This document shows positions 1-64,000 of a DNA stretch of 64,000 bases, in pieces. Source of the DNA: Polyangiaceae bacterium (lineage in GTDB: Bacteria > Myxococcota_A > Polyangia > Polyangiales > Polyangiaceae); the NCBI GenBank assembly GCA_033763455.1, contig JANRKO010000011.1, positions 32,001 through 96,000 on the forward strand, read 5' to 3'. Positions within the stretch are counted from its first letter, which is position 1, and each line of letters opens with the position of its first letter. The notes under the pieces are model-generated. The model did not search any database. It saw nothing but the letters and a program-made list of their open reading frames with translations, and was not told the DNA's origin. Both the position numbers and the translations under genes were made by a program.

Positions 1-646
1 AGGCACGCCCTACAAAATCGATCTGCTGCAAGACTTCGAGGCCTCCTTGGCGCATCCTATCCACCAGCCCCAGGCTACGTGTTTGCGTCAGCCCGTTTTC
101 GTGCGCCACCACCCCTAGATCGGGAGCGATAAATTCGAATTCCTGCTCCACGCGGCCCCCATCGTTCGTAAGCTGCAGAGTTCGCTCCGACTGCCAGCTA
201 ATGCCAGCTCGAGAATCCACAATCCGTGCGTCCCCTATCAGCGCGTCGTGCGCCCTTCGCACCCATTCAATCCGTTCCACGAGCGTCGTTTTGCTCCACG
301 GCTGCTGCACAGAAGCACGGTATCGTTCTTGGACCATAGGTGTGTGGAAGGAACTCCAATCGAGTAGCGCCGCGCCCCGAGTTTTCCGGGCCCAATCACT
401 GGCGACATCGATCGCACGCTTGATACCTGCAAGCGATAGATCACTTGTGGCCGCATACCCGTAACCCCCTTGATGCCGCACCGTTACCATACCTCCGCGC
501 TCCACCCCGCGATTCATCGGTTCCAAAACGCCTTGCCGCATCTCCACGCTATCGCGCTCAGAATCCACAACACGGAGCGAAACGAAAGAAGCCTCGGCGC
601 GGCTTGGCAACGCATCCAAGAAATTACGTTCGATGGTGGACCACAT
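1..646 (-). CDS. tldD: TldD/PmbA family metalloprotease subunit, 5' part (runs off window start)
   Basis: Not in the ORF track. Manual translation from ATG 646: MWSTIERNFLDALPSRAEASFVSLRVVDSERDSVEMRQGVLEPMNRGVERGGMVTVRHQGGYGYAATSDLSLAG...LTNDGGRVEQEF..., open to position 2. The G-GYAAT-DLS pattern is typical of the TldD/PmbA N-terminus. Confidence 0.8.
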   Translation of the reverse strand, partial: MWSTIERNFLDALPSRAEASFVSLRVVDSERDSVEMRQGVLEPMNRGVERGGMVTVRHQGGYGYAATSDLSLAGIKRAIDVASDWARKTRGAALLDWSSFHTPMVQERYRASVQQPWSKTTLVERIEWVRRAHDALIGDARIVDSRAGISWQSERTLQLTNDGGRVEQEFEFIAPDLGVVAHENGLTQTRSLGLVDRMRQGGLEVLQQIDFVGRA

Positions 647-708
647 GGGATTCAGGATAGCGGAGGGGCGCTTCGGCACCTAGAAGATCTTGCCGCCTTC
701 GGGTTAAG

Positions 709-1920
709 GTGAAGCCCATGCTGAATTCCAGTCGACGCGTGCCCACTTATGGTTTCGGAGCGCTGCTCGGTTTCGTAGCTTGTGGTGGCGCCGGTGAGCG
801 CACACCGCCCGTAACGCCCGCCCCTTCCGCCGTAGCCAGTGCGGACAAGGTTTCCTCGAATGCTGCAGCTTCTCCCAAGTTCGCAGTCTACGTCGGGTTG
901 GGAGATTTCTCTGATGATCCGAAAGGCAGCGTGCGTGTCTACTCGTTCGACCAAGCAACCGCGGCTTTACAGCTGCAGCAAGATCTGAAAGTTGGTCACC
1001 TGGCGACGTACTTGGCGATCGCTCCCAACCAGCGCACCTTGTACCTGGCGGACGAGGCGACCCACCATCTTTACTGCTTTCGCATCGCGCCTAACAGCGG
1101 CACCTTGACGCCACTTTGCCGCGTCGATTGCCACGGGAACCCAGTGTACCTAACAGTAGACGCACCTGGGAAAACGTTGCTCACTACCTTCTACAATCAG
1201 GGCCAAACCCAAGCGTTTGCGCTCAACGAAGACGGCAGCATTGGTGCGGCCACCGATCTCGAAGCTTCAGGCCGGCGCTCCCACGCAGTCGTGCTCGACC
1301 GCGACAGCCACTTTGCATATGTGCCAGCTCTTGAGGACGACTGGATTGCGCAGTATCGCTTCGACTCGGAAAATCACCAATTAACGCCAAATCCAGACGC
1401 TCAGAACTTCGCCAATATTGGCCCCAAAGGCGCGGGCCCGCGCCACTTTCAATTCGATCCCCAAAATCGCTTCGGCTATCTTGTTAACGAGCTTGCGCTC
1501 AGTGTCAGCACATACGAGCTCGATCCAAAGACGGGCCTGCTAAGAGCAGCCCACCCTCCAACCTCAACACTCGAATCTTCCGCGGAGAAGCCACAGGATG
1601 CAGCTGCGGCTGATATTCACGTGCACCCTAATGGCCGCTTCTTGTACACCTCCAACCGCATGGGCGAGAAAAGCTCGATCTCGCTCTTTTCGCTGGCCCC
1701 AGAAACGGGCAAGCCAACGCTTGTTGCTGAAGAATCCACGCGTGGAAGCACACCTCGGAACTTCAAAGTGTCCCCGGATGGGCGACATCTGCTGGTCGCA
1801 AATCAAGATTCGAAGAATCTCGTGGCGTTCGCGCTGGACTCGAGTTCCGGCAAGCTCAGCTATCTGGCCACCACAGCGTTGCCGGAGAAGCCATATTTCG
1901 TGGGCTTTGGACGCTTTTGA
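709..1920 (+). CDS. Lactonase family 7-bladed beta-propeller (6-phosphogluconolactonase-like), probable lipoprotein
   Basis: Motifs SHAV, GAGPRHF, AADIHVHPNGRFLYTSNR, TPRNF, LLVANQDS; lipobox-like FVAC. Confidence 0.9.
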   Translation: MKPMLNSSRRVPTYGFGALLGFVACGGAGERTPPVTPAPSAVASADKVSSNAAASPKFAVYVGLGDFSDDPKGSVRVYSFDQATAALQLQQDLKVGHLATYLAIAPNQRTLYLADEATHHLYCFRIAPNSGTLTPLCRVDCHGNPVYLTVDAPGKTLLTTFYNQGQTQAFALNEDGSIGAATDLEASGRRSHAVVLDRDSHFAYVPALEDDWIAQYRFDSENHQLTPNPDAQNFANIGPKGAGPRHFQFDPQNRFGYLVNELALSVSTYELDPKTGLLRAAHPPTSTLESSAEKPQDAAAADIHVHPNGRFLYTSNRMGEKSSISLFSLAPETGKPTLVAEESTRGSTPRNFKVSPDGRHLLVANQDSKNLVAFALDSSSGKLSYLATTALPEKPYFVGFGRF

Positions 1921-2077
1921 AACATCTGCGAAGCATTGCTCAAGTGGCGGCTAATGCTAAGAACTTACGACGGCAGCGTAAGTTTCTGTTCGCTGGCCCA
2001 CTCCTGCCCCGAAAAGCCATGGGGTGGAGCCCGGCATTGCTGGCGAGCTCACTGATTTCATGGTGTAATCCGCGGCT

Positions 2078-3622
2078 ATGCATAGCGGCAGGCTGCGACT
2101 GATAGGTGCGGGGGCGTCTATTTTAAGCTCAGCTTTACTTGGCTGCGGCTCAACGAGTGAGCCCGTCTTCGGGTCGGGAACCGGCGGTACAGCGTCGGGT
2201 CCCTTCGGTACCTCAAGCGGGCCCACCACGACATCTACCAGCCCCTCCTCACCTTCCCCCGCGCTCACGCTCGATCCCAACGCTGGCACAGGCACAGGTG
2301 TCACGCCCGGAAGCGCGTGCGTAGGCACTACCACCAAGGCCGCACTCGTACCGCTCGATCTGCACTTCATGGTGGACATCTCCGCCTCCATGTTGCGCGA
2401 TACCTCAACTAAAGGCGTCACCAAGTGGGACGCTGTGCGCAATGCCCTAAAGGGCTTCGTGCAGGAGCCCGCCTCCGACGGCATTGGCGTTGGTCTATAG
2501 TATTTTCCTCACCACAAGCCCGACGTTCCGTTTGAGTGTTCATCCACGCCTGAGTGCGGCACCGGGGGCCCCTGCGTCCAGACAACTCCGGCTGGAGTGT
2601 GCGTACAGAACCGCGGGGGCACCGATCCCAACCGTACGCTCCGATTTTGCAGCGATACATCCGAGTGCTTGGGGGATGAAGGGTGTTACCCCTGGGGCAT
2701 ATGCGCCCAAGATGCGACGGCCGCGTGTCTCGGGCCCGGAACGGATGGCGGCGCGGGCTGCGGGGCCTGCCAAGCGCCAGTTCTCGGCTCGTGCCAAAAC
2801 AAGGCGATTTGCACGCAAGCCGAATATTCGACGCCCGCTGTTGGCATCTCGCCCTTGCCAGGAAACTTGGCTCCCGCACTCAGCTCGCTCACCGCTACCA
2901 ATCCACTGGCGCCTGGAGCTCCGCAGGAAACCAACAGTGGCGTTGCGCTGAGTGCCGCCCTGGAACATGCCCAGGCGTTTGCGAGCCAATCGCCCTCTCA
3001 CACAGTGGCAGTAGTGCTGGTAACGGACGGATTGCCCAACTTCTGTTTTCCGTTTGACATTGTAACCGGCCAAGATGTCAGCCGCGCGGTACAGGCGGTC
3101 GCTCAAACTGCCGCTACAGGCTATCAGAGCGCAGCCAAAATCCGCACGTTTGTTATCGGTGTGCTGGATGCACCGGATCCGGCCGATCCCGGAGCTGTGG
3201 ACGCAACTCCCCTAATGGACGCTATCGCCCAAAGTGGCGGAACAGGAAAAGCCTTCGTGCTCAACGCAGCGGGGGACGTGGGCTCCGGGTTCAGCCAAGC
3301 GCTTCAAGCCATCCGCGGCAGCGCCCTTTCTTGCGACTATCAGGTTCCGGCTCCTCCTGCTAACGAACAGCTGGATTACTTCAAGGTCAACGTCCAGTTC
3401 ACAGCGCAGGGGGCACCCCCTTCAACACTCTTGTACGTGCCAGGCCCGGATAAGTGCGACCCCAATCTCGGTGGCTGGTTCTACGATGTGAATCCCGCCG
3501 CAGGAGGCAAGCCCACCAAGATCAGCGTCTGCCCCCAGAATTGCTCCATGTTCCAAAGCGCCCAAAATGCGCAGGTAGACGTGCAGCTTGGGTGCGTCAC
3601 TCAAGTGGCGATCTTGCGCTGA
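2078..3622 (+). pseudogene. vWA-domain Cys-rich lipoprotein interrupted by one in-frame TAG at 2498-2500
   Basis: ORFs 2078..2500 and 2597..3622 share a frame; reads GIGVGL*YFPHHK...; lipobox LLGC, MIDAS DISASM, LVTDGLP, Cys-rich insert and C-terminus. Confidence 0.8.
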
Positions 3623-3737
3623 TTGCTAAGACCCTTTGGCCAACGTGGGTGATAGTTTATCTGCCAGGCGGATATTTTCACAATATCGGCTGCGCGAATA
3701 CTTTGCATTTACGTGCCACGCATGCGAAGCAACGCGA

Positions 3738-4886
3738 CTATTCAAGCGTTGAATTTTCAATCACCCGCTTCGTATCCTCGTGCATGGAGACGCCTGGCAA
3801 CGCGTACCAAGAGCCGCCGTGATTGTGAGTAATTACGGAATCTTTGATGGCCAAATTGCCGGAATGATCATTGCTCACGAAGAAGATGGCCGAGCCGTGT
3901 GCGTTTACCGTATTTTCTTCGATTCTGGTGCCACACAACGAAAGCGTCATCGTGTTGCCGTCACTATAAATGGCACCACCACTGCCCCCGCCCGGAGTTC
4001 CTGCCATGGCGGGATTGCCCCCGTTGCCCAAGGCTGAATTGTAAGAAAATAGGCTATTAATGATGGTCCAAGAGACACCAATGCTACTGACTCCTCCGCC
4101 ATTCGCGCCGCTGTTCCCGTAGCCTTCCGCGCCTCCAAATGTGGTGTTCACCACGTAAACCGGCAGACCATTGAATTGGCTCAGCGCGCGAACTCCGGCT
4201 CCGCCCACATCTGCCCCCTCACTCTGGCACACGTTGTTGAAGAAGCGCACATTAACGATCTTGAGCCGACCACCACGTACCCACACCGCGCCTCCGCCGT
4301 CGAACTCTTTCTCGCCGCGCGAATTGCCGTCAGCAAAAGTGATATTTTGCAACGTTAACTCAGGAGTTGCTTGGTTGTCGCAGTGGCTCGTGGTCCAATG
4401 CTGCTCTTTATCGCACGTGTTCATGTAAAGAATGCGATTCCTACCGCCACCGCTCAAGGTAACCTTGCCGCCCCCATCAATCACGACGCGGTCGCTCGCA
4501 TCATTGACCACCTTGGCTGGCTGATTTAGCGTGATCGTTACAGGCTCCTGCCCACAATTGAAGGTAACCATACCGCCGGCGGCAACCGCTGCAACTACGG
4601 CATCACCCGTGCAGCTCTCGGGCGCACCCGTGCCCACCACCGTCTTCGGCGCCGACACGTCTGCCGGAGCGGCTTCCGCGGGAATCGCACACTTTCCATC
4701 AGGGTTGCCTGCAGGCGGCCCCTTTGCAGGATTTTCTAAGGGGTTGATTACGTTCACGGGAGGGCCCATCACCGCTCCGCTCGCGGTACCCGAGCTTGCA
4801 TCAGAGCCACAGTGCGTGAGCGCAAGCGCTAGAAGCCAGGGCGCTAATGTTGGAGGACAGGCGAATTCTTGCTTGGCCTTCGGCAT
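3738..4886 (-). CDS. Secreted/lipoprotein right-handed beta-helix (pectin-lyase-like, GGA-repeat) protein
   Basis: Repeated GGAV/GGAI...FxNN motifs; LTHC lipobox-like; start uncertain (4886 or 4952). Confidence 0.7.
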   Translation of the reverse strand: MPKAKQEFACPPTLAPWLLALALTHCGSDASSGTASGAVMGPPVNVINPLENPAKGPPAGNPDGKCAIPAEAAPADVSAPKTVVGTGAPESCTGDAVVAAVAAGGMVTFNCGQEPVTITLNQPAKVVNDASDRVVIDGGGKVTLSGGGRNRILYMNTCDKEQHWTTSHCDNQATPELTLQNITFADGNSRGEKEFDGGGAVWVRGGRLKIVNVRFFNNVCQSEGADVGGAGVRALSQFNGLPVYVVNTTFGGAEGYGNSGANGGGVSSIGVSWTIINSLFSYNSALGNGGNPAMAGTPGGGSGGAIYSDGNTMTLSLCGTRIEENTVNAHGSAIFFVSNDHSGNLAIKDSVITHNHGGSWYALPGVSMHEDTKRVIENSTLE

Positions 4887-5060
4887 AGGGATCCACAAGG
4901 GTACCTCCGTGAGACTCAAGGCGTCTACGGACAAAGGCGTCCGCAAAGGCAACTCTATTGGCTCACGTCGTAAGATCGATCACGATTTCGTCGGCCACCC
5001 GATTGCGGTGGCCATGAAACACCCGAAAGAATAGGCTCCTGCCCTTCGGGCTGAGTACCT

Positions 5061-5828
5061 ATGACCACACCCAATACCGATCACTGGTGGCAAGCTTTCT
5101 ACTTGGGGCCGTTTCAAGAGCTGCAGCTAGGCGGCATCCACAATGATCGAGCTCCAGCTGAAGTAACGCTGCTGGAGCAAAACCTCAAACTTGAGCCGCA
5201 CCATCGGATCCTGGACGCTCCATGCGGCCAAGGCCGACACACGCTCGAACTCGCTCGGAGGGGCTACGCCGTTACACGTATCGACTTCAATCCAAACGTG
5301 TTGGCCCACGCGCAGGCCGTCGCCGAAAGCGAGGGGCTTCGTCCCAGATTTGACCAGCAAGACCTCCGTGCTCTGTCCTATGAGTCCGTGTTTGATCGCG
5401 TTTTGTGTCTATGGGGGAGCTTCGGGTACTTCAGCGATACGGAGAACCTTGCCCAGCTGCAAGGCATGGCTCGCGCACTCAAACCTGGTGGTGCACTGCA
5501 CCTCGAGACCTGGACTACGGAGGGCCTCTTCCCTCAGTTTCGTCCTCGCGATTGGAGCTGGGCGGAGGGACGCGGGCAACGTTACCGCTTGCTCGAAGAA
5601 CGAACGTTCGACATTGAGACATCACGAGCCAACGTTATCTGGACGTTCGTTTGCGAAGGCCGCAACGAGATCGTTTCCCACCGAACCTCTATTCGCGTTT
5701 ACAGCTATCGGGAGCTCTTGGAGCTCCTCCGAACAGCTGGATTTCAGCGCTTTGAGTCGTACGGAGGGGTTACAGGAAAGCCTTACCAGTTTGGCTCCGG
5801 GCGGCTCGGGATGGTAGCTTGGCTGTGA
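5061..5828 (+). CDS. Class I SAM-dependent methyltransferase
   Basis: ILDAPCGQGRH motif I; SFGYF; LKPGG. Confidence 0.9.
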   Translation: MTTPNTDHWWQAFYLGPFQELQLGGIHNDRAPAEVTLLEQNLKLEPHHRILDAPCGQGRHTLELARRGYAVTRIDFNPNVLAHAQAVAESEGLRPRFDQQDLRALSYESVFDRVLCLWGSFGYFSDTENLAQLQGMARALKPGGALHLETWTTEGLFPQFRPRDWSWAEGRGQRYRLLEERTFDIETSRANVIWTFVCEGRNEIVSHRTSIRVYSYRELLELLRTAGFQRFESYGGVTGKPYQFGSGRLGMVAWL

Positions 5829-5877
5829 GAAAGCTTCCCTCGCGCCCCATGTCCAGACGATGTCCCACGGGGCCTCT

Positions 5878-6312
5878 CTATTCGATCAATGGATTGCTGG
5901 TTTTGAGACGCGGAAAGCGGCTGAAATCGCGGTCGATGGTGAGCAGCTCGTCCACCCCATGGATCAAACAACAACTCGCGATTCGGGCATCGTGGATCTT
6001 TGCCCCGCGAATGCTTCCAGCGCGGGCGAGATCCCCTAAGAGGGGTAGCATGGTGCCGTCATCACATAAGAGGCGCAAGCTCGGAGATTCTCGCCACGCG
6101 GAGATTTGGTTGAAGGCCTCTTCCGGCGTGGAGGGCACCCGCCATAAGCGCAGCGTCGTGACCACCCCATAAAACTCCACCAGTGAGTGCAGGCAAATGC
6201 CCCAGGGGATCACGCCTTCAGCCAGTTCTGAAAGGACCTTCTTCGCACGAAAATGCAACTCTGCGTCACGCCGATGCGCGTGGACGAGAAGGTTCGTGTC
6301 AACGGCGATCAC
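5878..6312 (-). CDS. vapC: VapC family PIN-domain toxin
   Basis: MIAVDTNLLV, EFY, IHDARIA, LTIDRDFSRF PIN acidic motifs. Confidence 0.92.
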   Translation of the reverse strand: MIAVDTNLLVHAHRRDAELHFRAKKVLSELAEGVIPWGICLHSLVEFYGVVTTLRLWRVPSTPEEAFNQISAWRESPSLRLLCDDGTMLPLLGDLARAGSIRGAKIHDARIASCCLIHGVDELLTIDRDFSRFPRLKTSNPLIE

Positions 6313-6548
6313 AGGGAAGGTTCGCCTAACTCTTCAATCGCTCGATTGATAGCACCATTACCCACCGGTTCCTCCGATTCAGGCAAGTGCCCAGTGCTGG
6401 CATCGCGCAGCCGAAACCCACGCTGCGGAGGCGCTAAGAGTTGTTCTAGGGCATCAACAACCAGAGCGCGTAGGGTCATCTGGCGCTTGGCCAACGCGGG
6501 CTTTGCGCGCTCGAACAACGCGTCCGGTATATCTATGGTCGTTCTCAT
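6309..6548 (-). CDS. vapB: VapB-type RHH antitoxin
   Basis: MRTTIDIPDAL RHH start; 4-bp overlap with vapC. Confidence 0.85.
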   Translation of the reverse strand: MRTTIDIPDALFERAKPALAKRQMTLRALVVDALEQLLAPPQRGFRLRDASTGHLPESEEPVGNGAINRAIEELGEPSL

Positions 6549-6583
6549 ATGCCTAAGCATACCATCCATGCATAGATATGCAT
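6548..6583. promoter_or_regulatory. Putative VapB operator palindromes
   Basis: TATGC-ctaa-GCATA (6548-6561) and ATGCATA-ga-TATGCAT (6568-6583) directly upstream of the antitoxin. Confidence 0.55.
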
Positions 6584-6869
6584 TCTATAATATCCCAGTA
6601 ATTTCAAGACATTCCGCTCAGCAGCTCACGAGCAGGCGCCAGGGCTTCGTCGTTTAGGTCGTTCCCCATTGCCTGAAGTGTCGTGACTGAACGGCAAGGC
6701 ACCTCGGAAATGGACGCACTCCTTGCGTTTGGATAAGGCGGACTTTGTGAAGTGTTTAGAGCCGCGACTTCCCTAGCCGTACAACGGCGGCACGGCACCC
6801 AAGCAGGTCACCTTCACTAGCTAACCTCATCTATCAAACCTCTCAATATCGCCTGAAATCATCCGTCGC

Positions 6870-7952
6870 TTGAAACACCCGCGCCCTTGGGCCACGCTTC
6901 CGCGCATGCTCCCTGGCTCCTTGCATGCACTCAAGGCTGCAATTCCGAGGTCCCTCCTCGAGCGTTCGGAGGTCCGCGCTTGGGTCACGTTCGCGCGTTC
7001 GTTGGCGCTCGTGTGCATCAGTACGCTCTTGCTCATCGCTTGGAATCGTGCACCCATCCAGCGCGAGCTGGGTGCCTTGGGCTGGCCAGTCTGGGTTTTG
7101 GGGTGGCTTGGTTGCGGAGTCTGTTGGGCGGGGCTCTTTGTTCTCGGGCACGAGTGCGGGCATGGCTCGTTTTCCAAACATCAACGCATCAACTCGATAG
7201 TGGGCGCGCTGTGTTTGCTGCCAAGCTTCACTGGCTTTCACACTTGGCGCACCTCCCACGCTCTTCATCATTCCCAGGTAGCGAATCGGGGCTTAGATCC
7301 AGATTGGACGCAAGAATTTCTTACACGGGAGGAGCTCAATGGGGTTAGCCTGACTCGAAAGCTCCGTTGGGCGCTGGGGCTGCGCACTCCGCTCGGCATC
7401 CTTCTTGGGTTCTGGGTGGGCATTGCGAAGCGCCGCTTGGATTGCTATTTTCCGGCTAGCACGGTCCCTTCTGGAACTCGACGGAAGCTGCAGTTCGAGG
7501 CGTTTTTGAGCCTTGCGCATCTCGCTCTTCTACTCGCCCTCGGCCGCGTTTTCGGATTTACAACGCTGCTTCAGGTCCATCTCATCCCCATGTTAGTTTC
7601 AGCGGCTAGTGGCGCACTGCTCACGCTTTTGCACCATAGTAGGGCCGGCGCCAAAGTCTGGGAACGGGACAATTGGAGCAGGCTGCAGGGAATTCTGGAG
7701 GCGACTTACGATGTTCGCCTACCCCGCGTACTCGAATGGGTGTGGCTTAACGTTAATCTGCATGTGCCTCACCACATCAACGCCTCTATACCCTGGTATC
7801 ACCTTCCCCAGGCAAGTGCTGCCCTTCGGCAGGCGTATCCTGGCCTTGCCCCGAGCGAACCTTTTTCGCTTCAACTCTTGTGGACCCTTTGGAAAAATCC
7901 CACGCTCCATCGAGACGGGCAGGCGCTTGTAGTTGGAGTTCATGGCGGATGA
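6870..7952 (+). CDS. Membrane fatty acid desaturase (delta12/omega-3-like)
   Basis: Three His boxes: HECGH, HALHH, HVPHH; start uncertain. Confidence 0.9.
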   Translation: MKHPRPWATLPRMLPGSLHALKAAIPRSLLERSEVRAWVTFARSLALVCISTLLLIAWNRAPIQRELGALGWPVWVLGWLGCGVCWAGLFVLGHECGHGSFSKHQRINSIVGALCLLPSFTGFHTWRTSHALHHSQVANRGLDPDWTQEFLTREELNGVSLTRKLRWALGLRTPLGILLGFWVGIAKRRLDCYFPASTVPSGTRRKLQFEAFLSLAHLALLLALGRVFGFTTLLQVHLIPMLVSAASGALLTLLHHSRAGAKVWERDNWSRLQGILEATYDVRLPRVLEWVWLNVNLHVPHHINASIPWYHLPQASAALRQAYPGLAPSEPFSLQLLWTLWKNPTLHRDGQALVVGVHGG

Positions 7953-8479
7953 TGCCGCGCCTTCAATTCCGATGGAGCCATGTGCAGCAGTCGCTCTTCT
8001 ACGGCCTCTTCCTCTTGGCTGGCGAAGTATGCTTCTACCCAATAGTTCGCCTCGGGAAAATGGCCCCAGCACCGCTTCGCTGGCTGTTCGCATTCGAATG
8101 GACGACCGATCCGAGGCTCGGGCTTGGTCACATGAACGAAGCCCCATTCTGGGCGCTCTTCGGGCAAGCGAGCCTTTGGATGATCCCGGTCTACGGCTCT
8201 ACTGCCGCCGTGGTGCACGCCGCTTACTTAGCGCTTCGAAGCCGAACATCTCGGCTGGTGAGATTCTTTGTCTACGCCGCTGGCATCGGCGCGTTGGAGT
8301 ACGCGTGGGGATGGATCCTCTATTGGCTAACGGGTTACGCGATTTGGTTATACGTCGACGCCTGGGCACTCGGGCGCTTTACGTCACTCGCTATTCTTCC
8401 GCTGTGGGGAATAACGGGAGTGCTTCTAGAGCCGCTTATTGTTAGCGTGGAACGCCATTTCCCGACAGGCACAGCATAA
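7949..8479 (+). CDS. Integral membrane protein of unknown function
   Basis: Several TM segments; ATGA overlap with the desaturase stop. Confidence 0.7.
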   Translation: MMPRLQFRWSHVQQSLFYGLFLLAGEVCFYPIVRLGKMAPAPLRWLFAFEWTTDPRLGLGHMNEAPFWALFGQASLWMIPVYGSTAAVVHAAYLALRSRTSRLVRFFVYAAGIGALEYAWGWILYWLTGYAIWLYVDAWALGRFTSLAILPLWGITGVLLEPLIVSVERHFPTGTA

Positions 8480-9231
8480 TGTCCGGCGAGCCGCCAGAAG
8501 CTCCGAGGGCAGTTCCAAAACCTCGGCTAAAAGACGTCGTCTTGGAGCTCGGAACCCAACTGTACTCCTTTGCGCTTCAGCTCTTGGTATTGCTGAGGAT
8601 CTTACGTCTTCCGGCTGCATCCGACGGCCCCATCGTTGCGCTACTCCCGGGCTACCTAGAGGGAAGAGGATGCTTCTGGCCGCTCGCGCGCCACCTCCGG
8701 GACGAGGCATGCCAAGTTGTCGTTCTCCCGGCTCTTTCCTCGCTACAATCCATTAAGGCCAATGCCAACCGGATACTGCCTCAAGTCGAAGCGTTAATGA
8801 GGAACGGCCCAGTAACATTTATTGGGCATTCGATGGGCGCAGTCGTACTCTACCAGGCGTTGCGCCAAGCGCGTATTACGCCAGGAAGCACCTTGGTATC
8901 TGTGTGCGGGCCGCATCGCGGCACGGCTATTGCGAAATACTTCCCGGGAGCCGCACAAAACGTTCGCTTGTCCAGGCCTCCTTCGTATGCACTGCACCGT
9001 ATCCACCCTGTGCCCGTGCTCTGCCTTGGAAGCCGCGCCGATATCATTGTCCGACCGCGCTCAGCCGCGCTCCTGCCGGCATCGCAGCAGATTTGGGCGA
9101 GCGGCGGTCATTCTGCTCCTCTCCTTACGTCGGCCGGACACCGTGCGATTTTAACTTGGGTGCGCACGAGGACGAAGCCGGCCGCCTACTCACGCGTCCC
9201 GACTCCTCCCGGTCGCTTGCGCAACTCGTAA
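8479..9231 (+). CDS. Alpha/beta hydrolase (lipase/esterase-like)
   Basis: GHSMG nucleophile elbow; D(IIV), GGH catalytic residues. Confidence 0.85.
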   Translation: MSGEPPEAPRAVPKPRLKDVVLELGTQLYSFALQLLVLLRILRLPAASDGPIVALLPGYLEGRGCFWPLARHLRDEACQVVVLPALSSLQSIKANANRILPQVEALMRNGPVTFIGHSMGAVVLYQALRQARITPGSTLVSVCGPHRGTAIAKYFPGAAQNVRLSRPPSYALHRIHPVPVLCLGSRADIIVRPRSAALLPASQQIWASGGHSAPLLTSAGHRAILTWVRTRTKPAAYSRVPTPPGRLRNS

Positions 9232-10157
9232 CTCGCACTCTGATTGGGCAGTGTCGCCTCGCCACGCAGAGGTACGTAGTGGCCCCGCATGAGGTAGAGA
9301 GCGCCCAGCGCTGGTGATTCCGCACGCTGCAATTCGCTGAAAAGCTCTTGGGCCTCCTTGGCCTGGGTGCGGATCCGAGTGCCCATTGCCTTCAAGCGCG
9401 CGCCGAGTTGCTGAAACTCGCCGGGCGTTGTTGCGTTCGCTGCGTCGCGAGCTATCGACCCAAGCTCGGTAATACTCTTCCCCAACGCAATCACATCGTA
9501 CCCGGGGTTGCACACCAACTGCCGAGCGATCGGGATCGCGCAATAATAGAAGTACGTGACGTGGATCGTCACGGGCTGTGGTCCGGTTGGGCTTTTTGGT
9601 GGTACCGCGTGTAGGAGCACCTTCGACGAACCCGGTGCGGGACGCACCGTAACAATCGCTAACGCGCGGTTGTACGCGAAGAGCCCGGTTGCAAAACGCG
9701 CCATGGCTGACGAGCTGAGAACAGCGTCAACACTATCGGCCTCCCCCTTGAGCAGCCACATCGGAGAAGGCGCTAGGGCAGCCAAGGGAAAGGATGCGGC
9801 ATCCCGGATAACCTGAAGCCGCGCCCCCGCACCACGCTGCGCCGCAGTAGAATTCCCCCCTTCTTTGCGCATTCCGCCGACCTGCGAAAGAAAGCCTCGA
9901 ACGGCTTCGTCTTCGTTGGTGCTCCCGCCGGTGAGGGCTCCACGCGGCGCATTCCCGTAGTACTTTGGATCATCCTCCAAGACGACGATCGCGGAGCGGG
10001 CACCCAGAATGGCTGAGTGCCGCACCACGAGCTTGCCTGCTGCGATGAGAGCAAGCTGAAGGATGCAGAGAAAAAAGATGAAGACTGGCACGAAGGCCAC
10101 CAACATCTCCACATACACTACCCCGCGGTCATGCCTCCGCCTTGGCAAGCGAAACAT
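9186..10157 (-). CDS. tadE: TadE-family pseudopilin
   Basis: RGVVYVEMLVAFVPVF prepilin-like N-terminus, then HSAILGARSA. Confidence 0.8.
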   Translation of the reverse strand: MFRLPRRRHDRGVVYVEMLVAFVPVFIFFLCILQLALIAAGKLVVRHSAILGARSAIVVLEDDPKYYGNAPRGALTGGSTNEDEAVRGFLSQVGGMRKEGGNSTAAQRGAGARLQVIRDAASFPLAALAPSPMWLLKGEADSVDAVLSSSAMARFATGLFAYNRALAIVTVRPAPGSSKVLLHAVPPKSPTGPQPVTIHVTYFYYCAIPIARQLVCNPGYDVIALGKSITELGSIARDAANATTPGEFQQLGARLKAMGTRIRTQAKEAQELFSELQRAESPALGALYLMRGHYVPLRGEATLPNQSASYELRKRPGGVGTRE

Positions 10158-10160
10158 GAC

Positions 10161-10703
10161 TCAGACGAGTCCCGTTGAGTGCAACTCCTGAAACACGAAG
10201 CCGAGGCTCGCCAAACAAATACACGGCCCCATACGCAACTCCGTCAGCAATTCGGGCTCCAACGTGCGACGATTCTTGGCACTTCGGAAGGGGTTCACGG
10301 CCAATGCGCACGCGTTCTTCAATACTCGCCAGAGCCCGCCATGCCACGTCAACTGCAGCATCGCCAGAACCACAACCAGCACATACGAAGCCAGCTGCAC
10401 TTCGAGGCCACTGCTCGGGCCGAACCACACCCCAAGCGCTGCGAAAAGCTTCAAATCTCCACCGCCAATCGCTCGCCCTTTAGACCCGAAGTAGAGGATC
10501 CCCGGCACCAAGAAGCAAACGAGGGCCCCAAGAGCTGAAAGCATCAGCCCCTGGGTTCCCTGAGTCACCACGAAGAATACGAGGCCCGCTAACAGCCCAG
10601 GCAGAGTTAGCCAGTTGGGGATCTTTCCGGATCGCGCGTCGATAACAGCGGCTGTTGCGGTGAGGGCTAACGGAAGCGCCAGATGAATGTAGTTGAGAAT
10701 CAT
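10161..10703 (-). CDS. cpaA: A24 prepilin peptidase (CpaA/TadV)
   Basis: AVIDARSGKIPNWLT and IGGGDLKL aspartate motifs. Confidence 0.92.
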   Translation of the reverse strand: MILNYIHLALPLALTATAAVIDARSGKIPNWLTLPGLLAGLVFFVVTQGTQGLMLSALGALVCFLVPGILYFGSKGRAIGGGDLKLFAALGVWFGPSSGLEVQLASYVLVVVLAMLQLTWHGGLWRVLKNACALAVNPFRSAKNRRTLEPELLTELRMGPCICLASLGFVFQELHSTGLV

Positions 10704-10767
10704 GCAGATGACCTAGCGGCTCTCAGTACAGGCCAATTTCCGATATGTGAGATTGCTTCCAACCCTT

Positions 10768-10956
10768 CTACTGCATCTTCTCGATCTCAGCCCCCTGTTG
10801 GCCAACCTTTCGCGTGACGGTTTCCCCAAAAGCCTTCCACGTCCCAATCGCCGCCACAGCCACGAGCACAAGAATAATCACGTACTCCACCGTCGAGAGC
10901 CCACGCTCGTCGCCAGCGATTTGGAAGCGCGCATTTAACTTTCGCAGCATGTTCAT
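10768..10956 (-). CDS. flp: Flp family major pilin
   Basis: DERG/LSTVEYVIILVLVAV Flp motif; 62 aa; AGAAAGG SD upstream. Confidence 0.93.
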   Translation of the reverse strand: MNMLRKLNARFQIAGDERGLSTVEYVIILVLVAVAAIGTWKAFGETVTRKVGQQGAEIEKMQ

Positions 10957-11010
10957 TTGAATATACCTTTCTACATCTCAAACAATGAATTGAAGTCCAC
11001 GGCACCCCGC

Positions 11011-11039
11011 CCAAGTGAGGCCAGGTGTCGCCAAGTGAG
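11011..11039. promoter_or_regulatory. Tandem CCA(A/G)GTG boxes (10-bp period) upstream of flp, putative activator site
   Basis: CCAAGTGagg-CCAGGTGtcg-CCAAGTGag; GGCCAGGTGTCG is identical to 47837-47848. Confidence 0.5.
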
Positions 11040-11091
11040 AGCTCTTCGGCCCAACGTGGGCTCAGTTGCTAGAAATTTCGGGCTCGCTCGC

Positions 11092-11304
11092 TTAGGGAAC
11101 CGGCAGCAGAAGCCAGGCCATTTGTGCCTGAAAATGCCGCAAAAGGGGCAACCCTACGGCCACGAGGGCAGCCACGCACACTAGGGAAAAGACCGTGAGC
11201 ACCACGACGTATTCCACGAAGACGCTTCCCCGCTCGTCCCAAGCGAGGCCGCCTGGCACCTTCAGGGGACCGGGAGCAAAGCCGCGAGCTGCCCGTGCCA
11301 TCAT
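11092..11304 (-). CDS. Flp/TadE-like minor pilin
   Basis: DERG/SVFVEYVVVLTVF; the likely start is ATG 11304 (ATGA overlap), inside track ORF 11092..11583. Confidence 0.8.
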   Translation of the reverse strand: MMARAARGFAPGPLKVPGGLAWDERGSVFVEYVVVLTVFSLVCVAALVAVGLPLLRHFQAQMAWLLLPVP

Positions 11305-11978
11305 AACCTCTGTGGAATGTGTGGCGTGCGCTTGGCGCGTGCTCGCACCACTTTTACTTTTGGCTTTTCCTCTTGGAAAGCTTGCGCGAAAAGGAGCACT
11401 TCGTCTTCCTGGATGTGAAAGGAGCGGGTTGGGTTTTGTGGGCGAAGCCTTGGCGCATCGGTGGTATCGAGCTTCACGTCGAGATCGCTTTCGGGAGGGA
11501 GCTCGAACGCAAGATGAACAATGCCGTTCGCATCGCTGACTCCAGCTTTCTGACCGTTCACCGCCACGGGCAGGCCGGGCCAAGCCTGAACGGCGAGCAC
11601 CACTGAGCGAGTCTTGCGCAAGCAGCGAGCACGGTATTCGATGGTCTTCAGGGCTCCTTCGCCGCCCACTGCGTAAAGAGGACGCAACTCCAGCGGCAAC
11701 AACGCACCTTCCAGAGAATGCTTTGCCGGGCAGTCAATGCGAACGGGCAAGCTGGCTCCGGCTACTCCGTGTAGCGAATGTTTGAAGAGGCCAGCGCTAT
11801 CGGTTGTACCCCGCACGCCCCTGGCCTCGAACACCGCCCCTTCAAGCGGTTCATCCCGATCATCCACAACGCTCACCACGATTGGGAACGCGGCTCGCGT
11901 CGCCTGGGGCTCGCAGCCGAGCGTAGATGTTACACTCCAAATGCCCACAAGGGCTCGCAACCATTGACGACTATTCAT
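11301..11978 (-). CDS. Tad-associated lipoprotein (beta-sandwich, carboxypeptidase-regulatory-like)
   Basis: TLGC lipobox; VVDDRDEPLEGA...GTTDSAG; 4-bp overlaps on both sides. Confidence 0.65.
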   Translation of the reverse strand: MNSRQWLRALVGIWSVTSTLGCEPQATRAAFPIVVSVVDDRDEPLEGAVFEARGVRGTTDSAGLFKHSLHGVAGASLPVRIDCPAKHSLEGALLPLELRPLYAVGGEGALKTIEYRARCLRKTRSVVLAVQAWPGLPVAVNGQKAGVSDANGIVHLAFELPPESDLDVKLDTTDAPRLRPQNPTRSFHIQEDEVLLFAQAFQEEKPKVKVVRARAKRTPHIPQRL

Positions 11979-12910
11979 GGCGTTTGAGCCTCCTTTCTTG
12001 CGACGCGCGCGTGCTTTTTCTCAAGGATTTCCGCGGCCACTTGGAACGCGCGTTGGTCTGGGAACTGTTGGGCCAATTGGCGATAAGCACTCAACGCGGC
12101 GTCTAATCTTCCGGCTCGCAGCTGTTCAACTGCTTGCGCCGCAAGCTCGTTGGCAGGGGGTGATGGATTGGGTGCCTCTACTTGGGTATTCGCTCGCTCG
12201 GGGGTGCGCGCCTTCTCAGGTTTCTGCGTTGTGCTCCCCTCGGGAACTGCCGCGGGGATTGTTCTCTCTGATGCATGTGGCGTAGCGCGCAACGGCTTCG
12301 CTTCTTCACGATGTTCGGCCTGAGAAATCTGACGATGTGCTTGCCACCAGACGCCCCCAAAGGCTGCCATAAGCGTGCAACTCGCAGCGGCGACGGCCCC
12401 GAGAACCATTTGGAGATTGCCGGAGCGCGCTGCTTTCCGCGTCTTTCGCTCAACGCTTTCACGGCGTGCTGTATTGACCTCTGCTTGAGGCTCTGGCGGT
12501 CGCTGTGGAGCTGCAGCGGTGGCCGGCGGCACAATCACTGCCTCGGCTTGGGTTCGCATATCGAGATCAAGCACCGGAAACGGACGAATGGGTGCGCCGA
12601 CGGGGACGTGCTGAGCGGCAGCCGGAGCTGCCGCCCCAACCGGACCATGCAAAGGTGACGCCACTGTTACCTGCTGTGGCGGCCCATCGACCACCGTTAG
12701 CGGCAAAAACAGCGTCATTTCCCCCTGAACAGGCGCCGGCGCTGGCTCGTGCACTGCGAAATTCACAATGGCCGTCGGCGCATCGTAGCTACCCGCAAGA
12801 TCGCGCGTAGGTGTATCGAGATTGAGGCCCACGGGAGACTTTCGCTGCGGAAGATCGAAACGCGTCGCTTCTTCCACGCTCGTGTGCCCCTGACGCCGCG
12901 GGTCGTTCAT
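11975..12910 (-). CDS. Single-pass membrane protein with Pro/Thr-rich N-terminus and C-terminal TPR-like helix pair
   Basis: One TM segment; AVEQLRAGRLDAALSAYRQLAQQFP TPR-like. Confidence 0.65.
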   Translation of the reverse strand: MNDPRRQGHTSVEEATRFDLPQRKSPVGLNLDTPTRDLAGSYDAPTAIVNFAVHEPAPAPVQGEMTLFLPLTVVDGPPQQVTVASPLHGPVGAAAPAAAQHVPVGAPIRPFPVLDLDMRTQAEAVIVPPATAAAPQRPPEPQAEVNTARRESVERKTRKAARSGNLQMVLGAVAAASCTLMAAFGGVWWQAHRQISQAEHREEAKPLRATPHASERTIPAAVPEGSTTQKPEKARTPERANTQVEAPNPSPPANELAAQAVEQLRAGRLDAALSAYRQLAQQFPDQRAFQVAAEILEKKHARVARKEAQTP

Positions 12911-14016
12911 GCTTGCCTCCGCAACGCTTCCGAGGCAGCAGCCAGCATGCTGGGCGGCAATGCAACCCCTGTCGCGACCATGAGCGGTTCACAGCGCGGC
13001 AAAGCGCCCGAGGGAGCCAGGCGGTACGCGCCATCGCTGCCATATTTGCCCTCGAAGAGATGGCAGATCTTAAACTCACCCTTTTCGTCGGTGCCGCGCA
13101 CTTCGCTGATATGGGACACCTTGCGGCTACCGTCCTTCAGGCGTGTGACCTGCACGATAATGTCGATACCTGAGCCCAGCTGAGAGCGAAGCGCTAACAA
13201 GGGAAGCTCCACGTCGGCCATGAGCGCCATCGTTTCTAAGCGACTCATGGCATCGCGCGGATACGAAGCGTGCACGGTGGACAGGCAACCACCGTGACCC
13301 GAGGTCATCGCCTGGATCAGATCGAGAGCCTCGCCGCTGCGGATCTCGCCGATCACGATGCGATCCGGGCGCAGGCGCAACGTAGCTTTAAAGAGATCTC
13401 GAATGGAAACGGCGCCCTTTCCGCGAGGATCTGGGGCACGTGTTTCCAGCTGCACCACGTGGTCGTGCTGGAGTTGCAGTTCCCGGGCGTCCTCAATCAC
13501 CACGATGCGATCACCTTTAGGAATGAACGACGAGAGAGCGTTCAACATGCTCGTCTTGCCCGTGCCGGTGCCCCCCGCCACGATGATGTTTTGCTGGCAG
13601 ATCACGAGGCCTTTGAGCAATGCGGCTGCGTCTTCGGGCAAAGCCCCCACCTCCACCAAGCGCCCAATGGTGAGCTTGCTCTTCGAAAAGCGACGAATGG
13701 CAACGCTTGGGCCATCTGGGGCCACAGGCGGTAGCACCGCTTCAACACGCGAACCATCCGGCAGGTGCCCTTCTAAGATTGGGTGTTCCTCGTCCAACGG
13801 CCGCCCCACGAACTGGGCGATATTGCGCAGCGCCGAAAGCAGCGCTTCCGATGACGAGAACTTGGTATCCGTGAGCACTAGCTGGCCCCGGCGCTCCACG
13901 TAGATCCTATCAGGACCATTGATCATGACCTCACTGACGGACTCATCTTCCAGATGCGCTCGGATTGGCTCCAAGAAATGTATTACTGACTCGGCAAAAA
14001 CCTCTTTGGGGATCAC
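12907..14016 (-). CDS. cpaF: CpaF/TadA secretion ATPase (short copy)
   Basis: Walker A GGTGTGKT, IEDAREL, LRLRPDRIVIGEIR, TSGHGG...TVHA. Confidence 0.95.
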   Translation of the reverse strand: MIPKEVFAESVIHFLEPIRAHLEDESVSEVMINGPDRIYVERRGQLVLTDTKFSSSEALLSALRNIAQFVGRPLDEEHPILEGHLPDGSRVEAVLPPVAPDGPSVAIRRFSKSKLTIGRLVEVGALPEDAAALLKGLVICQQNIIVAGGTGTGKTSMLNALSSFIPKGDRIVVIEDARELQLQHDHVVQLETRAPDPRGKGAVSIRDLFKATLRLRPDRIVIGEIRSGEALDLIQAMTSGHGGCLSTVHASYPRDAMSRLETMALMADVELPLLALRSQLGSGIDIIVQVTRLKDGSRKVSHISEVRGTDEKGEFKICHLFEGKYGSDGAYRLAPSGALPRCEPLMVATGVALPPSMLAAASEALRRQA

Positions 14017-14666
14017 AGAACTTCCTCCGAAATTGGGCTGGGAATGGGTGAGGCTTGCTGCATTCGCTGCATTTGTTCCCGCACCTCAACAGCGTCCGGG
14101 CCGTTTGGTTGGAGCTTCAAATACGCTGCCAACCGCTGCTCGGCACTTGGGTAGTCGCCACGTTCGAGCAACAGCTCGCCAGCCAAGCGCAGCGCAGGTG
14201 CGTGGTCAGGCTTGCGCGCCAAAACTTGATCTAGCTCCCGAATGGCACGATCCGAATCTCCGATGCCAGCGTAGAGTGTCGCTATTAAGTAGCGAAGCTC
14301 CACATTGTCCGACTGTTCACGCAAGTACGGCGAAGCATAACTCAGCGCACTTCGAAAACGCCCGGCGCGCACGCAGACGCTCACCAACTTTGGCAGCACA
14401 AAAGCGGGGTTCGCGCCCATTTCCAACGCCGCACTGAAATATTGCTCGGCTCTTATCGTTTCACCAACGCGTGCCAAGGCTTCAGCTTCTCTGACAAGCT
14501 GAGCGGGCGTCTCACTACTGGGAGACTTCGCCGATACCGCTTGATTCGGGCCAGCACAGGCGCTCAACACTCCCAGCGAAAGCGCGCAGACCAAGCCGAT
14601 CTGCGCGATGCTACGGGCTCGAATTATTCGTCGGATGGCTAACGATGGGGGACGGAGTTCAAACAT
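14013..14666 (-). CDS. TPR lipoprotein (TadD-like pilotin candidate)
   Basis: LSAC lipobox; tandem TPR repeats. Confidence 0.75.
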   Translation of the reverse strand: MFELRPPSLAIRRIIRARSIAQIGLVCALSLGVLSACAGPNQAVSAKSPSSETPAQLVREAEALARVGETIRAEQYFSAALEMGANPAFVLPKLVSVCVRAGRFRSALSYASPYLREQSDNVELRYLIATLYAGIGDSDRAIRELDQVLARKPDHAPALRLAGELLLERGDYPSAEQRLAAYLKLQPNGPDAVEVREQMQRMQQASPIPSPISEEVL

Positions 14667-14717
14667 GACCCCTTCCCTTCGGCCGCTCCCGAAGCCGGTT
14701 GCGTGTTTTCAGAATCG

Positions 14718-15317
14718 CTATTTCTTTGACGATTTCGACAATTTTGCCTCGGTATCCACCTCTAGGACCCGTAGGCGTTCGCCGAACGCTCCACCGTTCT
14801 TGCCCCAGAGCGCCTTGAGCGCCCGAAGTTCACTCAATTCTTCCTCTGGCTGGCCATTTTCGCGAGCCAACTCGGAGCGCAGCAGGTGTGCCTGAAACGA
14901 GCGCCATATCTCAGTGCGCCATTCAACCGCCTGCATGCGCAATGCTTGAGAGCGCGCTGCCACTCCTGCGTTCTCAAGGCACGCCGCAGCCTCGCTGAGC
15001 AATCCCACCGCCTCAATCCCGTCGGAGGGCTCAAACGGCGCTCGCTCCTTCTTGGCGAAGGCCGCCTGTTCAGAAGTTCGAGCACGCTCCGCGGGAGCTT
15101 CCCCAGGCTTGGCGTGGCAACCTGTGACTGTACCGAACAGATCCTGCTCGGTGGGGCGCGTGGAGGGGGATTCGATATGCCCCACCCCATCATTCGCGAA
15201 CGAGAACAGCAGGGCGCCCACCGCACCTGCGGCAACGAGTGCCAAAATCAGCGTACGGCTCTTGGACCCCTCCGGCGCGCTTCCGTCTCCCGCGTTTATC
15301 GCTTGAATATCTGTCAT
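14718..15317 (-). CDS. Hypothetical membrane-anchored helical protein of the Tad locus
   Basis: N-terminal TM; co-oriented with the tad genes. Confidence 0.6.
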   Translation of the reverse strand: MTDIQAINAGDGSAPEGSKSRTLILALVAAGAVGALLFSFANDGVGHIESPSTRPTEQDLFGTVTGCHAKPGEAPAERARTSEQAAFAKKERAPFEPSDGIEAVGLLSEAAACLENAGVAARSQALRMQAVEWRTEIWRSFQAHLLRSELARENGQPEEELSELRALKALWGKNGGAFGERLRVLEVDTEAKLSKSSKK

Positions 15318-15338
15318 AAGAATTGACCCTTTGCGTGT

Positions 15339-16256
15339 TTAGAAACCTGCGCCCGTTACGATAAAAGGGCCCATTAACAGCAGCAAAATGCAGCCAAAAA
15401 CGAACACCATCGGAATAATCATCAACACGCCCGCACGTGTGGCTGCTTCCTCGGCCATGACGGTTCGCTGCCCACGGCTGACGTTCGCCTGGGTGAGCAA
15501 TGCCTCTGAGATCGGGGTGCCCTTCTCTTCAGCTTGCGTGAGTGCGCGCACCAAATCCCGAACCGAAGATGCCGGCGTTCGTTGCTCAAAGGCCGCCAGC
15601 GCCTCACGCCGGGTTTGACCTAAGTTGAGCGCCGCCAGCAGGCGTTCGATTTCCGCACCGAGTGGATCTCCAGCGGGTGCTTCCCGAGCAACCATCGCAA
15701 GCGAGGACGGGAAATCCAAGCCTGCGCTTGTGCAGAGAGCCGCTAGATCTATCGCCGCTGGCAAACGCCGCCCAATCGATTTCAAACGCAGCCGCATCGC
15801 GGACTCCACTTGGAGATGAATGATCGCCGGCCCACCTACGACCCCGAGCACCAAGTACAACATACCTTGACCCGTGAGCTCACTCAGCCCAAAGCCCACT
15901 AGGCCAAACACGACCATAGCGAGCACCATGGCTCCGGAGAATTCATCCGGAGCTAGCCCCAAGTAATCCCCCGCTTGCTCCAGGCGCCGTGCCTGACGAG
16001 CGCGAAACGCCGCCACAGAAGGGCTATTGGGGAACAAACCCAACGTGTCGTGAACGATGCCACCCATCCAACGCACCATCGGCTCCACCAGGCGAAAACC
16101 GCCTGATTCCGCTAGCGCTTGGTCGCGCGCCCTGGCGCGATATCCACGCCGACCTTCTCCCAAAGGCCGCACACGCAGCAACGCCGCAACGAAGCTCACG
16201 CTCGCGACAAGAACTAGGGACAGCATCACATAACGTAACATCAACAGTTGAGACAT
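15339..16256 (-). CDS. tadC: TadC (T2SS-F family) inner membrane platform protein
   Basis: LPAAIDLAALCTSAGLDF, QAEEKGTPISEAL, AEEAA. Confidence 0.9.
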   Translation of the reverse strand: MSQLLMLRYVMLSLVLVASVSFVAALLRVRPLGEGRRGYRARARDQALAESGGFRLVEPMVRWMGGIVHDTLGLFPNSPSVAAFRARQARRLEQAGDYLGLAPDEFSGAMVLAMVVFGLVGFGLSELTGQGMLYLVLGVVGGPAIIHLQVESAMRLRLKSIGRRLPAAIDLAALCTSAGLDFPSSLAMVAREAPAGDPLGAEIERLLAALNLGQTRREALAAFEQRTPASSVRDLVRALTQAEEKGTPISEALLTQANVSRGQRTVMAEEAATRAGVLMIIPMVFVFGCILLLLMGPFIVTGAGF

Positions 16257-16272
16257 CCATTCGCTCCGCTTT

Positions 16273-17118
16273 TCAGAGATCCACTAGAAGGATCTTGCGG
16301 GCGGCGACAATCGCCGCAAGCCAGAGAACCACGGCGACCGCGAAGACCAAGTGGCCGGTGAGTGTGGTTTCAAGGGGACGGAAAAATAGAGGATCCATCA
16401 TGCGCACCCCGAGGTAGAGCGGGATGGGGATGGCTCCGATCACGAAGGCTTGCGCCTTACCTTCGGCTGTTTTGGTGCGCACCACGCCTTCCAGGCGCGC
16501 CATCTCGCGGAGGCTGGAAGCTGCAGTGCTCAAAGCCCGGGGCAAATTCCCTCCTGTTCGACGCGCCGTTCGCAGCACCGCAACCGCAGCTCGAAACGTG
16601 GAACTCTTGACCCTTTCAGCACCACATTCGAGGGCACCGTCGAACGGCATACCAAGCTGCACTTCCTTCAGAATCAGTTCCACTTCCGAAAGCAGTGGCT
16701 CTGAGATCACCGCGCACGCAGAGGCCATGGCGTCTCCCAAAGATGGCGTAGAATGCAGCGCGTTTCCCAGGGCATTGAGCCACCCCTCCACTTGCTGATC
16801 GATACGGTTCACCCGCTTTTGGCGCTCTCCAGACATCACCAAAGGCACGCTCATCAAGCCAGCTAAGGGAAGCAACGCGTACCAGTATTGATGCATTGCT
16901 GCCAACACGAGCGCCAACACCAACGCCCCGCACTGACCCAGGATAATGCTGAGCGACGTTTTGTCTGAACGGAGGAACGCCAACTCGCCATCCAGCCACT
17001 GTCGATACCGGGCAAGCTGCCGAGAAAGTGCTGGCACCAGCACCCAGATGGCGCCACCGATGGCAAGCACTCCCAAAGCGCCCACCACGCGCCCAAGCCA
17101 AAACCAGATCGGCATCAC
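16273..17118 (-). CDS. tadB: TadB (T2SS-F family) inner membrane platform protein
   Basis: EVQLGMPFDGAL, RRTGGNL, RTKTAEGKAQA. Confidence 0.9.
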   Translation of the reverse strand: MMPIWFWLGRVVGALGVLAIGGAIWVLVPALSRQLARYRQWLDGELAFLRSDKTSLSIILGQCGALVLALVLAAMHQYWYALLPLAGLMSVPLVMSGERQKRVNRIDQQVEGWLNALGNALHSTPSLGDAMASACAVISEPLLSEVELILKEVQLGMPFDGALECGAERVKSSTFRAAVAVLRTARRTGGNLPRALSTAASSLREMARLEGVVRTKTAEGKAQAFVIGAIPIPLYLGVRMMDPLFFRPLETTLTGHLVFAVAVVLWLAAIVAARKILLVDL

Positions 17119-18815
17119 ACGTAGTCTCCTTGGGTGGCAACGCCATAAGCGATGAATTGATCTACGTACGAAGGCATGTAGCCGCTCGCGCGGTGTTCCC
17201 CGACGATCTTGCCGTTCTCAGCCGTGCCCGTGCGGCAGAAGCTAAAGATCTCGCGCATCTCGATCTCACCACCGTGGCTCAGCCCCGTAAGCTCGGTGAT
17301 ATTCGTGACGCGCCGTGAGCCGTCCGAAAGCCTGGATTGCTGAACAATCACGTGCACGCTGGAGGCAATTTGGCGGCGAATCGCCTGGATCGGGAGCTCT
17401 ACGCCAGACATCAAACACAGGGTTTCGATGCGGGCAATGGCCTCTTTGGGGCTATTGGCGTGCGTTGTTGTCATCGAACCCTCATGGCCGGTATTCATGG
17501 CCTGCAACATGTCGAGAGTTTCGCCTCCGCGACACTCACCGACGAGGATCCGATCGGGGCGCATCCGGAGTGCGTTTTTCAAGAGATCTCGAATGGTGTA
17601 TTCGCCTTTGCCCTCCATGTTAGGCGGGCGGGATTCCAGCGAAACAACGTGCGGCTGACGCAGCTGAAGCTCGGCGGCATCTTCAATCGTAACCAGACGT
17701 TCGTCGGGAGCGATGGCCCCCGAGAGCACATTGAGCAAGGTTGTCTTTCCGCTACCTGTGCCACCGGAGATCACAATGTTCTTCTTTACGCGCACCGAGC
17801 GTTCCAAGAATGTGGCCATGCGCTGGCTGAGCGAGCCAAACTTCACCAGCTCGCTCATCTGGAGCGGCTCTTTCCTGAACTTTCGAATCGTAATGCAGGC
17901 GCCTTTGAGCGCCAGCGGAGGGATCACGGCATTCACGCGCGAGCCATCCTTCAGGCGAGCATCCACGATGGGCGTTGATTCATCAATGCGGCGACCAAGT
18001 GGAGTCACGATGCGCTCAATCACCGCGCGCACGGTTTCATCGTCGGTGAAGCGCAGGCCAGTGAGCGTCAGTTTTCCGCCTCTTTCCGCGTAAATACTCT
18101 GCGGATCGACCACCATGATCTCGCTCACATCCACGTCATTGAGCAGTTGCTCGAGCGGACCCAACCCGAGCGCTTCATCCGCCAGCTCTCGTACTAGCAA
18201 TTCGCGATCGACGTCCGGCGGCAGCTCCCCCGCAAAGCTTGTCACAATCGTGGTCAAAGCTTCGACCACCTTCGGACGCAGCTCCTCCACATTGAGACGA
18301 GCGCGATCTACTTTGGGCAGATCGAGATGGTCGAGCAAGCTCCGATGAATGCGACGGCGGATGAGCGCGGGAGCCGAAGCGGACACTTCAGGCTTTGCGA
18401 CTGCCTCAGGCACGGGCACAGCAACCGGCGCGGGAACCGGAGCAGGCTTAGGTTCTTCGAAAGCAGGTGCAACGACCGGGGACGGAGCGGGCACCTGAGC
18501 CACCTCGGAAACCCCCTTGCGCAGCAACTGCAGTTCAAACGGGCCTACCCTAATGGGCACACTCGGGCCGCGGACCACGCGCGCCGCCTGACGCAACAGC
18601 AAGCCATCCACTAAAGAGCCATTGTGCGAACAATCCGCAACCACCAGATCCGCCCCCTGGCGAGAGAGGGACACGTGCCGCCGAGAGACCACATTCGAAG
18701 GTAAAAACACGGCACATTCGGGACTCCTCCCGATCCAGAGCGGCTCATTTCCAACGCACAATTCCTGAGCTCCCGAAGGGGTGACCACCGTCACCCAGAG
18801 GTCAGCGCTGTCCAT
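17115..18815 (-). CDS. cpaF: FHA-domain-fused CpaF/TadA ATPase
   Basis: FHA motifs IGRS...VSRRH...SHNGS; Pro-rich linker; Walker [24 protein letters not shown]; start ATG 18815. Confidence 0.93.
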
Positions 18816-19956
18816 GTGCCGGCCCTTTCCACTTGGGTGCGTCAACCATCCGGCTTTCGTCGATATTGCCAGAGTAATCTTCGAACAACGCCAAAGCTTC
18901 TTTGATGCGCCGCTCCGCATCAGCCGAAGTGGCATCCACCACCGAGGGGACGATCATCACAATATTCTCGGTATCCTGGGATGCGGAGCGTTCAGAACCA
19001 AACAACAAACCTAAAAGCGGGATCTGGCTCAACCCCGGCAAGCCGGAACGCGTGTGGACTTCGCTCTTCGAGGTAAGGCCCGCTAAAATGAGCGATTGAC
19101 CCAGCTCCAGATTCACAATCGTGTCTAGCTGGGAGGTGGTACGGCCTGGGGCACCGGTGCCGCGGTCGTCCGCGAGATCGGAGACATCTGCGTGTACGTA
19201 GAGATCCAATCTTCCAGACTCCGAATCGTATTTCGGTTGGATCTGAAGTGAGCTCCCAAACGAGATCTGGTGAATGCCCGAAGAAAGGCTGCCTTGCACC
19301 GGGATATTTACCTCGCCACCCCCTGAAAAAGAGGCCTTTTCGCCGTTCGCCGTGATAACAGCAGCGTGGCGCATGAGCTTGGCGTAGCCCTTGGCCTGGG
19401 CAATATCGAGCTTAGGCAACGCTTGGGTCACCACAGCTGCGGCCGTCTCGAAACGATTGGCCACAAGATCATACTGAAGATTCAGCGTGCCGCCGCCCAA
19501 TGAGCCCGGCCAATCCATCCCCACCTGGTGGTTGTAACTTTTGTCCAGCTGGACAAAGTAGAAGTCTAACCGAATGTTGTCCCGCGCTCGGATGCCAGTG
19601 GGCGTCTCTTCTGCTTTTTCGGGCAGACCACTTTCTACTTCGATGCCGAACTGGCGCTTCGAACCATTTTGCATAATGAGCAGCAAAGAGGTTACGCCGG
19701 GGTTCATGGCTACCACCACAAAGTCTTTCGCATCCGGCGTTAAGCGAACATCTACGATACCCTTTACGCCTTCCGAAAAGCTCTGCACACCAGCGGCAGA
19801 CAGCACCTGCTGTTCACCTATTTTGAGGCGAATACTTTGAGCTGGGGCAGAGGCCTCCAAGCCGGAACCAACTTCGGCCCTGGCAGGGAAACACACCGTA
19901 GAAAGTAGCCCGCAGACGGAGGCCGATAGTGCAAAGGCTCGATACCATTTTCTCAT
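18802..19956 (-). CDS. cpaC: CpaC/RcpA-type secretin
   Basis: Signal peptide; NGEKASFSGGGE; GLPGLSQIPLLGLLFGS secretin motif; IVPSVV. Confidence 0.88.
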   Translation of the reverse strand: MRKWYRAFALSASVCGLLSTVCFPARAEVGSGLEASAPAQSIRLKIGEQQVLSAAGVQSFSEGVKGIVDVRLTPDAKDFVVVAMNPGVTSLLLIMQNGSKRQFGIEVESGLPEKAEETPTGIRARDNIRLDFYFVQLDKSYNHQVGMDWPGSLGGGTLNLQYDLVANRFETAAAVVTQALPKLDIAQAKGYAKLMRHAAVITANGEKASFSGGGEVNIPVQGSLSSGIHQISFGSSLQIQPKYDSESGRLDLYVHADVSDLADDRGTGAPGRTTSQLDTIVNLELGQSLILAGLTSKSEVHTRSGLPGLSQIPLLGLLFGSERSASQDTENIVMIVPSVVDATSADAERRIKEALALFEDYSGNIDESRMVDAPKWKGPAHGQR

Positions 19957-19989
19957 AATCTTTTCCTCAAACAGGGGTAAATTTCCGGA

Positions 19990-20760
19990 TTACTGAACGC
20001 GCTCGATCACGGGCACTTGCGGCTGTTTCCTGGCGGTAATGCTCACGTCCGCTGGAGTTTCAGTGCGGTGAATGTCCTCCCGGGTTGTGCCCGGAAGCTT
20101 TTCAAGCAGCGTGATGTCATCCGCATTTCTGAGCGAGAGGCGCAGCGTCCCACCCTGTTCTGCTTGAGTAATGGTCTGTGCTTGCTCCACTGACAAACTC
20201 AGAACCACCGAATTTGCTGAACCGTGCGATGAAGTACCTTCTGCGGAAGCCTCTGTGCTCCCATTCACAGCTAACACCAGAAGATTCTGCAGGAGCGTAA
20301 CCGTTTCCGATCCCGCGTGGGAGGTAAAAAGCAGATCGACGCGATCTCCTGGCCGTAGAAGCCCATCAAACAACTGATCCGAGGAGATATTGAGAGCACG
20401 CATTCCCTTCTGCACTAGGCCCGCCAGTGAGCGAGCCGCGACTTCCCCACCAGCCACATCACTCCACTCCAAGGTATCACCCGCCTTCAGCATGGCTGTG
20501 GTACGGACGCCCACAAGCTTTTCCGCGTCTTGTGCACGCACTTGACGGCGGTTCACATAGCTCGCAGGAACCTCTTGGACGGCCAAGTTATCGCGAGTGA
20601 TGGCAGCCCCTATTGCCAAATCACGAGCTGTGGAGAGCACGCGCACCTTCGGGCCGCCGGCTACATCCTGCTCGAGCCGCGTGAGGTAAACATGGCCGAG
20701 CCCCGCCGCCAGGGCGCCCGAGGCGAGGGAAACGAACACTAACGTTTTGCTGGATATCAT
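19990..20760 (-). CDS. cpaB: CpaB/RcpC Flp pilus assembly protein (SAF domain)
   Basis: ARDLAIG, GMRALNI, LLRPGDRVDL, LLQNLLVLAV, LRLSLRN. Confidence 0.93.
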   Translation of the reverse strand: MISSKTLVFVSLASGALAAGLGHVYLTRLEQDVAGGPKVRVLSTARDLAIGAAITRDNLAVQEVPASYVNRRQVRAQDAEKLVGVRTTAMLKAGDTLEWSDVAGGEVAARSLAGLVQKGMRALNISSDQLFDGLLRPGDRVDLLFTSHAGSETVTLLQNLLVLAVNGSTEASAEGTSSHGSANSVVLSLSVEQAQTITQAEQGGTLRLSLRNADDITLLEKLPGTTREDIHRTETPADVSITARKQPQVPVIERVQ

Positions 20761-20884
20761 AGCTGCCCCCCGTATCGACCTGCATCGGGGCCAGTTGCCG
20801 AAAAAAGCACCTGCTACGAAGTACGCAACTCAAGCATGGGCGTGCCGAAAGGGGCTGGAACCTGAAAATCCGAAAGCCTTTTTC

Positions 20885-21838
20885 ATGCAACGTCGTCAAT
20901 TCTTCTTCTTAGGCGCCGCATTCCTCGCCGCCTGCTCTCGCAACTCAAAGCCCTGTGCCGATTGCTCTCCGGGAGCACCGGTAAACGAAGCTCCGGGCGT
21001 CGTGCTCCGAGCGAGCTGGGGGCAAGAGCCCGGACAACTTGGCGTCTCAGATCCCGAAGAGGCAAATCCCGAGGCACCAATGAGCTTGGCGGTGGACCCG
21101 GAGACGGGCGAAGTCTTACTGCTCGATCAAGTCAACCAGCGAGTTCAGGTTTTCGCCGGTAGTTCGCTAAAGCACACGATCGCTCTACCTTCTGGCAATG
21201 CTCAAGATCTCGCATTGCTTCCGAATGGCAACATCGTAGTGGCAGATCGCTTGGTTCAAGGAGAATTGATTGAGCTCGATCGTGAAGGCTCGATTCAGAA
21301 TCGCACGGCGCTCGTGGGCGATGGCATCGAATTCCCAGCCGAGCTCACGGCTCTTTTCAGCAATGAGGAGGGGATTTGGGGGGAGCTTGGGAGCCGCTCC
21401 ATATGGCTCCTCGACAGCACCGGCACGGCGCCTGTGCAGCGCGAAATTCTGCCCGGCTACCCACAAGGCAGCCGCCTTTACAAGGCACAAGGCACCGGCA
21501 AAACGCTTTCGATCACTTCCGCTCCACGCAATGAAGCCACGGGCCAGAAGCAAACAACCTTACAATACCAGAGCGCCGTCACCAGCATCACAACACTTCG
21601 TGTGGACGCCCAAGGCAAGATCTACGTTGCCACCCGCCACCTCGTGGACGACGGAAAATCTTCGTCGGAGTCCTGCTGGATGGTGGTACTAGGTACGGAT
21701 CTGAAAGAAGAGCGTCGCTTCGAGCTGAAGCCGCGTGACGGAGCCCGCGAGATCTTCCGCGATGTTGAGATTGCTCAAACTGGGGCGATCTATCAGCTGC
21801 AGATCACGGCAGACGGTGCCTCGGTGGAAAGGTATTGA
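20885..21838 (+). CDS. Tat-type lipoprotein, NHL/beta-propeller-like
   Basis: MQRRQFFFLGAAFLAAC (twin-Arg plus lipobox); PMSLAVD...LLDQVNQRVQVF NHL-like blade. Confidence 0.75.
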   Translation: MQRRQFFFLGAAFLAACSRNSKPCADCSPGAPVNEAPGVVLRASWGQEPGQLGVSDPEEANPEAPMSLAVDPETGEVLLLDQVNQRVQVFAGSSLKHTIALPSGNAQDLALLPNGNIVVADRLVQGELIELDREGSIQNRTALVGDGIEFPAELTALFSNEEGIWGELGSRSIWLLDSTGTAPVQREILPGYPQGSRLYKAQGTGKTLSITSAPRNEATGQKQTTLQYQSAVTSITTLRVDAQGKIYVATRHLVDDGKSSSESCWMVVLGTDLKEERRFELKPRDGAREIFRDVEIAQTGAIYQLQITADGASVERY

Positions 21839-24234
21839 ACGTGACGCGAGCTACCTTCTTCGCCGTTCTTTCGACATTCTTGCTAATTCTTGGACGCTCT
21901 GCTCACGCCGAGCCCGCACCGATGACTCGGGATGCCATTATTGCGCTGGTGAAGCCAGCTGTGGGCCATGGCTATTACTTTGGCCACAACACCTGGACGA
22001 CAGACGGTTCACGCAAAGGCACCTGCAGTGGCAACTGCACCACCTCGTGCTCCTTTAGCGGAACGATCGGCACCGATTGCTCTGGATTGGTGGGCAAGGC
22101 TTGGCAAGTTCCCGGTCCTTTACCTGTCACCCAAGATAAAGATCACTTCTCGACTGAACTCTTTCGGTTCAAGGAATTGCATTGGACTCGCATTGAGCGC
22201 ACAGAGCTCAAGAAAGGAGATGCGCTCGTCTACCGGAACGCAATGAACAGCGCCGGGCACATTGTCCTCTTCGACAAGCTCGGGGACGATGGTCGCAGGC
22301 TTTGGGTCTACGAAGCCCGTGGTTGCGCGCAAGGCGTCGTCTACAACTTGCGGGATCTAGGCCCGGAATACGTCTCGATTCGCCGAAAGAATTTGATCGA
22401 GTCCGGCCCCATCACTTGTGGAATACATGGCCGCGCCGATGCGTTCGACGGCTGCAGCTGTGACCCGGGATATGCTGGCGCGAGCTGCGAAACGTGCGCA
22501 GCCGGCTTCTACGGCTATCCAAGCTGCGTCCGTGAAGGGTCCAGCTGTGAGCCCTCTGGAGCCATCCAGTGCGGGAACGTAGTACCGGTAACCTCGCTCG
22601 ACTCCACGAGCAATACTAGCAGCCACGCTTGCAATGATTCGGTAGCCAAGAGCGAAGTCATCTACGAGTTTCGCCCCCATGGGCGAGGCCAAGCACACCT
22701 CGCACTCGAAGGCGTCCAAAGTGGGCTAGAGCTGCGGGCGCGCAAACAGCGCTGTGATGCGGAGAGTTGCCTGGGCGCTGCCTCCAGCAACCTCACGCTC
22801 GACTATAGCGAAGGCGATGTTTTCTATATTGCCATCGAAGGCTCTCAGACGTCCGGGTACAACGCCAATCTCAATGTAAATTGTGAGGTTCCGAAGCAAG
22901 CATGGGTGGGCGACGCCTGCCAATCCGATGCCGATTGCGACATGAGTTTTAACGCGGATGCAGGCACAAAAGGCTTCTGTTTCAAACAGGGCACCGCGGC
23001 GTTCTGTTCGCTACCCTGTGAGCGTCTGTGCCCAGATCTCGTTCCCGATAAAGCACAAACCTTCTGTGTTCAACGCCCCAATCAACCGCAAGCCGGCATG
23101 TGTGTGTCCCGTTCGGATCGTCAAAATTCCCAGTGCGGCGCCATTTCCGGCACAGTTGAGTTGCTCTCACAACGCTTTGGGCAAACCAACAAAGAAGCGC
23201 TGAGCTGCGTACCTCTAGGCACCTCGGGATGTTCTCTCCACGGCAGTGTCGTGGCCTTCGACACCACTCCAGAAAGACCAGTCGAAGGTGCCAGCGTGCA
23301 CCTCGAAGGCGTGGGCTTCACCGCAGATACCAAGACGGACGTGCTTGGCAACTACGCGGCCACCGGAATTCCTTGCGGCAGCGTCTCCCTCACGCTTTCG
23401 GCACCAGGTTTTCTAACCGAACACCTAGCGCTCACTTTGGACGGGAGCCAACACCCCGTTAGTCGCCTCAAGGCCCTCCCCGAAGCTTGTGCGGGCCTCG
23501 GCTCGCTCACCGGTAGCGTGTTCGATACTCTCACGAGCGCGGCGGTTGAAGGAGCGCAAATTCAGCTATTTTCAAGCCTAGGCCGAGCGGAAGGCACGCC
23601 CCTCGCTGAGGCCACTTCGGGCGCCTCCGGAATGTACGAGCTCTCACAGGTGCCGGCCGGTCACTACACGGCTCGCATCGAGGCGCCAAGCTATTCCCCA
23701 CTCGAAAAGGAAGTGATCGTGTGCGGCGGACGTACACAGGCGAGCAGCGACTTTTTCGTCGCGAAAGCTACCCAAGCCACCCTGAGCTTCGTGCTTGATT
23801 GGCAACGCCCCTCTGATTTGGATCTTCACTTGCAGCTTCCAAACGGCGAAGAAGTGTACTTTGACGATCTCTGCCGCGGCAGCTCCACGAGCTTTCCCTA
23901 CGCTACGCTCGATGTGGATCACCGTTACGCGGATGGCCCCGAAAGCTTGAGCATCACCGCTCTGATCCCTGGCCGCTACACACTGTTTGTTCACAACTAC
24001 TCCCAGGACTTCACATCCAGTGAGCCCAGCCTTACCGAGTCGGACGCACAGGTTTCCGTCTTTGGCCAGGGAGGCAAGCTCTTGGGGCGCTTTCCAGTCC
24101 CTTCACGCGGTTCGGGCCTGTACTGGGACGTGCTTTCCTTCGAGGGTTTACACCCTGAAAAGCTGACGCCAATTCAACGTCTCCAATCCGATCGATTGCG
24201 CCCTGAAGACTATGTCCAGGCTTGTCGCCCGTGA
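21835..24234 (+). CDS. Secreted multidomain NlpC/P60-like cysteine hydrolase with EGF-like/Cys-rich, carboxypeptidase-regulatory-like and YfaP-like domains
   Basis: Signal peptide; DCSGLV (Cys), GHIVL (His), YEARG; CSCDPGYAGASCETCAAGFYG laminin-EGF; two GSV..D..PVEGA repeats; SDLDLHL...LDVD...GPE. Confidence 0.75.
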   Translation: MNVTRATFFAVLSTFLLILGRSAHAEPAPMTRDAIIALVKPAVGHGYYFGHNTWTTDGSRKGTCSGNCTTSCSFSGTIGTDCSGLVGKAWQVPGPLPVTQDKDHFSTELFRFKELHWTRIERTELKKGDALVYRNAMNSAGHIVLFDKLGDDGRRLWVYEARGCAQGVVYNLRDLGPEYVSIRRKNLIESGPITCGIHGRADAFDGCSCDPGYAGASCETCAAGFYGYPSCVREGSSCEPSGAIQCGNVVPVTSLDSTSNTSSHACNDSVAKSEVIYEFRPHGRGQAHLALEGVQSGLELRARKQRCDAESCLGAASSNLTLDYSEGDVFYIAIEGSQTSGYNANLNVNCEVPKQAWVGDACQSDADCDMSFNADAGTKGFCFKQGTAAFCSLPCERLCPDLVPDKAQTFCVQRPNQPQAGMCVSRSDRQNSQCGAISGTVELLSQRFGQTNKEALSCVPLGTSGCSLHGSVVAFDTTPERPVEGASVHLEGVGFTADTKTDVLGNYAATGIPCGSVSLTLSAPGFLTEHLALTLDGSQHPVSRLKALPEACAGLGSLTGSVFDTLTSAAVEGAQIQLFSSLGRAEGTPLAEATSGASGMYELSQVPAGHYTARIEAPSYSPLEKEVIVCGGRTQASSDFFVAKATQATLSFVLDWQRPSDLDLHLQLPNGEEVYFDDLCRGSSTSFPYATLDVDHRYADGPESLSITALIPGRYTLFVHNYSQDFTSSEPSLTESDAQVSVFGQGGKLLGRFPVPSRGSGLYWDVLSFEGLHPEKLTPIQRLQSDRLRPEDYVQACRP

Positions 24235-24418
24235 AGCTTGCTGGGTTGTTCGGAGATTTCGTTTTGCTGCGCTGATTCTGGCCAAATAGTCCGTGAATTT
24301 GCCGCCACTCTGGCCAAATTCTCCGCTGCTCGCGTGCTACCGTTTACCACGATTAAGCCCACTTTGGGCAACGCCCTGCCGTGAAGCGGCCGGCGTTCGA
24401 TAGTGCGTCTAGGTAAGG

Positions 24419-24435
24419 TTGGCAAACACGATGCG
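24419..24435 (+). promoter_or_regulatory. Putative sigma54 (-24/-12) promoter
   Basis: TTGGCAAACACGATGCG, GG-N10-GC; overlaps ATG 24431, so either the promoter or the start call is uncertain. Confidence 0.4.
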
Positions 24436-25486
24436 AAGTCCGAAATTGGGGCAACTTTCAAAGACATTGATCTTCCTCGCCCTTTGGACGGCATCTGCGT
24501 GCGGTAACGGTAACGGCGACCGAGGCTCGTCCCCCGCGACCACCGCTGCCACTGGAGGAGCACAAGCCATGGGTGGCACGGCGATGACTGGGGGCGAAAC
24601 TGCTAGTGCAACCGGCGGCTCACGGTCCGTCGGAGGTGCGTCGAGTACGCCTAACGCCGGAGGCCGCTTGGGTGTCGGAGGCTCCCAGACCCTTCCCACT
24701 GGCGGCGCCAATTCGCTAGGCGGCTCACCCACCGCTTCCCTGGGTGGTATGAACACACTTGGCGGCAGCGGAAGCCTAGGCACCGGAGGTGTACCTGCGA
24801 TTGCTGAGCCGGCCTCCAAAAATTGGGTTTACATCATGCTCGGGCAATCCAATATGCAGGGCTATTCGCCGCTGGAAGCGGGAGACATGGTAGCGCCACC
24901 TCGCGTGTTCAAAATGCTGGACGACAAGAGCTGGGCGGGAGCGAGCGAGCCGGCAGGGGTGTGGCCTACGTTCTTGTCGCCCTGCCGTAGCTTCGGGATG
25001 AAACTTTTGGAGAAGGTGGCGGACCCGGACGTGAAGATCTACCTCATCAATGCGGCTATTGGAGGCACTAGCATTGAGGACTGGAATCCTGCGAACGGTG
25101 AACAGTATTTGAACATGCTTCCCTACCTAGAGGCCGGAATGCAAATGGGCATCGTACGCGGTTTCATCTGGCATCAAGGGGAATCGAACGATGACGCAAC
25201 TGCCCCCGAGTACATCGGCAAGTTCGTTGAGCTCATCGCTGCGGTGCGAGCCAAAGTGGGTGACCCAACGTTGCCGGTAGTTGCCGGCGAAATTGGTTCG
25301 ACCAACTCCAACAAGGAAATCAACAAAGCGCTCGGCATGATGGCTACCATGGACCCATTGTTCAGAGTTGCATCCGCAGAAGGCCTGACCATGTTAGGCC
25401 CCACGGATCCACATTTCGATTCTGCCTCTGAACGCCTGATGGGCGAAAGAATGGCGAACGCTTGGTGGTCTATCTTGGGCAAATAG
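24431..25486 (+). CDS. Sialate O-acetylesterase (SASA/CE6) family lipoprotein
   Basis: GQSNM, GGTSI, WHQGESN, DPHF; ASAC lipobox; Gly/Thr linker. Confidence 0.88.
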   Translation: MRSPKLGQLSKTLIFLALWTASACGNGNGDRGSSPATTAATGGAQAMGGTAMTGGETASATGGSRSVGGASSTPNAGGRLGVGGSQTLPTGGANSLGGSPTASLGGMNTLGGSGSLGTGGVPAIAEPASKNWVYIMLGQSNMQGYSPLEAGDMVAPPRVFKMLDDKSWAGASEPAGVWPTFLSPCRSFGMKLLEKVADPDVKIYLINAAIGGTSIEDWNPANGEQYLNMLPYLEAGMQMGIVRGFIWHQGESNDDATAPEYIGKFVELIAAVRAKVGDPTLPVVAGEIGSTNSNKEINKALGMMATMDPLFRVASAEGLTMLGPTDPHFDSASERLMGERMANAWWSILGK

Positions 25487-25567
25487 GCGTGTATTTGCGC
25501 CTGAGCGCAAGGATGTTCGTCACGCCGCAAGCAGCCACTTGAAGGCAGCCAAGGGCGAAAATGGGGA

Positions 25568-26794
25568 TCAGAGGCTGGCGAACGGGATGGAGACGATGTC
25601 GTCGCTGAGGCGACGGCAAACTTCGTCGTTGTTGATCACTATGCCACAGGCGCACTTCCATTCTCTGATGAAGTCCGTGAGCGCGCGAAGGTCGCGGCTG
25701 GCGATGCTCTGAGTGCGCTTGATTTCGATCGGAATGAGACCGAAATCTCCTTCGAGCACGAGATCAATTTCAGCTCCCCCTCCGGTTCGATAGTAGGAGG
25801 CCTCGTAAGCCACGCCGCTCCCTTCAAGGCCGCGCAAGATATTCTCGATGACCATTCCCTCCCAAGACGAGCCTCCCGCGGGATGACTGAGCAACGATTG
25901 TTGATCTGGGATTCGGAGCAGGTGGTGGAGCAAGCCGCTATCGCGGAGGTAGCCCCGCGGGTGGCGAACGAGACGTTTGAGCGTCCGTTTGTCAAAGGCC
26001 GGCAACGTTCGCCACAAGAACGAGCCGTGCGCGATCTCAAAATAATCCTTTGCTGTCGGTTGAGACACATTGAGCGCTCGCGCCACGTCCGCGTAGTTGA
26101 TGATGCTCCCTGAAAGACCTGCGAGCATGCGAACAAAGGCTCGAAAGCGCTCCCGATTGAGGCCCGGAAACAGCCTGGCCACATCACGCTCGACATACGT
26201 TTTTACATATTGCTCGGCCCACACCTTGCGAAAACGCTCGGATTTTGCGAGCCACGGCTCCGGGTAGCCACCCTGAAGCCAGTAGCGATGCAGATCACCG
26301 ACGCCAAATCTTGGAGGGAACGACTGGCTCAGCATTTCAGGGGTTACTTCGCGCGCGCGCAAGCTATTGGCAAACGGTGAAGTCGGGATCGCGAGGGCCT
26401 CCGACGCTGTGAAAGGAGCCATTTCGATGATCCCGACCCGACCGGCAAGGCTCTCTGAGATCGCACGTACGAGTGCCGGGGAGCTTGAGCCCGTGACGAC
26501 AAAGCGACCCTTCTGGGCGCGCTCGCGGTCGATTTCCACGCGCAAGGCCGAAAATAGAGGCGGCAGGAGCTGGGCTTCATCGAACGCTGCTTTCTGAGGG
26601 TGGAGCCGAAGAAAGAGAGCTGGGTCGCGCGCGATAGCTCGGTAGTCGGCATCTTTTTCGAGGTCGAAGCGGGTCCACGTCGCCGGCAGGGAGCCGAGTA
26701 GCGTCGTTTTCCCGCACTGCCTGGGCCCAAGCAGCGCGACCGCTGGAAAAATCGTTAAATATTCAGCTATTAAGGCCTCCACCAGACGTTTCAT
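25568..26794 (-). CDS. AAA_14 ATPase with DUF4143 domain
   Basis: GPRQCGKTT, FDEAQ, VTGSS, GGYPE, YLRDSGLL, EIDLV...PIEIK. Confidence 0.92.
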   Translation of the reverse strand: MKRLVEALIAEYLTIFPAVALLGPRQCGKTTLLGSLPATWTRFDLEKDADYRAIARDPALFLRLHPQKAAFDEAQLLPPLFSALRVEIDRERAQKGRFVVTGSSSPALVRAISESLAGRVGIIEMAPFTASEALAIPTSPFANSLRAREVTPEMLSQSFPPRFGVGDLHRYWLQGGYPEPWLAKSERFRKVWAEQYVKTYVERDVARLFPGLNRERFRAFVRMLAGLSGSIINYADVARALNVSQPTAKDYFEIAHGSFLWRTLPAFDKRTLKRLVRHPRGYLRDSGLLHHLLRIPDQQSLLSHPAGGSSWEGMVIENILRGLEGSGVAYEASYYRTGGGAEIDLVLEGDFGLIPIEIKRTQSIASRDLRALTDFIREWKCACGIVINNDEVCRRLSDDIVSIPFASL

Positions 26795-26801
26795 AGTATG
26801 C

Positions 26802-26830
26802 ATTATCAAAGTTTAGGTTTGATATTGCAA
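26802..26830 (-). promoter_or_regulatory. sigma70-type promoter with embedded palindromic operator, likely leaderless
   Basis: TTGCAA-17bp-GATAAT on the minus strand; TATCAAA-N7-TTTGATA inverted repeat; ATG 26794 near the predicted +1. Confidence 0.6.
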
Positions 26831-26992
26831 GGTCCGTTCTTCGGGGTGAGCCGCCACCTTGCCCTGAAAGCCTATCCCACCTCAGCACTTGGGAAGCAGC
26901 CCACCCAAGCCGGTGGAGAGGGTCAAGGATGGCGCACAGCCCTGAGCAGAAACTCCACAACTCTGAATACCCGTGGCCGAGTGGGGGGGCAT

Positions 26993-28813
26993 ATGGGTTT
27001 CCGAGACGAACGCGGCGCAATGATGGTGATCGGCGTCTTCATGGCGACGTTCCTGGTCGGCGTTCTCTACTACCTGATTGGCACCGCTGAAGCCGTTTTC
27101 TTTCGGGAAGGCATGCAAGACGCTGCCGATGCAGCAGCGCTCGGGGCGGCGATTGCCCACGCGCGTGGCATGAACTTTATCGCCCTCGTGAATCTGTTGA
27201 TGGCCGCCCTCGTGACGATCCTCTTGACCCTAAAGTTGATCGAGACGGTAGTTATCATTCTGATGGGTGTGCTCACGGCCCTTGCGGCCACCGGGGTTTT
27301 GGCACCTGGGGCCGCGCCCGCCATCACGGCGCTCGAGCCCGTACGCGCAAACGTGAACGCCTTACATGCGCAAGCGAAGGCAATTATCTTCCCGATGTTG
27401 CAGGGCATGAGCCAAGTGAGCAATGCGGTACGCGTGTCGACCCCAGCGGTTGCAGAGCTGCTGACGATAGCTGACGTAGTCAATGGCCGGGACCCTGCAG
27501 ATTTTGGGTTCATGTTGCCGATGCGGATGACGCTCCCGGTAGAGCGTGATCAGTTTTCCGTGCTGTGTGCACGCGCTGGGAGCAATCTCACCCAGCTCGC
27601 TCTCGCACCTTTCAGTGAAGGGGTTTTTACGGTAGTGCGACGCACCATCGATAGCGCGATGAGGAAGCTCGCGGGCTCTCTTTCGGGCTATTTCTGCGGT
27701 GATCCTGGCTCCGAGCCGCCTTCCGTGGAGTTACCCGTGAGGCGCGCGTTTCCTCTCACTGAGCTCGGGAACGCGTGTGTCAAGGAAGCGGAATCGGGCA
27801 CGAGCGATGGCCCAGCCTGTGCCAAAGCCAAAGCAGAAAGCGAACAGGCTGAACCCGACAGCCGCGGCGAATGCAGAAACCAGTGTAAGCCTGGAGAGCT
27901 CTTCGATCGCTACGCTTCCCTTGCGCGCGAGCAGTGCAACCCTGAGCAATCCAGCGGGATTGAATCTTGGAGATGGCAACAGGTGTGGGTAACGGAGAAG
28001 CTCAAGTGGTCCGAGCCTGATGGAGCATGGCTTTCCGATAGTTTGGTTACGAGCGATCAGCGCGTCACCTCAGGGGAAGCCTCACCGTGCAGGGCTTTGG
28101 GTCCTGACGCGACCTGGAACGCAGCTCGCCACACGCCCGAAGATCCCACCAAAGTGCTCCCCGTGTGTACCAGCGAACTCAAAGAGCCATCGCTATTTTT
28201 CCCCAAAACTCAGATCTTCACTCGCCGCTATCAGGCTGTCACGGATGTGTTCAATTGCCTGCGCAACGTGAACGCCACGTACAAGATGAAAGCCCCTGAA
28301 CGCGCCAGAACATCCGGCAAAGAAAATCCCTGGAAAGTGGAAGACGGCGTGGAGCTCGGCCAAGAAGCCTTTCAGATCCGCACCGTAGCTTTGGGTGGCA
28401 CGGGAGATTTGCGCGCTGAATCCGGCGTACGCATCGCCACTTGGGTGGATTGCAGCGGGGGCAAGAATGCCTCAAAAGAAGAATGCCAGGGTGCGGGCAT
28501 CTTTGCTGGCGCAGCTGATCTGCTCGGGCGAATGTCCGTGGCGCAAGCTGAATACTACTTTGAGGGGTCGGTAAAGCGCGAAGAATGGATGTGGAACATG
28601 AATTGGCGCGCGCGCCTGAAACGTTTTCGCCTGCCTGACACCCAACAAAAGCCCGAGAAGAACCCATCAAGTGCCGAGGCCGAACAATTCGGAGGCAAGA
28701 ATGCAGCGAAAAGCTCCGAAGAATCTTGTGGACGCGCCACCGGCAGCCAGCCCGGGCGCTGCCAGCAAATGACAAGCACCCTCGACGTGCTTTCTTCGGT
28801 AGTGAAGCACTGA
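26993..28813 (+). CDS. TadG-like (Tad N-terminal) Cys-rich pilus-associated protein
   Basis: DERG/AMMVIGVF, MQDAADAAALGAA...ARGMN Tad signature; start ATG 26993. Confidence 0.82.
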   Translation: MGFRDERGAMMVIGVFMATFLVGVLYYLIGTAEAVFFREGMQDAADAAALGAAIAHARGMNFIALVNLLMAALVTILLTLKLIETVVIILMGVLTALAATGVLAPGAAPAITALEPVRANVNALHAQAKAIIFPMLQGMSQVSNAVRVSTPAVAELLTIADVVNGRDPADFGFMLPMRMTLPVERDQFSVLCARAGSNLTQLALAPFSEGVFTVVRRTIDSAMRKLAGSLSGYFCGDPGSEPPSVELPVRRAFPLTELGNACVKEAESGTSDGPACAKAKAESEQAEPDSRGECRNQCKPGELFDRYASLAREQCNPEQSSGIESWRWQQVWVTEKLKWSEPDGAWLSDSLVTSDQRVTSGEASPCRALGPDATWNAARHTPEDPTKVLPVCTSELKEPSLFFPKTQIFTRRYQAVTDVFNCLRNVNATYKMKAPERARTSGKENPWKVEDGVELGQEAFQIRTVALGGTGDLRAESGVRIATWVDCSGGKNASKEECQGAGIFAGAADLLGRMSVAQAEYYFEGSVKREEWMWNMNWRARLKRFRLPDTQQKPEKNPSSAEAEQFGGKNAAKSSEESCGRATGSQPGRCQQMTSTLDVLSSVVKH

Positions 28814-28820
28814 GGCCGCC

Positions 28821-29327
28821 ATGAAGGATCTCCGCTCTGAAAGAGGCGTGGCAAGTGTCGAAGCCGTAATCCTCCTGCCAATCTTCCTTCTTTTGTTTTT
28901 TGGCATTCTTTACGTGGCGCGCGTGAACGACGCCAAGCTTGTCGCGCTCACCGAAGCTCGCAGCCAGGCGTGGATAGCCTCGATGCAGTCATGCGAAGGT
29001 TCTTCCGCTGAGCAAAATCAACAGCACCCTGAAGCTAAGGGAGTTCACGATGCCGTCGGCAAAGCGCTTACGCCCAGTACTCAATCCACCTCCAATACCA
29101 CGTCACTTCCCATTGGTGGCGTAATCGGCAAGATCCTGAATGCTCCGCTCAAAACCCTGTTTGGAGAAAGCGTCACCACACACGCTTCGCGCACCGTTCC
29201 CCGCCCGGCATTCCTCGGAGGCAAGGAAGCTACCGTTGTCGGCAGTTACCGGCTGCCGTGCAACCTCAAGCCGCAAACCCTCTGGGATGTAGCCTCTTCC
29301 CTCTGGGACGCAATCTGGCCCTTTTAG
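28821..29327 (+). CDS. tadE: TadE-family pseudopilin
   Basis: ERG/VASVEAVILLPIFLLLFFGI. Confidence 0.88.
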   Translation: MKDLRSERGVASVEAVILLPIFLLLFFGILYVARVNDAKLVALTEARSQAWIASMQSCEGSSAEQNQQHPEAKGVHDAVGKALTPSTQSTSNTTSLPIGGVIGKILNAPLKTLFGESVTTHASRTVPRPAFLGGKEATVVGSYRLPCNLKPQTLWDVASSLWDAIWPF

Positions 29328-29427
29328 CCAGGCCGCCGCTGCGCATTCAGAGGCCTTCCAACGATGAATCCGCACAACGCCTGAATCCGTACCACCAGCC
29401 ATTCACCTCTTCGGAAAGCTTGCTCGC

Positions 29428-30336
29428 GTGACCTTCCTGTTCCTCTTGTTCTCATCTCGGCTTCGCTCACACCTATTTGCACTCCTTCGCGTGGGAGCGC
29501 TTCTCATCGTGTGCAATGTGCTTTTAGCGTTGTTTTGTTTGAGCCGAGCGCGGGCTGACATCACCGAAGCCTTGCTTTCTATGGGCGCTCCCTTCCTGAA
29601 CCTTCCGGGCAGTGAAGCCCACGGTGTTCAGTCTCTACAGGTAAACGGCGCAATATTTCACACCCAGAGCATGAGCCTACCTCAGCCTTGGAGGCGCGTG
29701 CTCGCGGCAGTAGCCAAAGAGTGCAAAAAGAGCGGGCTCGTTGAGCTTGACCAAAAGGGCTGGAAGGCGGTGGCCTCAGCTGACCCCACGGGAAGCGCTT
29801 CGCAGGTATTGCGTGGAGTGTGGCAGGTTGAAGGTGAAGACGAAGGTGTCTTAATTTGCCTTCAAGGCCAACACCCCACACATCTGCAAGAATGGCTCAA
29901 GGCACTGCAAGATTTTGCTCGCACCGGAGCGCTCTCAACCTTAGGGCGCCCTCGCTACGTTCGGGTTCGCCGCACCAAAGACGGAGGATCCGTTTTGCTC
30001 ACGGTGTGGTCCGATGCGGTCCTGAACCTCAAGCGTATGTTTCCGGAAAGCGGAGATTCCCCAGGGAAAGACGCTGAATGGGCTGCGCGTCCCCCGGAAA
30101 GCCGCCGCGTTTTTTCCGCTACAACCACCGCGGCTGGGCCTGCCGTTACAGCTTATCACTCCCGGCAGCCTCCCGAAACCCTGCGCACCTTCTACCGAAA
30201 TGCTCTCACCAAAGATCACTGGGCGTTGGCCTCTGGTACCGAAATTTTGAGTGGCACACGCCCCGATCAGGAGATCCGAGTTCAAGTGCAACGCGATGCG
30301 AACGGTGGGAGCTGGGTCACACTGAGTCAGCTGTAG
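29428..30336 (+). CDS. Hypothetical exported protein following tadG/tadE
   Basis: Long ORF with N-terminal hydrophobic segment ending ARA; co-oriented. Confidence 0.6.
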   Translation: MTFLFLLFSSRLRSHLFALLRVGALLIVCNVLLALFCLSRARADITEALLSMGAPFLNLPGSEAHGVQSLQVNGAIFHTQSMSLPQPWRRVLAAVAKECKKSGLVELDQKGWKAVASADPTGSASQVLRGVWQVEGEDEGVLICLQGQHPTHLQEWLKALQDFARTGALSTLGRPRYVRVRRTKDGGSVLLTVWSDAVLNLKRMFPESGDSPGKDAEWAARPPESRRVFSATTTAAGPAVTAYHSRQPPETLRTFYRNALTKDHWALASGTEILSGTRPDQEIRVQVQRDANGGSWVTLSQL

Positions 30337-30379
30337 GTCTAAAATAGTTCTTGCGCAAACGTGCAGGCTCTGCAAATCT

Positions 30380-30463
30380 ATGTCGGCAATGTTTAGCGTT
30401 CGCACTAACACTACGACTACCACCACCCTTCGGGGCGGTATGGTCGTTGTGTTTTCGCGCTAA
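30380..30463 (+). CDS. Thr-rich leader peptide (MSAMFSVRTNTTTTTTLRGGMVVVFSR)
   Basis: 7 Thr codons (6 consecutive), ending 105 nt upstream of the ThrRS start; too short for the ORF track. Confidence 0.85.
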   Translation: MSAMFSVRTNTTTTTTLRGGMVVVFSR

Positions 30464-30560
30464 GCCGCATCAACTCAACCCCCACATCCCGCCCTTGCGT
30501 GCGGGACCGTTGGTGTTGGCTCCGTGCGCTTCGGCTTCTTTACACCGAACCACAGGAGCC
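30407..30560 (+). promoter_or_regulatory. Ribosome-mediated attenuator of thrS2
   Basis: Hairpin over the Thr codons with a cUUCGg loop; GCCGCATCAAC:GTTGGTGTTGGC helix competes with GGCTCCGTG:CACAGGAGCC, which sequesters the AGGAG SD. Confidence 0.75.
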
Positions 30561-30568
30561 TTTCACCC

Positions 30569-31765
30569 ATGTCCCATGAAGATCATCGCCAGCTTGGCAA
30601 CCGTCTCGACCTTTTTCACTTTCAGGAAGAAGCCCCGGGTATGGTTTTCTGGCACAAAAATGGCTTAGTATTGCATCGAATCCTCGAAGCTCGAGCACGC
30701 CAAGTGTTCGAACTCCAGGGGTACGAAGAGGTACGAACACCGCTGCTGTTGCGTCAGCCTATCTGGGAAGCGAGCGGGCACTGGGAGCACTTTGCTGGAG
30801 GCATGTTCAAGGTCTCTGATGAGGCCGTGATGGCCGCGCTCAAGCCAGTGAATTGCCCAGGACATGTTCAGTTGATTCAACACCGCTCCGTTTCGTATCG
30901 CGATTTGCCCATAAGGCTTGCCGAGTTTGGCAACGTGCACCGCGACGAACCAGGCGGATGTTTACATGGCCTGTTACGGCTCCGCCAATTCACACAAGAT
31001 GATGGGCACATCTTCTGTACTCTCGCCCAAGCGCCTGCAGAAATCACTGCGTTTTGCCGCAACGTGGCGCCCTTCTACGCAGATTTCGGTTTCAGCGAGA
31101 TCCACATTGCCCTATCCACACGGCCTGCAGCTAGAGTTGGCGACGATGCCCTATGGGATCGCGCCGAGGCCATCCTCACAGAGGTGCTGCAATCTATGGC
31201 TCTTCCGTTCGAGGTCGCCGAAGGAGCAGGAGCATTTTACGGGCCCAAAATTGAGTTCTCGCTCAAAGACAACCAGGGGCGCAGTTGGCAATGCGGCACT
31301 GTACAATTTGATTTCTTCATGCCAGAGCGTTTCGGCCTAGCCTACACTGCGCAAAACGGCGCTCGTGCCCCGCTGGTCATGTTGCATCGCGCACTCTACG
31401 GAAGCTTGGAGCGTTTCCTCGGAGTGCTCCTAGAGCAGCACGGCGCAGCTCTTCCTCCTTGGCTAGCGCCCCTTCAGATCCTCGTGCTTCCCATCGCTTC
31501 GGCCCAAGTAGAGCCTGCCCATGCGTTTGCCCAATCGCTGCGTGAAGTAGGCCTTCGTTGTACGGTCGACGAACGCAAACAAAGCTTGTCGGACAGGGTT
31601 GCCTCTGCCCACGAGCGTGCCGTCCCCCTCTTGGCAATCCTCGGGCCCAAGGAGGTGCGCGAGGGGCACATCGCCGTTCGCCGCGGCGGCACTCAACATT
31701 CCTTACCGTTGGGCGATGCCTTGGCAGAGTTTTCCCGTCTGTGTCAGGCGCCCAAGTTGGGCTAG
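30569..31765 (+). CDS. thrS: Threonyl-tRNA synthetase, short form (catalytic plus anticodon domains; no TGS/editing domain)
   Basis: Starts at DHRQLG; KPVNCPGH, FTQDDGHIF, GAFYGPK, HRALYGSLERF, WLAPLQ; about 398 aa. Confidence 0.93.
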   Translation: MSHEDHRQLGNRLDLFHFQEEAPGMVFWHKNGLVLHRILEARARQVFELQGYEEVRTPLLLRQPIWEASGHWEHFAGGMFKVSDEAVMAALKPVNCPGHVQLIQHRSVSYRDLPIRLAEFGNVHRDEPGGCLHGLLRLRQFTQDDGHIFCTLAQAPAEITAFCRNVAPFYADFGFSEIHIALSTRPAARVGDDALWDRAEAILTEVLQSMALPFEVAEGAGAFYGPKIEFSLKDNQGRSWQCGTVQFDFFMPERFGLAYTAQNGARAPLVMLHRALYGSLERFLGVLLEQHGAALPPWLAPLQILVLPIASAQVEPAHAFAQSLREVGLRCTVDERKQSLSDRVASAHERAVPLLAILGPKEVREGHIAVRRGGTQHSLPLGDALAEFSRLCQAPKLG

Positions 31766-31777
31766 TCTCACCCGCGA

Positions 31778-32917
31778 ATGCGTGCACGAACTCAACCACG
31801 CCGCTCCTCTCAGGCTGAGCACCCTCCAGCATCGCACGCACTGAGTGTTCGTCCGAAGGGCGCCAAGAGCCACGGCGCCCCGCCAACTCGTTTGCACGAG
31901 CTCCGGCGCGAACACGAGCGCCTGCTCCGGGAAATCGCCAAGAAGAAGCAATCGCTAGAAGCAACGCTCGCAGCTGCGCGCGCGGCCGAGGTGGAGCTAG
32001 AAGCCAAGCTCGCACCCCTGCACGCCAACATCGCTCGCTCCAAAGCCGAAATTCGGGCCATTTTCGAGTTCTTCTGCGGCCCGAAAACGCCGCTTTCTCG
32101 CAAGAACGCAGCCCAGGTGAGGCGCCTCTACTTGCAGATGATGCCTCCGGAAGATGAGCTGGAAGGCGCCGACGAAGAAGACGCGGTTTGGGAGGACGAC
32201 GCACCTTCCTCCAACCGCGGCGGCAAGGAACGCCAGCCGCGAGGTCATGCTTCAGAAGATGAGGATTACAGTCACCGCTCCACGGCGCGAGATGTAGCCT
32301 CCGCCACCAAACCACAAGCCTCCACGGACGGCTTGTTACGAGGGCTATTTCGCCGTCTCGCTGTAGCCCTCCACCCCGACAAAGTTCAGGCCGAGGCCGA
32401 GAAGGATGAGCGCACTCACCTCATGAAAGAGGTAACGCGGGCCTACGAATCGAGCGACATCGCTCGCTTACTGGAGCTTGAGCAAAAGTGGCTAGCGGAT
32501 GCTCCCAGCAGCGTGGGCAATGAGGTAGCCAAAGAAGTCGAAGCCACACTCGCTGCGGCCAATCGTGAGCTTCGCCAGCAAACCCGTGCACTCACTGCCG
32601 AGATTAAGGCCATCAAGCAAAGCACTCCCACCATGGTCCAGGTCAGCCAGCGCCGTGGGCGAGCACCCGTCACCGAGGCGGATATGATGCTGGATGAGCT
32701 CCAACGCATGGCCAAAGTGCTCGAGCACATCCAAGCCTTTACCGTAGATTTTCGCGAAGGCCGCATCCCACTGAGCACGTTCCTACGGGGGCCAGCCATC
32801 GATCCTGATTTGCTGCCTCCAGAGGAAGACACCTTCCACGAGGTTATCGAGTTTGTCGTCCAAGAAATGATGGAGCGAGGCCCCAGGCGCCAAAAGCGGC
32901 GGGGTCGGAGGCGTTAG
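31778..32917 (+). CDS. Coiled-coil protein with internal J-domain (HPD)
   Basis: LFRRLAVALHPDK...MKEVTRAYE. Confidence 0.75.
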   Translation: MRARTQPRRSSQAEHPPASHALSVRPKGAKSHGAPPTRLHELRREHERLLREIAKKKQSLEATLAAARAAEVELEAKLAPLHANIARSKAEIRAIFEFFCGPKTPLSRKNAAQVRRLYLQMMPPEDELEGADEEDAVWEDDAPSSNRGGKERQPRGHASEDEDYSHRSTARDVASATKPQASTDGLLRGLFRRLAVALHPDKVQAEAEKDERTHLMKEVTRAYESSDIARLLELEQKWLADAPSSVGNEVAKEVEATLAAANRELRQQTRALTAEIKAIKQSTPTMVQVSQRRGRAPVTEADMMLDELQRMAKVLEHIQAFTVDFREGRIPLSTFLRGPAIDPDLLPPEEDTFHEVIEFVVQEMMERGPRRQKRRGRRR

Positions 32918-32967
32918 CTTGGGTAGCCCTGCTCGCCGGTGCACGGGGCCCATCCCACGCGCCAAGA

Positions 32968-32991
32968 AGTACTTAGCATGCAAAGTACTTC
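32968..32991. repeat. Palindrome copy 1, AAGTACTTAGCATGCAAAGTACTT
   Basis: Near-perfect 24-bp inverted repeat between convergent genes; related copies at 39583 and 62381. Confidence 0.7.
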
Positions 32992-33061
32992 GCACGGCCG
33001 CAAAAGGGCACTCCGGCTCCGCCCCACGCTGCACGACGCCCACGCCGTACCCCCCACCCCA

Positions 33062-33853
33062 TTAAGCGTTCCCCGCCCGCGCCAATAACCCACCCAATCT
33101 ATCAATAGCTGCCTCTAAGAGCGCGTGCACAGGTTCATCGCGCTTCGAGCGAGCTCCGCCTCCCCAACGTGACCACGTCATGGCTATTACACGTTCGTCG
33201 TCACTGTACGGGCTGGGAAAAGTACGCAAAGCAAGCGTTGCTTGCTCCGTATCGCCAACGGAAAGCAAGATGTCGCGCTCGGGCACGTTAGCGAGTACTC
33301 GGCCTTCGATTAGGTTCTCTCCGCCAAGATCCAACATGTAGCTCGAGCCCACGGCGCCGATACCTTTGGTACCGCGCGTGAGCCACACACCCAGCGCGTC
33401 GCTGTCGGTGAAGAAGGTGTGGGCAATGCGCGAGGAGGTTTTAGAACGACGCAAGAACCAAGTGGCGTGTCGGTTCTCATCCAGGTGGTGCGTGAGGTAG
33501 TGCTCCAGCATCGCGAGGGAGAGCTCCCACGAAGAGAACGTGCCTTCGCGAGCATCGTCGTCTTCGATGCCCCGCACCAAGACTTGTAGGCGATCATCAG
33601 CAAATAAAAATTCGGTAGTCAGCTCTCCGTTCTGTAGTAGGAGGCTCTCACCTTCGATCATGCGGGCCACCTTGAGCTCCACCTCCACGCGCAGCGCTGG
33701 CCAGCGCAGGCCGATCGTCTCCCCGGGCTCCAGCTTGCCGCGCACCACGTCCGCTTGCCAAGCAGCCATATGTTTCGGCTCTGTACAGGCTCGCCACAAA
33801 AGCTGTCGCGAGGCAGGCAGCTGCCGTTCAATCAAGAGCTCCGACTCAGTCAT
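33062..33853 (-). CDS. SRPBCC/AHSA1-domain protein
   Basis: IERQLPASRQLLWRACTEPKHMAAW; start ATG 33853, downstream of the tRNA. Confidence 0.8.
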   Translation of the reverse strand: MTESELLIERQLPASRQLLWRACTEPKHMAAWQADVVRGKLEPGETIGLRWPALRVEVELKVARMIEGESLLLQNGELTTEFLFADDRLQVLVRGIEDDDAREGTFSSWELSLAMLEHYLTHHLDENRHATWFLRRSKTSSRIAHTFFTDSDALGVWLTRGTKGIGAVGSSYMLDLGGENLIEGRVLANVPERDILLSVGDTEQATLALRTFPSPYSDDERVIAMTWSRWGGGARSKRDEPVHALLEAAIDRLGGLLARAGNA

Positions 33854-33867
33854 ACTTTCCAAACTTG

Positions 33868-33940
<73 letters not shown>

Positions 33941-33960
33941 CGGGATGTTTGGGGAGCCGG

Positions 33961-34028
33961 AGCCTATCTAGGGGCTTTTGGGTGTCAACCACGGAGATCA
34001 TTGACCCACAAAGCATCGTGATTATGTT
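33961..34028. promoter_or_regulatory. Back-to-back sigma70-type promoters for the tRNA (minus) and dnaK (plus)
   Basis: Minus: TTGACA-16bp-TAGGCT; plus: TTGACC-16bp-TATGTT. Confidence 0.55.
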
Positions 34029-34088
34029 GCGCCCTGACTCGCGGGAACCCACCAAAACGGCGGCTCGCGTTAGCGGAGAACTTCTATC

Positions 34089-35993
34089 ATGGGCAAAATC
34101 ATCGGAATCGACTTGGGAACCACGAACAGCGTCGTCGCGGTGATGGACGGCAAAGAAGCCAAAGTCATCGTGAATGAGGAGGGCTCGCGGATCACCCCGT
34201 CGGTCGTAGCCTGGGACGACAAGGGCGAGGTCTTGGTGGGTACCATCGCCAAGCGCCAAGCCGTCACTAATCCTGAGAACACGGTCTACTCGGCGAAGCG
34301 CTTCATCGGTCGGCGGTACTCGGAGGCGAAGGGCGATTCGGCTCGCGTCCCGTACAAGCTCCTCGAAGGCAAGAATGGGGATTGCGCCATTGAGGTGCGC
34401 GGCAAGAGCATGGCGCCTCCCGAGGTGAGCGCGAAAGTGCTGCAGAAGCTGCGGAAGGCGGCGGAGGATTACCTCGGTGAATCGGTCACCGAAGCCGTCA
34501 TTACGGTCCCTGCGTACTTCAACGATGCTCAGCGCCAGGCCACCAAAGATGCCGGTAAGATCGCCGGGCTTGAGGTAAAGCGCATCATCAATGAGCCTAC
34601 CGCCGCGGCGCTCGCGTACGGCCTCGATAAGAAGAACAACGAAGTCATCGTTGTGTATGATTTCGGCGGCGGCACTTTCGATATCTCGGTGCTCGAAGTG
34701 GGCGACAACGTGGTGCAGGTTATCGCCACCAACGGCGACACGCACCTCGGCGGTGACGATGTGGACGACGAGGTCATGAAGTGGCTCGCGGCTGAGTTCA
34801 AGCGAGACACCGGTATCGACGTTTCAGCCGATAAGATGGTGATCCAGCGCCTCAAAGATGCGGCGGAGCAGGCCAAGATCGAGCTTTCCTCCAAGCAGGA
34901 AACAACCGTCAATCTTCCCTTCCTCACGGCTGACGCGAGCGGCCCCAAGCACCTTCAGAAAGTGCTCACCCGCGCGAAGCTTGAGCAGATGATTCAGCCG
35001 CTCATCGAGCGCACCATGGAGCCTGTGAAGAAGGCTCTCGCGGATGCCAAAAAGCAACCGGGAGATATCGACGAAGTGGTGTTGGTAGGTGGTTCCACGC
35101 GCATCCCGCTCGTTCAGCAGACCGTCACCAAGTATTTCGGCAAGGAGCCGCACAAGGGCGTAAACCCGGATGAGGTCGTGGCCATTGGCGCGGCCGTCCA
35201 AGGCGGTGTCTTGGCTGGCGACGTGCAAGATGTGGTGCTGCTGGATGTAACCCCGCTTTCTTTGGGCGTGGAAACGCTCGGCGGCGTGATGACGGTGATG
35301 ATCCCGCGCAACACGACGATCCCCACCCAGAAGAAGGAAGTCTATTCAACTGCCGCTGATAACCAGACGTCCGTGGAAATCCACGTACTTCAGGGGGAAC
35401 GCGCCGAATCACGCTACAATCGCACGCTTGGCAAGTTCCACCTAGAGGGTCTTCCTCCCGCTCCCCGCGGCGTGCCCAAGGTAGAGGTTACCTTTGACAT
35501 TGATGCGAACGGCATTCTCAGCGTCAACGCTAAAGACACCGCTACCGGTAAAGATCAGCGCATCACCATCACCGCTTCGAGCGGCATCAGCGAAGCCGAC
35601 ATCGAAAAGATGGTCAAAGACGCCGCTGCGCACGAAGAGGAAGATAAGGCGCGCCGCGAGGCCATCGAGAAGCGCAACCGCCTCGATAACATGTGTTACA
35701 CGCTCGAAAAGCAGATCAGCGAGAACAAAGATAAGCTTGGCGGCACTGATCTTTCGGCTGTGGAAGGCCTCATCAAGGAAGGCCGCGAAGCCATCGAGAA
35801 GCAGAACGACGAAAAGGTCTCAAGCGTTCTTGAGCGGTTAGAGAAGGAAGCGCACACCATGGCCAGCAAGCTGTACGAAGCAGCAGGTGCGGGCGCCGCG
35901 CCGGGCGGCGAAGATGCTGCACCTTCGGGCGAGAAGGAAAGCAAGAAGAAAAAGGCCGACGTCATCGACGCTGAGTTCGAAGAGACGAACTAA
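34089..35993 (+). CDS. dnaK: Chaperone DnaK (Hsp70)
   Basis: [44 protein letters not shown]. Confidence 0.99.
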
Positions 35994-36096
35994 CCAGGCC
36001 GGCACGCACTCGCTCGGTGAACGAGCGCCCAGCCCACAAATTGGAAGCTAAAGCGAGCAGTGCGTGGGCATTTTGCGAGTTTTGGTGCCCTCCCCC

Positions 36097-36179
36097 GCTG
36101 CCGCTCTTCGCGGCAGCTTGCCCCTCCCTAATGGCTCCCGATCCGGGAGCCATGGGCGGGGCGCTCACGGCGCCCGCTT
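36097..36179. terminator. GC-rich hairpins between convergent genes (putative bidirectional terminator)
   Basis: GCTGCCGC-tcttc-GCGGCAGC; ATGGCTCCCG-atc-CGGGAGCCAT; GGGCGC-tcacg-GCGCCC; no strong U-tract. Confidence 0.45.
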
Positions 36180-37567
36180 CAGCGGCGGGCGACCGTGTTG
36201 GTTGGCGCTTTGACCATATCGATCTCAACGAAGTCCCGACCCAAGCTGGCACCTTGTTCGTCGAAAACGTTGACGCGAAGTACCCACGGACCGTCGCCTC
36301 CCTGCGGATCGACACTCGCGGTCCAGACATTGCCCTTGTGCTTCCAGGGTACTTCGAGCGCCTTCAAGCCTAAGCGAAGCTCGAAGCGCGGTTGTGATGC
36401 AGCCGAAGCAGCTGGCCCGCGTGGATCAGTGATGGTTACAGAGATGGTGACCTTGTCGCGCGGCCAAACGGCATTGCGCGGAGTGAGTTTGATATCCGCA
36501 CGGAGCGCTCGGGGGCGCAAATCAAGCCGGAGTGTTTCACCCGTTCGCTCGTCTTTGAAGGTTACCTTGGTTTGCTCATTGCGATAAAGGCCGACAGCGC
36601 TTGGCGCGTCGATAAAATAGTTGGCGCGTCCGTAGGTCATCTTCAAGCCAGCTACGTTCGACAGCTTCACCTGTTGGCGCGCACCCAAGTAGATGGTGTC
36701 GTCATTTTCACCGAAGCTTGACCCTTCGGGAAGCTCCGCGCCAAGAACGCGAAGTGTGCGAGCAAGAGGCTGATGAGAGTCGATTCCGGCTGAATCCAGC
36801 GCCTTGATGCGCACCTCGTATTTTCCTGGTCCGACACTCGGGGGCGTTTCCAGGCTGGTGGCAGGAGTCTTCACATTCACCACCTCTTTGCCGTTGTCAC
36901 CGCGGACAATCACGACCTGATAGGCCTTGGCTTTGGTCACTTCCGACCAGCGCAGATCGCCGAGCGACACTTCACCCCGAAACGCGGCGCGCACCAGTTG
37001 GCCTTTAAGCTCCGCTGGAGCCAGAATGGTCTTCTCTACATCGCCTGTAGGTCGACGTGTATCGCGAATACGTTCTGAGCCGGGCTCAATAGGATTCCAC
37101 CCAGCTCCAACCCGAGCAAGTGTCTGTCCATTGCGGTTAGCAAGCACCACCACATCATTGCTGGAGAACACAGTGGCGTGACCCTTAGTAACGATTGCGT
37201 TCGTTTGTCTGGATGCGGAGATCATCACCGCCGAAGGGATGAGTTGCTTCTCGGGCACGGAAATGTCCAAGCGCCCATCACGCACAAACACACTGTAGCC
37301 CTGAGTGACCTCGTTGGCATTCAACCGCAGGTTCTGAACAGAGGTAAATACCTTGAAGACAGTACCCGCCGCGGCCCGCACCCGAATTCCCCCAGGCAGC
37401 GAATACTCGGCCCCCTCGTCACCCGCCACAAGCAGCGCAAAGTGTTTTTTTGTAGCTCCCGCGACCAGCTCTATACGAGCGCCCGCGTGCGCCACGCTCA
37501 CAGTGGTGAGCAGCACTAAAACCATGAGGCAAGAACGGACGCGTTCGACCCAGCTTCTTCGATCCAT
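36179..37567 (-). CDS. Secreted protein with FecR-like beta region and FN3-like domain
   Basis: Signal peptide (AHA); LRWSEV..AKAYQVVI...PGKYEVRIKALD FN3-like. Confidence 0.6.
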   Translation of the reverse strand: MDRRSWVERVRSCLMVLVLLTTVSVAHAGARIELVAGATKKHFALLVAGDEGAEYSLPGGIRVRAAAGTVFKVFTSVQNLRLNANEVTQGYSVFVRDGRLDISVPEKQLIPSAVMISASRQTNAIVTKGHATVFSSNDVVVLANRNGQTLARVGAGWNPIEPGSERIRDTRRPTGDVEKTILAPAELKGQLVRAAFRGEVSLGDLRWSEVTKAKAYQVVIVRGDNGKEVVNVKTPATSLETPPSVGPGKYEVRIKALDSAGIDSHQPLARTLRVLGAELPEGSSFGENDDTIYLGARQQVKLSNVAGLKMTYGRANYFIDAPSAVGLYRNEQTKVTFKDERTGETLRLDLRPRALRADIKLTPRNAVWPRDKVTISVTITDPRGPAASAASQPRFELRLGLKALEVPWKHKGNVWTASVDPQGGDGPWVLRVNVFDEQGASLGRDFVEIDMVKAPTNTVARR

Positions 37568-37658
37568 GGAGGAAAGAACGGTCAGAACGCGGGGAACTTG
37601 AGCCGAGGTGTGGGAGCCTGGTGCTCAAAGTACGAGCCGACTAGACTCGGGGGATCCT

Positions 37659-39506
37659 ATGTCACGCATTCCTGCATTCTTAATCGCTACCCTTCTTGCT
37701 GGCTGTGGTGGAGCCCCCGCTGCTCACGCCCCCAAGCCGCCGACGCAAGTGCTTGCGGCACCTAACGCGGGCGCTGAAGTAGTCGCGGTGCCCACACCGG
37801 TAACGGCTCCCGAAGACATCGTCGGTGTGTTGCGAGTTAAGAACCCAGCTGCCCTGTTAGACACGTTAACCGATTGGGCTCACCTCCCCCTCGATTGGAA
37901 GACACTCGCAGCGAGTCGCATGCCTGGGCTCACGGAAGTCGTTGCACTGGATGCACCCCTTGAAGCCTTGGCAATGCTGGCGCCGCCCAGTGGAAAGACA
38001 GTCGACGAACCGCTCGCGGCACTGAGCGTCGGGCTCAAATCCTTGGCGCGGGCCGTACAGTTCGCTCGTGATCAGGGGCAAGATGCCGAACGCATCGAGC
38101 CTGATATCTACCAACTTGGGAGTGTTTTGGGGAGCCCTTGTGCAATGGGCCCAGCTCTTGGCAAGACTCCTGCGCGTCTGGTTTGCGGGATGGATGAGCA
38201 AAGTTTGCGAGCGCTCATGCCCTACGCCACCCGAGGGTTACCGTTAGTTGCCCTGCCCACTACGGATTTGCACGTCGAGCTCCGCGCCGATCCCCTCCGT
38301 AGGCGCTACGCTGAGAAGCTGGAGCGTCTTTCGGCTCTCGCGCCGCTTGCTTTGAGCCAACTCGGCCAAGATCACCCAGTATTTGATCGAGCCCTCGGCG
38401 ACGCCGTGCACGCACTCACCGCCGAAGCCTTGGCATTGGTGCAAGATTTGGAAGCTATCACCATTGATTCATCCGCTGACGTCGGACAATCCAAGCTGGA
38501 TCTCGAGGTTGGGGTCAACTTTCGAAAGAAAACATCGTGGATGGCGCAAATCGTCGATGACCTCACGAGCCAGAGCGGCACGGCACCGCCGCTGTTTTGG
38601 CGCCTGCCCAAAGATGCAACGACGGCAAGCTTTCGCTTCAAGGGCTCGACACGCGGGAAGGACGCCATTCGAACCACGATCACGAATCTTGCCGAAGGCT
38701 TCGCCGATCACGAAGGGCTGCCTGAGAGCCTCCAGAAAGACATCGGAAGCCTGCTCCAGCTCGGATTCGATTTTGCGCCCGAGCAGATGGTGAGTGCCTC
38801 TGGCGAACTCGCTCAAAACCCGTTTCCGAACCTCGGCCGCGGCCCGGTAGACTCAATGCTGCGCAGCCAGCTCAAGTGGACCGTCATTGGCTATCCTGGC
38901 GCCCCCACCTCTAGCAAAGAAGCGCTCGGCCTACTCACGCGACTCGTAAATCACGCGTCCCTCAAGAGTCTCGCCAAAAAAGGCGGCATCGAAGCTAAGT
39001 GGCTCCCACGCGCCAAACTGCAACCGGCGCCGAAGCTCGGCAAGGGCGCCGAGCTCATGGAGGTCCGTCTCCCGGCAGCTTTGCTCGACAAATTGGACAA
39101 GAAGTCGAAACACAAGGATTTTTCCTTCTACGTGGCGGTAGTGCCAGAAGGAGACGTTACCTGGCTGCTCACGGCGCCATCTGAGGCAATCATTGCCGAA
39201 CGTGTTCGCCTTCTCAAAGCAGGGCCAACGCTCGCAGACCGAGCAGATCTTTCGAGCTTGAAGTCTGAACGAGCCTTCTCCGCAGGTTTTCTGCAATTGC
39301 CGGCTCTTTTGAGTTCGCTTGAGCCCGAGGTCGCGCAGAAGGTCCGCTCTGTACTCAACACCACCAAGAACCACGGCGAATCCCCCGCATTCTTCTTCTC
39401 GCGCCCAACCAAGATCGGCGCGGGGGTACGCATGAGCGTCTCGCTCGTGGTACCGCGTGACCTCATCGCCGACGGCGCAGCTGCCGTCGCAGCTGCCAGC
39501 TTTTAG
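37659..39506 (+). CDS. Large lipoprotein of unknown function
   Basis: MSRIPAFLIATLLAGC lipobox. Confidence 0.75.
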   Translation: MSRIPAFLIATLLAGCGGAPAAHAPKPPTQVLAAPNAGAEVVAVPTPVTAPEDIVGVLRVKNPAALLDTLTDWAHLPLDWKTLAASRMPGLTEVVALDAPLEALAMLAPPSGKTVDEPLAALSVGLKSLARAVQFARDQGQDAERIEPDIYQLGSVLGSPCAMGPALGKTPARLVCGMDEQSLRALMPYATRGLPLVALPTTDLHVELRADPLRRRYAEKLERLSALAPLALSQLGQDHPVFDRALGDAVHALTAEALALVQDLEAITIDSSADVGQSKLDLEVGVNFRKKTSWMAQIVDDLTSQSGTAPPLFWRLPKDATTASFRFKGSTRGKDAIRTTITNLAEGFADHEGLPESLQKDIGSLLQLGFDFAPEQMVSASGELAQNPFPNLGRGPVDSMLRSQLKWTVIGYPGAPTSSKEALGLLTRLVNHASLKSLAKKGGIEAKWLPRAKLQPAPKLGKGAELMEVRLPAALLDKLDKKSKHKDFSFYVAVVPEGDVTWLLTAPSEAIIAERVRLLKAGPTLADRADLSSLKSERAFSAGFLQLPALLSSLEPEVAQKVRSVLNTTKNHGESPAFFFSRPTKIGAGVRMSVSLVVPRDLIADGAAAVAAASF

Positions 39507-39582
39507 TGGAGGTGCGCTCCAACAACGGCGCTCCGTAACATAGGAGAACGACTGCGCTCGGCCTCCCGTGTAACGGCGAGTT

Positions 39583-39608
39583 GAGATACTAAGCATGCTA
39601 AGTATCTC
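39583..39608. repeat. Palindrome copy 2, GAGATACTAAGCATGCTAAGTATCTC
   Basis: 26-bp inverted repeat with one mismatched pair; intergenic. Confidence 0.7.
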
Positions 39609-39700
39609 CCCGGGGGCCAAGTCCCCACCGTTCGTCGCGAGGTTTCGGAGCCTCGTTTCTTTGCCCCAACGCCTGGAGCGGCGTATGTGAATGTAGGCAT

Positions 39701-41689
39701 ATGTGCTCTATCGTTCCACGCCTTGGGATCCTGTTGATTGGCGGCTCTTTGCTGGCGGTGGTCAGTCCGGCCCAAGCCTGGGTTGAATCCTCAGTGGAAT
39801 CCCAGGTGGTCACCGTGGAGCTCGATCGACAGGGCAAGGCCCAGGTGACTCAGGAGCTGCTCGTGAACGTGCGGGGCGGGCCACTTGAGAGTTACACCCT
39901 CGAAGGCGTCGATAGCGACGCTGAACCCCTCGCTGACTCTCGGGTGCTCGACACGCACTCTGACGACACGGCTGGCATCCCGATCTCAGCGACTCGCCTG
40001 CCCAATGGCAGCCTCAAGCTCTCGCTGGAAGAAGGGCGTGGGCTCTCGCGCGGCTCGTATCTCTTCCGCTTCGCATATCGCACGGACCTGTTGGGTAGGG
40101 GGCTGTTACGTGCACAGGTGGGGCACGCAGAACTGAACTGGAGCGGCCCTCGGCTCGCTGACGGCGTGGATTCAGCGAAAGCCATCTTTCGCTTCCCGCG
40201 CGCCGTCGTACCGCCCAGCCTACCTTCCCAAGATTTGGAACGCACGGCGCTAGGGCTGGATCCAGAGCTTGCTGGGGTTTTCATCAGTAATCTAGTGCGA
40301 GGTCAACGTTACGACGAAGTCGAGGTCGTACGGCTACACATCGCCGCGCGCGAGGCCCCCAATTACAAGCTTTGGGCCGGGCTCGACGCCTTCAACGAAT
40401 TCGCTCCCGTGCCCGCACAAACCGTCGTAAACCCCGCACCCCCCTCGCGAAATGAGCGGTGGAAGGCGCCTCTTTCGATAGCTATTGGGCTGCTTGGGAT
40501 GGGGCTCAGCCTCTTTCGCTTCAAGCGCAGTCAGGGGGTTGCAGCCGCCCTCAGTGCCAGGGTCGCGCCGCTGATTCCGGGTCCAAATCTGCTCCGAATA
40601 CCGCTCATCGGGGTTCTGGTCGGCGTAAGCGCAGCCTGCGCCCTCTTCACGCAGATCCCTTGGCTCGCCCTCGTGGGAACACTCGCGGCGTCAGCCCTAC
40701 TTTTGCACGACATCTCCGCAGCATCACCGCCGCTCCGGGGCCCAGGTGAATGGAAGCCCCTGACGGTGAAGGAATTGTCGGCTCTCTCGCGCGCTAGCGC
40801 ACATGTTGCGACCGGGGGTGTTGGATCCACGCACTGCGGCGTAGCGAGTTTTGGGTCAACAGGTGCCGGATCAACAAGTTCTGGAGCAGTCAATGTTGGC
40901 GGATTGGCAAGTGCTGGAGCTGCGAGCACTGGAGCAGCAAGCACTGGTGCCGTAAGCGCCGGAAGTCCTGGAGCAACAAGCACTGGTGCCGCTGTTGGCC
41001 CCAGCCGGTTCGGATTCAGTCGCCTTTCGACCTCTTTCAAGCTTCGACTAAGCTTCACGATGCTCCTTCTGAGCACGGTTGCCGCCATCACCTTCTTGCC
41101 GTTCGGCATGAGCGAACGGGTGACGTTTGGGCTCGTTTGGCTGTGCTTCTTGCTAGCTCTTGGCAGCTCTGGGCGTCGGGAACATGCGCAGGTCGCCGCG
41201 TTCGGCCAGACAGTGACCGAAATGCTGAAATACAGAAACGCTTTGGCAAAGCGCCGAGGCGTTGAGGTGCGGGTGCTTGGGCGTTTTGGCGCCGGTAGCA
41301 CGGTGCCCGACGAAATCCGTCTACGTGTCCTGCCGTGCCGTGCCAAGTCGGGGTTGCTGGGAGTTGAGTTGGGAACGATTCTTGGCCGAGGAGGAATGCT
41401 TCAGCCGTACGTCTTAGTGCGTGTTATGGACGGCTCGCTCGCCTGCCGCGCCTTACCATCTCGCATGGTCTGGGTGCGGGGCAGAAACGCCGAGGAACGC
41501 GTCGCTGTTGTTGCGCCGCGCGTGCCCATGCGGAGCGCTACACGTCAGCTGATTTTAGAGCTGGTAGAGTTGACCCGTGAGTCCGAGGTGGCGGAGCTCA
41601 AGCCATCCCAGAAAGCCACCAGTTCCGGCGGCAATTCGGCTCGCGCCTCGAAGGCTAAAATGCGCGTATCTCCTCCAAAAGCCGCGTAG
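39701..41689 (+). CDS. Membrane protein with exported N-terminal domain (DUF2207-like architecture) and S/T/G/A-rich insert
   Basis: Signal peptide AQA; several TM segments; low-complexity xSTGA repeats. Confidence 0.65.
   Translation: MCSIVPRLGILLIGGSLLAVVSPAQAWVESSVESQVVTVELDRQGKAQVTQELLVNVRGGPLESYTLEGVDSDAEPLADSRVLDTHSDDTAGIPISATRLPNGSLKLSLEEGRGLSRGSYLFRFAYRTDLLGRGLLRAQVGHAELNWSGPRLADGVDSAKAIFRFPRAVVPPSLPSQDLERTALGLDPELAGVFISNLVRGQRYDEVEVVRLHIAAREAPNYKLWAGLDAFNEFAPVPAQTVVNPAPPSRNERWKAPLSIAIGLLGMGLSLFRFKRSQGVAAALSARVAPLIPGPNLLRIPLIGVLVGVSAACALFTQIPWLALVGTLAASALLLHDISAASPPLRGPGEWKPLTVKELSALSRASAHVATGGVGSTHCGVASFGSTGAGSTSSGAVNVGGLASAGAASTGAASTGAVSAGSPGATSTGAAVGPSRFGFSRLSTSFKLRLSFTMLLLSTVAAITFLPFGMSERVTFGLVWLCFLLALGSSGRREHAQVAAFGQTVTEMLKYRNALAKRRGVEVRVLGRFGAGSTVPDEIRLRVLPCRAKSGLLGVELGTILGRGGMLQPYVLVRVMDGSLACRALPSRMVWVRGRNAEERVAVVAPRVPMRSATRQLILELVELTRESEVAELKPSQKATSSGGNSARASKAKMRVSPPKAA
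40850..40995 (+). repeat. Degenerate 15-bp in-frame tandem repeat (xSTGA)
   Basis: gcaagtgctggagct/gcgagcactggagca/gcaagcactggtgcc...acaagcactggtgcc. Confidence 0.6.
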
Positions 41690-42522
41690 CTTGCATGGAG
41701 CGCGTGGCGCTCGCCAAGCGCCGGATGCACTCCGCTCCCGTACACGCGATCCCCAACAATGGGGTAGCCAATACTAGCCAAGTGGGCTCGGATCTGGTGC
41801 CGATAGGCGCGCGATACCTCGACCTCTAAGAGTGAATGGCCATTGCGAACTCCGAGCACAGTGTAATCCGTCTTGCGCGTAGGTAAGGGAGACGCCTCGC
41901 TCTTGACCTCCACACGCCGCCCCGAGCGAGAGCTCGGCCCGAGTGCCCGCTCAACACTACCCGGACCTGGCACGCAGCCCTGAACCATTGCAAGATAACG
42001 CTTGATCAGCTTACCTTGAGTCAGGATGCCTCGCAGGCCTTGCCAGCTTTCGGCGTTTCGCGCGGCCACCAGCACTCCGGAAGTATAAGTGTCGAGCCGA
42101 TGGATGAGCCCGCCATCCCAACTACCGCCCAACCCTCGACATTCTGGAAACCGAGCCGCGAGAGCCTGAGCTAGTGTGCCGGTTTCGCCGGAATGGCGGG
42201 GTACCGAGGCTTGCCCTGCCGGCTTATTGAGCACCAAAAAGTCTGGCCGCTCCAAAAGTACGCTGAGCGGAGCGAGAGGATCAGGCTGCATTTCTGGCTG
42301 TTCCAGACGCACGCTCACCTGAGCACCAAGCGTTAAGACCCTGGATTTTTCTGAAGCTCTGCCGTTTACCTGAACACGACCTGCGGCAAGCAGACGCTTT
42401 ACGCCGCGACGACCCAACTCGGGAATGTGGTCGACCAAGAATTTGTCGAGGCGTTTACCTGCCTCGCTCTCATCAACTTGCCAAACGGTGAGCGCACGAG
42501 AACCAGCGCCTGCGGATGTCAC
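41545..42522 (-). CDS. RluA/RluD family pseudouridine synthase with S4 domain
   Basis: GKRLDKFL S4; NKPAG; HRLDTYTSG; HQIRAHL...PIVGD; ALHA; GTG start overlaps the upstream TGA. Confidence 0.92.
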   Translation of the reverse strand: MTSAGAGSRALTVWQVDESEAGKRLDKFLVDHIPELGRRGVKRLLAAGRVQVNGRASEKSRVLTLGAQVSVRLEQPEMQPDPLAPLSVLLERPDFLVLNKPAGQASVPRHSGETGTLAQALAARFPECRGLGGSWDGGLIHRLDTYTSGVLVAARNAESWQGLRGILTQGKLIKRYLAMVQGCVPGPGSVERALGPSSRSGRRVEVKSEASPLPTRKTDYTVLGVRNGHSLLEVEVSRAYRHQIRAHLASIGYPIVGDRVYGSGVHPALGERHALHASYAAFGGDTRILAFEARAELPPELVAFWDGLSSATSDSRVNSTSSKIS

Positions 42523-44024
42523 CAGGTACCCTGCACACCGGCCACCCATCCCATGTGCAGCGATGTGTCCTCGGGGGAACCTTCCTCGGACGTGAACGCC
42601 GGATCCCACGCTGGGCCCGCGTAGGGCAAGAGGGTCGTTGAAGTGCGAGCCTGCTCCGGCAAAGGGCCAGGGTCATTCTCCTTAGTATCCTCAGTGGCAA
42701 CGTAAGCAATAATGCCGCCAGCCACCATTCCGGCGGCAATCCCTGAAAGCCAAATCCGATTGCGCATAGCGTTCTCTTCGCGCTCCACGAGCAAGAGCGG
42801 GCTCAAAGCGGCCGCGCCGCCGAGACCACCCAATCCGATACCAACATCCAACATCAAGACCCGCGAGGGAGCAAAGCTCACCTGGGTTGCCAAAACACCG
42901 CCGAACACGGCACCTCCTGCGGTTCCCCAACCAATTCCGCGCTTAGAGACTGGCCCAGCGGGGCCGCCGTCGCGTTTCGACGAAAGGCCTGTGCGGCCGG
43001 CAACCATGAGCTCACCAATGCCTCCGAGCGCAAATCCAAAACCCGACGCCGAATGCAGAATTACTGCATCACCATCGTCAACATTGGCTTGGGATACGGC
43101 CGTTGCGGCCAAAGTGAGCCCTAACCCTGAGCCCAAAAGACCCCTCACATACCTATCTTTTACCTTCGAACCGTAGCCTTCCGCTAAGAATTGTGTCGCA
43201 ACGTTGGGCCACACCGCCCCCCCCGCGATGAACCATGCTTCTCCAGACGCAATATCCCATTCGTCGGAAACCACCATCGCCGTGCCAAGCCCAACCCCTG
43301 CGCCCAAGGCTGCCAATGGGTACGTGAGACGTAGATCTCGCGAACCGCTGGCTCGCTGCAAGGAAAACCCAGTATAACCGCCAAGAGCCGCCCCCGTTGC
43401 TACTAAAATCGCTCGGCCCGAAGAACGTACTTTTGAAGGAACCGTGCTGGCGCCGGGTGCCAACTCTCCCGTTCTCGCGCCAATGGAAAGCTGGCGCCGA
43501 CCGGCCGCCACCAGATCCCGAAGCATCACCATCACGCGGACTTCAAGCTCCGACTTGCCAAGGCTTTGCGACTTCGACAGGACCACCTCGCTTCCCGGTG
43601 GAACGACTATCAGCGTTACCTCAAAGTCCCCGTCGCCCGCTACGCCGATAATCGGCACGATAACCCAACTCGATGCGGCCAACGTTACCAGGTTCTCGCT
43701 TGATAGCGACTCAACGCGTAGATCCTGCCGACCCGAAAGATCCAAACTGAGATCTAGATCTTGAGCAGCCTCGACTACTACCTGCCCAAGATACCTCGCC
43801 CAGCTAGAGCGCTTTTCACCAAGTAAGCTCTGAGGCGCCGCCGCCAAGCCGTAGTGTGGCCTTCCTCCTTCAAATGACTTCACTTCCAACACAGGTAAGA
43901 TGCGCACCTGCGAAACGGGCTCAGCCTGTGTTGTCGCGGAATACAGCCACACCGCCATCGCCAACATGAAGGCGCCAAGAGAGGCCGCCGGGGTTCCCCA
44001 CCAAGCTTTGAGCAGCGCGCCCAC
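42519..44024 (-). CDS. Exported/membrane protein with glycine-zipper-like helices
   Basis: Signal peptide; many GxxxG hydrophobic segments; ends VQGTW. Confidence 0.65.
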   Translation of the reverse strand: MGALLKAWWGTPAASLGAFMLAMAVWLYSATTQAEPVSQVRILPVLEVKSFEGGRPHYGLAAAPQSLLGEKRSSWARYLGQVVVEAAQDLDLSLDLSGRQDLRVESLSSENLVTLAASSWVIVPIIGVAGDGDFEVTLIVVPPGSEVVLSKSQSLGKSELEVRVMVMLRDLVAAGRRQLSIGARTGELAPGASTVPSKVRSSGRAILVATGAALGGYTGFSLQRASGSRDLRLTYPLAALGAGVGLGTAMVVSDEWDIASGEAWFIAGGAVWPNVATQFLAEGYGSKVKDRYVRGLLGSGLGLTLAATAVSQANVDDGDAVILHSASGFGFALGGIGELMVAGRTGLSSKRDGGPAGPVSKRGIGWGTAGGAVFGGVLATQVSFAPSRVLMLDVGIGLGGLGGAAALSPLLLVEREENAMRNRIWLSGIAAGMVAGGIIAYVATEDTKENDPGPLPEQARTSTTLLPYAGPAWDPAFTSEEGSPEDTSLHMGWVAGVQGTW

Positions 44025-45562
44025 TAGAGCATCAACACAACGTTGAGCCAGGCATCGAAGGTATGGGAGCCATCTACCAAGAATCGACTCCCGGGATCAT
44101 CGATGACGCGGCGGAAATGGGGATTCGGCACGCCCGAAGCAGTAAAAGCACCACCCGATTGAGTGCGGCAGGGCCCGGCGTCTGCCACCGTGTTACTTTC
44201 GCCCGTGGCGCACGCCTGATCGTAGGTAATGAGGTGGGATTGCGTCAGCGTGAGTGCGCCGCCCATGTTGAACTTCACGTATTTTGCCGGCTGCCACGTG
44301 AACTCCGAGCTGAGCTTCATTTCGGCGTATTGCTGAGTATCTGTGAGGCCTTCGTTGTAAACCTTCGTGGACGTTGGGTCCACAATCGAAGGATCGGCGC
44401 TGGTGGCCGGAAACGCTGGATTACCCTTGAACCCAGCGAAGTTTGGATTCCTAAGGCTGGGGGCGTCGCTTGAGCCAAGCGCATCAAACAATTCCGTGTA
44501 ATCGCGCCCCTCGGACACATAGCTACCGGTGGAGCGGAAATCGAACGTTAAGCGCTGAAACTCGCCACGTGCTTCCCACGGGATCACGTTGATACCCACC
44601 ACCATTGAGCCACGCAAAGGCGGATGGTTCACAAGCACGCCCTTTAGGTCACGCGAAGGGCCGTATTCGCTGGAATCATTGGCAAACTCAAACAACGCAT
44701 TGAAGCCGCCGTAGGGCTCCACATATTTCACGCGCTTTGACAGATAAGTATGCACTTCGAGCCCTGTGGTGCCTCGGCTTACCCCCGCCGAACGATCCCC
44801 CGAAAAGCTGCCCTCCAAATCGACATCCCCACCTTTATCGGAGACACCATTGCGATTCACATCTGAAGGATGAGCACACTTTTTCTGCTGATCACCCATC
44901 AGATTCAAGGGCTTGGGATCTGAGTTGCAGGCACGCATCGGATCGGAAACACTGAAGCGCCCTTCCGCTCCGATTACCCACGTGGGCTTCGTGTAATCGC
45001 GCGCTTGATTCAGAAGCCCAATATCAAGCCCGACGGCTAAATATTCGATGCCGCTTCTGGTTGGGCTCTTGAACGGCAAACTAAAAAGACGCTCGCCCGG
45101 CAGGCCCATGAGCGTGGTGCTCTGCTGCGCGCCACTACCCTCGACCGAAGCCAGTTCACGGTCGTTGGAGAGGATAATCGGAAGCCGAAATACGAGCGCG
45201 AGGTCTTTGTAGAGCCCAACGTTAGCGCGCGTGTTGAGTCGACTCGTCGACTCGGAATACTTGGCCACGTTGAGCGCCCGCGACGTAAAGCCGCCCGAAG
45301 AGAGGCCATCTTGCGTGATGGAGGTTTCGCGGCGGATCTGCGCGGTTTTCCAAGTCTGAGCGAAGCCTGCGGTAAGCTCGAGATCAAACGGATCATCACC
45401 GTCAACCGCGTCCGCCACTTGCGTAATCTCAGCGGGCTCCGAGAAGAGCGTGGGCTCAGCCACCCCATGCGGCTCATCGGCTCGAGCATACCCCACCCAC
45501 GCGAACACACCTAGAAGTGCCGCGAGTCCCCCGAGTGACGTTCCTCTACGCAGCGTTGCCAT
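44024..45562 (-). CDS. Putative outer-membrane beta-barrel protein
   Basis: Signal peptide ARA; amphipathic beta strands. Confidence 0.55.
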   Translation of the reverse strand: MATLRRGTSLGGLAALLGVFAWVGYARADEPHGVAEPTLFSEPAEITQVADAVDGDDPFDLELTAGFAQTWKTAQIRRETSITQDGLSSGGFTSRALNVAKYSESTSRLNTRANVGLYKDLALVFRLPIILSNDRELASVEGSGAQQSTTLMGLPGERLFSLPFKSPTRSGIEYLAVGLDIGLLNQARDYTKPTWVIGAEGRFSVSDPMRACNSDPKPLNLMGDQQKKCAHPSDVNRNGVSDKGGDVDLEGSFSGDRSAGVSRGTTGLEVHTYLSKRVKYVEPYGGFNALFEFANDSSEYGPSRDLKGVLVNHPPLRGSMVVGINVIPWEARGEFQRLTFDFRSTGSYVSEGRDYTELFDALGSSDAPSLRNPNFAGFKGNPAFPATSADPSIVDPTSTKVYNEGLTDTQQYAEMKLSSEFTWQPAKYVKFNMGGALTLTQSHLITYDQACATGESNTVADAGPCRTQSGGAFTASGVPNPHFRRVIDDPGSRFLVDGSHTFDAWLNVVLML

Positions 45563-45631
45563 CTACGGTAGTGCAAGCTAGCGGTGCTAGGCAGAAACTG
45601 TCAATCCCACGGCCGAACAGCGAGGCCAACG

Positions 45632-46996
45632 TCAGTTCTCGGGCGAAACGCCTGGGCCAGAAAGCAGTGGATTCACGAGGGTGATACGCCCCGTTTCTTC
45701 GTCCTCGTCGTCGAAGATTTCCGCCGTGATGTCTTCGGCCGCGAGCTCTGCCTTGGCCTGCCCTAGCTCTCGACTGGTATCGGCAAGACGGTCCGCGAGC
45801 ACTCCCAAGAACTGCCACAAGAGCTTTACCGCAAGCTGGTGCTCTTTGCGCAAGATCTCAAAGAAATCAGTGCGTCGAATCACCATCAGCTCGCTTGGCC
45901 CGTCGGAGAGGACCGTGGCCGACCGGGGCTGACTGCGAACAAGGGCCATCTCTCCAAAGTGGTCACCAGCGGTCAACACCGCGATCTGAGCGTCCCCACG
46001 CACCACGCTAGCCTGCCCCGTAAGCACGATGAAGAGCTCCTCGCCCGAATCACCCTCGCGAATGATGTGCTGCCCGCTATCGTAAGCCACAACATCGGTG
46101 ACTTGCAGTACGCGCAAGAGCTCGCGATCGTTGAGCGGCCTAAAAAGAGGCATGCGCGCCAGGATATCGCGCTTCAACTGAAGCTGCTTGGCGCGCGTTT
46201 CATCCTTCGCCGCCGGATCCCCCACGGTGATAATACAAGCGGTGATGTTATCTTTGCCACCGCGCTCGTTAGCGGCGGCGATCATCTGCTTAACGGCCTG
46301 CTCTTCACTCGGCTGCATCAGCAGCTGGCCGAGCCCTTCGACGTTTTCCTCGAAGTACCCGCTCAAGCCATCCGAACACAAAAGAAAGCGATCTCCCGGC
46401 AGAAGATCGACCACTATGGTTTCGGGCTCGACGTGTTCGTAGACACCGACGGCACGCGTAATGGCATTCTTCTGCGCAAGCTTTTCCACCTGCTCGCGTG
46501 GCATCTTCTTGCGTTTGATGAGCTCGTTGTAAACGTTGTGATCTTCGGTGAGCTGCTGCAACTGTCCTTCGCGCAGCTGATACAACCGGCTGTCCCCGAC
46601 ATAGATGATGAAGGCTTGGCTGCCGACGATCAAAATGGCAACGAGCGTGGTGCCCATGCCGCGCTTCTTCGCGTCCCGCTGGGCCTCTGAATGCACCTTG
46701 CCTGAAGCTCGGTTAACCGCGAACTCCAGCATGTTCAAAAGGTCACGCTTGCTCACCCGCGCGCCACCTTTCTTCTCTGCTAGAAAATCTTCGATGAGCT
46801 CCACTTCGCGTTTCACTTCTTCGTGAAACGTACGAACCGCGATAGCACTCGCCACCTCACCCGCGGCATGCCCACCCATGCCATCGCACACGATGAAGAG
46901 CCCCAGCTTCTTGTCGACTAGGTAATTGTCCTCGTTGTGCTCGCGGACCTTGCCGACGTCGGTCAGGGCGGCGAACTTTAGTTCGAGTGCCTTCAT
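45632..46996 (-). CDS. PP2C Ser/Thr phosphatase fused to a cNMP-binding domain
   Basis: GKVREHNED, CDGMGGH, VGDSR, LLCSDGL, GGKDNIT; FGEMALV...PRSAT. Confidence 0.93.
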   Translation of the reverse strand: MKALELKFAALTDVGKVREHNEDNYLVDKKLGLFIVCDGMGGHAAGEVASAIAVRTFHEEVKREVELIEDFLAEKKGGARVSKRDLLNMLEFAVNRASGKVHSEAQRDAKKRGMGTTLVAILIVGSQAFIIYVGDSRLYQLREGQLQQLTEDHNVYNELIKRKKMPREQVEKLAQKNAITRAVGVYEHVEPETIVVDLLPGDRFLLCSDGLSGYFEENVEGLGQLLMQPSEEQAVKQMIAAANERGGKDNITACIITVGDPAAKDETRAKQLQLKRDILARMPLFRPLNDRELLRVLQVTDVVAYDSGQHIIREGDSGEELFIVLTGQASVVRGDAQIAVLTAGDHFGEMALVRSQPRSATVLSDGPSELMVIRRTDFFEILRKEHQLAVKLLWQFLGVLADRLADTSRELGQAKAELAAEDITAEIFDDEDEETGRITLVNPLLSGPGVSPEN

Positions 46997-47031
46997 GAAG
47001 TAGCAAGAATAACCAACCCAGCAAAAAGAAG

Positions 47032-47757
47032 CTACATACCGAAAGCCTCGTGGTCGAATAGCGAATATGCGCCGTTTTCAGCCACAATCACGTGATCGAG
47101 CAGAGGGACCCCGACCACCTCACACGCACGCCGAATGGCCAGGGTCATCACCACATCCTCCTGGCTCGGCTCGGGATCCCCGCTGGGATGGTTATGAACC
47201 AGCAGAATTGAGGTCCCCGCAGCTCTTAGCGCCGGCCTTAGCACGTCCTTCACCGTGAGGGCGCAGCCATGGACCCCACCGGATGCCACCCGCTGCAGAG
47301 CCTTCAGATGATTCTTGGCATCGAGCACCAACAACCACACTTCCTCATGCTCCAGGCCCGCGAGCCGCGGCCTGGCCCATTTTACCACCTGCTCAAACTG
47401 CGTGAACCTGAAGAGCTCTGGCACTGGCTCGCGAAAGGTTGACCGTCTTCCGAGCTCTAGCGCGGCAGCGATGCAGGCGGCCCGCGTCTCACCAAGGCCG
47501 GACATGGCAAGCAACGAGTGAAGCCCTTGGGAGGCAATACCCTGCACGCCGCCGTAGGTTTCAAGAAGCGCCACCGAACGCGCTAGGAGCTTCGGCTCCC
47601 GCGACCTGCGACCAAGCAACAATGCGAGCAGCTCGTGATCCCCAAGGGACTCCACCCCGTAGAGGAGCGTCCGTTCATAGAGGGATGGATTTTCACGCGC
47701 GGGCGGAGATGACTTTGGAGCCGAAGGGGACTGCGAAGAAGCGAGAGAGAGCATCAT
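47032..47757 (-). CDS. radC: RadC (JAB domain) protein
   Basis: ERTLLYGVESLGDHELLALLL; HEE; VHNHPSGDPEPSQED; LLDHVIV. Confidence 0.93.
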   Translation of the reverse strand: MMLSLASSQSPSAPKSSPPARENPSLYERTLLYGVESLGDHELLALLLGRRSREPKLLARSVALLETYGGVQGIASQGLHSLLAMSGLGETRAACIAAALELGRRSTFREPVPELFRFTQFEQVVKWARPRLAGLEHEEVWLLVLDAKNHLKALQRVASGGVHGCALTVKDVLRPALRAAGTSILLVHNHPSGDPEPSQEDVVMTLAIRRACEVVGVPLLDHVIVAENGAYSLFDHEAFGM

Positions 47758-47760
47758 CGC

Positions 47761-47875
47761 GCTTCAGCACGAAGTGTGCCGGCACTGAAGCGCCGGAACT
47801 TAGGGCGAAACCCAGAGCGGCTACGTTGGCGAAAACGGCCAGGTGTCGGTGATGGACGGATGGCTCAGGTTGCGA
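47761..47875 (-). promoter_or_regulatory. radC upstream element with sigma54 promoter (copy A of a diverged direct repeat)
   Basis: CCGGCACACTTCGTGCT (47782-47766, GG-N10-GC); CGACACCTGGCC...CGCCAACGT upstream. Confidence 0.65.
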
Positions 47876-47896
47876 GTGAAGGGAACTCTTCAAAGT

Positions 47897-48787
47897 TCAA
47901 CTCAAAACCTGTTCCAAGGTGGCGGCCGTAAGCACTCGCTCAGCAAAGCGCTCCAGATCGTCTGGCGAAGCTGTTCTTACGCGATCGGCCAGAGCCTGCT
48001 CAATGTGACCGAAACGCAACGTGAGCTGCTTCAAGACGACTTCAGCTTTGCCCTCGGCTTTGCCCCGAGCCTCGCCCTCGGCCTCGCCCTCGGCACGACC
48101 GATGGAGATGTAACGGCGAGCGAACTCACTCTGAAATTCGTATTTGGCTGGGTCCATGGCTTGGAGGGCCTTTCTGGCGGCGGTCCCTAGATTGGCTAGG
48201 ATGAGATCAGTGTAAAGGACGGATAGTTCCTCGTCGAGGCCGATGCTGGCAGCCATAGCAGCGAGGGCGATGCGGACGGATTTATCGGTGTTGGTGCTCT
48301 TGCCGTGAGCCATGGCGGACAGGACGGCCAGCTCGGGATCCGCCTTGGCAACGTTTTCGTCTTCGACTTCGGGGACGCCCGATGGGCCCAAGACAAGCGG
48401 CGTGAATGTGTTGCCGCCGCCAAGGTGAATGGGCTTTGCGGCCCACTTGGCTACCGACTCGGTGGACGTGACTACGAGGAGGACGACAGGGCACCGAATC
48501 CGCGTTCGGAGATGAACCGAATAGCCTGGCCAGACGAACAACTTATCGTCGTCTGGTTGAAGCTGTGCTTCTACTACTATGCCAAGCACGGGCTTATTGT
48601 CGTAGAGGAGGACGACGAGATCGGCGTGATACTGAACGGGCTGAAGCTCCGTGAATTCGCCGGACTCAACTCGTATTTCTGTGTACTCGGGAAGCGTTAC
48701 GTGAAGAGCGTCGCGAAGCAGCTCGGGGGCGAGCGCGGGCCGATTGCGGAATAACAGGAGCAGAGCTTCGTGAAGGACAGAGGGAAT
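47897..48787 (-). CDS. Rpn-like PD-(D/E)XK nuclease with DUF4351-type C-terminus; non-canonical or mutated start
   Basis: ADLVV...IVVEAQL; GRAEGEAEGEARGKAEGKAE repeats; QLTLRFG...LERFAERVLTAATLEQVL; conserved N-terminus begins at ATT 48787. Confidence 0.8.
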   Translation of the reverse strand: MPSVLHEALLLLFRNRPALAPELLRDALHVTLPEYTEIRVESGEFTELQPVQYHADLVVLLYDNKPVLGIVVEAQLQPDDDKLFVWPGYSVHLRTRIRCPVVLLVVTSTESVAKWAAKPIHLGGGNTFTPLVLGPSGVPEVEDENVAKADPELAVLSAMAHGKSTNTDKSVRIALAAMAASIGLDEELSVLYTDLILANLGTAARKALQAMDPAKYEFQSEFARRYISIGRAEGEAEGEARGKAEGKAEVVLKQLTLRFGHIEQALADRVRTASPDDLERFAERVLTAATLEQVLS

Positions 48788-48842
48788 TTGAGCGCATTGC
48801 CGCGCCTCACTGCGCCGAACGGCGAGTGCGGGAGCCTCCAGT

Positions 48843-48973
48843 GCTTCAGCAGGAAGCGTGCCCGCTCCGAGGGGGCACAAACTGAGCGCCCTTCTGGGAA
48901 ACCGGGGACAGCCACGTTGGCGAAACTAGCCAAGTGTCGGCGCTGGACGGTCAGGCCAAAGCCAAGGTTGCGA
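48843..48973 (-). promoter_or_regulatory. rpn upstream element with sigma54 promoter (copy B of the diverged direct repeat)
   Basis: CGGGCACGCTTCCTGCT (48864-48848); CGACACTTGGC...CGCCAACGT; collinear with 47761-47875. Confidence 0.65.
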
Positions 48974-49004
48974 TCCCCCTTGCTTTCGTCGGGAGCTTGC
49001 GTCA

Positions 49005-49028
49005 ATGTACAACCAAATGGTTGTACAT
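49005..49028. promoter_or_regulatory. ArsR-family operator palindrome
   Basis: ATGTACAACCA-aa-TGGTTGTACAT, perfect 11-bp arms at the regulator start. Confidence 0.75.
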
Positions 49029-49376
49029 GTAAGCGCTTCTTCGGCGAGCATTGACCGGATTTTCCGGGCAATGGCCGACCCCACTCGCCGGGACATTGTC
49101 GAGCGGGTGCTGAAGGGCGAGCAATCCGTGAGTGCCCTCGCGGATCGCTACCAGATGTCGTTCGCCGCCGTGCAGAAGCATGTCGCCGTGCTCGAACGTG
49201 CGGGCCTTGCCAAAAAACATGCACGTGGCCGCGAGCGGCTCGTGAGCGCCAACATAGGCTCTATTCGCAAAGTTCGTAATCTGCTCGACCGCTACGAGGC
49301 GCTTTGGAGGGACCGCATCGATCGCCTCGACGCCCTACTTGCTGAGCCAGAGCACCCCTCCACCACGAAGGAATAA
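49005..49376 (+). CDS. ArsR/SmtB family transcriptional regulator
   Basis: IFRAMADPTRRDIV...MSFAAVQKHVAVLERAGL; start could be ATG 49017. Confidence 0.92.
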   Translation: MYNQMVVHVSASSASIDRIFRAMADPTRRDIVERVLKGEQSVSALADRYQMSFAAVQKHVAVLERAGLAKKHARGRERLVSANIGSIRKVRNLLDRYEALWRDRIDRLDALLAEPEHPSTTKE

Positions 49377-49380
49377 CCCC

Positions 49381-50370
49381 ATGCCCATCACCAACGTAGT
49401 TAAAGATCCAAGTGCCCTCACCATGACCGTGACCGCTGAGTTTCCTGTGCCGGTGCGCCGCGTGTGGGATGCCTACGCTGATCCGCGCAAGCTGGAGCGT
49501 TTTTGGGGTCCGCCAACCTGGCCAGCTACCTTCACCCGCCACGACATGGCCGTGGGAGGGCGCTCCGAATACACCATGCGGGGCCCCGACGGCACAGCCT
49601 CCTCAGGCTATTGGGAATTTATCGGAGTGAATGCACCGCACAGCTTCGAGGTCAAAGACGGTTTTCTCAGGGCCGATGGCACACCGAATAACGAGCTCCC
49701 TAGCATGCGCATGGTCTTTCGCTTCGAAGAAACGGCAAAAGGCTCACGCGTTGTAACTACCACTTTCTTTCCGTCAGCCGAGGCGCTGCAACAGCTTCTT
49801 GACATGGGCATGGAGGAAGGCATGCGCCAGGCGATGGGTCAGATGGACTCCGTGCTCACCGATCTCGCATTGTTTGCGGCCGGAAGCGGAACCGAGGTGC
49901 AACAGCTCCCGGGCACTCAGGTACGCATCAGCCGCGTGATCCGCGGGAGCGTGGAGCAGGTGTGGCGTGCGCACCACGATCCGGATTTGCTCAAACGCTG
50001 GATGCTTGGCCCGGAAGGTTGGTTAATGCCGGTGTGCCAACCAGCGGCAAAGGTGGGCGACAGTTATCGCTACGAATGGGCGCCCGTTGCGGGAGGCCCA
50101 GCTGAAGGCCAGCCGGGTTTTGCATTCGAGGGTCAGCTCCTCGCATCAGAGCCCCCCTATCGCGCCGTAACCACCGAACGCATGGTGGGCATGCCTGGCC
50201 CAGGTGCTACCAATGAGCTAACGCTCACCGCGCTGCAAGAAGGCACGCTCATGTCATTGCTCATCACCTACCCAAGCGCCGAGCTGCGCGACATGGTGCT
50301 GGGCACCGGCATGGCCTCTGGCATGGAAGCAAGCTACGCGCGGCTGGAATCGATCCTGGGAGTGGGGTGA
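49381..50370 (+). CDS. Tandem SRPBCC/AHSA1-domain protein
   Basis: Two AHSA1 repeats (VWDAYADP..., VWRAHHDP...); AAGGA SD. Confidence 0.9.
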   Translation: MPITNVVKDPSALTMTVTAEFPVPVRRVWDAYADPRKLERFWGPPTWPATFTRHDMAVGGRSEYTMRGPDGTASSGYWEFIGVNAPHSFEVKDGFLRADGTPNNELPSMRMVFRFEETAKGSRVVTTTFFPSAEALQQLLDMGMEEGMRQAMGQMDSVLTDLALFAAGSGTEVQQLPGTQVRISRVIRGSVEQVWRAHHDPDLLKRWMLGPEGWLMPVCQPAAKVGDSYRYEWAPVAGGPAEGQPGFAFEGQLLASEPPYRAVTTERMVGMPGPGATNELTLTALQEGTLMSLLITYPSAELRDMVLGTGMASGMEASYARLESILGVG

Positions 50371-50410
50371 AGGGCAGCCAACGCTAGCTCAAGTATGCTA
50401 GGCTGGGCGG

Positions 50411-50596
50411 ATGCATTCAGGCGATGTCCATGGGCGAAAGCGGAGCAAAGTGGCTGCCGAGGGGCGCCGCGTGGAGCTTGAAGCGGTGCTAAAGATGACT
50501 CCGCTGGAGCGCGCCCAGCTAGCTTTGCGTCTCGGGCGTCGTGATCGCGCGGTCAGGGAGCTTGCCCTCGCGCGCGATCTCGGCGCGAGAAAATAG
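50411..50596 (+). CDS. Small helical protein, putative antitoxin/partner of the nucleotidyltransferase
   Basis: KMTPLERAQLALRLG; 2 bp before the NTase gene. Confidence 0.55.
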   Translation: MHSGDVHGRKRSKVAAEGRRVELEAVLKMTPLERAQLALRLGRRDRAVRELALARDLGARK

Positions 50597-50598
50597 GT

Positions 50599-51162
50599 AT
50601 GGACCGTACATTCGAATTGGCTGAGCGCGTTCGCTCTATCTTGGAACAGAAGGGGCACAGCTGCGCCGTGATCGGTGCCGTGGCGCTCGCAGCCTGGGGT
50701 TACCCGCGCAGCACGTTGGACATCGACCTAGCGGTGAACTTGGATCCGCGTGAACTCAGCGAAATCGGTAGAGCCATTGAGTTAACAGGCGACGGACTTA
50801 GAACTCGGCTCTTGCTTCCCGATGCGGAGGATCCGCTGGGTGGGACGCTAACAATTACCGGAGATGAGAGCGACCCGGTGCAGCTCGTGAATTTCTACAA
50901 TCCTCACCGCGGCCGAAATGTACTCGGGCGTTCGCTACTTCTTGCCGCCAAGCCCAAGATCATCGGGGAGCTCGCCGTCGTTGATCTGCCGCACCTAGTA
51001 GCCACCAAGCTCTACGCAGGTGACTTGGCCGACCGCGTGGATGTGCTTGAAGTGTTGCGGCGCAATCCAGAATGCAATCTTGAGGAAGTGGCCAACACCT
51101 GCACGCGCTTAGGGCTCGGTGAAGCTTGGAGCGCGATCGCCTCAGACCTGGGAGAACGCTGA
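50599..51162 (+). CDS. Nucleotidyltransferase (AbiEii/DUF6036-like)
   Basis: IGAVAL...RSTLDIDL; LVATKLYAG...D. Confidence 0.75.
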   Translation: MDRTFELAERVRSILEQKGHSCAVIGAVALAAWGYPRSTLDIDLAVNLDPRELSEIGRAIELTGDGLRTRLLLPDAEDPLGGTLTITGDESDPVQLVNFYNPHRGRNVLGRSLLLAAKPKIIGELAVVDLPHLVATKLYAGDLADRVDVLEVLRRNPECNLEEVANTCTRLGLGEAWSAIASDLGER

Positions 51163-51164
51163 TT

Positions 51165-51890
51165 CTATTCAGACGCGCCTGAGGCCGCTACGTCGAATTC
51201 GTGAAGCAGACCCACGAGGATGATGGCAGTTTGATTGCGCATGGAGATCGTGTCGGACATTACGCTGTCTCCGTTTGCACGGGCGGAGCCTGCGCGCGGA
51301 TAATGCAGCTCACCGCCTGTGAGATAGCGGAAGCCGAACGTCAGGAACGTGAGATGCTCTGGCCCATGTGAGCGGATCTGAATCTGCGCTCCGAGGCCGA
51401 ACCCGTAGCTGCGCAAATAGGACAACGACGTCTCGTGTGGTGGGATCGTCAATCGCCGGGCAGTGTCGTCCAGCATTTCGCGTTCAACCCCGATGTTAAC
51501 TCGGCTAACCCCCAGTAAGCCTTCTACGAACGGCCGAAGGCGAGAACTGAACGGCTGAAACCGAGCATGGAGATGGCTGTTGAGGGAGTAAGAATCCAGC
51601 GTGGTCCTGAGGGCGCCACTTGGAACATCTGCGATTCGCTCAATGAGAGTGCTTCCTTCGTAAAAATAGGACACAGACCCCAGAAAGGCGAGCGGCACGC
51701 CGGTAAACCGTGCTCCGAGGCCGACACCGAACCCAAGGCCAGGCCCCAACTGCAGCTGGGCTTGCTTGCCCGGGTGCCACGCAGCAAGCACATCGGCCTG
51801 CACGTCCGTCTTAACGTCTGCCGAGCTAACGCCACACCACAAGAAGGAACCACTTGCAGCCGCCGCTGCGAACCATCGTGAGGACCTCAT
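51165..51890 (-). CDS. Outer-membrane beta-barrel-like protein (paralog 1)
   Basis: Signal peptide; HLHARFQPF..LRPFVEG; alternating strands. Confidence 0.65.
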   Translation of the reverse strand: MRSSRWFAAAAASGSFLWCGVSSADVKTDVQADVLAAWHPGKQAQLQLGPGLGFGVGLGARFTGVPLAFLGSVSYFYEGSTLIERIADVPSGALRTTLDSYSLNSHLHARFQPFSSRLRPFVEGLLGVSRVNIGVEREMLDDTARRLTIPPHETSLSYLRSYGFGLGAQIQIRSHGPEHLTFLTFGFRYLTGGELHYPRAGSARANGDSVMSDTISMRNQTAIILVGLLHEFDVAASGASE

Positions 51891-51958
51891 GGACTTACGC
51901 ACCTTGCGCAGCTCAAACAGCGGGCGACAGGCGCCTTCTCGGATTAACACCATGATCT

Positions 51959-52669
51959 CTACATTTCCCCAAGGAATCCAAAGAGAATCGTGAAGGACTC
52001 ATAGCGGCTGGGCACAGTGTAGAACGTGAGAGCATTGCCGTTAACTCCGGCGGTGCCTTCCAGTGGGAAGCTCACCTCACCTCCCGAAAGTGAACGAAAC
52101 CCCAAGGTCAAGAAACTACGAGCGTAGACCTCATCTGGAGGCTGATTGAAGCCAATTTGGACCTGCACTCCCCCGCCAAATCCGTAGCTACCCAAATACG
52201 ATGCGTCGCTTTCATGGGTTGGGAGGATCAATTCCCCGCCGGAATTCTCTTCGATCTTCCGCTCGACTTCGATGCTAACCCGGCTTCCCCCCAGGGTGCC
52301 TTCGATGTACGGACGAATCCAAGAGTTGAACGGCTGAAAGCGGGCATGGAGATGAGCGTTGAAAAAGACCGTGCTGAAAGAAGTCGTGAGCCTCGCAGTT
52401 GGGATGTTGGCTATTCGCTCGCTAAACTCGCTGTCTTCGTAAACAATCGAGGACGCAGATAACCCCAAAACCAACGGAACCCCAACCAGGCGCACTCCCC
52501 CGTAAAGACCGCCACCGAAGCCCGGCCACGATCTATGCTGCGCCAGCTCGCCGGCAGGAAACTCGGCCATGGCATCCAATTGAACGTTCCCCCTAACCTC
52601 TGCCGAGCTAACCGCTGACCACGCGAAGACGATACATGCAACCGCCAATGCGAGTGTTGAGAACCTCAT
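51959..52669 (-). CDS. Outer-membrane beta-barrel-like protein (paralog 2)
   Basis: Signal peptide; HLHARFQPFNSWIRPYIEG; collinear with paralog 1. Confidence 0.65.
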   Translation of the reverse strand: MRFSTLALAVACIVFAWSAVSSAEVRGNVQLDAMAEFPAGELAQHRSWPGFGGGLYGGVRLVGVPLVLGLSASSIVYEDSEFSERIANIPTARLTTSFSTVFFNAHLHARFQPFNSWIRPYIEGTLGGSRVSIEVERKIEENSGGELILPTHESDASYLGSYGFGGGVQVQIGFNQPPDEVYARSFLTLGFRSLSGGEVSFPLEGTAGVNGNALTFYTVPSRYESFTILFGFLGEM

Positions 52670-52881
52670 GGGATGATGATGCCAGGCGCCCGGTGCCGCC
52701 TCATGCTCAAGTCGAGCTCGTACCATAAACTGCAGGCATTCCAAACCCAACCACCGCCGCTCGTGACCAACCCGGACATTGTACTCTGTTGGTCGATAAG
52801 TGCCAACGAGCACCAGTTTTCGCAGGGTTCAGGACACCGATCTCCAGCGCTCACATCCGCTCGCCGAACGCAAATCGCCTC

Positions 52882-53413
52882 CTACCTCGCCGGCAGCGCC
52901 GCCTCGTAAATTGCATCAACATCCAGATTCGCACCCACCGTTCAGCGCCACTTCGTGCGACCAAGCGTCACCGGTTCTGCGATACAACTCCATTTTCCGT
53001 TCAGTCTGCGAAACCAACAGGTATTCGCGCAAGGAAGGGATCGTGAAGTAGTGCTCGCGCTTCTCACCGCGATCGTAATCCTCTGTGCCCGGGCTCAACA
53101 CTTCGACAAGGAGAGTTGGATTGGTGGCGGTATTTCGACCGTCGGGATCAAACTCCATCGGCCCGCAAACGACTGAAACATCCGGGTAGGTGGCCAGGCC
53201 CGTCTCTAGCACCCGAACCCGCAGATCCGGGCTGTAAGCGCGGCACGGTTTGCCTTTCAGCTGGGCGTGGAGCTCTGCAGCAATTGCCAATGTATTAGCG
53301 GCATGCTCAGGCGTACCCCCTGCCATTCCGAAAATCTCGCCATTGAGGTATTCGTTCAAGAGATAGTCTTCATAGCTAGAGCGATGCCGGCGCATGGGAA
53401 GCGAGACCGTCAG
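52882..53413 (-). pseudogene. Uma2/DUF820 family endonuclease, degraded
   Basis: YPDVSV, LLVEVLSPGTEDYDRGEK...Y; shortened N-terminus; the expected C-terminus VGANLDVDAIYEAALPAR* lies in another frame. Confidence 0.75.
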
Positions 53414-53598
53414 TGTTCTTGTTTAGCGCATGTTGGCCCGTCTGGCCGTCCTCGACAGCCTTAGGCGAGGCAACCGCCTCAGACTTTCGAGGCTCGACGT
53501 CCTCATCGCATTGTTCTGCGAAGTCGAGGGGATGATTACCACGGGTTCCAGGGGGAAATTTGTCCTCGCGGCACGCCTCTTGCTCTACTTCTCAGGTG

Positions 53599-54312
53599 AT
53601 GCGTGGAGTGCTGCCGTGGATGTTGCTGGTAGCCGGTGTTATGCTGGTGAGCTCACGAGCCCATGCGCGCGGAGTAGACGCAAATGCTTATGGTTTTGCC
53701 GAGGTTCCTAAGGCCGCCACACCCGCGCCGCTCCGAAGCCTAATTCGAGTACGAAGTGGGATTGGGCTGCTCTACACGAACGCGGACTATGACATTTCCT
53801 TCATGCATAGCCCCACGAGTTACACCGTTGCCAAGTACGCGCAGCCGCGCACTGGCCTGGCCTACACGCTAGATCTTACCCTTGGGTTGGGCCTAGATCG
53901 CAGAGGGTTGGCGTGGTTGGGCGCCAGCTACAGGGGGCATTGGCGCCCATCCGTTCCAGACGTTTCCGTGGAACGCGCGATCGGACTGCACTCTAGGTTC
54001 ACGCTTGTTCAAGAAGCTTTAGTGATATCAGAGCTCAATATTCCCAAAATACAGTGGACGGTCGGCCCAAAGCTTGGAGTGGGCTTGCTCCGAGAATACC
54101 TAGGCCCTTACCGCGTCACCGCTAGCAACACGGCCTATGTATTGGGTGCGTCGCTCGCGAAAAAATTCCCACTCCGAGGCCCCTGGCATGCGAGCATTGC
54201 GCTAGATGCCACGGTGCATAACCTGAACCCGTACGTACTACTTGGGAGCCGCCTTGTAGAAGCTGGGACCGTCAGGCTCCTGTTTGGCATCGAGCGTCGC
54301 TCGGCCCAATAG
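53599..54312 (+). CDS. Putative outer-membrane beta-barrel protein
   Basis: Signal peptide AHA; amphipathic strands. Confidence 0.55.
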   Translation: MRGVLPWMLLVAGVMLVSSRAHARGVDANAYGFAEVPKAATPAPLRSLIRVRSGIGLLYTNADYDISFMHSPTSYTVAKYAQPRTGLAYTLDLTLGLGLDRRGLAWLGASYRGHWRPSVPDVSVERAIGLHSRFTLVQEALVISELNIPKIQWTVGPKLGVGLLREYLGPYRVTASNTAYVLGASLAKKFPLRGPWHASIALDATVHNLNPYVLLGSRLVEAGTVRLLFGIERRSAQ

Positions 54313-54738
54313 CATCAGGCGACGCCGCCCGAGCCGATACGATACAAACAACATCGGCAGCGCCAAAAGATCGGTAGGATCGGCCCATGTCCTATGGGGC
54401 GTTCCCAAACCCCAATCAAGCGCACGCACGTATGCCTCCGCCCCCCAGGCAGAAAGCTCGGTAACGCTGAAGATCATTCCCGTCAGCCCAACGCAAACCA
54501 AAAGCACCTTTCGAGACGGAACGTGAACGCCGAAAAGTACTTTCTGAACAACTTCTGCGCAACCTTGGAGCAAAAGCGGAAAGAACACAAGCCCCGCAAA
54601 ATCCGAAAGCTTTCCGGTAACCCAACTCGGTTGAATATGCTTGAAGATGTGATCGTTGATGAACAATATAGCCATCGAGGCGATCACCCACGGGTCCAGC
54701 AGCGCTCCGCCCGCAACGTTGGCGGCACGCCCGTTCAT
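54238..54738 (-). CDS. Conserved membrane protein (NDHxxK...TGKLSD...DPTDL type)
   Basis: INDHIFK, WVTGKLSDFAGL, ADPTDLLAL. Confidence 0.7.
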   Translation of the reverse strand: MNGRAANVAGGALLDPWVIASMAILFINDHIFKHIQPSWVTGKLSDFAGLVFFPLLLQGCAEVVQKVLFGVHVPSRKVLLVCVGLTGMIFSVTELSAWGAEAYVRALDWGLGTPHRTWADPTDLLALPMLFVSYRLGRRRLMLLGRATLDAKQEPDGPSFYKAAPK

Positions 54739-55199
54739 TCCTCGGCCTCGAACTTGAGATAAATGGGATCGCTGGGGTTGCAGCCAGCCTCCGCGGTTGC
54801 GAACGCTTTGAAGCTAACATCAGCCGTGGAGCTCAGCGTGCTCGCGACCACCGTAACCCGGGTACATCCCTGGCACAGCTCGCGGCGTGCGGGAAGCGAA
54901 CTGCCTGCCGTAAGAAGCAGGGCTCCTGAGTTTGTAGAGGAGAAGTCTGCATCTGCGGTCCACTCGATGCGGACCTCCGTTCCTTTGGGGGCCGCAACGT
55001 CGAACTCAACGCTGATCGTAGCCAACCCGTTCGACGTAACTCGGAAGGTTCGGGAAACTGACGACTGCGACGTCAATGTCAGAGTTTGGGCCGGGAGCTC
55101 GGCTGCCGCCTCCGCACTGAGGCAACTGGTTCCAAGCGAGGAGTAAGCGCCAAATGCGATCACCAGGCAGGCTAGCGTCTGGTAGGTTGCAGGTTTCAC
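54735..55199 (-). CDS. Small exported protein, possible lipoprotein
   Basis: Signal-like N-terminus with GTSC; 4-bp overlap with the downstream membrane gene. Confidence 0.6.
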   Translation of the reverse strand: MKPATYQTLACLVIAFGAYSSLGTSCLSAEAAAELPAQTLTLTSQSSVSRTFRVTSNGLATISVEFDVAAPKGTEVRIEWTADADFSSTNSGALLLTAGSSLPARRELCQGCTRVTVVASTLSSTADVSFKAFATAEAGCNPSDPIYLKFEAEE

Positions 55200-55211
55200 G
55201 CGCCGATGATG

Positions 55212-55228
55212 TGCAAGAGCTGTGCCCT
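55212..55228 (-). promoter_or_regulatory. Putative sigma54 promoter
   Basis: AGGGCACAGCTCTTGCA, GG-N10-GC with TTGC. Confidence 0.65.
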
Positions 55229-55254
55229 ATGGCAACAGTGGCTCCGCCCCACCC

Positions 55255-55995
55255 CTACTCCACCCTCTGCGGCTCCCCCTCCGGCAAAGCAGCTAAAAGC
55301 TCCGCAAGTGCCGCTTCCACGCCCTCGGCATCGTCTCCATCAAGCGTGACTTTCGTCTTGTACGTAGCATCGAACCATTTCGGGTAGGAGCCAATTTCGA
55401 CGGTAGGGTGGGCCGCTACTACGCTATCGAGAAGCGGCTTCAGTTTTACTTCATCGATCAGCGTATAAATCTGCCGCGTGATTATTGGCTTCGGGCCGCG
55501 CACGTGGCCGCGCACGACTGCGAGCTTCATGCGAAAAAGCTCTGGAACCCCTGGCAATATCCAAACGTTGCGCATCACGACGGTGGGCCAACGCACGCCT
55601 TCGATGGTCTTTAGCTCGGCACCTTCCGGCACTAGAGCCATACGCCGCGCGGCTTCCAGATCATTCGGGTATACCTGGGCCAGCATAGCTTCGAGCTCCG
55701 GGTGCACCGGCACACTCACCCCAAAGGCCACGCCAACGGCATCCAGCGTGAGATCATCGTGAGTGGGCCCCACGCCGCCGCTCGTGAATACAACGTCGAA
55801 CTGAGCGCTCTGGATCCGCACTTCTTCAGCTATCGTCTCAATGACATCGGGCACCACCACTACGCGTTCCAGGCGGATGCCGAGTGCGCGCAAAGTTCCG
55901 GCCAGAGCGAAGAGGTTGGCCTCACATACTTTTCCGTTCAGAAGTTCGTTGCCCACCAAGATCGCCGAAGCGCGCGTGGCAAGCTGGGCCTTCAT
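55255..55995 (-). CDS. CinA-like molybdopterin-binding (MocF) domain protein
   Basis: VGNELLNG...N, FTSGGVGPTHDDLT, ILPGVP, IGSYP; lacks the CinA C-terminal deamidase domain. Confidence 0.88.
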   Translation of the reverse strand: MKAQLATRASAILVGNELLNGKVCEANLFALAGTLRALGIRLERVVVVPDVIETIAEEVRIQSAQFDVVFTSGGVGPTHDDLTLDAVGVAFGVSVPVHPELEAMLAQVYPNDLEAARRMALVPEGAELKTIEGVRWPTVVMRNVWILPGVPELFRMKLAVVRGHVRGPKPIITRQIYTLIDEVKLKPLLDSVVAAHPTVEIGSYPKWFDATYKTKVTLDGDDAEGVEAALAELLAALPEGEPQRVE

Positions 55996-56297
55996 TCGTG
56001 ATCCAGCGTTTTTACGATGGGCTGACCTTGCTCATCGATAGACAGCAACTGTTCGACTCTCTTTTCTGCTAAATCGAGCCGAGCTTGCGAAGCGCGCGCC
56101 AAGCGTACGCCTTCTTCGAACAGCGCGAGCGATGCATCCAACGGCAACTCACCATCTTCGAGCTTATCGACAATCTCTGAAAGGCGCGCAATCGAGGCCT
56201 CAAAGGAACCCCCGGCTTCTGCTTGCTCCGCGTGGCCGCCTTCAGCGCTTGCTTTTGCGACAGCTTCTTCCTGCGACTGTTTAGTGCGTTTGCTCAT
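55992..56297 (-). CDS. xseB: Exodeoxyribonuclease VII small subunit
   Basis: SFEASIARLSEIVDKLEDGELPLDASLALFEEG...AEKRV. Confidence 0.95.
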   Translation of the reverse strand: MSKRTKQSQEEAVAKASAEGGHAEQAEAGGSFEASIARLSEIVDKLEDGELPLDASLALFEEGVRLARASQARLDLAEKRVEQLLSIDEQGQPIVKTLDHE

Positions 56298-58174
56298 GAG
56301 CCGTGGGTACCAAAAGACTTCGGGGGAAGGTGCTTGAATTTTGTTGGGGGCGCAAGGCGGAGCGAATAGGGCCCTGGAACTGCGTTCGGAACCACCACAA
56401 AGCCGTCTGCGTCAGGTATTACGGGCAAGACCAATCCGGGGGCAATACGCACGCCGATAGCGTCACCGGGCTTCACCCCCTCCGTAAAGATCCACAAGGG
56501 AAAACTCCCTCCGGTGCATGGCCGGGGCAGCGGGCCTTTGAGCGCCTGCTCCGCGATAGCCCGAACGCGAGCATCGGCATCGAGCGCGGCCACTTTTGAA
56601 AACCACGCAGGCGCCCACTCGGGGGAACCGAGGCCCATGCCGGTTACGATCGCCTGCCGGACGGTGGGGTCAACTTCGGAGGCGTAAGCCGCTGTGAGCC
56701 AAGCATAACGACTGGGCTCGTCGCTCTGAGCCAGGCCCAACAAAGCACTGGCGCGCACATCGGCATCGGCGCTGTGCAGTAGCTGCTCGAAGAGGGTTTG
56801 TTGGGGGTTGTAGCGGGCCCCCAACACGAGCGCTGCAAGTGGAGCACTACCGCTCGCTTCTAGGAGCTCTACAAGAGCATCCGTTGGGACCTTCGACCAA
56901 ACTTCGCGGTACTGCAAGCACGCTTGAAGGTGTGTGGGCAAGGACGCGGTGGCGGTAGCAAAGAACCCAGAAACCGCCTTCAAACAAGCGCTCCCCGTGG
57001 GAAATCCGTGCTTATCCTGCTCCGCAGGATCTGCCGACTGGATGAGGAGCGCTCTCTTCCACAAGCGTTGTTCCCAACCTTTCGTTGCAACTAAGCGAGC
57101 CTGCAGGGTGCGCTCGGCGGCAACATTGTGCGCCGTAGCTAGCGCGTAAGCCACAAGCGCGAGCTCTGTACGTCTCCGTGTTGACTTGAGGAGCCTATTA
57201 TTGGCCTCTTCAGAATTGAGGGAAGCGATCAAGCGGCGCACTCGCAGCGCTTGCGAAGGTGGAGCTTTCAACAGCAACTGAATGAGCAACGTTGCTAGGC
57301 GCGGAGATCGCGTGCGCTCCGCTAGCTCCAAGCCGAGCTCGACATCTTCTTCACGCCCGAGAAGTTCCTGAACGAGTGGTTCGGATTCGGCGGGTGCCAA
57401 ACGAGCAAGAATTTCGGCAGCCGCACTTCGCAACCTTGGGGCGGAGCTCCCTGCCCATTGTCGAGCCAAACCAAGCGGCTCCGCGCTACCGAGCTTAACC
57501 ATTGCCACCGCAGCTTCCGTGCTCACTTCCATGCGCGCCGTTTGCACGAGCGCACGCAGGACCGCAAGATCTCTGGAACTTCCGAGCTCGCCCACTAAAG
57601 CCACCGCAGCCGCAGGGGAGGTCTTGGATGTTAACATGTTGAGCGTGCGCGGCGGATGCGCCAAAAGAGCCGTGCGAGCGATGTCTGCTAGGGGGCCTTC
57701 ATGGCCCAACGCCGAGAGCAATAACCCGATCGCGCGTGAACTTCCCGAGTGGCTGAGCGCGAGAGCTGCGGACATTTGAACTTGGCGCAGTGAGGTGGAC
57801 TCGCCACCGGAAGCGTCTGAAAGTATGCGATACAAGAAGGCCGCAACCCTCGGCTCCGCCGCAAACGGTGCGAGCGAAAATACCAGAGCCCGCTTTTCTG
57901 GTGGCTCCAGTGATTCCACCTTATCCACCATTGTGAGCAGCCGTTCACGCACCTCGGGTAGTAGGGGTAGGCCCAAACGCTCAAAGCCGCGGCGCCGCTC
58001 TCCACTTTCCGATGAACGCAGAAGCTTGGCAATCGCAGCTTCGCCGAAACGCTCTTGTATCGGGAGCGATTCGGCCTCTGCAGGCATAGCAGCCGAAAGC
58101 ACACAAACGCTCAAGCACCAGGCGCTCACGCGCAGAGTTAGCCAGCGCTGTCGAAGCCTTCGACGTTCACTCAT
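56294..58174 (-). CDS. Exported HEAT-repeat protein
   Basis: Signal peptide; repeated D..VR..A..AL HEAT units; start ATG 58174. Confidence 0.75.
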   Translation of the reverse strand: MSERRRLRQRWLTLRVSAWCLSVCVLSAAMPAEAESLPIQERFGEAAIAKLLRSSESGERRRGFERLGLPLLPEVRERLLTMVDKVESLEPPEKRALVFSLAPFAAEPRVAAFLYRILSDASGGESTSLRQVQMSAALALSHSGSSRAIGLLLSALGHEGPLADIARTALLAHPPRTLNMLTSKTSPAAAVALVGELGSSRDLAVLRALVQTARMEVSTEAAVAMVKLGSAEPLGLARQWAGSSAPRLRSAAAEILARLAPAESEPLVQELLGREEDVELGLELAERTRSPRLATLLIQLLLKAPPSQALRVRRLIASLNSEEANNRLLKSTRRRTELALVAYALATAHNVAAERTLQARLVATKGWEQRLWKRALLIQSADPAEQDKHGFPTGSACLKAVSGFFATATASLPTHLQACLQYREVWSKVPTDALVELLEASGSAPLAALVLGARYNPQQTLFEQLLHSADADVRASALLGLAQSDEPSRYAWLTAAYASEVDPTVRQAIVTGMGLGSPEWAPAWFSKVAALDADARVRAIAEQALKGPLPRPCTGGSFPLWIFTEGVKPGDAIGVRIAPGLVLPVIPDADGFVVVPNAVPGPYSLRLAPPTKFKHLPPKSFGTHGS

Positions 58175-59078
58175 CGTTCGTCCAACCCAGGCCAAAAAAC
58201 GCGCGCATTTGGGGATTTCCTGGGCGAGAACCAAGCGGCAATTGGCACCCGGCGTTGACGGAAAGCGAGCCCATGCGGCGGCTAACACCGAGCCCAATGA
58301 GCGCGCCGTTAGCTCCTGAAGAAGCGAGCCCCGAAAGGCCGGACGCGCCTGAGAATTCGAGCCCAATACGCGTCCCACCAGATTGATCCCAGCCAAGGAG
58401 AATGGGGCGAAATTGCAAACCCAGGTTCCAGCGCAGTTCGTTGCCATAGCGCACCTGGAGCAATGTGGGCTCTGTCCCACGCAGGCGCACGCCCGCTCCG
58501 GCTCGCACTTCAAACACCATCAAATGGAGGGCGGACAGCAACCCCAGCTCCCCCTCGGGTGCTCCGCTCGATAAAAACGCTGCTTTAGAACCGGTGGGCA
58601 AGGCAACAATCCCACGCGACCCGAGCGTGAACCCCCCGACGTCACCAGGCTTGAGCCACGTTGTCTTGTAACCGAGTTCCAAGTTTCCGGTTGCGGTACT
58701 GGGTAGCTTCGGGCGATCGATGACCTCAGAAAGATCGTGTCCTGATTCGTTTAAAATGAAAGGCAGCGCCACCGAGAGCTCTAGGCGATTCAAGACGCCG
58801 AGCGCTAGCGCGTAATCCGTGAACACGCGGTCGGCGATGAGAGCAAACTCCTCGCCCCGAGCAACGTTATGAAGCACGAGAGGCTTTCTGGCATAACCCA
58901 TCCAAACGTTGGCCCGCAGGGCGCCGGGGGCAAGCGCCTCGGGTGAAAGTGACTGCACAAGCCCATCGCTCGCCGGAGGCAATGGAGCCTGCCCCAGATT
59001 GATGGCATCGCGATCGGCGTGGGCACGCCCGGAACCGAGCAGAAGCCCGAGGCTCAGAAGGACAGCAATCCGGCGCAT
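58167..59078 (-). CDS. Putative outer-membrane beta-barrel protein
   Basis: Signal peptide AHA; GYARKPL, LELSVALP, ALPTG; ends FFGLGW. Confidence 0.6.
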   Translation of the reverse strand: MRRIAVLLSLGLLLGSGRAHADRDAINLGQAPLPPASDGLVQSLSPEALAPGALRANVWMGYARKPLVLHNVARGEEFALIADRVFTDYALALGVLNRLELSVALPFILNESGHDLSEVIDRPKLPSTATGNLELGYKTTWLKPGDVGGFTLGSRGIVALPTGSKAAFLSSGAPEGELGLLSALHLMVFEVRAGAGVRLRGTEPTLLQVRYGNELRWNLGLQFRPILLGWDQSGGTRIGLEFSGASGLSGLASSGANGALIGLGVSRRMGSLSVNAGCQLPLGSRPGNPQMRAFFGLGWTNDE

Positions 59079-59167
59079 GGGGTCGGGGCCAGACTACCCG
59101 GGCTCGGCCCAAGCTTGCAAAACTTGCCCCGAGGCCCCGATCAGCGTAACCGCTTCAGCAAGAACCC

Positions 59168-60439
59168 ATGGATGCGATTCAGGTCCGCGGCACACGCCGA
59201 CTCTCAGGCTCAATCCGAGTTGGGGGTGCAAAAAACGCCGCCCTTCCCATCTTGTGCGCCACGCTGCTTTCGGAGGGCGAAAGCCTCCTTCGAAATGTCC
59301 CCGCGCTGCGCGACATTCACACCACAGGCGCCCTGTTGCGGTTCCTCGGCAGAACGGTCGAGGTCACGCCACCGACCCTCACCGTGCGAGCTGAAACGGG
59401 CAACATGCGCCCCGAAGCTCCGTACGAGCTGGTTCGCCAGATGCGAGCAAGCGTTCTGGTGTTGGGGCCGCTCGTGGCCCGTTACGGGCGCGCGCGAGTC
59501 TCCTTGCCCGGCGGTTGCGCGATTGGAGCACGCCCAGTCGACCAGCACCTCCGCGGGTTGGAAGCTTTGGGTGCGAAGATCCGCGTAGACCACGGCTACA
59601 TTGTTGCTGAAGCTGGCCGCTTGCGTGGCACCGAAATCGTCTTCGACATGCCCACGGTAACAGGCACCGAAAACATCATGATGGCGGCAGCCCTCGCCAA
59701 AGGAAAATCTGTTCTGGTTAACTGCGCTCGCGAACCAGAAGTGGAAGAACTCGGCAGGGTGCTAAACAAGATGGGCGCCAAGGTGGAAGGCGCTGGCACC
59801 AGCGTAATCCATATCGAAGGCAGGGATGCACTCGATCCATTTGATCATGCGGTGATCGCCGATCGCATTGAGGCCGGAACCTTCTTGGCGGCTGTCGGCG
59901 CGGCCGGCGGTGATGTGCTCCTGGAATATGCGCCCTTCGACGATCTCGAACCTGTAATCTACAAGCTGCGCCAAGCTGGGGTTGAAATCGAGCGCGAAGG
60001 CGAACACGTGCGTGTCCGACGTGAAGGCCCATTAAAGCCGCGGGATGTGACCACAGCGCCCCACCCCGGCTTCCCGACAGACATGCAGGCACAGTTCATG
60101 GCGCTCATGTGTTCGGCTGAAGGTAAGAGCGTGCTCACCGAAACAATCTTCGAGAATCGCTTCATGCACGTTCCTGAGCTCAGCCGCATGGGTGCAGATA
60201 TCGTGACCCACGGCAACACGGCCATTGTTCAAGGTGTAAAGAGCCTCTCGGGTGCGAGCGTGATGGCCACCGATCTCCGAGCCAGCGCGTCCCTCGTAAT
60301 CGCGGGCCTGGTCGCCGATGGCGAGACCACCGTACGCCGCGTGTACCACCTCGATCGCGGTTACGAACGCATCGAAGAAAAGCTAAAAGGCGTGGGCGCC
60401 GACATCGAACGCATCAAGCTTGAGGACCACGACTCTTGA
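59168..60439 (+). CDS. murA: UDP-N-acetylglucosamine 1-carboxyvinyltransferase
   Basis: [49 protein letters not shown]. Confidence 0.99.
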
Positions 60440-61065
60440 AACCGATCACGATAGCGATTCCCAAAGGCCGCGTTACCCAAGCGCTCGCGCCGCTTTTTCG
60501 CCACGCCGGCCTGGATACCTCGCCGCTTGATTCGGACGATCGGCGCCTGATTCGCTCCACGGACGACGAGAGCCTGCGCTTCCTTTTGTTAAAGCCCGAT
60601 GATGTGCCCACCTACGTGGAGTACGGTGCCGTGGATCTTGGCATCAGCGGTCGCGACGTACTTCTTGAACGCCGCTACGACCTCTACCAGCCGCTCGATT
60701 TGGGCGTCGGCAAATGTCGCATGATCGTGGCAGGCCCCAAGGGCCAAAAAGCTCCGCCCCTGCCGCGCATCGCTACCAAGTTCCCCCGCATCGCCGCCGA
60801 ACACTTCGCCAAGAAGGGCATCCAAGCCGAAATCATTTTCGTGCAAGGCTCAGTGGAGCTCGCCCCGCTTGTAGGCCTTTCTGATCTGATCGTGGATATC
60901 GCTGAATCCGGGAAAACCCTCGTGGAAAACGGACTTGAAGAGCAGGAGTTCATTTGCTCCATCTCCAGTGTCCTCGTGGCCAATCGGGCGCTTTATAAGC
61001 TCCGCCACGACACCATCGCCCCCGTTGTGGAGCGCCTGCGCAAGGCGGTTGAGTTGCTGGGGTAG
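60436..61065 (+). CDS. hisG: ATP phosphoribosyltransferase, short form
   Basis: [41 protein letters not shown]; no C-terminal regulatory domain. Confidence 0.96.
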
Positions 61066-61120
61066 CGAAGGCCACCCCAAGCTTGCACATGGGGTACCCC
61101 CGAGCCCCCAGCGACTCGGC

Positions 61121-61804
61121 TCACGCCGCTGGCGGCGCATCCAGCACCACGAACGGCTCTATCTTCTTCAGCCCCTTCACCCCGATACCCTTCACGCGCA
61201 GCAAATCCGTCACTTTGCGAAACCGACCCAGCCGGGCTCGCAAATCCAAAATCGATTGAGCGCGTTTAGGGCCCACTCCCGGCAGCTTGACGAGATCAGA
61301 AACCTCCGCCGCATTCAGCACCACTTTGCCGTCCGCGGTTTTCCCTGGCGTGGCACCTTCGCCCGTGCCAGCCGCACCAGCGGGTGCACTTGACGCAACT
61401 CCGGTTGAACCCGCTGCGCTTGACGCCCCCGAAGCCGCTGGACACGGCTGCACTTGGACGGGAACAGCCGAGGCCTGCCCGGCCTTTCCCTTCTCCGCCG
61501 ACGAACCTGCCAGCCACTCATTGTTGCCGCGTGCGTGCGCCTTATCCTCCGCGGCGCGTGCTTCAGCGATGGATAACACGCTCCGCCCTTCGTGCTGAAG
61601 CGACCAATACCCAAGCCCTGCAAAGCCCAGAATGGCAACGCCACCCAGCACCACTTTGGCCACCACGGGCACCCACACACTTTGAAAAAACGGGCGCTTT
61701 TTCGGCTCAAGCGGTGCTCCAAAAGTGCAGGGAGCCCCCCCGGGCTCCATGGCGCTCGTTCCACACTGTTCGGATTTCTCTTCAAATGTAAGTTCTTGCG
61801 ACAT
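61121..61804 (-). CDS. comEA: ComEA family DNA-binding protein (TM plus helix-hairpin-helix)
   Basis: VVLNAA...LVKLPGVGPKRAQSI...RFRKVTDLLRVKGIG. Confidence 0.92.
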   Translation of the reverse strand: MSQELTFEEKSEQCGTSAMEPGGAPCTFGAPLEPKKRPFFQSVWVPVVAKVVLGGVAILGFAGLGYWSLQHEGRSVLSIAEARAAEDKAHARGNNEWLAGSSAEKGKAGQASAVPVQVQPCPAASGASSAAGSTGVASSAPAGAAGTGEGATPGKTADGKVVLNAAEVSDLVKLPGVGPKRAQSILDLRARLGRFRKVTDLLRVKGIGVKGLKKIEPFVVLDAPPAA

Positions 61805-61834
61805 CTCCCTGCTCCTTTGGAAGAAGGTTAACGC

Positions 61835-62077
61835 TTACGCGCTCTTGGCGATGGGCAACGTTTCCGCGCCTCCGCCAAATCCCCTTGCGGACGGCCCCGC
61901 AAATTCGTCCTTCGCTACGAAGTCCCGAATGTGGAGCTCACCGGTAATCGGCAGCGCCTCCAAGCGAACATTCAACGACCCATCGCGATTGACGAAAGCG
62001 ACCCCGACGCGATTCCAATATTTATTTTCATTGCGCTCGGTGATCACGTAAACGGCCTTCATTCTGCTGTTTTCCAT
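61835..62077 (-). CDS. Small beta-rich protein, putative ssDNA-binding
   Basis: YWNRVGVAFVNRDGSLNVRLEALP pattern; upstream of comEA; function is inference. Confidence 0.65.
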   Translation of the reverse strand: MENSRMKAVYVITERNENKYWNRVGVAFVNRDGSLNVRLEALPITGELHIRDFVAKDEFAGPSARGFGGGAETLPIAKSA

Positions 62078-62163
62078 CTCTACTATTTCCTAACTGTTTC
62101 TCTATTTGGTTGGTTGCTTCGAAGCGCATCCGGCGAACCTTCGTCGCTTCTGGGGAGCAACTT

Positions 62164-62180
62164 TGCGAAGCTCGTGCCAA
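62164..62180 (-). promoter_or_regulatory. sigma54 promoter of the small-protein/comEA operon
   Basis: TTGGCACGAGCTTCGCA; strong -24 TGGCACG, GG-N10-GC; CACTTTGG/CACTTCAG boxes at 62221-62255. Confidence 0.7.
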
Positions 62181-62380
62181 GGCAAAAATGGGCGAAATCC
62201 GAGAGCAAGCAGCAGCTGGCCTGAAGTGGCGGACTGTCCAAAGTGGCCAAATGGACGGACACCCCCTCAGGATTTGGGGGGTATCGGCGTTGTGCAAACA
62301 CCCACTTTCATGCTCGACTCGCTGACCGCGACCCATGCTCGCGAATGCTTGGCGGCGGCGCCTCTTACGCTCACGAGCAG

Positions 62381-62399
62381 GTACTTAGCATGCTAACTT
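62381..62399. repeat. Palindrome copy 3, GTACTTAGCATGCTAACTT
   Basis: Perfect core TTAGCATGCTAA; matches the copies at 32968 and 39583. Confidence 0.65.
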
Positions 62400-62590
62400 T
62401 CGGCACCGAAGCCGTGGAGGGCCCACTTCCACGCGGGTACCACTCGAATGTTGCCAGCCCGAGAGGCAATGGTCTCCTCAGAGTGAAGCGTTACGATTGT
62501 ACCCTCTTTGAGAAACAGCTCCTCCATCGCTTCCTCTAGTGCCCGGACCTCTCGCTCACGGGTCTTCGCTTCCTCCAGCTCAACGCAAGT
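62393..62590 (-). pseudogene. C-terminal remnant of an AAA_14/DUF4143-type ATPase
   Basis: C..L...KTREREVRALEEAMEEL..KEGTIVT...EETI...IRVVPAWKW without the ATPase body. Confidence 0.65.
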
Positions 62591-62725
62591 CCTTGCACCA
62601 AGGACAGATAAACAAGTCAGGCTGATTTTCATCCCGCCCCCAGCTGTACGCCCCGGGCTGCGAGACCAAATGCGCCTTTTCCCCGCCAACCTGACACCTC
62701 CCCCAACCTGAGGCATATTTGCTGG

Positions 62726-63457
62726 GTGCCGCGCGTAAACTTCGAAGCCCCCATGCTCCAAGTTTGCGCCCCGCGTTCGCTCTTCGTCGCCGCGCTGCTG
62801 TTGGGGACGGCCGCTTGTTCCACCATTCCGCGTCAGCCCCCTGGAAAGCCACCGTCGCCGCAGTCTGTTACGGTGTCAGCGCCTGGCGGGGATGCCCATG
62901 ATCCGCACGCAGCGGCTCTCGCGCGCCAGCTCGCTGAAGGTTGGGGCTCTGGGTACGACAAAGATCAGCAATTATTCGTGCCGCTTCCGGATGGTGCACA
63001 CTGGCGAAGAGTTCGCTTTTTTGGGGTCGAGCATTTTTTGGGGTTTAGGTACGGAGATGATCATGACGTGGTCGCCGTGGTGTCTATTTTGGATGCGCCC
63101 GATGAGCCCACGCCCACCAGTGAAACGTGCATGAAGCGTTTTGAAGCGTGGGCCAGGCCACAAACGCGCGGCTACGATGTAGCGCTTGGCCCCATATCCG
63201 AAACACACGTAACTTGGCGCAATCAATCTATCGTTGTGCACCAGATGGATGGGCACATTGATATCGCGTTTTCCCGCCGAAAGTTCTCCGGCGCCTGGGC
63301 CAGCTACGCTCCGTACCCCCACGCTTGCCTCATCTACGCCATGGCAGCTCCTTGGGGAAAGAGTGAAGCATTGGCTCGGCAGGTGCGCGCACGCTGGGTC
63401 GCAGAAGCCTTTGCCCAGGTGAATCCTGTAACGGCAGAGCGGCCAGTGCGCAAGTAA
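62726..63457 (+). CDS. Lipoprotein of unknown function
   Basis: TAAC lipobox; Pro-rich linker. Confidence 0.7.
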   Translation: MPRVNFEAPMLQVCAPRSLFVAALLLGTAACSTIPRQPPGKPPSPQSVTVSAPGGDAHDPHAAALARQLAEGWGSGYDKDQQLFVPLPDGAHWRRVRFFGVEHFLGFRYGDDHDVVAVVSILDAPDEPTPTSETCMKRFEAWARPQTRGYDVALGPISETHVTWRNQSIVVHQMDGHIDIAFSRRKFSGAWASYAPYPHACLIYAMAAPWGKSEALARQVRARWVAEAFAQVNPVTAERPVRK

Positions 63458-63561
63458 ACGCCGGCGGCTACACCCCCTCAATGTGCGCAGCGAGGGATAG
63501 CTTCGCCGGCACACCAACAGAAGTCCGCGATGTGAGGTGGCCATGAACCCCATAAGGCTAG

Positions 63562-63978
63562 CTATATCTTCAGCAGATTCTCAAACGGCTTTCTATTTTT
63601 CCAACGGTAGGCGCCAAAATCGCGTGTGTCGGTGGAGAATATGCGGCCAGAATTGAGCGATTCGGCGCAGATCACCAAAGATGCATCCGCAAGATCCATG
63701 GGCAGGCTCCTGTACTTCTTCATGAGCTCAACGATGCGATCGAGGTGTACGGCGCCGAGCTCAAACACATTGAAGGCTCCGCGCGCGGCGTTCGACATGA
63801 AGAGCGAGGCTGCATCCACGCTCAACCGCGCCACAAGCAAATGGCACGTTTCCGTGAGCACGGGCCACGTTGTTATTAGCGGCTCCCTGGCGCTGGATAG
63901 CGCCGCTTTGGCAGCCTTGTGGTGCTGATCTTTTCGATTCGCGAGCGCTAGCCAAAAACCCGTGTCCGCCAAAATCAT
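63562..63978 (-). CDS. vapC: VapC family PIN-domain toxin
   Basis: MILADTGFWLAL, VLTETC, MDLADAS, FSTDTRDF; an ATGA overlap suggests an antitoxin running off the window end (...RAQRRAK*). Confidence 0.92.
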   Translation of the reverse strand: MILADTGFWLALANRKDQHHKAAKAALSSAREPLITTWPVLTETCHLLVARLSVDAASLFMSNAARGAFNVFELGAVHLDRIVELMKKYRSLPMDLADASLVICAESLNSGRIFSTDTRDFGAYRWKNRKPFENLLKI

Positions 63979-64000
63979 TTTGCACGCCTCTGGGCCCGCG

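Follow-up and report, generated by a model that had tools for sequence, protein, structure and literature searches.

Threonine-Rich Leader Peptides with a Predicted Ribosome-Binding-Site Relay Upstream of Short, Second Threonyl-tRNA Synthetase Genes in Myxobacteria

We analyzed a 64,000-nt stretch of a Polyangiaceae genome (the window; all unlabeled positions refer to it), in which a Thr-rich upstream open reading frame (uORF) precedes a gene for a second threonyl-tRNA synthetase (ThrRS). Comparative folding of related leaders makes it likely that the two belong to a stand-alone cassette that restricts synthesis of a backup ThrRS to times of charged tRNA-Thr shortage, mainly by attenuating translation via a relay of RNA segments. 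The cassette would consist of a promoter, a near-leaderless Thr leader peptide, and the short ThrRS. In the proposed relay, a classical 1:2/2:3/3:4 attenuator core would be joined by an anti-ribosome-binding-site (anti-RBS) segment (5) that pairs either with segment 4 or with the RBS (6). With ample Thr-tRNA, the ribosome would run through the uORF and cover segment 2 (or leave, whereupon 1:2 would reform); helices 3:4 and 5:6 would then form, with segment 5 hiding the Shine-Dalgarno (SD) sequence and the start codon (OFF). Under Thr shortage, the ribosome would cover segment 1 as it stalls toward the end of the Thr run, one of the final several Thr codons occupying its A-site. The stall would expose the GGCGG core of segment 2, segment 2 would capture segment 3, and the freed segment 4 would capture segment 5, leaving the RBS open (ON, i.e., 2:3 plus 4:5). 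The features of the window are as follows.

30351..30356, + strand: likely sigma-70-type -35 box, TTGCGC; TTG spacing conserved across leaders
30389..30463, + strand: leader peptide gene (24 aa, MFSVRTNTTTTTTLRGGMVVVFSR); homologous peptides in 70 distinct leaders
30404..30427, + strand: segment 1; seven Thr codons in eight; 5' arm of the 1:2 hairpin
30432..30453, + strand: segment 2; 3'-terminal half of the uORF, whose GGGCGG core (30433-30438) is the partner of segment 3
30464..30474, + strand: segment proposed as the switch in the initial annotation; window-specific basal extension of the 3:4 hairpin, pairs with 30509-30520
30487..30494, + strand: segment 3, TCCCGCCC; pairs with segment 2 (ON) or 4 (OFF)
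30497..30506, + strand: segment 4, GCGTGCGGGA; downstream arm of the 3:4 hairpin; would act as anti-anti-RBS once freed
30518..30529, + strand: segment 5, anti-RBS, GGCTCCGTGCGC; pairs with segment 4 (ON) or the SD region (OFF)
30554..30571, + strand: segment 6; Shine-Dalgarno GGAG (30555-30558) and start codon (30569)
30569..31765, + strand: second ThrRS (398 aa); consists of the catalytic and anticodon-binding domains, without the N1/N2 editing domains

The initial annotation of this DNA, made from the letters alone, had called the downstream gene a second ThrRS, and this was borne out. The product matches TIGR00418 (422 bits; cut-off, 384) only from profile position 170, its alignment starts at about Escherichia coli residue 243, and a full-length thrS with approximately 40% identity, followed by an infC-like frame, lies on contig C78 of the same genome (6.56 Mb; 59% GC). 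This housekeeping gene (656 aa; C78, ~19200-21365) is located 3' of a tRNA-like sequence that by eye is tRNA-Val. The closest relatives by short ThrRS protein were named myxobacteria. In a quick tree, a branch with a support of 100 separated 30 short forms from 25 housekeeping enzymes. Residues were compared between 141 short forms and 85 housekeeping sequences (E. coli numbering); C334, H385, and H511, which we take to be the zinc ligands of ThrRS, and R363, E365, and R520, presumably its motif residues, were kept in all 141 short forms. In the related housekeeping enzymes, H337, which we assume to be a borrelidin-related position, was changed (Gly/other) in 11 of 12. The short form is a putative backup threonyl-tRNA synthetase that is presumably active. 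Constructs of E. coli ThrRS comprising residues 242 to 642 were assayed as active according to the accessible text of PMC11252418; the short-ThrRS family differs from these at M332, K577, and R583.

The uORF lies where the initial annotation had placed it, at 30380-30463, and translates as MSAMFSVRTNTTTTTTLRGGMVVVFSR (27 aa, read from ATG 30380). The frame stands, with ATG 30389 as the likelier start: in homologs, an M or V opens the peptide some six codons ahead of the Thr residues, and the spacing to an upstream TTG also favors it. In 51 of the 70 leaders, a TTG begins 35 to 39 nt 5' of the uORF start, versus 1 to 6 of 69 in four control windows, and it is often part of TTGACA or TTGCCA; in the window, TTGCGC is found 38 nt before ATG 30389. 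With a weak -10-like hexamer at 30374-30379, transcription would start near 30386, and ATG 30380 falls inside the putative promoter. An SD-like motif ahead of the uORF was detected in 2 of 70 leaders, and the peptide would be translated in a leaderless fashion or with a 3-nt leader. A scan of 30200-30700 also gave a different consensus promoter site at 30316-30345, so a longer uORF form (from ATG 30380) is possible.

Seven of eight codons in the window's tandem cognate run are Thr, and the leader peptides contain 4 to 11 Thr residues each (70 distinct leaders). The Thr run does not appear to be a chance feature because only four short frames genome-wide have at least five consecutive Thr codons and because uORF homologs precede all 21 additional short-ThrRS genes that a protein search identified. 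This last result also answers a check named in the initial annotation, i.e., conservation of the uORF before orthologs. The four best genome matches (Myxococcus qinghaiensis, a Kofleriaceae, a Polyangiaceae, and Sorangium So ce513) were all short ThrRS genes with the leader, and the remaining 76 loci of the same search resembled full-length proteobacterial enzymes, judging by the long open frames that precede them. Two ThrRS matches were present in 19 of 400 other genomes of the phylum, and the sequences around the best 30 ThrRS matches in this set were examined. Among these best 30, 17 of the second copies in the 19 genomes were short forms, and the uORF was present in 17 of 17; of the remaining two, one was a contig-edge piece of the full-length type and one lay outside the examined set. 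Two single-match genomes with short open frames were also recorded, both at contig ends.

A DNA pattern for the uORF alone matched 95 metagenome stretches. Among the 80 of these 95 loci that were listed, 57 had a short ThrRS directly downstream, 4 ended within 180 nt, 14 looked like chance matches in long frames, and 5 (L149, L173, L145, L161, and L177) were decayed cassettes in which the leader is followed by an interrupted or missing thrS. After removal of nine duplicates, 70 distinct leaders (22 genomic and 48 metagenomic) were obtained. Of these, 48 were selected by a pattern covering segments 1 and 2; the leaders are kin, so counts are given below rather than P values.

With a leader model (R1), the window's own genome yielded no second copy (best other match, 25 bits versus 78). 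In 150 genomes of the class, a short ThrRS was present in the locus for four strong matches (besides the window) and one weak match, and the other 15 weak matches were without one. Three Burkholderiaceae records carry the same cassette, scoring 55 to 81 bits on a leader model built without them. The cassette occurs on plasmid records (L233, the conjugative plasmid of Burkholderia sp. M701; L234, Caballeronia sp. SBC2), which suggests horizontal spread. A search of 301 genomes of one betaproteobacterial family at E 1e-150 returned none, at a threshold probably too strict to indicate absence. Plasmids of Acetobacter (L235) and Thioclava (L236) carry full-length thrS genes, with no leader-model match, beside "transcriptional repressor" or hisI paralogs; these neighborhoods are suggestive of zinc-starvation clusters.

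The two proteins flanking the cassette in the window match none of the 21 other loci; the unit is therefore the promoter, leader, and gene. Twelve nucleotides after the thrS stop, a 379-aa gene begins (31778-32917, + strand) whose HPD motif, seen by eye, is suggestive of a J-domain protein (no match in Pfam or NCBIfam); it could be co-transcribed with the second thrS and is not conserved beside the relatives. A Tad/TadE-like gene cluster (26798-30336, + strand; TadE match for 28821-29327) lies directly upstream of the cassette. In the region 33867-35993, a tRNA-Ala(CGC) on the minus strand adjoins a DnaK-like gene (34089-35993, by eye).

The RNA at 30370-30590 folds better than 200 of 200 shuffles (z, -3.55), and the mutually exclusive 1:2, 2:3, and 3:4 helices are present as in a classical attenuator. 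In the homologs, the segments correspond to the Thr codons (1), the uORF's 3' half, which has a GCGG(G) core (2), CCCGCC (3), GG(A/C)CGGG (4), a pyrimidine-rich anti-RBS (5), and the SD sequence with the start codon (6). Each cognate duplex was compared with duplexes formed with a shuffled partner and with a partner swapped between leaders; these tests and the in silico blocks used alignment anchors and 69 leaders, L003 being left out because of a long insertion. The 1:2 hairpin (30407-30453; UUCG loop, 30429-30432), in which a C-UUCG-G loop connects the Thr codons to their partner 30433-30453, just as first described, was better than the shuffled partner in 68/69 leaders and than the swapped partner in 33/69, since the repeats are near-invariant. 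The 2:3 helix (30433-38 with 30489-94) exceeded shuffled partners in 69/69 and swapped partners in 53/69. It was the only consensus helix, itself nearly invariant, that RNAalifold recovered from the 69-row alignment, because subfamilies are shifted in that alignment.

Partner-specific complementarity was also observed for the helices that make the choice. The 3:4 helix (30487-92 with 30501-06) was better than shuffled partners in 66/69 and swapped partners in 62/69, with a C-G to T-A change in 5/67. For the 9-bp 4:5 helix (30497-30505:30521-30529), the values were 61/69 and 49/69, and the pair types vary (e.g., G-C, G-U, and A-U at one position and C-G and G-C at others); the pair tally picks the best register, so paired fractions taken from it are circular. 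The 5:6 helix (30518-23 with 30555-60; P, about 1) exceeded shuffled partners in 65/69 and swapped partners in 60/69, in agreement with the SD sequestration proposed in the initial annotation. The nucleotides of segment 5 that are bound by segment 4 and by the RBS overlap by at least 3 in 66/69 leaders. Five control pairings gave no excess over shuffled or swapped partners in the 69 leaders.

To follow the switch, we walked a ribosome along each uORF, with the RNA masked up to 12 nt past the A-site (an assumed footprint). Across the 70 leaders, the RBS opening cost was 12.9 kcal/mol with no ribosome, 13.2 kcal/mol with the ribosome at the stop, and a mean of 9.9 kcal/mol at Thr codons. The cost at Thr codons dropped by >1 kcal/mol in 61/70 leaders and rose in 2; the minimum fell one to three codons before the last Thr, and the effect was gone one codon after it. 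In silico, this supports the direction first proposed, in which a shortage of Thr-tRNA would turn the gene on in vivo. Blocking segment 3 left the RBS open in both states (8.7/9.1 kcal/mol), blocking segment 4 meant that it never opened (14.1/12.6 kcal/mol), blocking the segment 2 core cut the mean drop from 3.9 to 1.5 kcal/mol, and shuffling the spacer left no drop (n = 69 each). Family-wide (n = 69), these outcomes are those expected from the relay. Even in the ON state, opening takes an average of about 9 kcal/mol. Of the Burkholderiaceae leaders, one switched clearly in the folding model, one weakly, and one not at all.

The classical 1:2/2:3/3:4 core also fits a transcription attenuator, in which 3:4 would act as a weak or factor-assisted terminator (or Rho would act on untranslated RNA), 2:3 would be the antiterminator, and RBS masking would be secondary. 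We consider this rather unlikely. At least five T residues in the 8 nt just after segment 4 are found in 17/69 leaders, and Rfam Thr_leader gives weak scores (27 to 28 bits versus a cut-off of 55) in two of four related loci; a U-rich tail is, however, absent in 52/69, and 30200-30700 of the window holds no terminator-like site, as the initial annotation had also seen. In Burkholderia arboris (L207:1321-1503; NZ_CP101525.1), the same 3:4 hairpin is followed by six T, an intrinsic terminator combined with the 4:5/5:6 RBS switch. This leader gives a clean 4:5/5:6 switch (7.4 versus 15 to 16 kcal/mol), and its short ThrRS keeps M332. The partner-specific complementarity of 4:5 and 5:6 would be unneeded for termination alone, yet it is kept even in this U-tract copy. 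Factor-dependent termination is possible in the window. Our inference is that an RBS relay was added to a classical core and that some copies have kept termination.

The window's own leader is less straightforward. At equilibrium, its full-length RNA is closed whatever the ribosome state (opening cost at Thr codons, 10 to 15 kcal/mol), it is among the 9/70 leaders without an equilibrium drop, and blocks applied to it alone did not reproduce the family pattern. The growing transcript behaves differently. With the transcript ending at 30532, the probability of 4:5 is 0.91 to 0.97 for A-sites 30410-30422 and ≤0.08 elsewhere; with ends at 30556-30566, as the SD sequence emerges, it is 0.76 to 0.86 with the A-site at 30416 or 30419. 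In the stop state, 5:6 reaches 0.87 to 0.95 from end 30560, and the no-ribosome state likewise closes 5:6; from end 30568 onward, 5:6 is favored everywhere. Leaving the ON fold is estimated to require crossing a barrier of 12 to 14.5 kcal/mol, versus 1.4 kcal/mol for the stop-state fold. One snapshot speaks against the relay: at end 30545, 4:5 has a probability of 0.9 in the stop state. Since this leader is closed at equilibrium but switches as a growing transcript, the switch here would be kinetic; in this genome, the decision probably falls while the RNA is being transcribed, with a kinetic barrier then preserving it.

The lack of an equilibrium drop, together with the existence of decayed cassettes (those 5 of the 80 loci listed), is also what would be expected if the family were a genuine attenuator and the window copy were decaying or locked OFF by an over-stabilized RBS hairpin, or if the uORF sensed a general slowing of ribosomes. 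Such a reading seems improbable: the window copy has an intact gene and uORF, the promoter spacing, and each of the four helices, its 4:5 pair types differ from those of relatives yet still pair, and against general slowing, nearly every sensing codon encodes Thr in each of the homologs.

The switch first proposed for the window is very improbable. It held that 30464-30474, by pairing with 30509-30520, frees the SD sequence except when masked by a ribosome that has reached the uORF stop. These segments, 30518-30526, and the SD hairpin are all at the places given, and the helix does form: when 30437 occupies the A-site, the probability of the SD hairpin is ≤0.26 up to transcript end 30566. For A-site positions 30437 and 30449, the probability of the helix itself is as high as 0.99, against about 0 to 0.2 for 30413-30422 once segment 5 is made; because it forms mostly with the ribosome past the Thr run, it extends the 3:4 hairpin and is not a Thr sensor. 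The helix is not conserved (better than shuffled partners in 37/69 and swapped partners in 32/69), and blocking the corresponding post-stop segment keeps the switch (mean drop, 3.5 versus 3.9 kcal/mol). Under the proposed switch, the RBS should be open in ribosome-free RNA and also once the ribosome has passed the Thr codons; folding gives closed states in both cases (12.9 and 11.7 to 12.6 kcal/mol, respectively). The proposal also lacks the conserved 2:3, 3:4, and 4:5 helices.

Over the same span, Thr content is 1.4% (n = 22) and 2.1% (n = 119) in short ThrRS sets, compared with 4.0% (n = 12) and 3.5% (n = 73) in housekeeping sets. The window enzyme has 10 Thr versus 18 in its own housekeeping counterpart, placing it in the lowest 1% of 2,203 long six-frame open reading frames. 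This halved Thr content fits synthesis during Thr-tRNA shortage. The short ThrRSs of L100, L088, L003, and L101 are nearly Thr-free (0 to 1 Thr in ~400 aa), and one sequence is without even the otherwise invariant T482; those of the Burkholderiaceae are not Thr-poor (12 to 15 Thr).

Active-site changes run through the short forms. M332V is present in 141/141, N333S in 134/141 (the window enzyme keeps N), and Y313F in 138/141, the last also in 14 housekeeping sequences; K577 and R583 are replaced family-wide. No documentation of a role of R583 was found in the literature searched. Y392 and M411 of human ThrRS are described as borrelidin contacts (PMC4389257); by alignment, Y313 and M332 would correspond to these, the M411 mapping having been made in this analysis. 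A more far-reaching view, which we put forward only tentatively, is that of a self-inducing rescue module, in which an attenuator core and an RBS-level switch would drive an editing-free, Thr-poor ThrRS that is inhibitor-insensitive or Ser-charging, leading to inducible resistance or regulated mistranslation. M332V, Y313F, and N333S would then give inhibitor insensitivity or Ser charging so that translation continues, with both outputs in one Burkholderia copy and translation only in most myxobacterial copies.

As the reason why the cell keeps a second ThrRS, starvation backup has about an even chance; inhibitor tolerance is a weaker possibility, tolerated Ser mischarging is unlikely, and some other reason is more unlikely still. 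Thr auxotrophy was rejected as an explanation because thrC, the pathway gene searched, is present. ThrZ of Bacillus subtilis is a second ThrRS that uses T-boxes, unlike the leader-peptide control proposed for the short ThrRS. Another second ThrRS, ObaO, owes its obafluorin resistance to G463S (according to the accessible text of PMC11252418); ObaO-type resistance was rejected because the family lacks this change (Gly in 140/141 short forms and Ala in 1). T2 of Anabaena, as described in the part of PMC4787780 available, is a second, editing-impaired ThrRS for stress that is edited in trans by the housekeeping enzyme, which provides a precedent for such editing for the short ThrRS; unlike the latter, T2 is zinc/Zur-controlled and keeps the N2 domain. 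In the window's genome, no free-standing tRNA_SAD editing domain was found, matches being restricted to C73 and the C78 ThrRS.

Among known systems, thrL of the E. coli thr operon and attenuators of the pheM-pheST type have tandem cognate codons and 1:2/2:3/3:4 alternative helices and are ON when the ribosome stalls. The present leader resembles thrL (Rfam RF00506) and pheM-pheST in its leader peptide, alternative helices, GC-rich core, and predicted ON state at the stall. It differs from them in sensing Thr only, in controlling a synthetase paralog, and in having two extra segments that would relay the decision to the RBS; moreover, unlike in thrL, a U-tract after 3:4 is absent in the window and most relatives. 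Within 29500-31000, neither Rfam Thr_leader nor T-box gave a match at E values up to 5. Lopatovskaya, Seliverstov, and Lyubetsky reportedly predicted in 2010 classical attenuation upstream of thrS, among other genes, including in beta- and deltaproteobacteria; their models are said to be of the terminator/antiterminator type and may cover members of the short-ThrRS leader family.

In mycobacterial polycysteine attenuators (as outlined in the available part of 10.1101/834739), the homopolymer uORF of a leaderless small open reading frame senses charged tRNA and releases a sequestered RBS. The present leader shares with them a near-leaderless homopolymer uORF (here putative) and a conserved RBS-masking helix. 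In the polycysteine system, the stalled ribosome blocks the sequestering structure, whereas here 2:3 and then 4:5 would relay the signal from ~130 nt upstream of the SD sequence; amino acid, target, and phylum also differ. By analogy, our leader may work like a hybrid of thrL-type and polycysteine translational attenuators. In ermC/cat translational attenuators, uORF stalling refolds hairpins and frees the SD sequence (according to the same source). Stall-driven refolding would thus be shared, but their signal is an antibiotic on the ribosome and not a cognate-codon run. The thrL of Streptomyces lividans, located before thrS, is leaderless, has two Thr codons, and is without a clear Rho-independent terminator, its mechanism being left open in the accessible text of PMC8079986. 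It is similar to our leader as a Thr-containing leader before thrS and different in its two Thr codons and unrelated peptide.

A Thr leader before thrS is therefore already known from Streptomyces, and a relay with RBS segments was not found in print. Neither the leader family nor the relay was found in the literature searched (subscription papers and supplements being outside reach), and the accessible parts of PMC1262725, PMC4833913, PMC2965389, and PMC9437257 do not describe the family.

The cassette is an example, backed by covariation, of a classical amino-acid attenuator that two added segments would have turned into a translational switch, and natural copies exist with a single output and with both. 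It bears on how attenuators without a U-tract work in high-GC bacteria, and the leader would serve as a biosensor for Thr-tRNA or ThrRS inhibitors. In addition, it delineates a myxobacterial clade of second ThrRS enzymes that are proofreading-less and Thr-poor, with members in cultured Myxococcus and Sorangium strains. The trigger of this clade is now predictable, which opens the reason for duplicate synthetases to direct testing.
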